This document shows positions 1 to 64,000 of a stretch of 64,000 bases of DNA, in pieces (the first letter of the stretch is position 1; the number at the start of each line of letters is the position of its first letter). Source of the stretch: Podarcis pityusensis (taxonomy: Eukaryota). The notes beneath the pieces were generated by a model. That model saw nothing but the letters and a program-made list of their open reading frames with translations, searched no databases and had not been told where the DNA came from. A program made the position numbers and the translations under genes. The DNA is taken from assembly GCA_964106645.2 (NCBI GenBank), contig OZ067043.1; one strand, 5' to 3'.

Positions 1-554
1 ACTGGGAAAAGCTAATTGCTGGACAGTTGTTTCATTAATGAGCCTGATATCCCTTTCCTGCAGCAGAATAATTTCAAAAGGAGATAGGTAATGCTCCTGC
101 AGGGAATCAGGAAATCTCAACAGGGTATCTTGTGTTATTTCTCACTGCCTCACAGATAAGAGAGAGGCCATATGATGTATATATTTCCGTTTATAACCAA
201 TTCTGTTTACAACCAGAGGGGGTAAAGTTGCATCTTCCTGAACACACATTTATTTTAAACCTACAGGCCCCATTGAGATATAATCTCAGAATTACCTAGT
301 TACTTCTAAGCAAGAAGAGGCAAAAATTAGAAGTAAAAATATATCAAAACTTAGGCCCAATCAGATGCCTTTGTTCTTTGCATGTTGTTTTAGGCAAGCC
401 CAATTGTTTTTAAAACTATGGCTTGCACAGATAGCCTACCCTGGAGGTAGCCAACAGGTTGGCTGGGGCTGATGGAAGTTGTAGTCCAACAGCATCTGGA
501 GGGCACCTGACTATCTCTGACCTACATTGTCTCAGGACAGTGATCATCAGCAGA

Positions 555-660
555 ATTAGAGGAACAAAGGAAGTTGTCTTATAGAAAGTCAGACCATTGG
601 CTCATCTAGGTCAATATTGTTGACACTGACTGACAGGTGGCTCTCGGGTTTCAGGCAGAA
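555..660 (-). mobile_element. CR1-type 3' tail remnant
   Basis: agtcagaccattggctcatctaggtcaatattgt resembles the CR1 3' end also seen near 28670. Confidence 0.5.
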
Positions 661-1021
661 TCCAATTTTTTTTTAAGTATATGAATGTGTCTTTACTCAT
701 TGAAAAAGGCTTGTGAACACAGTGCATTGCATATGAGTGGTTAATGATCAGTTCTGTTGGGAATGCTTAGTTATGCCCTACCTTTTGATGGAAATTTGTT
801 ATATTAAAAAGTAATAAATTATAAAACCTGTTAAGATCCAAGTGGAAGAACACAACATACTAGCAGTTCACCACAACCTGCAAATGTTATATTTACAAAA
901 GTACAATTTTATGGTATTGGGACTATAGTCAGGAATGGACAAGTGGTCAACTTTATATTTTGTCTATCACATTCAACCTGCAAAAGAATGAGAGCAAATA
1001 ATGCTTATGATTTTAAATGTT

Positions 1022-1027
1022 TTTATT
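1022..1027 (-). promoter_or_regulatory. Probable distal polyadenylation signal of DAB1
   Basis: Minus strand reads tgtaatactgttacaAATAAAaacattt, with UGUA upstream and U/GU-rich sequence downstream. Confidence 0.55.
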
Positions 1028-4000
1028 TGTAACAGTATTACATGGTGTGTTACAGAAATTAATGGAAAATTTCTAAAAATTTGTTGGTTTTTTTTCTGCT
1101 GAATGCATTACACATAAAGTTAAGGGTGAAAAAAAGATGTTCAACAAATGGTTTTCCTCTGAGGTAAAGTTAAAGTAGATCTAGAAATGTACTGCAAAAA
1201 ACAGTCATTTTTATCTTTTCTTTATTAAAAAAATACGTGTCGGAATGCAGAAATCAAAATGAATAAAGGTAGAGAGTAAACATCTTTGCAACGAAGGTGC
1301 CCAGTACATTATTTGATCATAGGTTTTGTCAGACAGTTGAATGACTACGATCTATCAAAATATTTTTTTAATGACATGGTTGGAATCAAGAAACTACTGG
1401 AGACAGTACAGGATGGTGAGTGGGATTCCCTGGTTTAAAATTTAAAGTGACAAATTTAGTGCTAGTGAAGAGCAGGAAGGGGAAAGCTTGTTGACTCCCC
1501 TGAACCTATTATGTATCTATCGAATGGTACAGTGTAGGCTCCGATATTATCTCGCTTCTAGGCTATGGCAAAAAATGAATCTTCTGATGGTGGAACAGGG
1601 TAGCTATGGAGTCTCTTGTTTTAACCCCACCCCACCCCCCAAAAAACCCATAACCAAATGTTTACATGGAGCAAATTTCTTTGTGACTTCTGATTTTGAT
1701 ATCCCAACTTGATTCTCTTTTATAGCTACTATGTAGTATTGGTTACATAAACTTTTCCCATCCTGGGAAGGTTCTTCAGAGGCGTATGGTTACAGAAATC
1801 TTCAAACTATGATGTGAATGCTTTGGTCATTAACTGAAAAGCTAATGAGACCACAACCTACTCCAAAGTTTCATGAAGAACTGAAATGTCACCTTCTTCT
1901 AATCCAATATCCCAACACAAAAATGGTAAATAGTAGGGTTGCCCTATTTATGGAAGCAAAATTCAGTATACAAAAGTTGAACTTTTTTTAGGCAATCATC
2001 CTCCATCTTGGGCATTTTACCAATTTCCCATAATTCCCCCCCAATGCTATTTTCACTGGGGAATTCCAGATGCTTGGCAACCCTGTAAATAGCTTTGCTA
2101 AGGAAGAATGTAGCATTTCCTATTAAAATCAATAATTGGAAGATTATCTAATAAGAAAATGTTTTCATTCACTTGGTTGGACTGAAAATATACAATCCCA
2201 CGCATTTTAAATCCTACTGGGAATATATTTTTTGCATCTTTTGTTTGATGTGAGTTTGCCACAGAGATCCTGACAATTAGAACAGAGAGAAGAAATGACA
2301 GGAACAGTGCATTAGATCTCACTTCTTTGATACTGAGCCTATCAACATCTAGTGTATCATTCACTCACTGGTAAAGCACACATTCAGTATATATTTCACA
2401 AGTTACTGGCTGGAATTAGGAAATTTAGTTGCCAGCACCACCAAATCACCATCCTGTTCCGCTTTCAGCTGTGTGTGTAAAATGCTTTCATTAAACCATT
2501 CAAACATATGGAAATATACAACTCCAGGCCTACACAAATCAATGGAAAATACACAGAAACCTTGGTGTTATGATCTAAAAACAAAAAAATCTGCATAACC
2601 CATTAAGCAATTCCTCATTTGGGTTCATTAACTTTTTTTTTAGTGCTAAACCACTAAAATTCAATATATTGTGATCTGCATAGGAACTTCAGGAAAACAC
2701 ATTTGACCTGTATAACAATTCTCTGTAGGCCAAAAATATATAGATTCTTTATGCAAATTATGTGCTAAGGATAGGAACCAAACACTGCACTTTTCTTACA
2801 TAAATGCTTAAAAAAGAGAATTTTTAAAAAGTTGTTTCTGATTTGTGTGTAAACAGTTTTGATTTTTATTTTCTAGCTATGAAATGGCTATGGAATGTAC
2901 TTTTTTCCCTTGAAAATGTACAGTATGTAGTAATATTTGTGTCATAAAAGCAAGAAAATAAATCATGTGTTACCCATCAACTTTACTAGTTGCTGACAAC
3001 CTAATTGCTGCTGGGAAATGCACTTTATTATAAGCATGTGGGGGGGAAAAACCATACGAGATGCAAGAGCCACAGACTGGGGGTTTCCACACTTCCAAAG
3101 TACTGCCATTTGCTACCTTCTCTACAGTGTCATGGCATTATTAAAAGAATTCTCATAACATTTTATATTTACAAAAAAAACCTGGCAAATTTCATTCAAA
3201 CTCCTTAAAGCCATTTCCCCTTAAACATTTAAAGAGTTTTATGGTAAGTTTTTTTTTTCCTTTTTAATTTCAAGTTATAAAATAAAAATCCCATTTGAAT
3301 TTTTCTGATGTACAAAAAGTGATAAAGATGAACAATTTGATCACAGAATCAGTTTCAAAATTCATGCCATCTTCATCTTGGTTAATAAAGTCCATCCCAA
3401 TCAAATCCAGAAAGCATACTGGAAGTATTTGGCAAACAATTTTTTCTCTCTCTCTCTCTTCAAAAATGGCACACAGAGAAGAAAAACACTTGTCTGCATA
3501 GCATTACAGCAGCAAGATATCAAAGAAATAAAAAATATTCCTTTACTGGTCTTTGTTTTAAGAGTCCCCTAGGAAATAACACTGTTAAGTCTTTTTCTTC
3601 TTCTTTTTCTTCATCAAAATATTTGATGTCCTTTTCTACCCACAGCAGAAGTATTCAAAACAAAAAAGCAGCATTTCATCTCTTTGATGTACTGTAATTT
3701 CAAAAGGTCCATTTGGCAAACGTTTCCCAATCAAGATGGATAATCAGCAAAATGGCAATCCATGGTTTCAAGTTAAGGATAATTTTCACAGGAGGCGTTC
3801 TGCTGCTAGAGTCTGTCACCTGTCTGTAAGAAAAGGGGATAGAATGGAACACTCAAATACTTTGTCCCCTACCTTCAAATATGCCATTATGGAGTAGTAT
3901 TGGGTGGCAGCGGCGGGGAATACAGCCAGATCAGTCTAATATGGTGATAAAAAAGTCACCATATCATCAAAATGTGCAGCCACAGAGCTCAATGGCTGTA

Positions 4001-4379
4001 GAATTCATTATTTTTTTCCTGCGTTTTTTATATTATTAAATGATTAGCAGTCCTTTAACAGATTTGAACTGATTACTTCCATAATGTGGTGCACTCGAAA
4101 TGGCAAAAAAGTGACAAGGCGTGGTGGGAAATGCTGGATAGTTGAAACTTGAGGAAAGGTTTTGCTTGGATATCAGGACTGTGGAACAAAACAAAAGTGT
4201 CATGTTCTGCCATAGAGAGTTGCCACTGGTTGCCAAAACATTTTGCTTGTTGAACTGATGCAGTGAGGTGATTATCCTTTATTAGATGAGATCAACTGCA
4301 AGAAAATGTGGAAGCCAAAGGCCTGTCAAGGCTGTAGTTTTCTGTTTGAGTCTTGAAGCACCACAAGCGTGGGTCAACG

Positions 4380-4424
4380 CTATTTCTTAGGTCTGTTGAT
4401 CTGGGCATAGAGAGGCTCTCTTTC
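4380..4424 (-). CDS. DAB1: Candidate alternative DAB1 C-terminus at the start of the last exon: EREPLYAQINRPKK*
   Basis: GAA AGA GAG CCT CTC TAT GCC CAG ATC AAC AGA CCT AAG AAA TAG starts exactly at the acceptor in phase 0, compatible with the phase-0 donor of exon 13. Translation is not demonstrated. Confidence 0.55.
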   Translation of the reverse strand, partial: EREPLYAQINRPKK

Positions 4425-4739
4425 CTGGGAACAATAGAAAGAAATGTGAATAGAGACAGTTCTAGTCATTTGTATCTAAGCAGCAGATTTCAGGAAAGTA
4501 GGTGAGCAGAATAAAAATGCTAAAGAAATAGCATTTTTATTATTTTGAATTATGATGGTGTTTGAAAAGGCAGTAATAATATAAAAGGATTCAGCAATTT
4601 CACATTGTTTATTAAGAACCCAATTCATTGTTTAAGTTGAAATAATTAGAATGAAATAGAATTCATGTACATCTCACAGTACAGTTGAGACCAGAAGAGG
4701 CTAAGTTTGCAATTATTGTTTTTAAACACACAGAGCAAA

Positions 4740-5480
4740 TCGGCCATTGCCCCCACACCCTGAAAGACAATTCAAGACAGATGACTAAATGGTAAAAATA
4801 TTATATTTATTAAAATGTAGAAAAATTAGAGGGTCTGCCAGTTAAGCAAATAATTAAGTGTAGGCAGGTGGAATCGATGAATGCATATGAGAGAAGCAAC
4901 CCTCTATCTCATGGGAATGTAAGTCATTGCACTGTGAGTTCCCCAGCCAAGGACTGGGAGAAATATCTCCCTTTTTACTGAGCAAGCCTTGAGTATGTGA
5001 AACCCAACCTGCACACCTGACTCTTCCTGCAGGGCATTCATCATGATGTGTAAACCATATCCTTAGCATTCTATGGATGATGACTCACGAGTGCCTATTA
5101 GCACCATAATACCTCAGGGTGGCAGTGACATCTTATCTCTTCTTACCTACCAGCACTGAATGCCAAACAGCCAAGTTAACCAAATCACCACAAGATACCC
5201 TACAGTGCGAAGTAGATAAAAACAGGGAGTCCTAAGTCCCAACCAGGGGCTCCCTCTTAACTCCTTCTCACCCCCCCAAAAAAGTGCTAGGCAAAGCCCA
5301 CTACAGAGGGGCAAGACGGGGGCGGCAATGTAGCTTTAAATACTGGACTGGACTGTCCCCTCCCATTACACACTCCTGCTCATATGGCTAGCTGTCCTCT
5401 CCCCCTGGGAGAAACCAGCTTGAGTCTTTATCAAGTCCAAGAAGGTGGGTGGATGAGGCAAATTCAATCCTGCTGAGAGC
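4740..5480 (-). mobile_element. LTR-like remnant, distantly related to the 9700 element, opposite orientation
   Basis: aatgccaaacagccaa...gcgaagtagataaaaac parallels the reverse complement of 10100-10165 (aatgcctaaccgccaa...gaggtaggcgaaaac); TATTTAAA on the minus strand near 5340. Confidence 0.35.
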
Positions 5481-5984
5481 AAGGACATCATTCAGCTTAT
5501 AAACATGCAGTTTTAGTTCAGAGAAATAATGACAAATTGTTTTCCTGTACTCCAGTTAAATATTTCACATCTTCTACTATGAACTTTTCTGTTGGCGCAT
5601 TGTAGCAATTAGATGCAGGAAGGTTTCACTCCAAAGTCAGTGTAGGCTTGAATAAAATAATAATGGCTAAAATAGCAAAACAATGGATGGTGGTGAGCTA
5701 ACAAGAAGCCCAATGTGCCATATGTCACCTTAGCATTCCATGATATTATACAAATTCAAAATCCAAATAAATGTTAAGTCAGCGATACCAGATATATCAG
5801 TAGAACTACCATGTAATAAACACATGGCAAGTTTGGCTATAGAGCTTCCTAAAGGATCTAAACCTTTCTATAAATTGCCCTAGTAAATTGACATCAGGAT
5901 CTTGCCCCGCTATGAAATCCTGGTGTGCAGCAGTGCTGTATGACCTATGCTCCCTCCCTGTCGAGTCCAGCAATGGGCACATGC

Positions 5985-6065
5985 AAGTGATAAAAATTCT
6001 GGAGAACTTGAAAGCTTGCTCACAACTTTGTGACATTTGGGTTGGTCTTGACAAAAGTATACTGT
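5985..6065 (+). repeat. Penelope-like terminal repeat remnant (second copy at about 24000-24075)
   Basis: Both loci share ttctggagaactt.aa.gcttg...tttgtg.cattt..gttggt. Confidence 0.5.
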
Positions 6066-7453
6066 GCGGGTTATTTCCAAATGGAGTGGTGGTGTTGGTG
6101 GTGGTCTAAAAAAAATGCAGGTTATTTTTCTTTGTAAATGACTAATTTAAAATTCTGAATTATATTATGGAACTCTGTTTGCAGGGCTTGTAAGTAAAAA
6201 ATGAATGAGTTGGAGCATGTAACAGCAGCATATTTTGCATTCCAATCCACAAAGTATTCACTTCTCCAGAAGAAGGGTAAAGGTAAGCATACCATATCTT
6301 GTATTTATGGGTGATATACAACAAGGTCAGTCCACTTGGGCAATGGATTTTTACTCAGGCAAATGGGATTTCTACTTCCTCTCCCCCCTCCCCCAAGCTC
6401 CCACCACCCCTAAATAATCTGCTGTGGAGGCTAGGGGACCCTCAACAGGGCACAAAGTTGGGGGTGGAGGGGGCTACAGAACAGAGTAAGGGGAAGTCCC
6501 ATCACATCTACTATTGTGATGTTGGATCTTGCCCCATGAATCTGTAACACCTATGCAGAGAATCTCAGCATTTCAAATCAGGTCTTATTGCACACATAAT
6601 GAACATTATATCCATCTTCATATTTACCCCAGTATGCAAGAAAGAATAACAATTCTATTCCAAGTTTGGGGACACTTCAAAGATTATGCTTACATAGATT
6701 GCTGCTGCATAGACCACAGACACTCACAATTCTGGCTAGTTTACAATACAATAGTACTTGAAAGAAAGACGATTTGGCCTCTAGGCTTCATAAATTTTGA
6801 TGGGACCTTTCACTCTGCTCTGGTGTAATCCTCACTTTATCCTTAGAATAATAGCCTTGAAGTTTCAGAAAGGATCCAGCTATCTGTTGTCAGTGCACTT
6901 TGGGTCATATCTTTAGCAGTGAATAGCAAATGCACATGGTTGAACAAAGTAAATTAAAAAGCCGTTTATCACCTTATAGTACCAGAGGTGCATGAGAAGT
7001 AAATTAGAAAGGACAGGAAAGAATATGTAAATAATAAATAATGCCATGATAATAGAGGGCCCTTTCTTGGGTCAATTGTCATGAACTGGACACTGAAAAG
7101 CAGTACCGGGATAGCCAGAAAATTATACTACAAAGGTAAATAAATAAATAAATCTCCCCCCCCCCCCCGCAAAATGACACTTAATATTAAATCTCTAAGA
7201 CCCTTTAATGTTAACCAATTCAATGTAGCTTTGTTCTACAGACACTAGTTAACAGGGTATAGATACATTTTTTTAAATGATCCTCAAAAATTATTCCATA
7301 GAACTGGCTTTTTTATCTTCTTTATAGCCTTTGCAAAAAACACATTTTTAACAAGATTGTTGCACCTCAATTCCCATTTCTTAGCTATCAAAATTATCCT
7401 CTAATTCAGAAAGTCATTGCTAAGGCTTCAGCTTAAAAATGATCACAAATAGC

Positions 7454-7836
7454 CAGGGCCGGATTTTGGTTTGGTGAGGCCCTAAGCTACTGAAGGTAAC
7501 ATGTCCAGCTGTCCTTTGTCAACAACAAATTGTCGCTGTTTTTTCTATTGAATATATGCTATATGGTAATTTATGGACCTAATAGGTATCTAAAGCCATT
7601 TGCACATAACAAAATATGTATTTTCTCAAAGTAATTGTTGAACTGAAATACAATTAAGAAGTATATTAACAGTGAAATAATTATTAAGCTCTAACTGTAT
7701 GCAGGTTTTATTTTATTTGTTTTTATCTTACATTTTGGAAATGAACATCCAGGTTTGTTTTCCTTTAAATTTTTTTTGGGGGCCCCTAGAGAGTGGGGCC
7801 CTAAGCTAGTTTATCTTATATGTAAATCCAGCACTG
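7454..7836. mobile_element. Non-autonomous hAT-type DNA transposon
   Basis: TIRs cagggccggattt / aaatccagcactg; 8-bp TSD caaatagc / caaaaagc (7 of 8 match). Confidence 0.8.
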
Positions 7837-7849
7837 CAAAAAGCCTTTA

Positions 7850-8195
7850 TGGCGCTGTGAGTTAAACCACAGAGCCTAGGAGCCACAGAGCCACAGAAGG
7901 TTGGCGGTTCGAATCCCCGTGACGGGGTGAGCTCCTGTTGCTCGGTCCCTGCTCCTGCCAACCTAGCAGTTCGAAAGCATATCCAAGTGCAAGTAGATAA
8001 ATAGGTACCGCTCCGGTGGGAAGGTAAACGGCGTTTCCGTGCGCTGCTCTGGTTCGCCAGAAGCTGCTTAGTCATGCTGGCCACATGACCTGGAAGCTGT
8101 ACGCCGGCTCCCTTGGCCAATAAAGTGAGATGAGCACTGCAACCCCAGAGTCGGTCACGACTGGACCTAATGGTCAGGGGCCCCTTTACCTTTAC
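7850..8195 (+). mobile_element. Sauria SINE (lacertid type, subfamily A), 5' end slightly truncated and rearranged
   Basis: B box ggttcgaatccc, core cctgccaacctagcagttcgaaagc...gtagataaataggtacc, 3' tail (ccttta)n. Confidence 0.93.
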
Positions 8196-8939
8196 TAGCT
8201 TAGCTTTACAACAAATAGTGCTGTTTGCTCCCATTCTTATTTTTCTAAGGGAACTACCATTGTGGACCTCTTCTTCAAGTTAAAAGTATCACCAATTACC
8301 TTATATCCATTACTATTGTCCCTGTATTCTTTATTATCTTAACAGAGACCATCCCTTTTTGCTAGTGGAAGCCAACCAGACAAGGTGATGGGCAGAATTT
8401 TTCTTACTGATCTATGTAAGGCTGGCATAAAAGATGCATTATGAACTTCAACTTGCAATTCTCCCAAGGCTGCTTTGACCTCTGTGCTCCTATGTAGATT
8501 TTAAGCAGAGTGTTTTCCTTCTGGCTGGCTGAACAGAAAGTAGAATCTCAGCTGATGCATTTCAGAAAATAAGTCTTCTGCTTCCTGATCATCCAGTCAG
8601 AAGGAAAGCCCTGTGTTGAGACTCTACCGCAGAAAAAGAAGGTCAAGGAAACCCAAAGGAGTAGCACCTCAGTCAAGACTGTAATGTATCTTTTATACTA
8701 CAAGCTAGGCTTCTTTTGAGAGCCAGATCCAACAGTAGAGGGGTAGGTGCAGGGCTGTTCTGCTCCTTATGGTGAAGGGACCCTTGCTTTATGTACTCAT
8801 TAATAACAGCTGCTATGTATAAAAACACTGTATGTTTCTAAAGTTCTCCTTTGCACTGGGCTTCATGATGAAAAACAAGCCTCTAATTGTGCTTTGCTTG
8901 GTTGATGATGAACTCATTTACAGTACTCAGCATAGTAGG

Positions 8940-8962
8940 ATATATATATATATATATATATA
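8940..8962. repeat. (TA)n microsatellite
   Basis: Directly visible. Confidence 0.95.
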
Positions 8963-9699
8963 GCCACATAACTTGAATATCAATAGTTATTAACTTGTAT
9001 AACTAAATAACATGTATTGCTTCATGTTAACCACTTGGCAAAATGGTTATGGGGCTGAATTTAGCTGGACCAGTTTGACCTCCAGTAAGTGGGTTGTATC
9101 TGGCCACTGTTATCCGGTGAGGCAAAATCACACTTGGCCCAGGGATTGGGGGAAATGTGCTCACTTCACATTATAATGAGACCTATCTAATGAGCCCTCT
9201 GTGAATGAATACATGAACTGGAAAAACGAGAAAACAAGAGACAAAAACAGACAACTTTGACCATTCATAGTTCAGCTTAGCAGCCCAGGACTAGCTTCGA
9301 GTGTTCACAGAGAATCAAAGTGCTCTGGCGTGTTGGCAACATTTCTGAAAATGGGGCCTGGAAGGATAAGCAGCCCCTGAATCGGGCCTCCCCGCCACCA
9401 GGTACTTTTCAAAATATAAAGATCTTCACTGTAATAGTGAAGCCAATTCATTTATGCATAATTATGTCCCATGTTATTTGAAGGTAGACCATTGACTATA
9501 GTTAATATATGCAGCTCCTCCAAGTACAGGTCCAAATATGTTAAATGACAATAGGCTCACCTACAGGAAAGACAGGAAACTAAGCACCATTGTTCTCCTA
9601 TCTCAGTCCAGTTCTCCTCAAATTAAAGGTTCTGCGCTACTGGTGGCAACCTTTAGGCAGCAGCCGAAAGGAATGTGTCAGAGGGTAAAAAACAACAAC

Positions 9700-10495
9700 A
9701 ACTGCATGTGGCTGCTCACTGCTACAGGGGGATCAGCCCTTTATGCTGACAATCCTGTTGGGTTCTGACAAGTGGGATCTTCTTTAAGGATGGTCCTGGT
9801 CGCGGGTAGGACCCCAGACCTGTTCCTCCACCCCCCAGCATGGGTGGAGTAATGCCGTCATGCCAGGGTGGCACCATAACCCCAGCTTCTTGGCCAACCA
9901 CTTTTGTGTGGGGTGATCGTGGGGGGGGGGTATAAAAGTGGCAGCATGACACATGTCAGGCATCTGCTTCACGCTGCTGAACACCCGCCCTTTATTTTAG
10001 ATTTCCTCTGGCCTTGCTTTGGACTTTGGTTGGTTGCCTATCTTGGGATGGGGGCCAGGTAGGAATTTTTCCATTTGGCAGATTGGCAATGGCCACTTGG
10101 TTTTCGCCTACCTCTTAGCCTACCTCGTTACAACTTTGTAAGGTTTGGCGGTTAGGCATTGGCTCACTGATTTGTGGGGGAAGGGTCCATTGACCAAGGC
10201 TATTCCATTAAAGGAATGCACGGCCTGGATCCTGTCTGATGTCCGCTTGAAGGGCTAGGGCCATGCCAGGCCTCTGGAGACATCGAGGAGAGCTACAGGC
10301 AGGTTCCCCCGATGTGGTTAACCCTTACTGACTTCCTGCAAAGGGGGCAGGAGTCCGATATAGTCCTTTGCCAATACTGCTCACATTTCCGTAATCAAAG
10401 TTTTGGCCTAAAATTTTGCCCAATAACCAAAATTCTGTGTCAGAGTGAATTTTATTCTAACGAAGGGCTGGTTTGGGGGCCTTGCCACGCAAACT
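9700..10495 (+). mobile_element. LTR-like terminal-repeat remnant (family unassigned, possibly DIRS/Ngaro-type)
   Basis: GC-richer island with TATAAAA at 9931, a cacccgccc motif downstream and a degenerate poly(A)/U5-like end; boundaries approximate. Confidence 0.45.
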
Positions 10496-11057
10496 GCCTT
10501 CCTGTAAAAAATCCTGCTATGCCTTGATGGATAAAAAAATAAAGATTGTAATACTTTTGAGCAAGTGCTGCCTTTTCTTCACAACACTAGCCAAGTCTTT
10601 GAAGAAATATAAATAAATGTATTATTGCTGTTTGCTGCCTTTGTCTTTGTGATCCACAAATCTACATTCTCTGAATTGAAACAACGTGCTGCTGCCTAAG
10701 AATAGTGCTGCACTCTTTCTTTTTTGCAATTTCAGTGAATGCATTAAGACATCTGTCCCGGCTTTTGATTTAAAAAACCACAGCAAGGCAAACATTTTGC
10801 TTATCAGTAGATTGCAGATTTGACTACTAACAGCACGGTTGTCATTTCCTTAAAGGTTAGTTGTGAATTCCAAGTTTGAAAGCTTCAGTTTAAGATTGCA
10901 GGTAGATGCAAAGTGCAACGTAGTTCAAGATATAGGAACTGATAAGACACTCGGTTATTCAAATACAAAGACTTTAAGATACTACAGAAAAGAAGTGCTA
11001 ACAACACAGAAAGCAAAATGACATTAAAAAAACCAAGTGGGAGAGTGCACTTGAACA

Positions 11058-11161
11058 CCATATTTACTTGAATCTAATGCTCACCTTTTTTGGCCAAATT
11101 ATGTTATGAAAATTAAGGTGTGCATTAGATTTGATGGCACATTAGACTTGAGTAAATATGG
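11058..11161. mobile_element. Short mariner-type MITE (about 104 bp)
   Basis: TIRs ccatatttacttgaatctaatg / cattagacttgagtaaatatgg; right flank TA. Confidence 0.75.
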
Positions 11162-11477
11162 TATATACAGAGGCAGCATAAACAAGATCATTGAGTGAAG
11201 ATAACATAGCTTCCAAGTGCATCATTGAGTGCAACAGAACCCTGTGTTCATGCCAAGTTCACTTCCAAATTCTAAAGCCCTCTATAAAAATGAAGACCTC
11301 TCTCTCTCGCTCGCTCTTACTGGGAGAAGATGCTTAGCATTAATAAAGTAGGACTGAAGATATTGGGCCTTGTCATAGTTTTAACTATTGATCATACAGA
11401 ACAAACTTGGACTATTCGCCCTCTAAATATTGTGGTAGCTTCAAGGGAAAAGAGCAGGTCCATTCAATTCCTTAATG

Positions 11478-11600
11478 TAGCAGTAGCCAACATGGAGCCC
11501 TCTAGATAATTTAGGCCTCCAAGTTCCATTGGCCTAATGGTAGGGGGTCATTGGAGTTGTAGTCTAAATCATTTGGAGGGCACCATTTTGGCCATCCCTG
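11478..11600. mobile_element. Degenerate copy of the palindromic hAT MITE family (others near 440-520, 47572-47680, 55385-55505, 62128-62165)
   Basis: ggagttgtagtc...atttggagggcacc motif; flanks ccttaatg / tcttaatg. Confidence 0.6.
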
Positions 11601-13112
11601 TCTTAATGCTTTTTCAGCTAGACTATTATTTAACTGTAAATTTCCCCTACCTGATGAAAGTGCGGGAGAGCCAAAACGGAACACCTGCTCATCCCTCCCT
11701 TTAAACTGTCATAATGCTGATATGGAGCCATACAATGTGCAAACATTAAAAAGCAAAGCACAATAGTATAGTTCAAACTGATGGGGAAAGTGGGATAAAG
11801 GAACATATTTTAAAGAGACAAAGTAGTTATTGAAGAGTCTGACACCCCCTTAGTTGTATACTGCTTAGAAATCTAAAGCCACAAATGACAAAGCAAACAT
11901 TTCAAATTTACCTCTTCTTTAAAATAAAAAAAAGTAACTGAGGAAGTGAGACTGCACATACTTCAGGGATGACAGTGGTTTCAGGTGAGGGCAGAAATGG
12001 TTTTAGGCTCATGGGAAAGGGACTATTGGATAGCAGCTAGTACATTCAGATATCTGTGGTTGGAAGCACATTCTTAAAAGCCTGGAAACCGATGCACATT
12101 ATGCACTAAAAATAAATCCACCATTTCCATTAATTTGTTTCATATGCTCCATACACAGAAAGATGAGCAATAAATCACATAGTGCTTGAACTGTTTCAAA
12201 TCACAGCACAGTGTAATAAAAGAAACATTTTTCATATGGCAGCATTGGAATACATTTGAGATGAGATGGGGATGTTCAACACTCACAGGCACTGTAGCAT
12301 CACAATCTTTCTGACAAAACAGATGCCAGAATAAAAATAGCCACGGTCACCCTCATAAAACATCTATCAACACCCACAACATGCAGCGTGCAGTTAACAA
12401 TTAAAGCAATTGTGTTGCCTTAGCATTTTGTCATGGAAAATATATATTTAAAATGGTATGGTTATATGTTCTCTGTATCAATGGGTTGTTAACCCGTAGA
12501 CATCAACATTGTAATTTAATATTTTCATTAGACCCTTTAACTAATAGGTTTTCCAATTGACCATTATTGTGGCCACAGAGTGGGAAGGCACATTTAATTT
12601 ATTGATGGTGCTTAATTCCTTCTCTTAAAAAATATGTTGCACTGCTGATGTCATTCCAGTCCTGGATGAACATTGTCTGCCACTTTGCAATTTCTATCAG
12701 AAAAAGATAAAATGCACAATATACAAATATCTTAAATGCTAATCATGAATACCAGAAACTACAGAGCATCAATATTCTGTAAGAAAAACAACAACTATGA
12801 ACCTGTTGTTGATAATCTCTCATTTCACAGTTGCTGTAATATATATTTTCCCTAGGGTTGTATTGTTTTTTTATTATTATTCTTATTCTGACAACACAAA
12901 AGTGCACCACCTAGAAATGGAATTATCAACCAGTGATGCATCAATGGTGTGAGAAGTAGTGAAATGAAGGTATGAAATATTCCATATTGTATATGTGGAA
13001 TATATTATGTTTGTGGCTAGCATCAATGTAAATGAAGGCAGGCAATGGTGAATATGAATAGCTCAAAAGTGACAGAGAGAAAAGGACAGATACCTACCCC
13101 AACCTGCGCTAT

Positions 13113-13196
13113 CTAGCTATCGCCCTGTGGACTTACAGTATCACCAATGGGCTCACCAAATGGATCACTGTTGGATGAGGCCTGAGATCCATCAGG
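13113..13196 (-). CDS. DAB1: DAB1 exon 14 coding part: PDGSQASSNSDPFGEPIGDTVSPQGDS* (exon extends 15 nt past the stop, to 13098)
   Basis: Acceptor ttcttgtattctag; TAG at 13115-13113; followed by ATAGCGCAGGTTGGG|gtaggt. Confidence 0.95.
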   Translation of the reverse strand, partial: PDGSQASSNSDPFGEPIGDTVSPQGDS

Positions 13197-15110
13197 CTAG
13201 AATACAAGAACATAACACCTTTTTTTCTCAACAACAGAAAGGAAAACAAAGTCAGCAGTTATTTTCATGCAGTGGGTGCATTTTAACATGAATATCTATT
13301 GTGGATGAAAATAATTTAAAAGCCATAAACTACAGCTGATATTTCCTAGGACCAACTGCTGCCAGTGGGCCAGCCCTGGATAGGATAGTAAACTGATTTG
13401 AGCTCACAGAAACAGTCTTTTAGGTTAGTGCATTTTGGCCAAAGTTAACTTTACCTTCAAGACTTGGTCAAGAAGCAGACAAATGCCTAGTGCATGGCTT
13501 CTGCTTTAAGCCTGCCTCATTAGTGGTTCTAGTTTGTGATGAGCCATTCATGTGAAGCAGTTGCCATGGCCACGTCTGACTATTTTTGCACCGCAACTCA
13601 AACCCAGCCAAATATGAGTTTTCAGCAATATGAGAGCAATCTGGATCTGTGTATGGTGCCCATAACTGGTTTGTGGTCATCACAAGCAAATTTGGACACC
13701 ACAGATCTGAGACCAGGTTGCAATTATCAATGTGAGGTCATGCTTCTGCTGTCTCCTTGCAAGTGGGGCAGGCACAGAGTCATGCGTTAGCTATTGTATT
13801 CACCACTCGTGCTATTCAACTTAAGCCAAGCCATGTGATTGTACTGACAGCAAAACTTATCCATATTGTCACCTACCCAAGCCACTACACATTGACCTGT
13901 GAAGGGTTGTCCATTCCCAGTATTAAGGTGTATACTTACTTTCATTTTCAAATGTCACTGATTCCCCCCTCCCCCTGGGAAATCAAATGTGTTGTGCTAT
14001 TTTTACAATGTCTGAAGAAATCTGCCAGCTCCTCCCCCTGAAAACAATCTGGTCATATAAAGCATTCCTGTTGAATGCTAGAAAATGGAGAGCATGGATT
14101 CTCTCTTCCCTGCCAGTCATCCTCCCTGGCTTGCCCTGGAGAAAGCAGAGGGAAGAACTCACTACTCTGTAAGATCCTTCCTAGGTTGAGTTCAGCCTGA
14201 AGGTGGCAAAACTCAGACACTGAGTGCCAGGGGCTACATTTTGAACTCCCCCCCCCATTGCATCACACCAAAGTCTCTGAACTCCTTTGTCTTTCAGCCC
14301 CAATATCCTTCTGTGTTTCTAAGGCAGAACTGCAAATTTATATTGGCTACAATGGTGCCATCACACAAAGCTTTGATGGCACACTGCTGCTTCCGGTTCT
14401 TGAAATCTAATTCACAGTTGCGCCTCCTGAATTCTGTCTCTTCGAAGAGCTGGCAGGAGGAGGTAGATACAGACTAATAAATCATGAGAGAACAATCCAG
14501 CAGAAATGTATAACAAGTAGGAACACTCAAATAGACTGCATAAGCTGACATGTAGATAAAAATGTTAAGTTAATCTGTGCAATCTTCCATTTTGACTTAC
14601 ACGTTTTTGCTTCAGCAGTATACGTGCTAGTCTAGCACATATCGGTGCTGATGGGGAAACTGGAAGAGTGAAGTGGGAGCACTGATCAACACTCTGTCCT
14701 CTGTAATTTACATTAGTTGTGAGCAGTCAGGAGAAAATCGGAAGCGTTTGAAGGGTGGGGGAAGAGGGCTGGGTTCATTATTTCTCCTTCCGTTTGATTT
14801 GCATCAAATAAGGAGAAAAATTGAGGGAACATTTGGGTTCATATCCTAACTCTCTATGTTTTGTAGGGCCACCTTCATTGCCCAAAGTCAATGTTAATTG
14901 TCTATAACTGGACTAGGAAACTCTCCTCTATTTTCTTCTACAGTCCAATTTTGCTGATTGAATACTACCTTTAATGTGATCTACAGCAAATGTTTTAGTA
15001 CTCATGCAAAGTAGAACTTGACTATAATTTTCAAAATTTTCAAAACTGTGAACCATGTACATGGTAACTGAGCAGTTTATGGGTTAATGATTTGGAATTG
15101 CCCCACTTAC

Positions 15111-15238
15111 CGCTTCCTGTTCTTCACTTTTACTTGGACTTTCAAAGCCCTCTTCAAAGAGGTCATCTGCAGCAGGGTCACTGGTATGAGATGCTGAGGA
15201 TTTGGATGGAGAACTTTGTCTAGGAGCAGGAGTTGGAG
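15111..15238 (-). CDS. DAB1: DAB1 exon 13 (128 nt): (P)[42 protein letters not shown] (SP-x-K Cdk5-type sites)
   Basis: Acceptor gtctttattcag, donor GCG|gtaagt; phase 1-0. Confidence 0.97.
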
Positions 15239-16428
15239 CTGAATAAAGACAATAGAGATAATTTGAATTGAATGGATGACTGACTCCTAAATATCACCAG
15301 AGAACCTGCTGGCAGGTGTCTGGGTGGGCTATGAGCCTAGTGCCACTGTGTGGTTTGGCAATTCCCCCCCCCCCCAAGATTAACAATAAATGGATCTGAG
15401 AAACTTGTCTTAAAAGGCAAAATTGCTCTTAGTAAAGTGTTTGGGAACCACTGAGTTTGACAGTTTTGAAAGATTCAAAATATTTTAATTTTAGTTTGCA
15501 AAATTCAGCAACCTCTTATCATTCATATGACAACAAACAATGTCCTGGGTTTACTTTGTTTTTAATTTATGCAGCAGTACCAATGCGTTTATCTTAAAAT
15601 ATTTAACAAAAATTAGATAAATATAAATAAATAAATAAATAATAGAAGCTTTCTATCACTGGAAGATGCCCATCTTTTAAAAAACTACAGATGCCTACTG
15701 AGTCATTTCTTCTAACTACACTGTGAAACAAATGAAGTATAAAATTAGCAGTAGTCCACTGAAATCACTTGCAATGCAATTGTTGCAGTACCATCAGAAA
15801 TACACATTAAGCACACTAAAGGAATGTTGCTTCAGTGCAGTGATGATCCATCACCACACCTGCTTAAATCCAACTCCTCCATCCAGTTTTATTGTGTGTT
15901 TAAGCACGGGAATCATGTCATCAGCAATTCTTAATTTAGGGTTGATTCACACAAAATGTTTTTGCAACAATGTAATCACAATGCTCAAGTAAGGCTGGTA
16001 ATTATGAATCCAAAATCAATAAGCCACCATTGCATCAAGCACAGCTTCCATTGGAGGAGGGGAGCAGAAACCCTCACCAAATTTCTGGATTTCCTTAGCT
16101 CATGAATATAGCAAACAGAATCCCAGCTTTGGGAACTTCCAAAGCCGATTGTGCAAGCCAGTTTTTATGCATATTTAAGATGACACTGTCTTTCAACAAC
16201 TAAATTACACTGTCTTTCAAAAATGAAATTCATTAAAAGTAATGTGTGTAATTAATTACGGACATCCATGAACTCCATGCGATTATCCTCGATTTCATGT
16301 CTTCCCAACTTCAAAGACGCCCAATTTATTTAATTTTTAATTACATTCATGGATACTTCTGACAGCTTCATCTCAGAAAAGGGAAACAATGTGTGGAAGG
16401 TTGCGGCAGAAAAACGGGGAATACTCAC

Positions 16429-16977
16429 GTGAGTTCGTCGATGGCGTTGTAGAAGTCACAGGAGTCAAATTTAACTGAGAGATGTCAAAGTCATCACAAT
16501 CATCTGCTTCCTGTGCCATCCCAACTTTGTTAAAGTAACTGGAGAAGGCCTCTGAGGTACAACTGAGGGAAGGCTGATCTGGTTTTCGTGATGGCACTGG
16601 TGGAGGCTGAGCCATCTGGAAATCTTTGAACATTTCTTTTCCTGCTTGCTGCCTAGGCCTATCTGTCTGCGGACTGGATCTGGTGGAATCACTTGTAGGT
16701 GGAACGGTAGCAATGGGAGCAACGGTACCTTGAAACATGGCTGCTTGTAAAGGCAATACAGTTTGTGTTGGCATGAAGGCAGCAGGCTGAAACTGACCAG
16801 CTACAGATGGCCATGGTTGCTGGGTGGGAGAAAATATCCCAGGTTGTCCCCATGCAATTGACTGTCCTCCCTGCATCACCTGAGCAACTGGAGGCTGAGC
16901 ACCCATGGCCAGTTGTTGTTGAACAAGAGGTTGTTGTCCCCAGAAGGAGGGCAGGACAGCTCCCATTGCAACATAAC
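16429..16977 (-). CDS. DAB1: DAB1 exon 12 (549 nt): (G)[15 protein letters not shown]...[15 protein letters not shown](P)
   Basis: Lies inside ORF 16373..17137; acceptor ttccccccgaag, donor CAC|gtgagt; phase 1-1. Confidence 0.97.
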
Positions 16978-19900
16978 CTTCGGGGGGAAAGAGAGCGGGG
17001 ACAATTTCAGAACAGGAAGAGCAAAAAAAGAACAGGGCAGCCAAGGAAGAAAAGTTGGTCAGATATACAAATGAGGAATCACAGGGAGTTTTGGTGACTT
17101 CTGTTGCTCCACTGAAAGCGTTGTTGGACAGAGGCATGGGGCAGGTTCAGAAGCTGTTACTAGACTACATGCAAAACTAAATCTATTTTAATGAGACGGC
17201 ATTTTCCAATAAATAAGAGGAAAAAAGGGAGTGTTCCTAATGATGTTTTCTCTGCCCTTTCTTCTGAACGGAAATCTTCTCTATTAGAGTATTTGTTTTG
17301 CTCACTCACCCAGCATATCACAGACCAGTACTTAGTTGTACCAGTACTTTGCTTCCAGTATTTTTAGCTTGACAAGCAGCTTTGGGAAACACATAAGCTT
17401 ACTTTATTCTTGCATTTTCAGTAAGTAGGTTAACAAAGGGTATTGTCTTCACCTATTCCATACCGTAGTTTACATCTAAACCCTTTTCTTTCCATGTTGT
17501 CCGTTGCCCATTTATTACCCACAAATTTATCAAGCTAATTGCCCAAGGTGCAATTATGTTTCTGAAATGACCATATGTGTAGACTTCTGAGCCCCCCCCC
17601 ATTTATACTGGACATTAGCTCCTTACTCACTGGATTTCAGAAGCTGCAGTTAAAGAGCAGAAACGTTATCTAGATATGGAGAATGTCAATCATATATCAA
17701 GATTTTGAGTAACACGCAGAAGTTGGGCAAACTCACACAAACTGTATGCAGAAAGGTAAAAGTAGTATGGAAAAAACATTCGCACTCACCCTGCCCCAGT
17801 GTATTCATACAACCCCCACCCCCTGTCCTGGCATCTCTAGTCAAACAGGTATTGCAAGTTTTTGGAGCACTGCAGATAGCCTACAAGACCTATTTGATCT
17901 GACTGATTAAAATAGAGCATGCACATCATTTAGAATTGTATTTCTGGCCCTCTGTGAGAGTAAAGGTCAGGAGCCAAGCCCACACTGCTGCTTTAGAGGA
18001 GTAGGGGACAGCTATATAAAGCAAGACTGCCTCCCCTCCTCAGTTGTGTTTTGTCCTTCACCCAGCCACCTGCCCCTTTGATGCAATGTCAAAACATTCC
18101 AGTTGCTAAAGATTTGTGGTGTTTTCCTCAAAGATGGGCCTAGGGCTTAATGGTCTCCTCCTACCTTTGTGACTTTGGTACCAAGGGTAGGTAAATATAA
18201 TGAATATCCATACACAAGTGCAATGTAGATTATACGAAGAAATGCACAAAAAGCAACAGTCTGGTGAGTGCTCTGAAGCACTTTTAGAAGATTAAAGGAG
18301 TATCCTCATACATAACCATTAAAATCTCAAAACAGGTAGGATTGTTAGGGGTTCTGAATAAACGTCTCATATCCACAAGGATGGGTGTGTGTTACACAGG
18401 CAGAACTCCCTCGGCACAATGAAGCGACCATGAAGTAGGGAGGTGACTGCTCCTCAGACCATTTGGGACCAGCGGTGATGGGAGGGAGTTTGTCACCAGC
18501 ATTTTTAGAACCCATTGCAAAGACTTTAAAGTTATAGTTGATAAAATTCTTTCCCCACTAAAAACCTAATCTGGTGTTCCATCTCATTAGCGCTGGGGTC
18601 GTGGTGCTATGATAGCTCCACCATCTCTATGAAACCCAGTCACCCACCCCAATTATTATCATCTGTTCCCACTCTCCATGAAGCACACGTGTAATTGGCC
18701 TCATTAACCAACATTAATAGGAAAGAGCAGCCATGTGTGCTTAGCCTTCAAGTTTAGTTTTAGGTTTGGATAAGGTAGGACAGTGTTTGAATGTTCGTAG
18801 TCCAGGCTGCACTTCAAATGAAAGATGCCACTTCTTTTCTAAGAGATTTTTTAAAAATGTAGCCAAAAGATCCATTAGCTTGCAAAAACATTTTGTATGA
18901 AGGCCTAGTTTCAACATTTTACAGACATCACTTCTAATTCTTCTATGTTTCAGTTTCTTTTTTTGTCCATCCAGCACACCTTAACATGGGAAATTTCATT
19001 TAGCTTCTTAATTAGTGGCTCCCTCTCCTTAAAAATCATGACCTGGCTGAGTATACTAAAGCAGAATTCAAATGTTATTCCCTTTTCTCATTTTAATGTT
19101 TACTCTACCTAGATTTTGATTATTATTTTTTTGCTATACGGAGATTAAACAAGTTTTGCTGATGAGGCATGTACACAACAATAAGGTAGTCTTTATGTTG
19201 CAAAAAAAAAAAACCCTAGATATTTATTTTGCTATGGAAAGAAGCAGTTTTCTTGTTTTATGTTTCAAAGCCAGCTGTTAGCATGTCCACAGCTCTGACT
19301 AGATAAATCCAGGCTCATTTTGAATTTTTGTATTAGAGTGTTCCAAAACTTCAACCTATTTCATTTTCTGGACAATGGGATGTGTACGGTAACAAAATAA
19401 AAATAACACACAGAAGCGGAAAATGGGATAAGATTCAAACCACACCTGCAATCTGTTAGCAAATTGTTATACAAGTAAATGTGCAAGTATGCAGATATAG
19501 CCTAATTTAACATCAAAGGAACTGTGGGTTGTCCAGTCAGGAATGGCTGGCAGGGTGATGCTGCCTTGTATCTCTTCTGGCCGTGGTGTTGCTACTGCTT
19601 ACTGGGACAGTAGACTTCTACACTGTCCCAGTAAACAGCAGAAACATCACCAGTACACTGCACCAGCTACTTCTGCTAGCAATCAGGGGACAGGCTTCCT
19701 AAGTCTGTATGTCTTTACACTCTTCTTCCTAGCAAAATCATGTAATATATGCATGCACATGCGTATGTACTTGCTTTGCACAATTTATGCCAATCACAAA
19801 GTTTAATTTACTTGAAAGCAGAAACTAGAAATTTAGTGCAGACCACACACAGTTCTGGCTAATTCACACCTAACATTATAGTGGATATCCGGTATTTTAA

Positions 19901-20539
19901 AGAGACAAACATACATTTTCATTTGTGTTATTTCTTCCCGATAAAGAACTACGTAAGCGAAAGAGGATTTAAGCAAAAGCAACTGCTCAACAAATCAGAA
20001 GCAGTAATGGGGAACAAATGTATTGTCTGTGTATTATTCCAAGCTTCAGAAATGAGGTTAAGCTATCATTGTTTGCATTTTGGACACCGAAGAACAGTGA
20101 AAAACATAAAACAAACACCAGTCTTTTTTCTTCTGTGGCTACTGGAACTCCAGGAAAATCAAAAGAGAAAGCGGCCTTGAGGAAAGGCCTTATGCAGTTT
20201 CAGAAGGAGATTGCCCAAATGCCTTCAGAAGAATATGGAAGGATTTAGGAGCTGTTCACTGAATGAATCACAAATGTATTGCCAAACTCTTAAAGTGTAA
20301 ACAGTATCTACTGGGTTGATGTGAGGTGTTAATTTTATCTGTGGATTTTATATCTGTAATGGGTCATTCACTGCAGTCATTGGTTAATGAGCAGGTATGA
20401 GGGAACTAGAACTAAATCTACTAATTCATCAAGGGTCTAGATGTTCTGATGTACAACAGAATAGCTCCCATTAAAAGCCACATATACTCAGACTGGCCTT
20501 TAAGTTCTCAAGTTATATAACATGATGTGAAAAACTCAC

Positions 20540-20648
20540 CTGAGGGTACAGCAGCAGTGCTGTAAGGTACAGAACTAAATACATCTGCACCAGCAGGAAG
20601 TGACTGGGATGAAGATGGGATAAAGGCATCACCTGGAGTTGCAGGGTT
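20540..20648 (-). CDS. DAB1: DAB1 exon 11 (109 nt): [36 protein letters not shown](G)
   Basis: Acceptor gttttacag, donor CAG|gtgagt; phase 0-1. Confidence 0.97.
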
Positions 20649-21272
20649 CTGTAAAACATGGGAAGATTAGAACATGCTGATTAAACATACATGGGTGGCA
20701 TCTCAGTTGTGGCTTCTGCTGCCAAGAACTGGCTCTACATCCTTTTTCCTAATTAAAAAAAGCGACAGAGAGGAAATGATGGGCTGGTTATAAGAGAGAA
20801 GATGCAGAAGGGAGAGAGCAGCAGGAAGGTGGGGAAGGGAAAACAGCAGCAACTAGAAAACAGAATGGGGAACTGCATCAAGAAAATCTCTTATGTATTA
20901 AATGTATTAAATGTATTAATGTATTAAATAAACCCAAAAGTGTTCTTCCCCAGCTCCTAGGATATATGCAAATTCCTACAGCACCTGTTCTCTCCCACCC
21001 CCCATGAAAGGTCTAAGGCTGTGTGATATTAATAGCTTCACAGGGGATCAGTGTAAGCAATTAGTGCAGAAAAAGAAGTAGAAAGGTAATGAGCAATTTT
21101 ACATAGGGAAAAATTCAAACTGGGTAAAATGATTGCAAACCTTTTTGAAATTCTTTCAGCTTCAGTATGGGGCATTGTTAGTCATGAATATCTAAATGCA
21201 TTATGCTGCTACAAGAAGCCTGCTGAAAGTGGCATGTGAGAAAGAGGCAGGAAATTTCTCTCCGGTACTTAC

Positions 21273-21335
21273 AGGGGGAGAGGTTACATCAGGAGGAGTG
21301 GACATGTCCCCAAACAGCTCTAGTTGGGTAACAGC
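21273..21335 (-). CDS. DAB1: DAB1 exon 10 (63 nt): [21 protein letters not shown]
   Basis: Acceptor ttatttgcag, donor CCT|gtaagt. Confidence 0.97.
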
Positions 21336-24300
21336 CTGCAAATAATTGCAAAAAGAAAGAAAAAAGATTTAGGCATGTCTCATCTCTTATCCACTGAGCA
21401 ACACAGAAGCCAGTTTTGTAATGGAAAGCAAGAGTAACTTCTCAAAACAATTTTTTACTTGCAATTTTTTTGGGCCAGTCTGTGAGGCAAACCTGAACAA
21501 ATGTCTGTCATTTCAGCAATATCTCATTGGCACTCTAGATATTAAAGGATTTAAAAAATAAATAAATCCACAGATGGTGTGAAGAGGGAAATCTTTACAC
21601 AGAACCACCTCCTGATCAGAAGACAGGATCAATTTCTCCCCCCTGCCCTTTGTAGAAAATTCCTCCTCATAGAAGAAGAAATTTATCCAAAGGTTGCACT
21701 GGCTTCAGTTCTACTACCTTGTCAATGAGTACCCAGACAATGACCTTTACAAACCTCCCACAAAGGATGCCATGTCCATATCATCCTTTCACCAAGTGAG
21801 CTGTAATCCATCGAATGGAACAGTTCCCACTGTCCTATAGGTATCTTCTACTGACTCCTTCTGTCACCTAAACCATTGTGTTCTAGATACATTTCTTCCC
21901 AAGGCAGGCTGTTTAAAGGCACAAACAAGTGTGTTTTTTTCACTAATAATTTACATCCTTCAGACATTTAACTTGCATCAATCCCAATCTCTGGGATGAA
22001 CTGTTGGGACAAATGTGGCAGAACCTGTTTCTGAAAACGTATGAGAAATGAGTTGCATTTGGCAAGGGAGGAAACAATATATATTTTTTGCAGAGTGCCA
22101 ATAAGGAAGATTGTCCCTGAGGAAGGTATTTCTTGTTTCTGAACACATTATGCAATAATAAAATATTTTGGTCATTTTGATACATTTTTCTGATTTATTT
22201 CTGCATTCGTTCTCTCCACACACACACACCCCTTTTTTATTTTGGCAGCCTGCCTCCATCATCATAAATGCCTGTCCCACTTCAGGCTGCCATCAGCAAA
22301 TCATGGATGAGTGTGCTGAATATGCATGAAAAAATCCAGGTTGTGGATGCTAAAATCATGCTGCTGATAATGCCATATTAAATCTGGGCTCCCATTGCAA
22401 GATTTGGACTTTATGGGCATTGGATTTGAGCGTGGAGGTGCTTCCCAAATAAGACAGCCATTTACAGACACCCAGCAACTCCAGAGGCAGAATCGGCCAG
22501 TCTTCTCAAGCCAATCTTATGATTAACCATTAAATAATGTATGCTGTACTACTCTGTTATTTCATTACTGGGACTCTCATGAACTTCACAGAGCCTTACA
22601 TTCAAATCAGCATTCAGGCAGAGCTTTAGAGGTGTTCAGTGTGCAAGATAAATATAATACTCAAGAAATTCCAATCTCTAACAGTATGCCTTCCAAGCTT
22701 GTAGCTCTCTGTCTACTTATGAACAAATTCTACAAAAAGGATGTTAACTACCTGAGCTTGAAGGAACTCCAATTAAAGGCCCTCAAAACTGAAAGTGAAC
22801 TGGATGCTTTTTATAGCACAAAGCCCTTTAAAAAAATGGAATTTGACACCTGCGTTGTCTTAATATGAAGGAAAAGGGATTAGCTATTCCACATGTAAAC
22901 GCAAGAAAGGCAAGGCAGATTTTCAGATGCTTGCTTTGAAAGCATTTGGTCCTGTAAAATTTAATCATTTAATAAGATGTCATTTTAAAGGTTGTGTCCA
23001 GTTTATTGCAAAAAAAGGTGTAAACTACCGGTAATCCATTCCTTTAAAAGATACTTCCAGAAGGAAATTTCTTTCCTAATTATCACTGGTAGATATTATT
23101 TTTTAGCTTCTGCAAGACAAAGGGGCTCTGATAAAACTGTGCTTCTTGGTAATCTTTAATTTTATGACAGCTTGGGAGCTAGAGAATTATTTTGGGATGG
23201 ACAGGTACACCCACCCACCCTACAATCAAGTAGGTTATAAGAAAATGATGGAAGAGAAGCATTGATGTTAAACATTCCCATTGTATAATGTACATCGGAA
23301 ATACTTCACTGATTTTGAATTAAGTTATTCCTGGTCATTACAAGAACATCTACCAATAATTTGGAAAGCAAAACAGATTAGGTGAAACTCAGTTTTCTGT
23401 GTTTTTGAGTTGCATACTGTTGTCTCACAGTGTCCTAGCATACTCAACTTTCAACTGGGCTTGTGAATAAGGCACAGCATTTGAGACTGTCACTGTAATT
23501 GCAAAGTGAATTATTGGACATTCACAGAATGATGCCAGGAAAGAAAGATATGATAAACTGATGAACAATTTGAGGAGGTGCATTAGCATGCAAATAGTGA
23601 AGCTGATCAAAATTAATTTGGCTAATATAAATAAATGATCTCCTTAGAAGCTAATAATTTTCTTTGAAAGAGCATATTTGAATTTGATTTACTAAAACAT
23701 TTTCCATGATGGCTGCATATTGAAAAAGTGCCTCTACAACTATGGGAATTAGGACAGCTGTTTAGAGGAAGTGTTTTTTAAAATAAATGCTTTTAAGTGA
23801 TCCTGACCAGGCTAACAGGCCCATTTGCTTTCGGAGGCAGTTGTGTGTGGGATGTTGCACATATGAACTGGTCAACAGATACCCAAAGCAGCAGGTGCAG
23901 ATCTACAAACTGACCTTATGACTACATCATCCAGCCTTATCTTTGTTCTTTATTTTATTTTTCCTTGCTCCCCCACTCTATTTTGTGTAATATCTTTTCT
24001 TATGAACAGTTCTGGAGAACTTTAAGGCTTGAAACACTTTTGTGTCATTTTGGTTGGTTCTACTAAAGATACTGTTGAACTGTGGATATGGGAGTTAAAA
24101 ATTCAAAACATTCAAGTGTTTTCTCAAGTCTAGGCTAACCATACCCAATTGCGTGGGTTTTTCCTCAGATGACTTCACCTCTGGATGTTCCACCCTCATA
24201 GCGCTGCACAAAAATCTGTTTTTTATTTGGCAACAGCTTTTTAAATTTTAGTGAGCAGAAACAAAGCGGTGCAAATAAGGTTGCAATACAGCGAAAGGAG

Positions 24301-25403
24301 CGAAGGAGGATAACTGATTAGCATACAGCCCCACCCCCACTGTGCAATCATTCATCACAATGCATAATTTTAGTTTTAGCTGATTCAAGCACTATAACTC
24401 CTTCTCTCACACACTCTGCAATGGAAACATACTCTGTGAGTAAAGAGCATCACAGATGCAGGGTTTTTCTATATCTGCCAGAATCCTAAGTGTATTTCTG
24501 TTGGTAATTAAATATTTAATGATATTTAATTATTAAAGCATTTGTGTCTCACCCTTCAGGTGTACATGCACCACTCAGGGCAGCTAACAACAATGTAACA
24601 TCATGCTGCCTGTAAAATGGAAACATTTGCATTTGCACTCTGTCACCAGTGCCAAAGAATCTCCATACCTTACATGCTGCTGCTGCTGCTGCTACTACTG
24701 CAAACCGCTTGTTAAGCATTTGCTTGTTAAATGTGGATCTTGCTAGATGCAATTTGTATAGGAAAATTAGCTTAGATTTCATATTTTAGAAATTTAAATA
24801 TCTAATGTACAAAGGAAACTCTGAGAAAGAAAATATGGGACTAGCTAGACTTTATTTTACCTCATTATATATTTGCTGGGATGGAAAGGCAGCCGATGTA
24901 TGACCCACATATCAATGAGTTGTGCTTTTTTAAGATTTTTGTTGTCATTGCTTTGTGCAGAGAAAGAGAACTCTAAATGGTAAGTGGCAGAAATTCTGGA
25001 GAGATCGTTCACCACTATGGAGGTGCTAGAAGGTGACTGTAATTTTACCTCATATCTCTAACTTTTGGCTTGCTTTGTCTTTGGGACTATGTCTGGGGCT
25101 TGCCTTGGATGGAAGGCATTACTAGGGAAAGACCCTGTCCATTTTCTGTTTTAGAACTACAGGTCAGACTCAAACAGCTTCTTCTCAGGGTTTATGAAAT
25201 TTCAGCATGTTCAAATTTCACAAGCTGTTTGAGTAACACTGTGTGAATGACAGATAAAGTGTTAAATATATGGATTATAATCAAACATTTGTGCTTTCTG
25301 CCAACATCTTAAGAGCTTGTAGTAACTGGCACTAATCTCTGTTTAGTCATACTCTGCTAACTAGTTTGGTGAGTTCATCTATTTCTACTGAGAATTCTCT
25401 TAC

Positions 25404-25460
25404 CTGAGTGACTCTACCAAGATTTTCATCTATGTCCAACAACAGGCTTCCATTCTCCAG
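25404..25460 (-). CDS. DAB1: DAB1 alternative cassette exon in intron 9 (57 nt): LENGSLLLDIDENLGRVTQ; counterpart of the chicken Dab1-E 57-nt insert and mammalian 9b/9c
   Basis: Acceptor atgcattacag, donor CAG|gtaaga; phase 0-0, open frame; length and peptide resemble the 19-aa chicken insert as recalled; dense YCAY cluster upstream. Confidence 0.88.
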
Positions 25461-25540
25461 CTGTAATGCATGATTGATGAAAATGAAAGTGAATGATTTA
25501 TGAAAATGACATGTTCTGCTGAGCACAACAATGATGACTT
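25461..25540 (-). promoter_or_regulatory. NOVA-type YCAY cluster immediately upstream of the 57-nt cassette exon
   Basis: About 9 YCAY tetramers in about 80 nt (tcattttcataaatcattcactttcattttcatcaatcat...). Confidence 0.75.
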
Positions 25541-28500
25541 CAACAATTATTGATTTTACTTCTGAACAAGAGCTATTTTATAGTTTCCTGGTCAGATGCT
25601 TTTGCTTGCCTCAGTGATTATATACATACTATAAGTTTTCATGGTTATATCGTACAAAGAAACAGAACCCAGCGTGGGGAAGTGAAAATGAAGGGTTGGG
25701 AATATCCATTTAAGAAAAACCAGAGTTCTCAGTGGCTTCCCTTGAGTTCTCTGGGTTGTGTAAGTGGACTATAATATGGGACACTGAGGTAATGGGGAAG
25801 AGCACAGAAGTTCCCATACATAGGGGTCCCTAGGGTGAGGATGACTTCCATCTCTACTGTGTCCTACATATATTTCCTCATATATGAAAATGGTCAACAT
25901 TCACTCATAAGAGAAAAATAAATCCTTGCAGCTGAACACATTACAAGGGACAGAAACACCACCCATTGCCTATAGTTATAGGGATGCCATGGGAACCACA
26001 CCAACCATTGGATTTCACCATTATTTTCTCTGAGCAAAATCACTTCTCTATCAGGGAAGGAAAAATAGTTCCAGAAGTTCCAGAATGAATCAGAATGTCC
26101 CTTCAAAATGAACCAGCCAGCCCTGTTGTATTTTCTGAATCTGGAGAAAAGCCCTACAACAAACTTCCACAATCTGGTGCCCTCCCAGTGTTTTGAACAG
26201 CAACTTCCACCATCCCTAGTCATTGGCCAAATCCTAGAGAAGAGACTTCCTGGTTTATTTTTAAGATGTTCTGGGGTGTCCCAGGGCTTTCATGAATGTA
26301 GATTTTTCTCACAACTTTAGCTTCCCTCGTAGGCTAACAATACTGAAAGGCAGGAAGAGGCTCATATCTTTCAAAGCAATTACTTTGAATTGTGGCTTCA
26401 CATTTTGCTTAATAACTCATTCTAATGGGGCTAGAGATTTACTTTAAAAAATAATAATGCCAGGGTCCCCTTGTTGGTTGTGAGCCCAGTACAGATAGCC
26501 CCTGAACCCCACCTCCCATCTCAATTTGTGCATCATTTGTGCATCTATAAGCTATCAGTTGACCCAATGCACCAATTAGGATTAATTTTCCTTTTGTTCT
26601 CCTGCCAGCAGGAGAATATGTAGTCACTACTTATGGACTCGCTTTAAGAAAGGCCTACAAAGGTTAACCAGCACATGATTTCAGAGAAGCATGAAGGCAG
26701 AGATGCAGTAATAGATTACTTTGCTACAAGTCATGTATGTTTTCAGAATCTAAAACAAATTATCTTTTTTCTCGGGACAGGATTATCTTGTTTCTCCTCC
26801 TCCTGAGCAGCACTCCAGCTGTCCTAAAAATTCTTCACTGCTGTCACGCTGAGTCATGCTGTGCCCTCAGCTGCCTTGCTGAACCAACACTGATTGCTCT
26901 TATGAAGCTGTCTGGAGAAACAGCAACAGCGTAATACTGGAGAAACATGTGTGCGGCGTTCAACAGACCATTAGCAACAACCTGATTGTGCTATGGCAGG
27001 ACCTCCCAGAAAATAGTTGCCTGCCATGTCACTGCATGTCCCAAGTGCCCAATTATCATGGAGCACTTGGGCTGTATCCTCCATCAGTTCTTGTTCTGCA
27101 TCACTTGCCGCTGAGGAGATGCTTCCTAAGGGTGAGCCATTAGTGTCTATTAGACCGTGGAAAAGTCTTCAGCGGAGACTTCACAGGAGAACACTGCTCT
27201 AACTGGGGGCAAATATTTGGCACCGTTTGTCTGTCTTTCCTTAGACGTTTCAATACAAAAGGTTTCTCCAATTAGAGCAAACCCTCCTGCACCCCCCACC
27301 TGCTTCTTCCTAGCGAGCTGCAGAAACAACCGGCAGCATAGCAAGACGTTAGATTGCTTGATCTTTCTGTATAATTGCAGCCTTTGTGGATTTCTCTCTG
27401 TGTGTTAAAATGTAAAGGCTGCTTCTAATTACTTGAAAATCTGTCTCATCACAGATCAAAACATACACACACATACCCCACAGCTCAGTCAGTGAAGAAC
27501 ACACAAGCAAGTTGCCTGAAGGGGTAGGGGGAATAGCAAAAACCCTCCTCCCAGGAAGGTATTTAAGCCTTTCAACAACTGTTGTATCTCCTCCTGTCGG
27601 CATACAGAAAGAGAGGTTGCCAATGTTTCAACCTGATGTTTAAATGAAAAGGCACCTGTTTGGGTTTTGTAAGCCTCTCCATTGCCACGGCATTTGTCAC
27701 TTGGTGGAAGGGAACAGACAAAATCATATTTGTTTTTTAAAATAAAAATTTGTAGGAGGGTAGTGAAACAACAGGATACAATGTAGAGTCTACCTGAGCT
27801 ATGTTCATTGAGAAACAGACACACACAGAGAAAGGAGTGGGGGGAGGAAGAGGTGAGGTTGTATCCCATGCTAATCCTACTCATCTAATAGACCAGCTGA
27901 AGTTAATGGATACAACTAACTTAAGTTCATTAAGTTCAATGGGTCTAAGTAGGGCTAGCATTAGATAAAATCCTGGGTCTTGGATTCTTCACCTTCATAT
28001 TTGACAGACAAAGCAAACAGTTTAGGCAATTGGTACATTTCAAGTCCAAATAGCCATTCTCTTTTTTAATTCCTCCTGCTGCTAATCTGGTGCTTGTTTT
28101 TCCATGATATTCTATCATGTTTGTGCCTTATTTTACAATCTACCTTTTGAGCATGTCTCAGTCTAACGGAGCTTGTATAGAATTGATTTCTAATGAATTT
28201 TGCCCAATATATTTAGGTCTGCAAACCTCTTAGGAATGTATTCTCAGGAATCATTTATTCCTGGCATTAAGTCTCCTTTGTGCACCCACTGTTAATATTA
28301 GCAAATGCTCTGTGGGAGGCATCCAAGCCTTAGAATAGTTTATTAAGCAATTAATGAAGTTTTTAATTCTTAAAATCTTTGCAGCAGGAAACGTTTGAGC
28401 AAATCATAAAAAATATCACTGTCTTGACCTAATGGATAGAGATGCTGCTTCAAAAATCTAATAAAGTAGTTAATTGCTTTGTCTCTCATCTCCATAATGC

Positions 28501-28654
28501 ATTATTAAAAAGCCTTCTCAAAACTGACACATCTCAAAAATGCAAGCTCTGGAAGCTGAGAACAAGGCTGTCTAGTTTCTATTGTAAATCATTCCTGAGC
28601 TGCCAGGGGACTCCCACATTGGGGTGTGTGTGTTTGATTTGAAACTGCCTGAAG

Positions 28655-29450
28655 AAGTGCTCTGCTGGCTTAGGCCAGTGGTTCATTAAGTCCAGCATTG
28701 TCTTCTCACAGCTTCTTACTAGATGCCTAGGAGAAGCCCACAAGCAGGACATGAGACAACAGCATTCCCAGCAACTAATATCCAGAGGTATACTCCCCTC
28801 AACAATGGATGTGGAACACAGCCAGTAGCCTTATTTTCCAATAATTTGTCTAATCCTTTTTTAAGCCATTGAATTTTGGTGGCTATGCACTGCATGAAGA
28901 AATACTTTCTCTTGTCTGTTCCGAATCTTCCAACATTTAGCTTCATTAGTTGACCCTGGGTTCTAATATTATGACAGAGAAAATTTTCTCCAGCCACTGT
29001 CTTCACACAATGCACAATTTTCTACACCTCTATCTTGTTTTCCCCTTACCTTTTCTCTAAACTAAATAGCCCCAAATGTTGTGAGGCTTTTGAAAGTACA
29101 AGTACACTGTGACTACTGTACTGGATCTCCCCTATCCATATGCTTAGTGGCACTCTCAACAAATCCTAAAAGGATAGTTAGACTTGCAGAAGCCATGCTG
29201 GTTGTTCTTCAGCAAGGCTTCATCGGCTTGCTTGGTAATTCTAGCATTAACAATGCTTTCCACCAGCTTTCCTGAAACAGACGTTAATCTAACCAGATTG
29301 TAATTGCCCAGAAAACCCCATCGCCACCTGACCTCTTTGTAAAAATTGGTCTTACATTGGCTACTTTCTCCAGGAAAGATGAGCTTAGGGACAAATTGCA
29401 CTTTTTTCCTTTTCTTCATTGAAGGTCAGCAATTTCACATTCAAGTGAAA
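28655..29450 (-). mobile_element. Decayed CR1 LINE fragment (RT region plus 3' end, with internal deletions)
   Basis: Minus-strand peptides NYNLVRLTSVSGKLVESIV...LLKNNQHGFCK and RTQGQLMKLNVGRFGTDKRKYFF...LKKGLDKLLE are typical of CR1 ORF2. Confidence 0.88.
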
Positions 29451-30835
29451 TTAGTCTTGGGTGTCCTCTGGACCCAATTTCATTATATATTGTAAATATT
29501 ACTTTTTAATTTTTGTTTAGAATATTTAAGATTTTTTATGGCTTAACCTTTGCTTGTGTTAATGGCTAAACCCAAACAGTATCACTATGCTTTGTTTCAA
29601 GGCCCACAAAGTAGGAACTGAATCCATAGTTTGGAGCTGGTTTATGAATCTTGGCTTGCTTTAACCACAGTTTGTTGTTACTTCTGAACATAGGTTGGTG
29701 AGGACTGCTTAGAAAGTTCTCATTAGTGCAGTGATTGTTATGAGTGAAGCGTGTTATCTTCTTCTTAGTTTCCTTTGTATTCCTCACACAGTTTTCAAAT
29801 TCATCACTTCCAGATGAATGTCTAGGTTAGGTCAGCTAGCCACTGCTAATTATTTTCAAATTGTAGCTTAATGTATTTATAAGCAAGTGTTCGCATTAAA
29901 ATCTTTCGACGTTGAACACAATTCATTCAAGGAACATTAAGCATTCCACCTCACTTGTTGACTAGCTTCAAAAGAAGAACTTCCTCAGATAATCAAAATG
30001 TGTATTGAGCCATTTAAGTTTATTTTACTCAACTTGATTTTTGTAGTCAAGTTAATTCAAAACTCCTCTGTGAGTTTATTTATTTATTTACTCCTTTATT
30101 TACCTTTAAATAGGAATCTCATTAAATAGTATGATTTACAACAACACAACAAACACCCAGAAATCTTTGTAATGTCTTTCCTGACTTAATTCCCTAAGGC
30201 TGTTTGACTCATCTAGGCATTTATGTGCACCTCATGAAATGCTACCTTATCATAATTTTATATAACTTATTTGTTTTTTTAAATAAAAGTGACTATAGGA
30301 TTGTTAGGCTACAGTCCTACCATTATAAATTTTAGCAGCACTTAGGCATGGCATAACTTTTGACTTGGTTGTAGCCAATTTATCTGTATTTGGCCCGATA
30401 ATGTGAGTGAATAAGGTAGCAAGCTTATTTAAATGGGTAAAATACAAATGCAGGCTAAGCTACAAGGTAAGGTGGGGATAATACTCCGAAATCAACGGAA
30501 AACATGTTAAAATGCAGGCATTTTAGAGGAAACACTCTGGTTTTTATGAAAGGTATTTGGAAATAAGCAAGAACAAACTTCCAGGCTGCAAGCCTATAGT
30601 CCCTTGGGGGATGCCCAAGGAATATAGGATTTGTCAGATCTTCCTTTCCAATGGTGGAAACACCCTCTGTATTGTGGAAAGGCATCTGCAGCCAGTGCCC
30701 TTCCAATGTTGGAGGTGTGTCATGAGATGCTTCAGAATCCTCACAATTCTGTCACATCTTTAAAACAGGAAATATAGTAGCATAGCATAGGAAAAACACA
30801 TCTCTTCCTTCTTCTGCCTTGCTGGAATAAGCCCA

Positions 30836-30838
30836 GCA

Positions 30839-30883
<45 letters not shown>
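30836..30883. repeat. (CG)n(CA)n microsatellite
   Basis: gcatgcgcgcgcgcacaca...cac. Confidence 0.97.
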
Positions 30884-30885
<2 letters not shown>

Positions 30886-31149
30886 CTTTGCCTACCCTTT
30901 ATACCACCTTTAGTCAAGAGGTGGCCTGCTTAAGCATGATACTTGATTCTTGACCCCTAGTTCTATGAATCTCATTACACAGAACTTTATGCAAATATGA
31001 AAAAACTCAAATCCAAAACAAAAGAGTAATGCTTCCTGTAAATGTTCACAGTTATATGGTATTGTTAATTATCTGTTTAGAGAGTTCAAGAATGGAAGCT
31101 TGTTTTTTCCTCCTCCTAGAAACAGCTCCTTGGTTAATGAGAAAGGGTA

Positions 31150-31522
31150 AGGTAAAGGTAAAGGTAAAGGTACCCCTGCCCGTACGGGCCAGTCGTGTCC
31201 AACTCTAGGGTTGTGCGCCCATCTCACTTAAGAGGCCGGGGGCCAGTGCTGTCCGAAGACACTTCCGGGTCACATGGCCAGCGTGACGAAGCTGCTCTGG
31301 CGAGCCAGCACCAGCGCAGCACACGGAAACGGCGTTTACCTTCCCGCTATAAAGCGGTACCTATTTATCTACTTGCACTTAGGGGTGCTTTTGAACTGCT
31401 AGGTGGGCAGGAGCTGGGACCGAAAGACGGGAGCTCACCCCGCCGTGGGGATTCGAACCGCTGACCATGCGATCGGCAAGTCCTAGGTGCTGAGGTTTTA
31501 CCCACAGTGCCACCCGCGTCCC
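31150..31522 (-). mobile_element. Full-length Sauria SINE (subfamily B) with 16-bp TSD
   Basis: Begins gggacgcgggtggc on the minus strand and ends in an (accttt)n tail; TSD ttaatgagaaagggta at 31134-31149 and 31523-31538. Confidence 0.96.
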
Positions 31523-32529
31523 TTAATGAGAAAGGGTAGTCATACTGCAAATACATAGATATAAATATGCAAGCATAGACACGCCTCTTACAAGGTTTAG
31601 CCACATGATTCATGTCCATGAGAGCAGACACAGCATGTTTGCCAGTATAATTTATATTCATCATGGACTAGTAGACCCCAGGATTTATGTTATGGAGAAT
31701 GAATATGTCCTCTCACTTTACAGGTTGCACCCACAGTAAAACTTGCCCTTCTTTGGTAATGCTGCTGGGAATGATCCATTTTTGTTTTGCAAGACCTTAG
31801 AAGTTGATGAGAGAGGGAGCAGGGAACCCTTTGCCCATTTACCTAAGGTGGGATTTGATGAGAGAGGGGGCCAGTGAATGTGGGTTGGGTCACTGGTGCC
31901 TGAGGTAAGGAGAAAATATTGAGGAATAAGACAATTGTGCTGCTTTCAGACACTTTACTGAGGTGAAATAATTAATTATCACCATCATTATCACCATCAT
32001 TATCTTTCTCTTTTGTTTACCTTCTGCTAGATGCCCTGGAGCAGAGTCATTTCTATAGGTTAATAGAGATTCCTCCTGAGTTTCCACTATGAGGTACGGT
32101 AAATAACTGCAGCTTCCTCAGGTACAGACTGGAAGGAGTCTAGACATTTTACTAATAAAAGTAATATTTTTGCTCAACTTTGATATGACCTGACTAGCAT
32201 AACTGCAGTCTTTTGCTATGCCACTACAAAAATCAACAGATCTAGGTCATTTGAGCTCCTTCCAGTGCCATATTTTTTTCCTGAGCAATGCTAGCATGGG
32301 AACAAGTCATGCCATGGCCTCCTCCATGTGGCCAACATCTTTTGTGGCATCAAAGCTAACATCAAAAGAGGTGCTTCCAATCTATCCAATAATGTAAGGG
32401 GGGGGGGACTTCAACTATTTTGTTTGAAAGCATTAAAATTTAAAAACGATTCCCGAAGCATTTCCTCCGGGTTTCTATAGACTGTTCATTACAGGAATCA
32501 ACTTGATTACAGTACTTATTTTCCCATTA

Positions 32530-32930
32530 TAGTGGCATGATCCAAAATCCCACATGCAGAACCTTTCCATCCTCATCAATGAAAGAAACAAAAAACAAAA
32601 CAACCAAGTCTCTGTGCATATGGTGATTGTCATGGTGCATGTAGATCGTTTCTGTAGTCAAGGAAAATTTTCCATGCACAAACTGAGATCTCCATGTACA
32701 TTGCATTTGCTCCATCACATCCCAAATCTGTATATGTTGTGTAGTCTGGGGTAAAATTGTTGTGTAATCTATTAACACATTTTCAATGGGTAAGTTAAAC
32801 ATTTTTTTGTTGTGGACTTCCTCAAATATTTGAGAAGATATAAGTAAGATAAAAGGGGACTGTAACCATTCAATGGTTACATTCAAGTGGATGACCATTC
32901 AAATGGATCATCTTGTCAAACCTAACCAAA
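32530..32930 (-). mobile_element. Very old L1/Tx1-like ORF2 C-terminal remnant
   Basis: Minus-strand translation FVHGKFSLTTE...DEDGKVLHVGFWIMP loosely follows the L1-clade KxxHxxYLTP...GxxxHxFWxCP pattern. Confidence 0.35.
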
Positions 32931-35286
32931 GAGTGCAATTACATTAGAACACACTATCTGTCAGTGAGTCTTATGCAGAGAACCATGTGTCCTTTGGGAC
33001 AGCAAATAATATGTAGGTTGGGTTCTCACCAACAACTGCTCCCATCCACCCACATTACACAGACAGGCTTCTCTGATCTACAGCTTTCATTGGTGGCAGA
33101 AACAATAGGTGCCATTTAATAGGAAGTTCTCCAGCAAAATCACCACTGAATAGGAATGATTCAAGACCAGAACAACACACTTACATACAAGTAAATTTGC
33201 ATGGGAGAACCTCATGATAGGATGTGGCAATCATATACGTGGCAGATCCCAGTTCTAGGACATACCTATATAACTACTATATTCATATCTGGTGATCTAA
33301 AAATTTAATTTTAAAGGCAGCTAGAATTTGTATCTGGCAAATTAGCTCAAGTTCAGAAGAAGCTAACAGCTTGCAGATTTTTTTTTTTTCCAATTTTCAG
33401 AAAGAAAGAAAGAAAATATTCTAAAGAGCTGGAGTTAAAACAAGCAGAATACCACTTTGAGATTCAGAAATGCCATATTCAAATTGAGAGGATGTATTAC
33501 ATTTTTATGAAACACTGGCATAACATTTTCCTCACATTTAGGATTTTGCCAGACCTTGTTATCTTATGCTTTTTCAGGATAAAATAAAGGGGAATACTCT
33601 ATTTAATTCTTTAGACTTAACTTAATAAGAATGCATTTTATCTTGCATTAAAATGACAAATGTTTCCCTAAACAGGCAGGAAAACTCTTTTTCAAAACCT
33701 GTAATAGTTTGCAACTCACAAGAACAAGAGAGGCTATTTAAGAAAGTACCATTGTTCTCTACTGAAGAGCTGAAGGTATAAAATTTCTGAGTGAACATGC
33801 TTGGTGGGATGGGAAATCATGTGAATTATAGCTAAACACATTGATTTAAAAAAAAAAGGAAAAAAGGAAGAAAGAAAAGGCTCTCGGTAATGTTTTTTTT
33901 TCTAGAACCCCCTCAACAAAAGGAGACAAAAACTATTCCATCAGTGTCGGGCCAATATGTGAAGGTAGTAATAGGCTCTCCCCACTCTCTGTGATATCAG
34001 CAATGTTTCAGGCCATGTGCAGACAGTGGGAGCAATGTTTGCTTCTCTGTAATGCGGCATCTGTTAGTTTTAAAGGAGTTTATGCACACAGCAGTACACG
34101 GTTTTCCAAGTGGGAAATGAATACTTGCTCTGCTACAGATGCTCTGCATCACATCCCTACACCTCTATTTGCAAGATGCTTTTGAGCTAGCTATTTGAGA
34201 TGGCTAGAAAGAACCCTTCATCACTTTTCTGGTGGTATGGGAACTGGTGGAAACAAATTAGCATAAAAAACAAACTGTACATTTTCAAGGAGAATTTTGA
34301 TAAAGTTACAACTTTTATTATGTTTTTTGAATATTAATAGAGGAAAGATGCTTGCTTTCAGAGACAGGTGCAGATGCTCTATGAATTAGAGGCAGGAGCA
34401 GTAATTTGAGAATAAAATGAATTAATTTAAAGAGAATAATGAAACAGTAACAGACATAATATTCTTAATTTAAAATGTCAGAAAAAGTCTTACTGACAAA
34501 GTGTCTTTTTTCAATTATGTTTTTTCCCCTGGTCTGGGGGCCTCTTCTTTTTGACTTCTTGCTAGTGGTAGTGTTGCACTACTCAGCAATTGCAACATAG
34601 CTGGGATTTTGCAGTACCTTTGTTTTCTCCCTTGGTGTAAAAGCAGGCTTCCCTGGATTGTTATATGATGTTTGGACATGTGCCCTCTTCACACACCCCA
34701 AATTGGTGAGGATTAGAGGACAGGAATTCACTCATAACCAGGAGAGGAATTATTGGTGGATCATTCCAATAGGAAACATTACACTAATCAGTAATATAAT
34801 TGCTCCAGGAGATGTGACTATGCATCTTGATAATTTATGTCAACATTTTTCATTTTTTAGTTTGCAGTATTGTGGCATTTGTAGCCTTGATATTCCTGCA
34901 CTTTGCAAAAGTATCAAGTGAGGGAGAAGGATTTATTGTTGAAACACACCGACAGCATATTGATGTCCCAAGCAGAAAGTTAAAGAGAATTTGCACATCA
35001 CAATAAACACAGGACAGCAGTGATGAGTTCTCCTGTTCTGAAACATGCATTCAGATTTACCCTATGCACCAATGTATTCATGCTATATTTGTCCCTACCC
35101 CAATCTACACTATTTGTTCTTATTGGTAAGATAGAAATGTGAAGACAAAGGTAATTTTTGCTTTGAAGGAGCAAAACTTGAAAATCAAAACTTATTGTGA
35201 CCTAGAAATTAAGTGAAGGAACATATTATGTAAGAAATATTAATGTTTCCAGTGCAATTTCTATAGCTGAGAAGTATTTCATTCAT

Positions 35287-35639
35287 GGGACGCGGGTGGC
35301 GCTGTGGGTAAAACCTCAGCGCCTAGGGCTTGCTGATCGCATGGTCGGTGGTTCGAATCCCCGCGGTGGGGTGCGCTCCCATCGTTCGGTCCCAGCACCT
35401 GCCAACCTAGCAGTTCGAAAGTACCTCTGGGTGCAAGTAGATAAATAGGGACCGCTTACCAGCGGGAAGGTAAACGGCGTTCCGTGTGCTGCGCTGGCTC
35501 GCCAGATGCAGCTTGTCACGCTGGCCACGTGACCCGGAAGTGTCTGCGGACAGCGCTGGCTCCCGGCCTATAGAGATGAGCGCACAACCCTAGAGTCCGG
35601 CAAGACTGGCCCGAATGGGCAGGGGGTACCTTTACCTTT
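35287..35639 (+). mobile_element. Full-length Sauria SINE (subfamily B) with 12-bp TSD
   Basis: Starts gggacgcgggtggcgctgtggg, has B box and tail acctttaccttt; TSD tatttcattcat at 35275-35286 and 35640-35651. Confidence 0.96.
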
Positions 35640-38600
35640 TATTTCATTCATAAAGACAACTTCATCTCACAACTGCCATCTAGCAAATACTATATATGCT
35701 CAAGGAAAAAATAAATGCAACATTAACGTGATTATAAATGTCTAGATGGAATTGTGGAAATAGGTCTCCTGCCTTGCTTAAGCAAGCTGCACACATTGCT
35801 GGAGGGCAGTGCCTGCAGATGCTCCCCCGAATGCCATCTGGATACTACTTTTGAATCCAAGGTACAAGAAAAACATACCAAGGTACATTTAATAATACGA
35901 CAGGGCAGGAAGGCTCGTCAAATGCACACAACATACAGTGATATGTGCATTGCTAGATACAACATTCCATGAAAACATATAGAGCATGACACAAAGTTGA
36001 TAACATAGGTTACAAAGAAGACAGCAGCAGCTGCATGTTGACTGCTTACAAACGCTTCTGCTACAATGGTGCAATTTCTGCACTGAGACAAACACTTTTC
36101 ACCTTTGCTACTCAAGCTTTGCCATTAATGATCACCAGAATTCCCCTGACAAATTGTACTAATATCAAGACAAATAAATAAACTATGATTCTAGCCCTAC
36201 AAGTGCATCTGTAACATGGGGTTCATTCTGTGTCTCTTGCTGGATGAAATGTCTACACACACCCCACACCCTAAACACCACCTTTATTTTAAATAAACTA
36301 ATAAAAAAAAATCCTTTACAAGTAGATCACTTTCTTTTTTTGCTTGGCAAAACCAAATTCTCCTGGTCTGTTAAAACCCTCTTTAGTTTTGCACTTACAA
36401 ACTACTGGCATTTTCAGTCAGTTTCTTATTTGAAAACATGGATTTAAGAGTTGAACATCCAGTGAATACAGAAATCTAGACCTGGATAAGTTTTCAGAAC
36501 TATGGTTTAAACTTAAATTTCACTGGTTAAATCTACTTAAACATTTTGTAGGCCATGATCCAGCAGAAGCTTCCATTCATTAATTTCAACGGGGCTTGTG
36601 CAAGTAAGCTTCTGTTGGATTTTGACCCAAATGCTAAGAGAGTAGTTAAGGGTTAGTCTTACTTACTAAAAGCAGGTATGAGATTAAATTTAATGATCTG
36701 CTTTGAATTATACATATAGGGGAAATCTCAAAATAGTGTAAGTAGTGCCTGCTCATGCAACAGGGTGTCTGCTTTTCCTTCTTCATCCTGCAGTCCTATG
36801 CATGCCCCCCATCCTCCAAAAGAACTGTCCTGGAAACTCTGGATGGGGACCCACTGTTGCCCAGACGAATTTCCAATGCACAAGTGAGAAGACATCACTG
36901 GATCTAAGCGCATCTTTGTGTGTAAGCAATTCTGAATAGTCTTTTGCAACCAAGCAAACAAATGCAACATTAAAATTTGGGATGCTTAGAAGTTAAACAT
37001 GATCAGATTGTTGTTATTGGTCCCAATTTAAGCTCAAAATTTGTGAAGCTCATGTGTTAACCATGACCAGATTATCATTAGTGTGCTGAGCACTACTATT
37101 TCTTGCTGAGCTTCTAATAGGAGATACAAAGAGATTCACTATATTTCATTGCCAACCTTGACATTCACAAACCTTCATCTGATTATTGTGAGTCATCGGA
37201 TACTAAGGAGAATTCATGGAATTACTGACTTGCTAGCCATAGCGAGTTTTCATCCAGGATCTTTAGTATCCAAATTGGCTTTCATATTTGCATTAGTAAA
37301 AATATTTTTGTGACTTGTAGCTCTGAGTAACCACTTGTACATCTACATACATCCATGCACATATATTTGTATATTTCAACAAATGTGAATAACTACTATT
37401 ACTTCTATTACTGCTATATAAGAATGCGACAGAAACACAGCTTAAGTGGAATAAATCTTTCCAAAAACCTACACCCATTCAAATCATAACTGATGTGGGT
37501 TGAGTCCTAATATCCTGATTTGCAAACAGATGACACCTACTCTGCCCAGGGATACATGACTAATCAATGGCAGGCAATGGGGGATTGTGGAAATGCGGTA
37601 GGGATACATCTTTATATAGCACTGTGATGAGTTGTTTGAAAGCCTTCATAAAATTGTAAACAGATAGTTTGGACATGTTGATGGGAAGATTAGGTTTTAT
37701 TGTGACTTGAGTGACAGGCTTAGTGAAGGGTATTTACGGTTTGCCTCCTGTTGCTAAAAACACCATGACAAGCAGAACCTGACATGTGTGCATAATGGGA
37801 AGGCTTTTTTTGGGGGGGGGGAATTATAAGAAAAAGAGCTCATTAAGAAGCTTGTATTTCAGCAAGCTTCATTTTCCCATGCTGAGAAAACTGCAGCATT
37901 GGGGAGCCACACAAGGCACGGAAGATCTGCAATTTGGCAAAGGCTGCTTTACTTTGACTATGCTCACACACATTCCCAAAAGACTAAGTGGGAAGCTCTG
38001 TCCAAAAGTGGCAGGGAGGACTGGTCAACATCAATATCAAAATAGGAAGGAAGGAAAGAAGGAAGGAAAGAAGGAAAGGCATAATGTGGTCCAGCATTCA
38101 TACTCAGCAGAGACACCAAATTAATTTTGCAGAATACAAATGTGTGTAGCTGTTATACACAATTTATTTTCACTCTCCAATTTCTACCCAGCAGATTAAT
38201 TATGATGTCCATATGCAGTAGGAGAACAGGAAAATAGCCTTGCCAAGGCTGCTTTCCCCAAAATGAAAATGAACTGTCTTACATCAGCCGCAATGTTATA
38301 AAGTACAGTGAATTAGAAAGAGGAGAGAATAAGGAAACACTTCTCTGTTGTTAAAGTCATTTAGCCAAAGTCATTTAGACATTCATGTGAGCAAGGTTTA
38401 CTATTAATAAAGTAAGTGTCCATGGATATCTAAATCAGATAGAGGCAACACTGGGTAATACAGGCACAGAAATTGAATTTTAGAGCGCTGTCTAATAGAG
38501 AAAGCAATAAATTGGAGGGGGGGGTGAAGGCAACTGTCTTAAAGACAAAGCGGGCTGTGTATAAAAGAGAGAACATTAAAACCAATGAGTGGTTGAATAA

Positions 38601-39181
38601 GATATTGGTTTTAATGTGTGCTTTATTTATTTTTAATTTGTTGAATTGCTGGATACCTGCCTACTCTTTTTTTGTGCCTCTTGTACACAGGTGAGAGGAG
38701 AGCAAAATCCTGTTCTTTGCACACTAATGGAGAATTACTGATCTGTTTTGCTTCTCAGCAATGCTGTAGCTAAGTCCTTGTTCCCAGGATATGGAGCCAG
38801 CCTTGGAGTAGACCTGACAGGGGGGCATTCTCCCTCTGGGGTACTTTTAGGCTTGGCTCTTGGCTTTGTTTTCCCTAGAGTGTGATGCATTAGAAAATCT
38901 GCTATGGTAACTCTGCCACACGAGGACCTGCATTAATTACTCTGCTCGCCAACCTCCCTGTGATTCCCCGCACAGCAACCCATAGAGCTTTTTCTTCCCA
39001 CCCCATGAAACCGCAAAAGCTCACTTTCCCTTGGGCCTCTTGGGTTTTTATTCATGGAAACCCAGCACTTTGATACAGCACTACAAAACCTGCAATGGAG
39101 GCTGCACAATGACAGCCTTACATTTTTATGTATATAGGAAGACAAACCTGTGAGTGTTGAAGAACTATTAAAAACTTGTTA

Positions 39182-39292
<111 letters not shown>

Positions 39293-40319
39293 TTAGGATT
39301 AAGGTAAACATACAAATATTGAGAGGTGTAGTTGGTAGCTTGAAGAGTGCTATGCATGATCCTGCACTTGTGCAAAACTGATACTTTCTTATTGTAGTGA
39401 AACAGACAGATCACCATAGCCAGAGACAGTCCTCAGAACCCAGGTACGCCATAATCCCCATTTCTGAGATCATGGTCATATGGGTTTCCCCAACAGGCCC
39501 AGCTCTCTGGAAAGATGCCCATTTATCCAACTGGCACTCCTGCCAAACAGCCAATTGAAGTAAACAAAACCATCAATATATATATTCCTCAGAAATGAGC
39601 TAAAACTTCTACAAGCAGTTAATTTTAATTTACAGTATATATCTAGGCTTTGAGCATCTACTGGTTAAAGTATCAGTTTCAGATCCACATTTGTAACAGT
39701 TGATCAATTTCACCTTTTAAAACAGTAATTTAGTGCTTCCCAATTCTCATGCTAGTGGTCTTGTACATTTTGGAAGGTAATGAGTGATCTAGACACAACA
39801 TCTCACCAAGCAACACCCTGCACCATATCAGAAGCAGCAAGGGGTAGTTTATAGCTGTGAGTCACAATACAAGTCAAAGCTTGGTTTTCAGCCAATTACT
39901 GTGCTTCTTTGAGAGGGCTGACAATGAGCTACTTTATACCACTCAAATATAGATTTGTTAATGGGGAGAATACTTAGTTTAGAGCTGAAAAGTATGTAGT
40001 CTATATACGATAAGTTAACACCAATGTGTCCAACACAAATTAAACTAAAATTTTTTTCTATGTTATACACAATATTCAGGGTAAAGCTTTCAAGGCAATA
40101 TAAATAATATATATCAACATAAAAAAGGCTGAGGGGGATAAAAAAGAAACAAGTTATTAGAGAAATCACACCATACAAATTATATCTGTACTTGCATGAG
40201 TATGAAATGGTACACATGTCATTGGGATAAATGAAAATGCTTAAAAGGAACTTTGGTCTATGGAATGTGCTTGACTGACTGCTGGAGGCAATGAGAACAC
40301 AGATGGAGCAATTCTATAC

Positions 40320-40385
40320 CTGATAAATGTTTTCTTCTGTTTCAGGCTCACGGATTGGCTCATGTCCAGCCTCAAACACAATGTA
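40320..40385 (-). CDS. DAB1: DAB1 exon 8 (66 nt): YIVFEAGHEPIREPETEENIYQ (Y200 and Y220 equivalents)
   Basis: Acceptor gctgatgtaatag, donor CAG|gtatag; phase 0-0. Confidence 0.97.
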
Positions 40386-41952
40386 CTATTACATCAGCAG
40401 CAAAGGAGGAAAGGTCAAAGATGAATCAGAAAAGAAAAAAGGCAATTTGGAACTTCAGAAGAAATAACCATAGACAAGCAGTAAGGAAGCAGGTTCAAAG
40501 TACAGGCTGGCTTAGGAGCAATTGACTTTTGCTGAAAGGCATATCATGCAACCTTCTTTTATGGAAGAGAAATAAAGGAGAAATGGAACTTTGCTAATTG
40601 TCATTTGACAAGTTTCCTGCTGTTTTCCCAACGGAGATACAACCAAAGGCTCAATTCTGTTCCCATAGCAGCTACTGGGAATTTTTACTGTGGACTTCTG
40701 TGGGATCATAAAGAAGGCCCTGGGCTGCTGAGGGCACTTTTAATCTGTTTGAGGGAAGGAGGGAAAATTAGCAAGTGCAATGAGTTAAATTTCAGCTTCG
40801 AGTTTTCAATAGGGGGCTAATTTTTACACTATATTTGAGTACGTAACATTATTATTAATTATTATTGAATTTATATGCCGCCCTATACCTGGAGGTCTCT
40901 GGGTGGTTCCATAGTCAACAAGATCAGTTATGAACAAGTGTTTATTTTTGATGGTGAAATTTATTAAAGGAAATGCAATTTGCATGAAACAAAAATTTGA
41001 CTATCATTGTCGCCTTCTTAAATTAGTGGCAGGGAAATCTGGCTCAGAGCACTGGTGTCAGTGTGGCTATGCCCCGCAACCCACGGCCACCTGCCCCACA
41101 CAGGTGTCGTAAGGTCACAACAGAACAATGGGAAGTTTAAAGTGAGCATCTGGGTTTTTCTTTTTGCAAGTGGGGCTCCTTGTCATGGCTTATCAGCTAA
41201 GCAGCACTGAAAAGAAGCCCCAGTAGAATCGGCTGCAGCTGAGGAGTCTTGCTTGTACCTTTTTGAAGCGGTTTGCATTCAAACCGCTTCATAAAATGCA
41301 GCTAGCCTCTTTGCAAGGGCACTCCCAGCACCAGTGGCTCTGCTTCAAATGGCTTCCTAAAATGAAACTCTGTTTTATGAGGCAGCCTGAAAAGCAGCGC
41401 CAAAGGCATAGCCTTTTCCTATGGCCTTCTTGGCTCATTGATTTTTTCCCTTTATTCTCCCCATGTGTATCCCATTTATTCTGATGGAAGAGAATGAAAT
41501 GCACAACTTTCAGGCTAGCATAGTTTCTCTCCCATTCCTGGGGTGTTTTTTGAGGATTGGAGGGCTTGATCCACTGCTGCTTGCAGCATGCCACCCCCAG
41601 TGCCCCATCTCTACTGTCAGTGGGACAACTGCTACAGACCCTTCCATAGCTTCACTGAAGACGCATATAAGTTTGATTGCCTTCTCCAAGAAGGCAGATC
41701 TTAAAAATCCCATGGCCTCAGAATGTCCTCCTGGGTACTAAAAGATTGCAGCATTACTATAATACATTCAGAATTTAGTATTAAGAATACTACCTATAAA
41801 TCAGTGTTTTGAAGATATTTTATAATTTTTATAGCTGACTTATTAGACACCTAAATTATATTTCTTTTTTTAGCACTGTCACTCAGCTTAAAAGCTTAAT
41901 CACATCCTTAACTATTTCTGAAACTCTGTTTTTATAAAGCTTCAGAAATTAC

Positions 41953-41991
41953 CTGGTAAACAGGATCTTCTACATCTTCCTCCAAAATTGT
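41953..41991 (-). CDS. DAB1: DAB1 exon 7 (39 nt): TILEEDVEDPVYQ (Y198 equivalent)
   Basis: Long pyrimidine tract ending ttgcaatag, donor CAG|gtaatt; phase 0-0. Confidence 0.97.
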
Positions 41992-42460
41992 CTATTGCAA
42001 AGAAAGTAGAAGAGACAAAAAGGAAAGAAAGTGAACAGCAGGTGTACAAGAGCCAAATATTGAGGAAAGATATTGCACATTGTTCAGTAAAGGAGGGCTA
42101 GATGTCTACTCAACCTTGCATTGCATATATGAAGGCGCACATTAAGAAGGAATACTCTGAAATTCTTCCAGTTTTAAATATCACAAATTAAATATTCATG
42201 CAACCATTTCGTATGTCTACTGTGCTCAGCTTTGTTATTCTCAATCACTGCCAAATTGTATTATGGCACTACTGATAACAGCAATATTCACAGACAGCAG
42301 TGGAACCTGTAAATCTTCTATCCACTGAAACTAGTAACCAGTTACCAGTGCTCAGCAGCATAAGACCCACCCATTTAATGGTACAGGTAAGAGCATAAGT
42401 TTGCTTGATTCAAACGTCCTGATTTCTGTGGCAAAGGATCAGTTTTATTCTTTGTTCCTA

Positions 42461-42667
<207 letters not shown>

Positions 42668-44399
42668 CTACATAAAACAAATTAAGAGTATTTCAATAAT
42701 ATGGGAAAGAAGACTAGCAAACAAAATGTGACCTTTCCTAATGAAACAGATGGTCTTAAAAACAATTTTATTTAGTAACGGTATAATGGATTCATTTAGA
42801 TGCATCAATGGATTCTTATACTCTTACTTGTGAGTAAACCATTTAAATTATTACATTGAAATTAGTGTTAGTACCGAAGTATGAAATCATCTGATCCATA
42901 TAATGAATTTGTATAGTTTGTAATGTTTGGCTGTAATGCAAACTTGGCAACATTTCTGCTGGAAGTTTTTCTCTGGCTTCAAACATTAAGAGGTTCTGCT
43001 CTTGCTTTGTTAATGATCATTAGGCCATGTCAAGACAAGACCAGCTGATTTGTAAGCACCTGGGCAGAAGTCCTTTAACGTTAGCCCTTTATTCTCAGTG
43101 TCATTGTCATTGATCAATGTGAAATTATGTGACCTACAAAGCCAGCTGCTTTGTTGATGCATGCACATGTTATCTAATTTTAATTTCCTCACTGCTAATG
43201 AAACTATCATTGTTTCCTGGAATTACATGACCGGTCAACCCAACTGAAGTGAGGTCAATTCTCTTGATGGCTTCTTGAGAATGCTTTATGTGATTGTTGC
43301 TCCCTATCTATATCCAAATCCCTCTCTTGTTCCTATGTGCATGTATTTGGGTGCACAGAGTGAGTGAACTTCAAAGCAACTCTCTGTCATGGCTAGTGCT
43401 GTGGGAAAACTGCTGGAGGATTGAACCAAGGTGCAGTTGCTAAGTGACAGGGGAACAATATCATAATGTGCATGTAGCAACATTATGAGATGAAAGAGAG
43501 TTCTCAGGTGAGCTTTTTCCAAATGCTTGCCAACAAATCTCATACCAGCCAAACCAATTCCAAAATGAACCACAGGTTCATCTCAGGTTCCATCTCAGGG
43601 TAGAAATTGTATATTTAAGTCCATTTGTTCCTACTTAATGGCAGACACCAATTAAAGTTTTGTGGAAATGAGTTAAATCCTGGGTTAAATCTACAAGTCA
43701 AAAGTTACTGAAGATAGGCTTCCACAGCCATATTGGAACTTTCATAACAATGTCTAGCCTGTGCCTGAAGTCAATGTGACTAAATCTACACTACTCTAGC
43801 TTAACTTGGTTATTCAAATTGAGTTCTTAGGATGGCAGCCTTAGGCATTTTAAAACACTCCAAAACACACCCTTTCTCATTGAATTAAATACCTTGTTTA
43901 TATTGGTCTAGCTGCAAACTTTAACTAGGCAAAGGTTCATTTCTATATAAGCTAATTATATTTGCAGATTAATGGTAATTATAATTATGAGCATAAAAGG
44001 CATTGCTTATATTTATTAGTGGTTTCTAATACAATGAAATGAGAGTAGACTATGCTAAATAGCTATTTGTTTTCCATCGTTTTCTATCTAAATGAGTCTA
44101 GGACCCTAAGTAAACTTATTTGTATTCAGCTAGTGTTTCCAGTTTAATTAGAAAGGAAAATAATTACTAATTAGAAGGAATACATCAAGAAAAAAATTGA
44201 GAAGGGTGAATTGTATTTCTTTCTTTCCAGGACTGGTATTGCTAAACTGCCATCTCAGAACATTTATGCATGCACTTCTGACAGCATTATATACTGCATA
44301 AACAATGCTTACAGGCTGCCCTTTCAAAGCAGCACTGTTCTAGACAGAGCTATCAAACTGAGTTAAACTGCAGAAAATGACAATAATCTTGATACTTAC

Positions 44400-44531
44400 T
44401 GCCTGGGCTGTTTTTATTGCCACAAATCTATGATTCCCTTCCTTTCCGCACACATATCCGAAGGCCCGATGGTCTGTGATATCCTTTGCGATGTATGAAA
44501 TTTCATGAACTGCATGATGGTGCTGTAGTAG
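44400..44531 (-). CDS. DAB1: DAB1 exon 5 (132 nt), PTB domain: [44 protein letters not shown]
   Basis: Acceptor tttgtttatgaacag, donor GCA|gtaagt; phase 0-0; peptide essentially identical to the DAB1 PTB domain. Confidence 0.98.
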
Positions 44532-44879
44532 CTGTTCATAAACAAAAAGCAAAGAAGCACAGGGCATATTTTACCAAAGTTCACATTTTTTACTGAGGCA
44601 TGTAATTTACCTCTGTGAGGATACACCTGAATGACAATGATGTTTCAATAAAAAGCAAGGTATAGATTCTTCAAAGCTATTTTTATTGATTTGATATTAC
44701 ACTTACAACCATTTTCATGTTTTGTATGCATTTCATCCAGTGCTTAGTGTTCAGTCAGATTACCCCCAAAGGCGCACTCTTTCAGTGTCTCCCAAGACAG
44801 ACAGATGCCAACAACAACAACAAACCTTCCCTGTCTGTCACCACAGGTTCCTTCACTGCTACCTCACAGTTCAGGACTT

Positions 44880-45385
44880 TCAATGTAGAGTGCTCACTGA
44901 TGGTTACTCATCCCCTCAGGGTTCTGTCCTGGGCACATCAACAGTATAGTGTCCCAGTCAAGGGAAGTAATAGTACCACTCTATTCTGCCTTGGTCAGAC
45001 CACACCTGGAGTACTGCATCCAGTTCTGGGCACCACAATCGTGATATTGACAAGCTGGAACATGTGCAGAGGAAGGTGACCAAGATAATCAAGGGTTTGG
45101 AAACTAACACTTAAGTTCAATGACTGAAGGAGCTGGGTATGTTAAGCCTGGTAAAGAAGAGACTGAGAGGAGATATGATAGCAATCTTTAAATATCTAAA
45201 GGGCTGTCAGGTGGAAGATGGAGCAAACTTGTTTTCTCCTACTTTAGAAGCTAGGACCTGAACCAATAGATTCAACTTACCATAAAGGAAATTGAGACTA
45301 ACCATCAGAAAGAACTTTCTGACAGTAAGAGCTGTGTGACAGTGGGAAAGACTTCCATGGGAGGTGGTGGACTCTGCTTCCTTCT
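44880..45385 (+). mobile_element. Decayed CR1 LINE fragment (ORF2 C-terminus)
   Basis: PQGSVLG motif fused by deletion to the [24 protein letters not shown]-type segment and downstream CR1 sequence. Confidence 0.9.
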
Positions 45386-46533
45386 ATCTATTAGTGCAAA
45401 CAGTAGCAGGGTTATCACTTCCAGATAGCGGTAACTTTTCAGTTTTCATCACCCAGCTAAGTAACAGCTCTTCTTACTTTTCAACACGTGAAAGACTTTT
45501 GGCTGTCACAGAGGAGAGTTCAGCTCTGCAATTTTACTGCTCAATATTGCCTCCTGCTTACTGCACTGACATATACATGCTTATTTGTGACTAATAGTGC
45601 TCTTTCTGCCCAAATTTGCCTTTCATAAAAAGAAGCATCACTTTATGTTTAATTAGTAATATTTAATTAGAATTGGGAAGGGGGGATTCCTCTCAGCATT
45701 TTTGTGTGTGTCAGATGTTGCACATTGCTTTGTATGCAAAGAGACAGCAAATGTGAACTTTAGGTGCTTGGATTTTATATTGTGAAGCTCTACAAAATGC
45801 AGTAAAAAACAAATCCAGAAAATATTCTTACAAAACCCTTCTGCATCATTGTTGCATCCTAATAAAACTGAACTGATAAAAATCTACCTCCAGTCAAAGG
45901 CAGTATCAGGGCAAGATATTTACAGATGCAAACAAACCAAATCCTCAGACATTGCTTTAAAATGATCAATATCTTTGCTAATATTAATCTTCTAGTTATC
46001 TGCATTTTTTATCCAGCAATAGATTTCTATGGGCCACATGTTATGATGGACATTTGAACATCTGGATAAACTAGCTGCTGACCCATTAATCAAAGTGGGT
46101 TTACTGAGTGGTGATTTCTGTGAAGAGAGAGGGAAATCAATATTCATGTCAACTTAGGCAGACCTCTTAGTGTTCTTGTCCTTCAGTAATGGGAACCACA
46201 TTGGCCAAGAAATATCTATCGCTAGATTGATATTGGCTGACATGTAAGTTTTTGCTTTTACAGAGGTCCTCTTCCTTTCTGAAAGAAAGGTACACCATGC
46301 CTGGTAAAAAAAGCAAACCTAGAACTAGAATTTCTTACTATGGATTATTTTCAGTGCAAGCAGGACAGACTTTTACTCACCCAAAGGACTTCCCCTTCCT
46401 GTTCTCCTCCCTGCAGCTCATTGTGTACCCCACAATGTATTTGCTAGGGCTGCAAGGGAGAAAATGGACGTCTGCACACATGACATGGGATTTCAGATAA
46501 TTTTGGAAGGGGACAGTTCACAGATCTCTAGTA

Positions 46534-46669
46534 CAGCCTTCCTCAGCCTAGGCCCTCCAGATATTTTGAGACTACAATTCCCATCATCCCTGACCACTGG
46601 TCCTGCTAGCTAGAGATCATGGGAGTTGTAGACCAAAAACATCTGGAGGGCTGAGGTTGAAGAAGCCTG
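46534..46669. mobile_element. Palindromic hAT-type MITE (136 bp)
   Basis: TIRs cagccttcctcagcct / aggttgaagaagcctg; internal inverted repeat actacaattcccat...atgggagttgtag; perfect 8-bp TSD ctctagta. Confidence 0.9.
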
Positions 46670-49075
46670 CTCTAGTATGTTGCTTGGACTAATCAACAGA
46701 AAATACTTGTGCTAGTCACCACAGAAAATATACCAACTGGAAGCTTCCAATCATCTAAGCAGTCTAGACTGGTTATTATTTAGGAGACCATGAGTATGTA
46801 CAAACTTACTTAGAAAGTGTAACAAGCAAGGGTTTCTAATTTTTTTTTTTTTTAAATGTATTATAGCATCATGGCACCATTTATTTCTGTGCCACCACAT
46901 ATCTTATAGCTTCTCCTTGTAGTGTTTTATTCTAGTCCTCTCACAGGCATGATATACTAAAGATTGTAATCAGTGAGTTTCTTTATTACTTTATTGTATT
47001 GTCACAGCTAATATCAGTTATGTACCTGCAGGGGCATTGTTCAAAGTTGCTAGGTTTCTCCCCCCGCCCCCATTAAAAATGTCTTCCACTTCAAAAAAAG
47101 ATAAGAAAGTACAAAAAGGTTACATGTGCATTCACTCTTAGAGTCATTCTGACTCCTAAGCAAACCATTTCATTGCAATGCATAGACAAGTAAAACAGAA
47201 AGAAAGCAGTTTCTATATTCCAATAGAAAGGGTGAAATGCAAAATTCAGTGGACAATAACTGCATACAAAAATATGTTACTGTTCCAGGCTGTGATTTAG
47301 CCACTAAGCAGCAGGGCAGCAGTATGGATGCTATACAAGCCACTGTGAGCACAAGCAAATCACCTGTATATGAACACTTATCACTCATATATCCTACATT
47401 GCTATAAAACAACACTATGTAAAGAATACTATGAATACTATGTAAAGAACACTATTATCAAATATCTGAAAGGAATGGATGCACTGTTCTTATTGGAGAC
47501 ATGAAGGTGGTGTCCCTAAATCATACAGACTGTAAATCAACACAAAAATATTCAGAGGAAGGATAGGAATCCTGAGGGGTGGGGAACCTGGACAACTTCC
47601 ATCAGTTCTAACCACTAGCCATTCTGGCAAGGGCTGATGGGAGTTGGGAGTCCAATAACTTCCAGAGGGCCCTGGCCATAGACTCTCACTTGCATCCTAC
47701 TAAATATATATTATGCCATATTGCCAATAACTTCAGACATAATAAGTTAATTATAGGGTGTAGTATAACCATTCTTCATGAGAATTGCATGTTCCCCAGC
47801 GTATTAATGATGCAATCTTATTTACATAATATAATTGTATTGATTTATTAGAATTTCTTTTCCTGTGCTCAATTTGCAGGCTTTCTTCTGAATCATGAAA
47901 TTAAATATCTTCCCCTCGTCAATTGCATATTATGGAGAATGTTATCTCAAGCTCCTATTCAATCAAAGTTCTTTGACACCGCTTTATTGATTGCCAAGCA
48001 ATGTTTGCAGAGAAATTAAACTATGATCAGACTCCTTACTTGTGGAATTAGACATAAAGATTATTCTGCCATGGAAAAATATCACCTACAATGCTGAGAT
48101 GGCAGATGGAAACATTTATTTGGGAACCCTCATTAACTATTGGAAAATCATTACATCTCTAATGGCTGATGATGCCAAAGTGTTACCTTGCAAACTGTAC
48201 CAGGCTATTAAGAAGTAAGTTAAGCATGCCTACAGCAATAGCTTTGTCTGTATTTAATTTAAGGAGTATTTAGAAAGATGACTGTCAAGAGATTTAAAAA
48301 AAATCTATGAAGTTTTACTTTATCTTGGCACAGGAGATATGAAATATTATACTGCAGACTCTGATATGACAAAACGCTGGTGCATGTTGATTAGAAACAT
48401 CAAACTGTTAGACATCAATTAAATCGGATAAACTTTTTAATTGTACATATTTATGTGAAATGTTGACAGATAACGAATACACCTCTTTCCCCTTACAACT
48501 GTATGTTTAGTACTTTTAGTACTTTAGTTTTTTTCTGGGGAGCTGAATTGGTTCCTGTTTAACACAACACACCAGCAAACCCTATTGAAAAGACTCACCA
48601 GCAAATCCTTCTCACGACAGTAATTCAGAGTCAAATTAGCTTTACAATGAGGAAGAGACAGGAGACCCACAAGCTAAAAACATCAGTATTTATTGATGTT
48701 TCTAATGGTGTTTTTATGAATGCCTTCTGCTGGTTTTATTCTTATATGCTGTATGAGAACTTGATACAGAGGGAGGTAAGGAGGAAAGAAAACAGGAAGA
48801 TGAAAAAGTGCCTTATCTGATTAATAAAGTGTTGCTTATTGCACCCATATTATAATGTATGGAGAACTTTGAGAAAAATAGTACTTTTAGAATATATTTT
48901 TGGAAATCCAGTTATGAAACTCTGAATGGACCTATCATTGCAAAATGGCTCATTAATTTCAGCTTTTTCATGCCCTTGCTTGCACATGGGATTTGATAGG
49001 CTACAATTAAATTGCAAAACAGATAAAATGAAAATTACCCCTTGACTTTCGTGAAATATAGTTTAAGTACTAGCC

Positions 49076-49213
49076 CAGGCATAGGCAAACTTGACCCCCT
49101 CCAGACGTTTTGGGACTACAACTCCCATCATCCCTAGCTAGCAGGACCAGTGGTCAGGGATGATGAGAGGTGTAGTCCCAAAGCATCTGGAGGGCTGAGT
49201 TTGCCTATGCCTG
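49076..49213. mobile_element. Palindromic hAT-type MITE (138 bp), same family
   Basis: TIRs caggcataggcaaact / agtttgcctatgcctg; perfect 8-bp TSD tactagcc. Confidence 0.92.
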
Positions 49214-49239
49214 TACTAGCCTTTGCATTAACAACAACT

Positions 49240-49435
49240 TTATTATTTGCACCCCACCCATCTGGTACAAAACCCATTTCCTAAGCCACTCTGGGCAGTT
49301 CTAGTACGTATGAAAACATAGTAAAATGTCAGACATTAAAAACTCCCCGATACAGGGATGTCTTCTAAAAGTTGTGTAGTTCTTTATCTCCTTGACATCT
49401 GATGGAAGGATGTTCTACAGGGAGAGCACCATTAA
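49240..49435 (-). mobile_element. L2-type LINE 3' end remnant (similar tails near 40860 and 62060)
   Basis: ttatttgcaccccacccatctgg...cactctgggc tail motif shared with 62060-62115. Confidence 0.5.
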
Positions 49436-49473
49436 AATGTTGAGGGTTTCTTACAAACTATCATCTCTTTTTC

Positions 49474-49475
<2 letters not shown>

Positions 49476-49539
<64 letters not shown>
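49476..49539. repeat. Compound (CT)n(CA)n microsatellite
   Basis: Directly visible. Confidence 0.97.
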
Positions 49540-49541
<2 letters not shown>

Positions 49542-51743
49542 AGAAGCCAGCCTCATAATGTTCACATGTTGAATTTTCACAGTCTCTTTCCTAAATTTGT
49601 CTCCAAGCCCATTATCAATTTATAAGTGAAGTACAAATTACTTGGAGGGCTAAAGGATGAGAGAACATGGAGATAATACAGCTCTGGGAGGAGTGCTGGA
49701 TTGGCTCTTCTGGAGTGTTTGTATTTCACTGACATCCACACTACCCCCTTCCACAGCCCCCTCCCCATATTGGTAAGCAACAGTGACCCATCCAGCTAGT
49801 AAACTAGCATAGTTACTTTGCTCCACTTGGTGAGCTGCTTCTGCTAAGTAGTACTAGAAGAGATTTGTTTAATGTACTGTGCTTCATCCGTAGGTCTCAA
49901 AGCGGCTCAGAACATAAAAATGCAAGATAAAAGCAGTTATTCACTAACCACCTGTCCACAATGTTCTTCAACTGGACAGTGCTGTCATTTTTTAAAAAGG
50001 AAACCAAAAACAAAAAATAAACTAACCAATGAAATCACTACAAACAAACACATAAAAGCCAACAGGAACCGCATGAAATCCTTCTAATATAGGTTTTAAA
50101 ACAGACACTCGAAGTTCCAAAACACCCCTAAGATAGTTCAGTCTGGACTTGAGTGTTGCTGGGGCAGAGGAAGATCAAAAAAGCCTCCCCCTCAAAAAAA
50201 TAAATAAACTGATTTTGACTGGTTGTGTTTTATAAAGTCACTTTGTGATTTTTTTTCTTTTTTGTAGAAAGCAATTAAGAAATGTAATAAAATAAACAAA
50301 CGAATAAGCACAGTATCAAACATCACTGGTGAGGTGCCATCATTAATTTGAATACCACTTTCAAGAATGTTCTCTCCCTAGAAAGTGCCTGTCTCAGCTC
50401 ATTATGCATGGAGAAAGGGCTGTTATGTAGATATGTACAGGAGAGGATGCTCCTTCAGGTAACCTGGCTAGAAGACATTTGCAGCTTCAAAGATTAATGC
50501 TAACACTTTGCACTCGGCTGGGAAATCTTCCCGGTTATCAATTAAACTTTGTTATATCTTTCCCATGCAATCTGAAATTTTATTCCACTGCACCACTACT
50601 TTTACAGAGGTTTCTGCTCATGGATCCACTTAGCTATTAATTTTATATTCTCTGTCTCCACTTATACCTGACTATATTGGCAAAATTGAATGGATCTAGC
50701 TACTTCAAAACTCTCTTGATTTTCCCATTTCTCTCCAGCTTCTAGAAGTCTGTCATAAAGCCATTCATCCCTTTCCTCACGCTGCCCCCTTCTTTCTTTT
50801 TCTGTGGCCTTCAAGTCATGGTGAAATCAATCAAGTTGATCAATTAAGCACTTAGAATGGCCAGGAATCACTTCCAATAAGAGGGTTAGCTTCTGTGACA
50901 AAGAAACAACAATACCACAGCTACCCTGTTTTTAATGAGGGAATTTATTTATTGAAAGACCACAGTATTAAGGTTGCAATTAATACTAAAGGAAACCAGT
51001 TAAAGCAGCCAATCTCCCAGTAAAGCTACATAAAGAAAGGTCCATGCCAAAACCAAACAGAACACAAATATCAATAAAATATGCAGGGGAAGAATTCACA
51101 GGCATTATAGACACAGAACATTTTGCGTTAACTTGCTCTCAGAGCTTGCCACAGAATGTGAATAATTCAGATCTTATTTATGAATCGCTGTGGCCCATGC
51201 ACATTTTCTCAATACTCTGAAAAGACTGACAGACTGCCCATCACCTTTTGTTTGAGCTGGCTGAAGCCTATTATTTGTGTCTTATAATCTATGGGTGATA
51301 TATAACATTAATCAGAGAATGGCCGCTGAAATCAATAAAATTCTAAGTCCATTGATTTTAATGGATCTGCTTCAAGTATGACTTAGTTGGCTATCATCCT
51401 ATTTCTATTAATAGCATCTTCTATAAGCAACATCTTCTTCCTTTAGAAAGAAAGGGGGGGGGGACCTTCCATAAATGCAGTTCTATGAATGAAACAACAT
51501 CTACCTATCCATGCAGCATATAAGGGAAAATGGAACACTGGTTATGCAGATTGCTTAGCATGGACTGGAGAATTATAGCCTCTACTTTCAGTTCCTTTCA
51601 GTTAAGTTGTTGTGCCTGCTGCTATCCTTTCCTGCATAATTTCATCTCTTCACATTCCTATTTGAAATTACCTGAGCTGCAATTATCAAAAGCTTCCTTC
51701 ACATATTAATCATATGAAGAGGGTCCATGCATTGAAAGTAGGA

Positions 51744-52088
51744 TCTTTGTCAACAACTGTTTTTTGTGTTGAATATATGGTATATGGAAATTTATGGACC
51801 TAGTGGGTATCTAAAGCCATTTGCACATGCAGAATGTAGGCACCCTATATATAGAAATGAGCAAACTAGTGCTATTTTAGGGAGCAGGTGGTGCCCATTA
51901 CTTACATCACAGAAGCCTACACAACATAAAACCCTGTTGCTATATGTAGGTTTTATTTTATTTGTTTTTTATCTTATATTCTGGAAATGCACATCCAGGT
52001 TTTCTTTTCCTTTAAAATTTTTTGGGGCCCCCAAGAGAGTGGGGCCCTAGGCTATAGCTTGTTTAGCTTATACGTAAATCCAGCACTG
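51744..52088. mobile_element. Partial second copy of the hAT-type element at 7454
   Basis: Shares ctttgtcaacaac...ggtatctaaagccatttgcacat and the right end gagagtggggcccta...gtaaatccagcactg; left TIR missing. Confidence 0.75.
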
Positions 52089-53603
52089 GTAATACCGAAG
52101 GCTGTCCATTCGTTTGTCTGCGGTATGAAAAAAAATGCTGAAAGTCGAAGGCTTTGCTGAGCATATGCAATACCTTAGGCCCCTTCCAAATAATCATGCC
52201 AGTGACATTTTTATTATTGTTATTACTGCTGCCATTTTCATTACATTGCATTTGGGCCTGTTTTTGTAATTAATAATAAAACATCCTGGAACTGAAATGA
52301 AGGTCAGGCTTTATTATTTTTAATCAATGAATAAAAAAATTGTCTTTGGCCAAGGACTAAATCCAAGATTCTATAACCATCACTAACACTGATGTTGCAG
52401 ATGTACTCCAAAGAAATGACTGTGCAGTTGCTATTAGGATCCCATTTTTTAAAAAAATCAAAATCCAGATTTTTAAAAATAAAATGTAATGTCAAACCAG
52501 GCCCCAGGCACAATCCAGCCATTCAGTTTCACTGTATGCCATGCATTGTCAAAAGAACTGCAGTGGTTGGAGCCTCAGAAAGAAATGCCCCATGGCTTTT
52601 CAGAGTTATTCAAATAGCTCATATAAGACTTCCAATGCATATTGCAATATATGACAATGATACAGTCTTGCACATGCCAGTGGCACTTTTGCACTGTTAG
52701 CTAGAGGACATGGAACTCCATCTGCCACAGTGACTGGTGGCAGCCCCCTGTAAATATGAGACTGTAAAATAAGAATGCAAGAATAGCTCTTCTGCAGAAG
52801 ACGAAATGCCTACACTGAATTTAGATTGTTCAGTACCAATGTAAGGCAGATCACTATTGCTTCCATTGTTGCTTTTTTTTACAAGGGAAACTGAGGCTTA
52901 AAAGATTTTCCTAATGCTAACCACAAAAAGTATGGCTTAACCAAAAAAGCTTAACTTTTTCTGAAGGGAAAGGGGAGGTCACATTATTATTAACTCATTC
53001 TTCTATAAGACTATCATATTTGACTCTAAGCCATTAGGCAACTGTGTGAAATCTTGGTGATAAACTATGGGAGAAATTTTTAAAGGTGTTCTCCCCCCCC
53101 CCCTCCACACACACTAGTGTTCTCTATGTATCATATAGGAACAACATCCCAGTGCACTAAAATGGATCTGAGCGTTTGGATTTTCGGCTCAAATGAAACT
53201 CAGAAGAGGTGGAGAGGTTTGATCTGTTCTTCAGCTAGAGGTGAGACTTTGATGTAAAGAGTCATGCAGCTGTATTACATACAAAGCCACTCCCTTAATA
53301 GTGAAGATTGTGTAGTCTCCTAGATTTTCAAAGTTTAAATGGAGAAGCAGACACAGTGTGTACCATCCTGTCCTGTTTATGAAGCACAAAGAGCAACTAC
53401 AGATTTCAAATCCTTAAGATTTGAGGCTACTTTATTGAAAAATGAAGAGTTTTCAACAAGTGAAGTTTACTTCAAAAGAGACAAGTGTCACCTTATCTCT
53501 GTGGACATTACAGAAATATCACACACTTTAAGTTACCTCCTAAAAGTCATTTCATGAAGACAATGTATTAGACAAGGCCCCAGTAGAATGTATTGTATAC
53601 TTA

Positions 53604-53723
53604 GGGTCATATTCAACGAGGTCCTACTCAGAGTAGACCCTTTGAAATTAATGGACCTAAGTTAGTCATGTCCATTAACTTCAACGGGTCAAAACTGAGA
53701 AACATTAGCACTGAATACCACCC
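53604..53723. repeat. Palindromic dispersed repeat, MITE-like (relatives near 27856-27975, 36550-36630, 51330-51400, 55510-55585, 60205-60285)
   Basis: gaccctttgaaattaatggac...gtccattaacttcaacgggtc inverted arms. Confidence 0.65.
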
Positions 53724-54922
53724 AAAATATACACGAAACAATGCTCCTACTTCCATTATTACCATTTTCAATATAAATCATTTTTTTCTACCCTGTTTAT
53801 ATTTCATTCAACCGCAAGGGGTTCAAACTGGTTTCTAATCATATAGCACTCCAGATCTGAAGCATTAATAAATAATAAGGGAAGACTCACAGCCATAAAT
53901 GTTGAAACATGCACTGCCCTATATAATTTATAGAAGATTCTGGTTAGAAACTACTTCATTTTCAAAAGTCATAAAGGCTCAAGATTTTCTTGGGAGAGAA
54001 TTCCGTAAGTGTGATCCAATATAGTAGTTTCAGTCAATACAGGAAAAGAAATGACTAGGGTTCATTATAAAGCAATAGTGGCATTTTTTTATCTCTGCAT
54101 TACAAGACAGACAATGCACAGGCCATTATGAGCTGAAGAAATGCCAGATTAAGAGTTCATATTTTCCTAGTGGCACATTGATTGAATATTTAATTTCTAT
54201 ACCACTCAATATATTTTAAATACTTCTAAGCAATGTACAAAAAACTAAGGCAACAACAGACAATATTATAAAAATACAGCTACATATAAAAATGTTACAT
54301 TAATACAAAGTTACTCACATATATAAATGAATTTCAGTTCATTTTCCTTCGAACACACTCTTTCCTCTCAACCTCAGGCTTCTCACTCAGAATCCAAACA
54401 AACCTTCAGCTCACCCACAAAAGTCTCACAACAAGAGGAGTTCATGGAAACAGCCTAGTCTCTCCCTCTAGACTTGTTAATTATGGACAGGCCCAAGGTA
54501 GCTGGTACTTCCTCAGGCTGCCTACAGCTGTGTCCTATTCAGCTACACTCACACAGGTGCAGCAGGTTTGTTGAGTGTCCCAGGAGGTGCAAAGGATGGG
54601 AAGTGACTTCCCTCCACTCACAGCCCTTTCTGTCCTGTCATCCTCCTCATCCACCAGCTGGAATCTGCTAGAAGCTTCTACACAATTTTATTAAAATGGC
54701 AACCACCATTTGTTACTAGATCCATTCCTAGATGCATCCACTACTTAAGTCCACAGCATCTGTCTCACCAACAGAAAAAGAGCCATATATTCCATTTGGG
54801 GTGACAGCTATTATCTAGAAGTACAGGAAAATGTTAAATTCTCAAAGGCATGAATTTCCTTAAGTAAGAAGAAGCCTCTTTTTAAACCAGCCCTAAGTTC
54901 ACAAAAGGATTTCACAAAAAAA

Positions 54923-55169
54923 TCCTGCCAACCTAGCAGTTCGAAAGCATGTCAAAGTGCAAGTAGATAAATAGGTACCGCTCCGGCGGGAAGGTAAACG
55001 GCGTTTCCGTGCGCTGCTCTGGTTTGCCAGAAGCAGCTTAGTCATGCTGGCCACATGACCCTGAAGCTGTACGCCGGCTCCCTCGGCCAATAAAGCGAGA
55101 TGAGCGCCGCAACCCCAGAGTCGGTCACGACTGGACCATTAGGTCAGGGGTCCCCTTTACCTTTACCTT
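54923..55169 (+). mobile_element. 5'-truncated Sauria SINE (subfamily A) with 13-bp TSD
   Basis: Close match to the 3' two-thirds of the 7850 copy; TSD taagttcacaaaa at 54894-54906 and 55170-55182. Confidence 0.95.
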
Positions 55170-58100
55170 TAAGTTCACAAAATGTACTAGCTAATATGCA
55201 TTTCTACTTGCCATCTTCCCTGTGCACACATCTGTTAATACTGGTGTGGTTAATAGCCTTAAAGTCTTCTCTACTAAGACTCCTGGAGGCTCTTCTTACT
55301 TGCCAGAGGTGGCTGGCCAAGGCATGTAGGCTCCTCTGGGCAACTCCTTACCAAGGCTGCAAGAGAACCGAGGTACATCTCAGATCAGAGATAGCCAACA
55401 CTGTCCCTCCAGATGTTGCTGGACTACAACTTCCATCATCAAGCTGACTGGGACTGATGGGAGTTGGGAATCTAAATCTGGAGACTACCATGTTGGCTCC
55501 TTCTGCTTTACACATTTACATGGATGTAAGTCCCACTGAACTCAGTCAGGTTTACTTCTCAGTAGGCATTTGTAGGGTTGCACTGTTAAAAGAATAAACC
55601 AGGTGGCTCAATTATGCATGCGTTTTTGGTGTTACAACAGATTGTATAATGCTGATAACGCATGGAAATTATTTCAGAACAACTAAAGCTGATTAAAACA
55701 CAGCAGCTAATTATATTTCAGCAGCTTTCCCTGTGTCTATGAAATAAAACAAAAGATGGTATTTATTCAGAATATTAATGGCAGCACTCTCTGGCAGGTA
55801 AGAGGCAAACCCTGCAGAAACAATGCAGCTCAACAAAGCATAATGCATAGGATATGGAACACAACCCAGCACAAATGAGTGAGCGGTACTAATCCTACAT
55901 TGAATAATGCTAATTGCAGGTGAAAATCTCGTTCAGAAAACCACCTTCATGATATCCTTATACATGATCTAGGAACTTGTCTGTCTTGTCTAATGACACG
56001 CACACAGCACAACTGAGCAGTCTACACAACAAACTTTCATCAAACCAGCAGTTATGTCTACCCGCATGCTGCAATGCATGGTGAAGATCTGATTTGGACA
56101 AATTTCAAATCCCAAATAGAAATGCCTTGAAAGGATTCTGGGTTCGCCAGAGCTGAAATGGAACTCTGCAAGATGGCTTGTATTGAAGCAGGGACCCACC
56201 TTGGCAATCCAGCCATGAGAAGAATAAGAAGAAGCTATATCCATGTGCTGAAAGTGAAAGGTAATAGCATCTCTAAGCCTGCCATAATGTCAGGGTGGAA
56301 AGATGAGGAAAGAGAGAAGAAACATCATGGTCAGAGTGAGTAGAGGGTACAGAGGGAAATCGCTACTGTTACTTACAGGCCAAGCTTGTAATCAGATGGA
56401 ATTATTGCAACTATAAATTTAACCCCTTCATATTCTGCACCCCCAATTTTTGTTAAAAGTCTGTGTGTCTGTTTTTCTGCGATATGGCATGTTTCAATAG
56501 GCAATATGGATATTTTTTGATGAATAGCTTATAGAAAGTTATTCTAATCCTAAAATTTGCAGAAAAGCCACTGCACCAATCCAGTTGAAATTTAGCAGGA
56601 TACTCCAGTTCTGTGAAAAAGTATGGAATAAATTATTGCATTCTGTGTGCGCAACTGTTCAGCATTTCACTTTGGCCAACTGTAGGTCTTATCCAGGTTT
56701 AACTAAGACATCTGCCAGTTTCACCATGATAACCACCACAAATATGCAACATGTCATCCCATTCAATCTGGTATGTATATGGCAGACCAAGATTAAATGT
56801 CCATGCAGTACACAAAGAAAGCATTAGCCTTCTGACTCTGAAGGGGGAAAAGCAACTTGAAAGCAAATGACTGTATATGCTGTTGTACATTTGGTATGAA
56901 CTTTCTGAATGCTACATCATCTGTGGCATGGAAAACTTTTACTAATAATTTCAGAATAATTTTGTGCATTGTTTTGCACAAACGTGGATTTTATGTATGG
57001 AAAATGTTGCCCTTGTGACACACTTCATTGACATACTGTTTGTGAAGTGTTTTACAACATGCCAAGTGGAAATTATTTTATCTCACATGCATATAGCTAA
57101 TTTGCTCATTTTGACCATAGATGGGTACGAAGATAAGTAATACATAAAGATTTTAAATTCTAACTGCTAGGTGTTGTGTTGTTGTTTTTTAATGCAGCCA
57201 GCAGAGGAAAAGATCCTGCAGTTTAAACATGAAAGGCAAAGCTAACTTGGCGCTTTCATTCCAATGAACATAGTAGTTTATTATTTTAGGCACAGACCCT
57301 GGCCGAGACCACAATGACTCCACGGCTCGTGAGCAAATAAAAGAGGACAAATTGAATGTGATAGCATGGAGAGAGAAAGAAAAAGTGAACAAAGAGCAGG
57401 ATGCCAATTTGTGGTTTGATAGAAGAACTGACTACAAAATGGGCCAGGAAGCAGGACTTCTGAGCGTGAACATGATTGAACTCTTTCCTCAGAAGGGGCT
57501 GTTTATTCTCTCGAAAATTAGCAAAACACTATGTGGCTGCAAATGAATGGTCCACCACTGAATCTGTGTGACCTGGAGCCTTTCATTCAGTTGTGTCACA
57601 CAATAGGCGACAGAATTTCTCACTCCTGGAAGGCAAGTATAGAAGAGAAAGGAAGTCGTAACCTTGGAACATTCTCCAAATATGAATGGGCTTCTCTTCA
57701 GATAACCGGCCTCTTAAACATGGCTTAACTATAAATGGAAAATAAATCTGCAATCCCAGTACACCTTCCATAAGGAGTGACTCTACTGATAAACCAAGGA
57801 AACGTTTTTGTGAGCTTCTCCACAAGGAATTTCTAGAGCGTTTTCTCCAGCCCAATAGCATACTGGAAATGGCACAGCCAGAAAACACTTTCAAATAAAA
57901 TGGAATAATTATATACCATAAACAACCAGGTAGATAGATTTGACATCCTCATCATCAAAAAAACATTTTATACAGAAACGATCAAGGATCTAAATGAGTA
58001 AGGTATCTAGAAATGTGTTTACACTAAAATCATTGATATAAATTTCATATTGCAGGCATTCTTATTGTCTAGATTAAAAATCCATTCAATATGGTTAAGA

Positions 58101-58213
58101 ATTCAGGCTGGGTTTTCACTGGTTTATTGCATGTAACTGAAAGAGTGGAGTTATGCGTTATGCATTATCAGTTAGCATTAAATTGTGCAGCCTCACACTT
58201 GTCCTGTAAAATA

Positions 58214-58432
58214 CAGTTGTACCTCGGAGGTCAAACAGAATCCATTCTGGAAGTCCGTTAGACTTCCAAAACGTTCAGAAACCAAGGTGTGGCTTGTGAT
58301 TGGCTACAGGAGTTTTGTGCACTCAATTGGAAGCCATGTTGGATGTTCGGCTTCCGAAAAACATTTGCAAACCAGAACACTCACTTCTGGGTTTGTGGCG
58401 TTCAGGAGCCGAATTGTTTGACAACTAAGCTG
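58214..58432. mobile_element. Tigger-like MITE, right TIR lost
   Basis: Left end ta|cagttgtacctcgg and internal motifs similar to the 61777 and 63285 elements. Confidence 0.65.
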
Positions 58433-59248
58433 AATCCTAGGAGCTTGTCACATTGGGTTATAATAATTCTTTTTTTCAATTAAAGCAAGATGGCATATTG
58501 GAAAGCCCTGCTGGAGAAGTGTTCGCACAGGACAAAGATCCAAGGACTTCATGGGCAGGATAAAATGCAAAAGCTGATTTTGGCCCCTTCTCATTTTCAT
58601 GTAGATTAGGTTTAGCATTCAGCTTCATTCTTTTTTCTCTCATCTGAATCTCAAAGCAGAAATTACAATTAAATACTCAGTACACCAGCTTAGTTCAAAA
58701 CAGGCATAACTCCTTTGAGTTGCTTTTACTTATCCCTTTTTCTGGCTTTTTGCTGCAAAATCAGAGGATGTCTTTGAATGGGTCTCTAACACTGTGCTGC
58801 TCTCACCTTGTATTTAAATGCATGCAATGATTCTTTCATGGCTTTGAAGCAATGTCTCTTGCTCCCTGGGTACATTTATGTATTTTAGGAAGAAATATAG
58901 TGTGTCCCCCCCCCCCCCCGCTTTAGCAACTGTGCACAGCATGATTTCAGGGTTGTTGTTTCTCTGTTCTCTTAATCAAAATTATCACTTAATTCATTTG
59001 CTTGTTGAACAGTTCTCATATATTCCCCCCCCCCAAGCTTTCCAGTGCATCATTGAATATCTGTTCATTCCAAGTTCATAGGCACATATAACAAAAGCAA
59101 GGAACAAAAATATGAAAACAGCAAAATAATCATGTTTTCTATCCCACCCCCACCCCCCCACCCCCCCACCCCCGGAATCTGAATGACTACCTACTCCAGC
59201 CACGAAACATAAGGTTATATTTAGTCCACCAGACATCTTGGATCTACG

Positions 59249-59488
59249 CAGTGGCAGAGCTTCATGCTCCAGCACCAGGGGGGAGAGCAGGCGGGAGTGG
59301 GGCTGGCGTGGCCCCCGGGGGCGTGGTGCGCTGCCCACAAGGGCGTGGTGCACATCCTGGGGGCATGGCACACTGCCTGCGGGGGTGTGGCACCCAGCAC
59401 GGGGGGGGGCGGGAGCCGTGATGGCACCCCACCAGGATCGTGCTGCTGGGGGCAGTGAGCTGCCCCCCCCACTCTTCCTCTGCCAGTG
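59249..59488. mobile_element. GC-rich hAT-type MITE (240 bp)
   Basis: TIRs cagtggcagag / ctctgccagtg; 8-bp TSD gatctacg / aatctacg; sharp GC contrast with flanks. Confidence 0.85.
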
Positions 59489-61776
59489 AATCTACGTCAT
59501 GAATCAATTTTGGTATTTGATTCCAGTATTTAAAACAGAGAAATCTTGACTGATACAGCATCAGTAATCTTGAATTATACCAAATGAAGAGCCATAATAG
59601 CCACCATATCCCAACATTATCAGATTTACAGTGGTTGGTTTTTCTTTTGTTTTTTAAATGGTTTATTTCTACTTCCAAGCACTAGTATCAGAATCTCCTG
59701 CATTTTGTGTAAAAGAATAAAATGTGTTAATTGAACTTGGGTTCTTTGCATCTGGCAAGCCAACACAACGCATCAACAGCACCAGTATTGCTGGGAAATG
59801 TCAGAAATGATACTAATACAACTGCTAACAGCAGAGCAAACAAAAAAACTGCAAAGCAATTGGTGAGATATAGCACACTGCATCGAGAGAAAAATATCGG
59901 CTACAAGTGGGAGTAACTTTGCAGACATACAGGAGAAGAAGATATCAAAGACAAATAGACACAAGACTTTAAACAGGGACATCACTCTTTGCTGTGGCGT
60001 TTTCACCACTTGTGACAAAACATTTCAGTGGTTCTGAGATGGACTCCTTTATTATTATGTCAAGAGTTCTCTTGTCAAGCACTTTCTCTTAGGCTGGAAT
60101 GTCACCCGCAAAATTCTGCTAGAAAGGGCTTTCAGCTATACATAAATTAAGGGCAGGACTGAATGTTGGTGTGCACGTATAGGATAGTAGCTATGTATAA
60201 TAAAAATCAACTGAACAAGTTAGTTCTGATTAAACTAATTCATTGGTTTCAATGGGACAATTGTGACTAGTTTAGTTGAACTGAGGGCCAGGTCTTGATT
60301 ACTCTGAACACTGGACATTTTAAATCATTTATATCAACATTTTATATCAGACAGAAATCAAAGTCCATCCTGAGCACCTTCTGGCTATAGCAGAAAAATT
60401 AAGTCCTTGTTAAACTTAAAATAGTCCATATATTACTATGTGAGCATTATTATTGATGCTATTATTGTGCGGATAATATCATGCTAGGTATACTCCTATG
60501 AATTTTGCTCACTCTAAAAGCCTGATTCGAATCTAGCGCTGGCAGCAAAAAAAGCTCACCTTGAATTAACCGTAGAGAACAGAATAGATGCCTAGCAGTT
60601 AAGGCAAACACTTTCATGGATAGGACTTGCATGATATGGTTGTACACGAGTTGAGAAATATTAACCCTAGATGAGTTTTGGGCCTCAACAGATTGAGACA
60701 CCCAAGTTAAGCCAGTTAAAAATGTCCTGCATCATACTCCATTCATTCATGTACCTCTTTCCTGGCAATATTTTCTTCCTATAAAAACCCCTGTTTCCTG
60801 AGGGCATTTATTACATTACACTTCAGAATTTTTCATACACTGGGGGTGGGATCCTTTAATAATCATCTAGCCTCTTCTTGCTCTAGATACCATCAGCAAT
60901 ACTTTTATTCTGACAACCGTGAAAATACAAATTATTCTCATTCCTTCCCCCCACCCCCATTCTAATGCTGTTGACCTTCCAGTCCAAACACACTGAGAAA
61001 GGAAATGAGAGATATCTTCAGAACTTAAATAAAATGTAAGGCATAATGTGAAATAACATTTAAGGATTTTTTTAAAATTGTTGGCTGCTTTGAGGGTATT
61101 TTTTGGGTAGCAAGACAGCCTGTATATTTCAATATACTGATATTTACAAAAATTGCAAATCTGAATTCTACAGCTGCTGAAAGTTCAAGATGCTGAAGAT
61201 TTTCAAAGAATCTTGGGGGGGGGGGGGAAATATCCATGGGATTCCCTACCCCCCAGAACAGACACCCCCTATCTTGCACCCATCTCTCAGTTCTTAAGGC
61301 TTTCCTCTCCAAGCTGATCCTGCAACATAGCAAGAATCACCTGAAATCTGACTTGTGCAGGTTTATATGGTGCCAAATTTGTGAGGCTGGCAGGTGCTAC
61401 ATTCGGTGGTTGGCACTGTCCCACTGCTCCTGAGGCAAGATGCTACCATTCTACCAAAATGTCCACCATTAAAAATGCATGGCCATATTATCTTGATATT
61501 TGCTGCCAGCTAAATTGGTGGAAAAGCTTGTGATGGTTTCAGAAGTCAATTTATCACATGAAAAACTTGCTGTAACAGAAATTAGGTCATAACAGCAACA
61601 TTGGCTTCAAAACTGGGTCAGCCATTAAGAGAAACTTTATGACTGTGCACAATTGAAAGATCTAATCAATGGATTATGACTAATATACCATGTTTATTGC
61701 TCTTATTTCTATGTGCGTATTGCCTTGCATTGCTCTTTTACACATGGCAAAATATGAAATTAAAATTAAAGGATTA

Positions 61777-62011
61777 CAGTGGTACCTCGGGTTAAGAACT
61801 CAATTCGTTCTGGAGGTCTGTTCTTAACCTGAAACCATTCTTAAAGGTACCACTTTAACTAATGGGGCCTCCTGCCACCGCCGCACTGCCAGCGCGCAAT
61901 TTCTGTTCTCATCCTGAAGCAAAGTTCTTAACCCAAGGTACTATTTCTGGGTTAGAGTCTGTAACTTGAAGCGTCTGTAACCTGAAGTGTCTGTAACCCG
62001 GGGTACCACTG
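61777..62011. mobile_element. Tc1/mariner (Tigger-like) MITE
   Basis: TIRs cagtggtacctcgggtta / taacccggggtaccactg; TA target duplication on both sides. Confidence 0.92.
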
Positions 62012-63284
62012 TATAACTGGCTGCTGCAGATATGGGACTCCTGCAGTAGTAGTAGTAAATTATTTGTACCCCACCCATCTGATTCGGTTGCTCCAGCAAC
62101 TCTGGGCGACTTCTAGTCTTTTGCTATCTAAAACATCTGGGGGGCACCAGGTTGGGGGATGCTGTCCTAGCAAAAAAAAAAAAAGTATCAACACTACTTC
62201 AACCAGCAAAATGTCACCCTGAGTTCTGCTTCCTGACCATGCTAGTGTGTGACAGAATGCTTTGAACGGGCATAAATTAACTGGAGGCTGGAGGCACTAT
62301 ATTATGAAATCATTATTCCATGGTACCTACCTATCATTGGGGCATATTGCAGCCTCTTGAAAATCACAGAAAACTTGTGCCACCCAACAGAATTTAATCA
62401 GTCCATGAGAGATTATTCATAACAAATCTGTCAGCTTCTGAGATGTCACAGAACTATCTGTTCCTTCTTGCTGAAGCAGAGTATCATATAAAATATCAGG
62501 CGATATTTTATATTATTAACAGGATGCCCTGTTCACAAGCTTCATAGAGCACTGGCTACATGGAACTTTGGTCTAAGTTAGCAATAGGCCTCTTGTGTCC
62601 TCATGTGGGAGTTTGCTGCCAATGTTTTTTTTTATACATCCATACTGGTTGTAGTGTTAATGTTTTTGATTTTTTTTTTACTGGAGTCCACATTTTTACT
62701 GGTATTTTTATTTATGTTCAATATATGTATTCTTAACCTCAAAAGATGTCTTTATATGTATATATCAAAACATGACAAAACCATTAAATTAGGAACCAGG
62801 TTTACAGACTTAAAATAATCCTGAAAATGTCAAAAATCTATAGGCTGTTCCTGAGTTATAAATTCTGCATATCGATCTCAGCGATATCATTTTGAGGAGA
62901 CTCAAGAGGGCTAATTATGCCAGCAAGTGAGCGAATAGAATAAATAGCACTTGGCATATTTGCTTGGGATATACATATTACACACTTTAAATGTCAGAAT
63001 AATAAGGAAAGGAATTTTTTTTTTTTAAAAAAAACCCTTCTATCCTGATTGGCCAAACTTTGCCCTGCTTGACATACCCTCATAAGTTAAATGTACCCAC
63101 ATATTTCACCCGTTCCACTTCTGGGAGATTGCTAAAAAAAACAAATACTGAAGAATTTTTGGTATATTGCAAGTCCTTGTATGCATCAGAAACTAATGAT
63201 TTTGGGGGGTTTTAAGACAGCTATATTTTCACTCAATAATCTTGAGGTAAGAAAGACGGTGCTGTCTTGCACAGCTGTCAAATA

Positions 63285-63483
63285 CTGTCATACCTCGGGC
63301 TGAAGTTGCTTCAGGTTGAGCGCTTTCGGGTTGTGCTCTGCAGCGACCCGGAAGCAATGACACCATGCGCATGCGCAGAAGCGGCAAATTGTGACCCACA
63401 CATGTGCAGACACGGGTTGCGTTCGCTTCAGGATGCGAACGGGGTTCTGGAACGGATCCCATTCGTATCCAGAGGTACTACTG
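63285..63483. mobile_element. Tc1/mariner (Tigger-like) MITE
   Basis: ta|ctgtcatacctc ... gaggtactactg|ta; degenerate TIRs with TA flanks. Confidence 0.8.
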
Positions 63484-64000
63484 TACGTAGTTGGCTCTCA
63501 GGGGAGCCAGGAGCTGCTGGAAGATCAGAGGGAAGACTCCCCTGTCGCTGGGCTACTCACAGACTATTTAAGGAAGCCCCACTCCCTGAGCCCACCATGG
63601 GTCTTATCCACCCATCCACCATTTATTTCGTAAGTTCTTGGTTTTGATGTGGTTATCATCTGGTTCTGCTTCACCCCCTATTCTTTTTTTCTCTCCATGC
63701 AGTCACTTTGCTGCAAACATCAGTCAGTTGCTCTATGATGGGGCTGGGAAGGGTATGGAGGGTATTACAAATCTAAGACGTGTGGGATGTGAAACTTATA
63801 GCAGTCAAGTACAACATTCCTACAGTGGACATGTTAGGGGATATTTTTGTACCACTCAGGATAAAACCTCCTGTATCCTCCTGAGCTGGGACAGACTTCC
63901 ACTGCATGTGACTTGATGTGGGTGTGGCCTGTTGTTGGTAGAGGAGCACATGGCCTCCATATTCTGCTCTCTGTGTTCTCCATTTTTGTTTTCCTATGTG

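What the first reader, a model, noticed from the sequence alone, without database searches (positions are those of the whole stretch)
4380..4424. Hidden EPLYAQI (EPIYA-like, Csk-SH2-type) C-terminal module at the start of the 'non-coding' last exon of DAB1
Seen: the first 45 nt after the last acceptor read EREPLYAQINRPKK* in phase 0. Exon 13 ends in phase 0, so skipping exon 14 gives ...SEEQEA-EREPLYAQINRPKK*. Known: pY-[A/S/T]-[K/R/Q/N]-[V/I/M] is the Csk SH2 preference, and EPIYA/EPLYA motifs (CagA, pragmin, p140Cap) and VE-cadherin LYAQV recruit Csk. DAB1 is the substrate and activator of Fyn/Src in Reelin signalling. From memory, and needing verification, the human 3' UTR here reads EPEPLYAQINRPKK* with third-position differences, which would indicate coding selection across amniotes. 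Inference: an alternative DAB1 isoform carries an extra phosphotyrosine that docks Csk and acts as a splice-controlled brake on Src-family kinases. I cannot tell whether automated annotations already list such an isoform.
Basis: partly seen in the sequence, partly recalled or inferred. Interest (0 to 1): 0.92.

Follow-up and report, generated by a model that had tools for sequence, protein, structure and literature searches.

The report
Conserved alternative tyrosine-bearing tail of DAB1
The supposedly non-coding last exon of the brain-development adaptor gene DAB1 begins with 14 codons, conserved from fish to mammals, that give one splice form an extra tyrosine docking motif; the splice form was cloned in pig in 2011, but I found no study of what the motif does.

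Summary
Observation confirmed, and the frame is under protein-level selection. Minus strand 4424-4380 reads EREPLYAQINRPKK* right after an acceptor, in phase with the 128-nt exon ending at 15111. Fin whale, sturgeon and three teleosts keep acceptor, 14 codons and stop in register: xx[ED]PLYAQ[IV]NxxKK*. Third codon positions vary most (10/15 against 7/30, p=0.006), and indels begin after the stop.

The isoform is not hidden. A pig liver cDNA (sDab1-Li, PMC3044655) skips the stop-bearing exon and ends in this 45-nt exon. Annotated models of birds, turtles, salmonids and reindeer carry the tail, reached by skipping or by an internal donor. The pig paper did not count this tyrosine, and I found no study of it. 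The pig cDNA and all four bird skip models also lack exons 7-8, so the tail may belong to the early/non-neural Dab1-E-type form.

A phosphotyrosine-SH2 site is likely. Csk is the best guess, from near-identity to the Bartonella BepD and CagA 'KK' motifs, but it is untested, and pragmin shows the effect on Src kinases could go either way. The scan had not noted this on other DNA.

The parts
4380..4424 (-). Coding start of the last DAB1 exon: 14 codons EREPLYAQINRPKK plus TAG; Tyr codon 4409-4407
   Evidence: pig exon 17 is 45 nt to the stop
4425..4460 (-). Pyrimidine tract and cag acceptor of the last exon
   Evidence: AG directly before the first codon in all six species
15111..15238 (-). 128-nt exon ('exon 13'), ends in phase 0; donor for the skip route
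   Evidence: pig exon 15 is 128 nt
13098..13196 (-). Stop-bearing penultimate exon ('exon 14', 99 nt, 27 codons, stop 13115-13113); skipped or cut short in tail-bearing isoforms.
13131..13139 (-). Candidate internal donor ACT|GTAAGT (last exon base 13137), phase 0, upstream of the stop; use not shown
   Evidence: no squamate model using it was found
13119..13127 (-). Position of the ...SPQ| internal donor used by bird and turtle models; here CAG|GGC, so no GT
13080..13115 (-). Stop codon plus a conserved cluster of tandem donors (canonical GGG|GTAGGT, last exon base 13098), near-identical in lizard, whale, sturgeon and Aldrovandia
   Evidence: pig exon 16 ends GTCTGG|gt
16429..16977 (-). 549-nt exon 12 of DAB1, used as the search handle that identifies the gene
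25404..25460 (-). Exon 9b, included in all four bird skip models and in the pig cDNA

Best explanation
DAB1 has two alternative C-termini. Normally the penultimate exon supplies the stop and the last exon is 3' UTR. When the penultimate exon is skipped, or is spliced at an internal phase-0 donor before its stop, translation runs into the last exon and ends in xx[ED]PLYAQ[IV]NxxKK. SHOWN: the frame, its conservation across bony vertebrates, and the skip transcript in pig. INFERRED (about 0.85): the lizard makes it, most likely by the 15111->4424 skip, giving about 538 aa on the 551-aa backbone. INFERRED (about 0.7): the tyrosine is phosphorylated by a Src- or Abl-family kinase and read by an SH2 domain; an acid at -3, Leu at -1, Ala at +1 and Ile/Val at +3 are kept in every sequence seen. 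INFERRED (about 0.45): Csk is a main reader. Since the PTB domain holds DAB1 at membranes and receptor tails, the tail would bring Csk next to Src-family kinases and damp them (net brake in vivo about 0.3). The tail is probably used mostly in the exon-7/8-skipped, 9b-containing early/non-neural form, which has lost the Src-activating YQXI sites.
For: Frame, acceptor and stop are in register in lizard, fin whale, sturgeon, Aldrovandia, a goodeid and charr; four of these loci were fetched through upstream exons, not through the tail. Variable columns: 10/15 third positions against 7/30 first and second, Fisher p=0.006. Single-base codon differences: 9 synonymous / 8 not in frame 0, 1/17 and 4/14 in the other frames; binomial p=0.002 against 19% expected. 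The other frames contain stops, and indels start after the stop. Pig cDNA EF444935 excludes exon 16 and stops in a 45-nt exon 17. Skip models: chicken XP_015146424.1, kittiwake, swift parrot, prinia, salmonids. Internal-donor models: birds, turtles, reindeer. The tail is enriched in exon-8-out models, 15/20 against 49/125. Closest motifs: BepD EPLYAQVNK, BepE EPLYATVNK, CagA EPIYAKVNK. BepE Tyr37 and CagA EPIYA-A/B bind Csk. p140Cap EPLYA/EGLYA tyrosines are needed for Csk binding. Csk acts through SH2 scaffolds, and the paralog Dab2 is listed among them. Csk is needed in cortical migration.
Against: None of the squamate models retrieved carries the tail, although the last search could not score skip forms above threshold. 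I saw no phosphopeptide, binding or mutant data. EPIYA peptides bind many SH2 domains promiscuously. An EPVYA-bearing LspA1 fragment was not phosphorylated in cells, so the motif is not sufficient. Pragmin binds Csk yet raises Src-family activity by sequestering it. RefSeq exon combinations are not independent and may partly copy aligned proteins such as the pig cDNA product. The p-values treat related species as independent columns.
Confidence: 0.5

Rival explanations
1. The tail is a phosphotyrosine site, but its working reader is another SH2 protein (SHP2, a Src-family SH2, PI3K p85, Nck, Crk), or several at once, so it adds or redirects signalling rather than braking it.
For: EPIYA-type peptides bind many SH2 proteins. 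CagA EPIYA-B also binds p85. The LspA1 fragment bound Csk, Nck1/2, Shp2 and Grb2.
Against: The best-characterised look-alikes with A-[KQT]-V-N-K after the tyrosine are the Csk-binding ones. Pro at -2 does not fit an ITIM (own knowledge).
Confidence: 0.22
2. The tail binds Csk but, like pragmin, holds it away from membrane Src kinases or redirects it to other substrates, so the isoform raises Src-family activity or drives motility.
For: Pragmin sequesters Csk in the cytoplasm and forms a feed-forward loop. The pig isoform is mostly cytoplasmic and shuttles to the nucleus.
Against: DAB1 is recruited to receptor tails and phospholipids by its PTB domain (own knowledge), which favours delivery over sequestration.
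Confidence: 0.1
3. The peptide is real but works unphosphorylated: YAQI as a YxxPhi adaptor-binding (trafficking) signal, or the basic end as a membrane or nuclear signal, replacing the AP-2-binding motif of the skipped exon.
For: YAQ[IV] fits YxxPhi, and the skipped exon holds a DPF-type AP-2 motif (both from own knowledge). Terminal KK is invariant.
Against: Invariant [ED]-P-L before the tyrosine and Ala at +1 match kinase/SH2 motifs better than sorting signals. Many bird and turtle models keep most of exon 14 and still add the tail.
Confidence: 0.08
4. The tail is functional in other vertebrates but is no longer, or hardly, spliced in squamates, which lost the internal SPQ| donor.
For: The donor reads CAG|GGC here. 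All lepidosaur models retrieved end ...SPQGDS and none has the tail.
Against: The lizard peptide equals the bird and turtle peptide at 13 of 14 residues, with intact acceptor and stop. The skip route needs no internal donor.
Confidence: 0.07
5. The 45 nt are conserved as an RNA element (splicing enhancer or UTR element) and the peptide is incidental.
For: They sit next to an acceptor, where splicing signals are often conserved. Some UTR blocks downstream are also conserved between lizard and whale.
Against: Third-position and synonymous bias, TAG/TAA interchange in register, no indels before the stop, and a cloned cDNA that uses the frame.
Confidence: 0.03

Closest known systems
Pig sDab1-Li (GenBank EF444935; PMC3044655)
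   Same: Same splice event: the stop-bearing penultimate exon is excluded and the stop lies in a 45-nt coding start of the last exon. The flanking exon sizes (549, 128 nt) equal the window's.
   Different: The authors describe it as carrying only the Y185 and Y197 sites and do not discuss the new C-terminal tyrosine. Their qPCR primers mark exons 9b/9c, not the tail.
RefSeq/Ensembl DAB1 models (chicken X5, X9, X13, X16 = XP_015146424.1; softshell turtle; Mauremys; reindeer CAI9690698.1; charr and huchen dab1a)
   Same: They end in the orthologous tail, by skipping or by an internal donor.
   Different: Automated models without functional annotation. No squamate model with the tail was found.
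Dab1-E / Dab1-L splice switching of tyrosine motifs (exons 7, 8, 9b, 9c)
   Same: Alternative splicing changes the set of SH2-docking tyrosines on DAB1.
   Different: The known switches act on the central YQXI/YXVP cluster. This one adds a sixth, C-terminal site of another class.
EPIYA 'KK' motifs of CagA (EPIYA-A/B) and Bartonella BepD/BepE; host EPIYA-like sites of pragmin and p140Cap
   Same: EPLYAQ[IV]N[KR] is almost letter-for-letter BepD EPLYAQVNK. These motifs are phosphorylated by Src/Abl kinases and several bind the Csk SH2 domain.
   Different: No common ancestry; a single copy, at the extreme C-terminus, under splice control. Phosphorylation and Csk binding have not been tested for DAB1.
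Csk-anchoring scaffolds (Cbp/PAG1, paxillin, caveolin-1, VE-cadherin, Dab2)
   Same: A Src substrate that, once phosphorylated, could recruit Csk as negative feedback.
   Different: DAB1 is not on the published list seen. The retrieved Dab2 proteins end in a DPFGNPFA-type tail with no such motif.

Membership tests
DAB1 alternative C-terminal isoform (sDab1-Li type) | Gene is DAB1 | tested here: met
   Exons match lacertid DAB1 models at 88-100%
DAB1 alternative C-terminal isoform (sDab1-Li type) | Phase-0 donor upstream and an open 14-codon frame with stop at the start of the last exon | tested here: met
   pig table
DAB1 alternative C-terminal isoform (sDab1-Li type) | Frame under coding selection | tested here: met
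DAB1 alternative C-terminal isoform (sDab1-Li type) | Skip junction is spliced in this species | tested here: inconclusive
EPIYA-like phosphotyrosine motif | E/D-P-[IL]-Y-A core | tested here: met
   EPLYA in amniotes, DPLYA in fishes
EPIYA-like phosphotyrosine motif | Lies in a disordered, accessible region | not tested
   Extreme C-terminus after a Ser/Pro/Glu-rich stretch; no PDB match; no disorder prediction run
EPIYA-like phosphotyrosine motif | Tyrosine is phosphorylated by Src/Abl-family kinases | not testable with these tools
   No phosphoproteomic record found; the full-text search for EPLYAQ returned only a bacterial-effector paper
Csk-anchoring scaffold | [quoted passage not shown] | not testable with these tools
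   Sequence resemblance only; the pY-[TAS]-[KRQN]-[MIV] consensus and the VE-cadherin site are from memory, the paper was not held
Csk-anchoring scaffold | Lowers Src-family activity in cells | not testable with these tools
   Pragmin shows the opposite sign is possible

The most novel reading that the evidence does not exclude
The early/non-neural DAB1 form, usually treated as signalling-dead or dominant-negative, carries a splice-gated Csk-docking phosphotyrosine kept for over 400 million years. Splicing would then flip DAB1 from a Src-family activator to a Src-family brake, and vertebrates would keep an endogenous copy of the EPxYAx[VI] 'master-key' motif, reported as depleted from mammalian proteomes, hidden behind a stop-bearing exon.
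Probability: 0.3. Interest if true: 0.8.

Novelty: new variant of a known kind. Interest (0 to 1): 0.55.

Why it matters
DAB1 signalling is explained by five central tyrosines, and the usual constructs (Dab1-555, the 5F mutant) end at the penultimate exon, so they cannot show a sixth site in the last exon. A tyrosine motif held almost unchanged from teleosts to mammals is unlikely to be idle. If it docks Csk, it gives the Reelin/Src pathway a built-in, splice-controlled off switch, and gives the progenitor, gut, liver and tumour forms of DAB1 an active role instead of a passive dominant-negative one. It also explains why the gene keeps an intron just after its stop codon. The test is cheap: one phosphopeptide pull-down and one Y-to-F mutant. 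The interest is capped because the transcript itself has been in GenBank and in a 2011 paper, and the function is still inference from a short motif.

Tried and rejected
This ruled out contig look-ups for bird and turtle models that include exon 14, and further cluster listings, so there is no bird or turtle DNA in the codon test.

The joined (spliced) model was never searched; searches were exon by exon or by returned protein ids.

The look-up of sequencing runs listed RNA-like holders of the 3' UTR in five related organisms but says nothing on junctions. Contig look-ups failed for the chicken, prinia and kittiwake skip models and for two other models, a frog and a probable amphibian; the long DAB1-C8 fused model gave no DNA. 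So amphibians and cartilaginous fishes are untested.

PDB search with the tail region found nothing. Gao 2012, Gao and Godbout 2013 and Baumeister 2005 were not held, and Bar et al. 2003 was not read, so an earlier mention of this tyrosine outside the open library is possible.

The alternative reading frame (...SLRPDQQT*, used by chicken X20, a smelt model and some bird models) was rejected as the selected frame: it has stops in sturgeon and Aldrovandia and mostly non-synonymous change.

Full report
Setting. The window holds the 3' two-thirds of DAB1 on the minus strand. Exons match lacertid DAB1 models at 88-100%. A Podarcis lilfordi gene model that reads into an intron matches the window exactly over 51 intron-derived residues, so the source is that species or a very close wall lizard. 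The window has no N.

The observation. Position 4424 follows a pyrimidine tract and cag, and frame 0 reads EREPLYAQINRPKK* to 4380. The 128-nt exon 15238-15111 ends in phase 0. Between them lies a 99-nt exon, 13196-13098, with the usual stop at 13115-13113, 15 nt before its donor. That distance should keep the standard transcript clear of nonsense-mediated decay (own knowledge). A loose version of the motif occurs once in the six frames of the window, at this acceptor.

Is it coding? I fetched genomic loci through exon-12/13 proteins and looked for the last exon. Fin whale, sturgeon, Aldrovandia, a goodeid and charr each have AG, then 14 codons, then TAG or TAA in the same register: ELEPLYAQINKSKK*, ENDPLYAQINKLKK*, GKDPLYAQINKGKK* (twice) and GKDPLYAQVNKGKK*. 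Only the charr locus was chosen because its model had the tail. Across the six sequences, 10 of 15 third positions vary against 7 of 30 first and second positions (Fisher p=0.006). Single-base codon differences are 9 synonymous to 8 non-synonymous in frame 0, against 1:17 and 4:14 in the other frames. The other frames hit stops in sturgeon and Aldrovandia. Identity is 33-42 of 45 bases inside and 6-20 of 45, ungapped, just after, and indels begin at the stop. The species are related, so the p-values are a guide only, but every measure points the same way. One diverged teleost dab1 copy next to the C8 genes showed no such tail.

Is it made? In other vertebrates, yes. Long et al. 2011 (PMC3044655) cloned sDab1-Li from pig liver: exon 16 excluded, stop in exon 17. 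Their table gives 128 nt for exon 15, 111 nt for exon 16 and 45 nt to the stop in exon 17, beginning GAGCTG. The stated coding lengths (1668 and 1611 nt) add up with exactly this swap. RefSeq lists skip models for chicken (XP_015146424.1), kittiwake, swift parrot and prinia, and charr and huchen models skip the equivalent exon. A second route uses a donor inside exon 14 after ...SPQ, in chicken, penguin, gull, ibis, sandgrouse, two turtle species and a reindeer model.

In this lizard the junction is not shown. I worked beside those places from then on, and the joined spliced model was left out of all searches. No squamate model retrieved has the tail. The last search would have ranked internal-donor forms at the top but could not score skip forms, so skipping is untested rather than excluded. 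The bird/turtle internal donor is dead here (CAG|GGC), and lepidosaur models all end ...SPQGDS. A GTAAGT lies 12 nt upstream in phase 0 (last exon base 13137), where squamates have Val and tuatara, birds and turtles have Ile. It could be a replacement donor, but no model uses it. The lizard tail equals the bird and turtle tail at 13 of 14 residues, which argues that it is still selected.

Which DAB1 form carries it? The pig cDNA lacks exons 7-8 and includes 9b/9c, like chicken Dab1-E. All four bird skip models have the same make-up, and over all retrieved models the tail goes with exon-8 skipping in 15 of 20 against 49 of 125. These models are not independent and may borrow from aligned proteins. 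Still, the hint is that the tail belongs to the early, progenitor or peripheral form, which is also the form in intestine and T-lymphoblastic leukaemia cells, more than to the neuronal Reelin-responsive form.

How it most likely works. The invariant residues are an acid at -3, Pro, Leu, Tyr, Ala, Gln, Ile/Val, Asn, then a basic end. This is nearly the Bartonella BepD motif EPLYAQVNK and the CagA 'KK' motif EPIYAKVNK. CagA EPIYA-A/B and BepE Tyr37 bind the Csk SH2 domain; in mammals pragmin (EPIYA) and p140Cap (EPLYA/EGLYA) do too. Csk needs SH2 scaffolds to reach membrane Src kinases, Dab2 is listed among them, and Csk is required for cortical neuron migration. So the best reading is a splice-gated phosphotyrosine that recruits Csk to PTB-anchored DAB1. 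Against certainty: these peptides bind many SH2 domains, one EPVYA fragment was not phosphorylated in cells, and pragmin's Csk binding raises Src activity. My odds are: tail translated in vertebrates 0.97, in this lizard 0.85, phosphotyrosine-SH2 site 0.7, Csk a main reader 0.45, net brake 0.3.

Novelty. The transcript is known. The pig paper states that the isoform carries only two tyrosine sites and does not mention the tail; a full-text search for the motif found only a bacterial-effector paper, and searches pairing Dab1 with Csk or with C-terminal splicing found no description. Key subscription papers could not be read. I therefore file it as a new variant of a known kind, DAB1's splice-switched tyrosine motifs, with an untested function. 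The motif EPxYAxV is reported as depleted in mammalian proteomes, which makes a conserved, splice-gated EPLYAQI notable. The scan's own notes held only two items on this window and none on other DNA.

Noticed in passing
window 13131-13139 (-): GTAAGT in phase 0 inside exon 14, 12 nt upstream of the lost SPQ| donor. It comes with an Ile-to-Val change seen in all squamate models but not tuatara; a possible donor turnover. No model uses it.
   Followed up: partly
window 13080-13115 (-); L002:35905-35950; L004:14415-14460; L005:14510-14555: The stop, the 15 nt after it and the first intron bases are near-identical in lizard, whale, sturgeon and Aldrovandia and hold several tandem GT donors; likely a conserved splicing control element for the choice of C-terminus. 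In whale the SPQ| site is CAG|GC, and the reindeer model splices at the equivalent position.
   Followed up: partly
window 12700-13097 (-): 16 YCAY elements in 398 nt just downstream of exon 14, against about 7 per 400 nt window-wide; Nova-type regulation that favours inclusion in neurons is a possibility. No significance test was run.
   Followed up: no
L006 (teleost, dab1-like gene next to C8): A diverged second teleost dab1 copy shows neither the tail nor the conserved exon-14 end; the duplicate may have lost the module.
   Followed up: partly
window 25404-25460 (-): Exon 9b is intact; lacertid models include it without a 9c.
   Followed up: partly
window 27300-27353 (-): The candidate 18-nt microexon noted earlier by the scan has cag and gt ends, but no retrieved amniote DAB1 model contains its peptide between exons 9 and 10.
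   Followed up: partly
window 14297-14449 (-): A Podarcis lilfordi 'hypothetical protein' model joins exon 13 to this intronic acceptor; it looks like a gene-prediction artefact but pins down the species.
   Followed up: partly
proteins P0150, P0160, P0197, P0198, P0199, P0241: Several bird models insert a further short exon (QYLLRIG...) between the SPQ| donor and the last exon, some keeping the tail in frame (mallard) and some not.
   Followed up: no
window 254-4283 (-): Eight AATAAA/ATTAAA signals downstream of the tail, the first at 4283, about 100 nt after its stop; alternative 3' ends are possible.
   Followed up: no

Follow-up and report, generated by a model that had tools for sequence, protein, structure and literature searches.

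A consensus GTAAGT inside exon 14 of a lizard DAB1 is probably a latent splice donor

Background

The window analyzed here, a stretch of 64,000 nucleotides from the lizard Podarcis pityusensis (GenBank assembly GCA_964106645.2, contig OZ067043.1), carries the 3' part of DAB1 on its minus strand. The reading frame usually ends in exon 14, and the last exon encodes a short tail that is translated only when the exon-14 stop is spliced out. A preliminary description of this DNA drew attention to a GTAAGT within exon 14 and proposed it as a second route to the tail. Is this motif a donor in use, and when in the history of the gene did it arise?

Our literature search, conducted outside the main DAB1 isoform papers and supplementary tables, found no study of the DAB1 exon-14 donors or of the tail. 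The terms "exon 14" and "exon 15" do not occur in the main text of PMC3232236 and PMC3044655 as far as it was accessible, and the sections available from PMC5444801, PMC7642464 and PMC7830234 say nothing about the 3' exons of DAB1.

Gene structure

Exon boundaries were placed by mapping two DAB1 proteins, P0006 and P0007, onto the window (Table 1), and exons are numbered after the preliminary description and excerpts of PMC3232236 (exons 7, 8, 9 and 9B). A large exon at ~16430-16975 matches DAB1 from Lacerta and Podarcis entries with 100% protein identity. The acceptor AG of exon 14 ends at 13197, the first exon base is 13196, and the coding part (13196-13116) closes with TAG at 13115-13113; its translation is a 100% match to residues 544-570 of lacertid DAB1 (P0007). 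The exon-14 region has a single match in the genome, ruling out a second genomic copy, and an assembly error is ruled out by the identical exon-14 peptide in other lacertid entries.

Table 1. Positions in the window of the DAB1 exons and splice signals discussed in the text (a slash marks the exon-intron junction).
Feature	Position	Strand	Remarks
DAB1 exon 13	15111..15238	-	ends in phase 0, GCG/GTAAGT; skip isoforms splice it straight to the last exon
DAB1 exon 14	13098..13196	-	99 nt as far as the distal donor; stop preceded by 27 codons
Candidate internal donor GTAAGT	13131..13136	-	Val-Ser codons of exon 14; last retained base 13137
Older internal donor position CAG/GG	13123..13127	-	after S-P-Q; GT absent in the window
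Weaker downstream donor CAG/GTTGGG	13098..13106	-	G at 13103, beyond the stop; putative
Distal donor GGG/GTAGGTAT	13090..13100	-	G at 13097; best U1 match of exon 14
Last exon, coding start	4380..4424	-	EREPLYAQINRPKK followed by stop, frame 0; P0006 residues 544-557; tail maps to 4424-4383
Exon 9 tandem donors	39203..39217	-	CCT/GTAAGT (39214) and AGT/GTAAGT (39208)

The distal donor (GGG/GTAGGT) would be the main donor of exon 14. Its use puts the stop 15 nt from the last junction, which is too near for nonsense-mediated decay by the 50-nt rule.

The candidate donor

The reading of ACT/GTAAGT as a phase-0 site within exon 14, upstream of the stop, is borne out: ACT ends at 13137 and GTAAGT occupies 13136-13131, 21 nt ahead of the stop. 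Splicing from this site would, as proposed, keep 60 nt of exon 14, remove the TAG and continue in frame into the last exon. The junction 13137>4424 gives a predicted product of 558 amino acids on the 551-amino acid backbone, cut after Gly-Asp-Thr (G-D-T). Phase 0 follows by construction, because GTAAGT is the Val-Ser codon pair. The window contains 31 copies of GTAAGT, counting both strands (0.24 per kb per strand). Under a mononucleotide model with approximate exon ends, ~0.019 copies are expected by chance in the coding part of exon 14 in any frame and 0.006 in phase 0, against ~0.39 in any frame per DAB1-sized coding sequence. The site is thus unusual for exon 14, but not for a gene chosen post hoc.

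With GT at +1 and +2 and GURAG at +1 to +5, the candidate fits the U2-type NN//GURAG class. According to the part of PMC11732430 available, this is the larger class of human donors (53.6%), with a full intronic and a weak exonic side. The claim that the candidate has a better intronic match than the distal donor holds for +1 to +6 (6/6 versus 5/6) but fails over -3 to +8, where the U1 duplex has 6 pairs (-5.4 kcal/mol) for the candidate and 9 pairs (-11.9) for the distal donor. The ten mapped main donors of DAB1 form 7-9.5 U1 pairs, all above the 6 of the candidate, and 560 of 2110 GT sites pair with U1 equally well or better. Among the 11 sense-strand GTAAGT copies in the 40,176-nt gene body (4 main donors, 1 alternative donor of exon 9, 5 intronic copies and the exon-14 candidate), the candidate pairs worst. 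The five intronic copies (14600, 13939, 33184, 36398 and 36666, minus strand) form 7-9 U1 pairs, and two of them, in intron 13, could end unannotated exons.

Other measures favor the candidate. By a 9-mer weight matrix built on human donor frequencies, it scores 6.78 versus 7.0 for the distal donor, and 3 of 11 other DAB1 donors score below it. The predicted probability of being unpaired, obtained by folding, is 0.58-0.64 for the candidate and 0.39-0.41 for the distal donor. G is likewise lacking at -1 in donors that DAB1 uses at exons 5, 9, 10 and 12. The candidate thus looks competent, a well-formed NN//GURAG-class donor that by the 9-mer matrix scores like donors DAB1 uses; it is a consensus match within an exon, near a donor that is stronger by U1 pairing and about equal by the 9-mer matrix.

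A similar site in exon 9 serves as a positive control within the gene. Its upstream donor, like the candidate, consists of Val-Ser codons spelling GTAAGT with T at -1, lies in phase 0 and stands upstream of the main donor. Unlike the candidate, it is only 6 nt from the main donor, forms 8.5 U1 pairs and is annotated: its use yields isoforms without Val-Ser (such as 549 versus 551 amino acids), found in 17 of the 116 squamate entries listed, from 9 groups, a count that excludes 6 entries with substitutions (I-S, V-N). At this position Pseudonaja and Notechis have I-S and Sphaerodactylus has V-N, so that the donor is lost or weakened there. In PMC3232236, the legend to a figure refers to six nucleotides that some but not all products of this DAB1 region contain; these may be the six between the tandem donors of exon 9.

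Search for the predicted isoform

To survey annotated isoforms, 441 proteins were gathered from the best 120 of 1285, 159 and 261 matches, with at most 15 members per cluster, and sorted into clades by the species names of their sources; three entries with non-DAB1 tails (P0095, P0314 and P0319) were left out of the clade counts. The isoform cut after G-D-T appears in none of the 116 squamate entries listed (29 taxon groups) and in none of the 441 proteins overall, which speaks against the candidate as a second route in use. The squamate entries comprise 90 with full exon 14, 16 that skip it, 8 with other ends and 2 that stop inside exon 14.

A simulated G-D-T isoform scored 54.5 and 53.4 bits with the two search queries, above the ~40-bit floor of the matches listed, so a cluster representative of this kind would have appeared among them. 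Cluster members were covered in part: for example, two clusters of mainly snake proteins contributed 15 of 34 and 15 of 18 members, and one of mainly bird proteins 15 of 695. Nor is the G-D-T form annotated in Pogona, whose 15 entries contain both the skip form and the exon-9 variant, or in Anolis carolinensis (11 entries), Paroedura (8) or Rhineura (8). Annotation does miss minor junctions, and the absence of the exon-9 variant from all 10 lacertid entries indicates that lacertid annotation is shallow. Two partial gene models end at or near the candidate, one from Varanus (P0302, ending GDT) and one from Naja (P0292, ending GD). The gene finders may have chosen the candidate, or an alignment may have stopped there; these ends may be a weak hint that it was picked as a donor.

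RNA reads from 4 of the 24 runs listed (X23, X21, X1 and X5) were aligned to the region from the last exon through intron 14 to the 3' end of exon 14. Over the last exon, read depth was 0 in X23, X1 and X5 and below 2 in X21. No DAB1 junction was found among the matches listed, in a target whose exon upstream of the candidate donor is too short to anchor a junction and with 12 joints and 1101 loose ends falling outside those matches. The alignments are dominated by a repeat at ~7860-8195, likely a SINE, to which RNA reads and contigs from other places in the genomes of relatives align by the thousand. Open frames similar to it recur near 35300-35550 and 54900-55140.

Annotated routes to the tail

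All five groups sampled (squamates, birds, turtles, mammals and amphibians) have annotated forms that skip exon 14. Skip forms account for the 16 squamate entries mentioned above, from 13 of 29 taxon groups, and occur in 13 of 72 bird genera and 9 of 15 turtle genera (22 of 87 together). These isoforms (for example P0006, XP_028589170.1 / XP_033007897.1; mouse P0253 and P0438) have the tail, acceptor and frame in common with the predicted 60-nt form, but they lose all of exon 14 and are annotated, whereas the 60-nt form is not.

A second set of proteins retains part of exon 14 and continues into the tail. There are 28 among the 441, all joined after Ser-Pro-Gln (S-P-Q) and none after G-D-T. 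Direct joins to the tail are found in 15 turtle entries, 11 bird entries and 1 reindeer entry, and 1 duck entry is joined via an extra exon. The S-P-Q isoforms (chicken P0126-P0128 and P0430; Pelodiscus P0121 and P0122; Mauremys P0103; reindeer P0130) resemble the predicted form in that they likewise use an internal phase-0 donor of exon 14, remove the stop and join the tail. Their donor in birds and turtles differs from the candidate in lying 12 nt downstream, in being of the AG//GU type as judged by its codons (Gln-Val), and in having no GT in lepidosaurs. In these the site is dead, with a Gly codon after S-P-Q (CAG/GG in the window). The proposal of a second route to the tail through an internal exon-14 donor is therefore sound for birds and turtles, at a different site from the one proposed. 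Since mammals have Ala after S-P-Q, the reindeer model would need a GC donor.

The S-P-Q donor appears to be tetrapod-old, to judge by the residues. Isoforms cut at this donor are annotated for 12 of 87 bird and turtle genera but for none of the 29 squamate groups (Fisher p 0.036), or for 10 of 42 versus 0 of 20 when groups with at least 2 entries are compared (p 0.023), a modest contrast between related, non-independent taxa annotated by mixed pipelines.

Two further variants were observed in birds. Some (P0069, P0080, P0089, P0135, P0151, P0158 and P0067) carry an additional exon (QYLL...) after exon 14 and ahead of the last one; no convincing match to it was found in intron 14 of the window, where the best (E 2.3) reaches its N-terminal part. 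In several passerines (P0056, P0060, P0062 and others) exon 13 runs on to a donor further downstream and gains five residues (VSSNK).

Codon history of the donor sites

At the codon that supplies the GT of the candidate, Val is found in 90 of the 90 listed squamate entries with full-length exon 14 (89 V-S and 1 V-N). The V-N entry is the skink Tiliqua (P0027), whose Asn codon cannot keep the G at +5. The 214 listed non-squamate entries with the motif have Ile (212), Leu (1, a bird) or Val (1, the newt Lissotriton, P0400); Val is absent from the bird, turtle and tuatara entries listed, and the one tuatara entry (P0167) has Ile. The idea that the site is specific to sauropsids, or was lost in mammals, did not survive this survey. 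Ile in birds (apart from the one Leu), turtles, tuatara, mammals and nearly all amphibians makes the GT a squamate gain and rules out a sauropsid-wide donor later lost in mammals. Conservation in other reptiles and birds, by which the site was to be judged, is divided: the GT is absent from birds, turtles and tuatara, but Val is present in every one of the listed full-length squamate entries. The human residues N-I-S given in the preliminary description agree with the mammalian proteins in our sample, at the level of residues rather than codons and with no human entry among them. A degenerate pattern scan of metagenome contigs for other reptile DNA gave 0 matches.

Following S-P-Q, amphibians, birds and turtles have Val, mammals have Ala, and tuatara and squamates have Gly. 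The states thus run from I-S-P-Q-V in amphibians, birds and turtles through I-S-P-Q-G in tuatara to V-S-P-Q-G in squamates. This order, with the old donor lost in lepidosaurs and a new GT present in squamates, is real at the level of protein residues and is, in our opinion, the most interesting aspect of the finding.

The tyrosine tail

From amphibians to mammals, the tail encoded beyond the usual stop has been retained, and every skip-form tail shown contains a tyrosine. Most amniotes have the motif EPLYA, marsupials and newts ESLYA, and several frogs DPIYA or DPVYA. The skip isoform of the gecko Sphaerodactylus townsendi (P0024) ends in ERGTSAST, suggestive of a frameshift in the last exon, and the tyrosine tail may be lost there. 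In Podarcis the tail contains EPLYAQ and so matches a motif of p140Cap. In that protein EPLYA, which is an Abl substrate, and EGLYA are needed for tyrosine phosphorylation and Csk binding, according to the portion of PMC3561454 available. By analogy, the DAB1 tail might act like the p140Cap EPLYA. Lizards and snakes express DAB1 in the cerebellum, where the protein is also phosphorylated, as stated in the accessible sections of PMC7642464. We regard the tail itself as a more solid lead than the donor.

Interpretation

We consider it probable, at roughly 0.65, that the exon-14 GTAAGT is a latent donor, seldom or never used, and probably a by-product of an Ile to Val replacement in the ancestor of lizards and snakes. 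The replacement would have spelled a GT that happens to lie in phase 0, before the stop and in frame with the last exon. Its independent occurrence in a newt suggests that this is an easy, conservative swap. The distal donor, 39 nt downstream and with 9 rather than 6 U1 pairs, would then win exon definition, so that exon 14 would be included whole and the stop kept. In annotated squamate proteins the EPLYAQ tail is reached by skipping of exon 14, a route common to mammals, birds, turtles and amphibians, for which no replacement donor is needed. In its full intronic consensus, weak exonic side and position near a stronger authentic donor, the candidate resembles latent or cryptic exonic NN//GURAG donors. 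Such donors are normally unused and are activated upon loss of the authentic donor, as the candidate would be if latent. The strength data by themselves would also accommodate some use of the site: the 9-mer score, the predicted accessibility and the DAB1 donors without G at -1 count against a latent reading, as does the fixation of Val in squamates.

Another reading is that the site is a leaky minor donor, producing the 558-amino acid form with the EPLYAQ tail in perhaps 1-5% of transcripts and under no selection. The competent score and accessibility, the service of an exon-9 site of the same type as an alternative donor in squamates, and the shallowness of lacertid annotation are all consistent with this. 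Nevertheless the product is unannotated even in the deeply annotated Pogona, Anolis carolinensis, Paroedura and Rhineura, and the U1 match is the weakest among the GTAAGT copies of the gene. We hold such leakage to be rather unlikely. The suggestion that the candidate is bound by U1 without being cut, weakening the definition of exon 14 and tuning its skipping in squamates, seems to us hardly credible. Skip forms are indeed annotated in 13 of 29 squamate groups and in 22 of 87 bird and turtle genera, but these counts depend on annotation depth, and skipping also occurs in mammals, birds, turtles and amphibians, which lack the GT.

Selection for a replaced donor would be a more far-reaching explanation. 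The S-P-Q donor would have been lost in lepidosaurs through Val to Gly, the candidate gained 12 nt upstream through Ile to Val, and an isoform that combines most of exon 14 with the tyrosine tail thereby restored, the site being kept by selection. The order of codon states fits this sequence of events, annotation includes the S-P-Q isoform for birds, turtles and one deer model, Val is fixed in the squamate entries listed, and both sites are in phase 0. Against it, none of the 29 squamate groups shows the restored isoform, compared with 12 of 87 genera of birds and turtles that show use of the old donor. Moreover, the tuatara, in its one entry, has neither site, which argues that the route is dispensable; the skink P0027 has lost the G at +5; and the newt P0400 acquired Val while keeping S-P-Q-V, which argues that Val needs no splicing reason. 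We consider this turnover improbable, and equally improbable its extension, by analogy with p140Cap, in which a donor of another class would restore an isoform of this Reelin adaptor whose EPLYA tail could recruit Csk and damp Src-family signalling.

If the exon-14 GTAAGT is latent, as we think probable, it is an ordinary cryptic donor of little consequence. If it were instead used and conserved, a gene of brain patterning would offer a clean and datable example in which donor turnover first cost and then restored an isoform. This would suggest that DAB1 requires a product in which the exon-14 segment and the tyrosine tail are combined.
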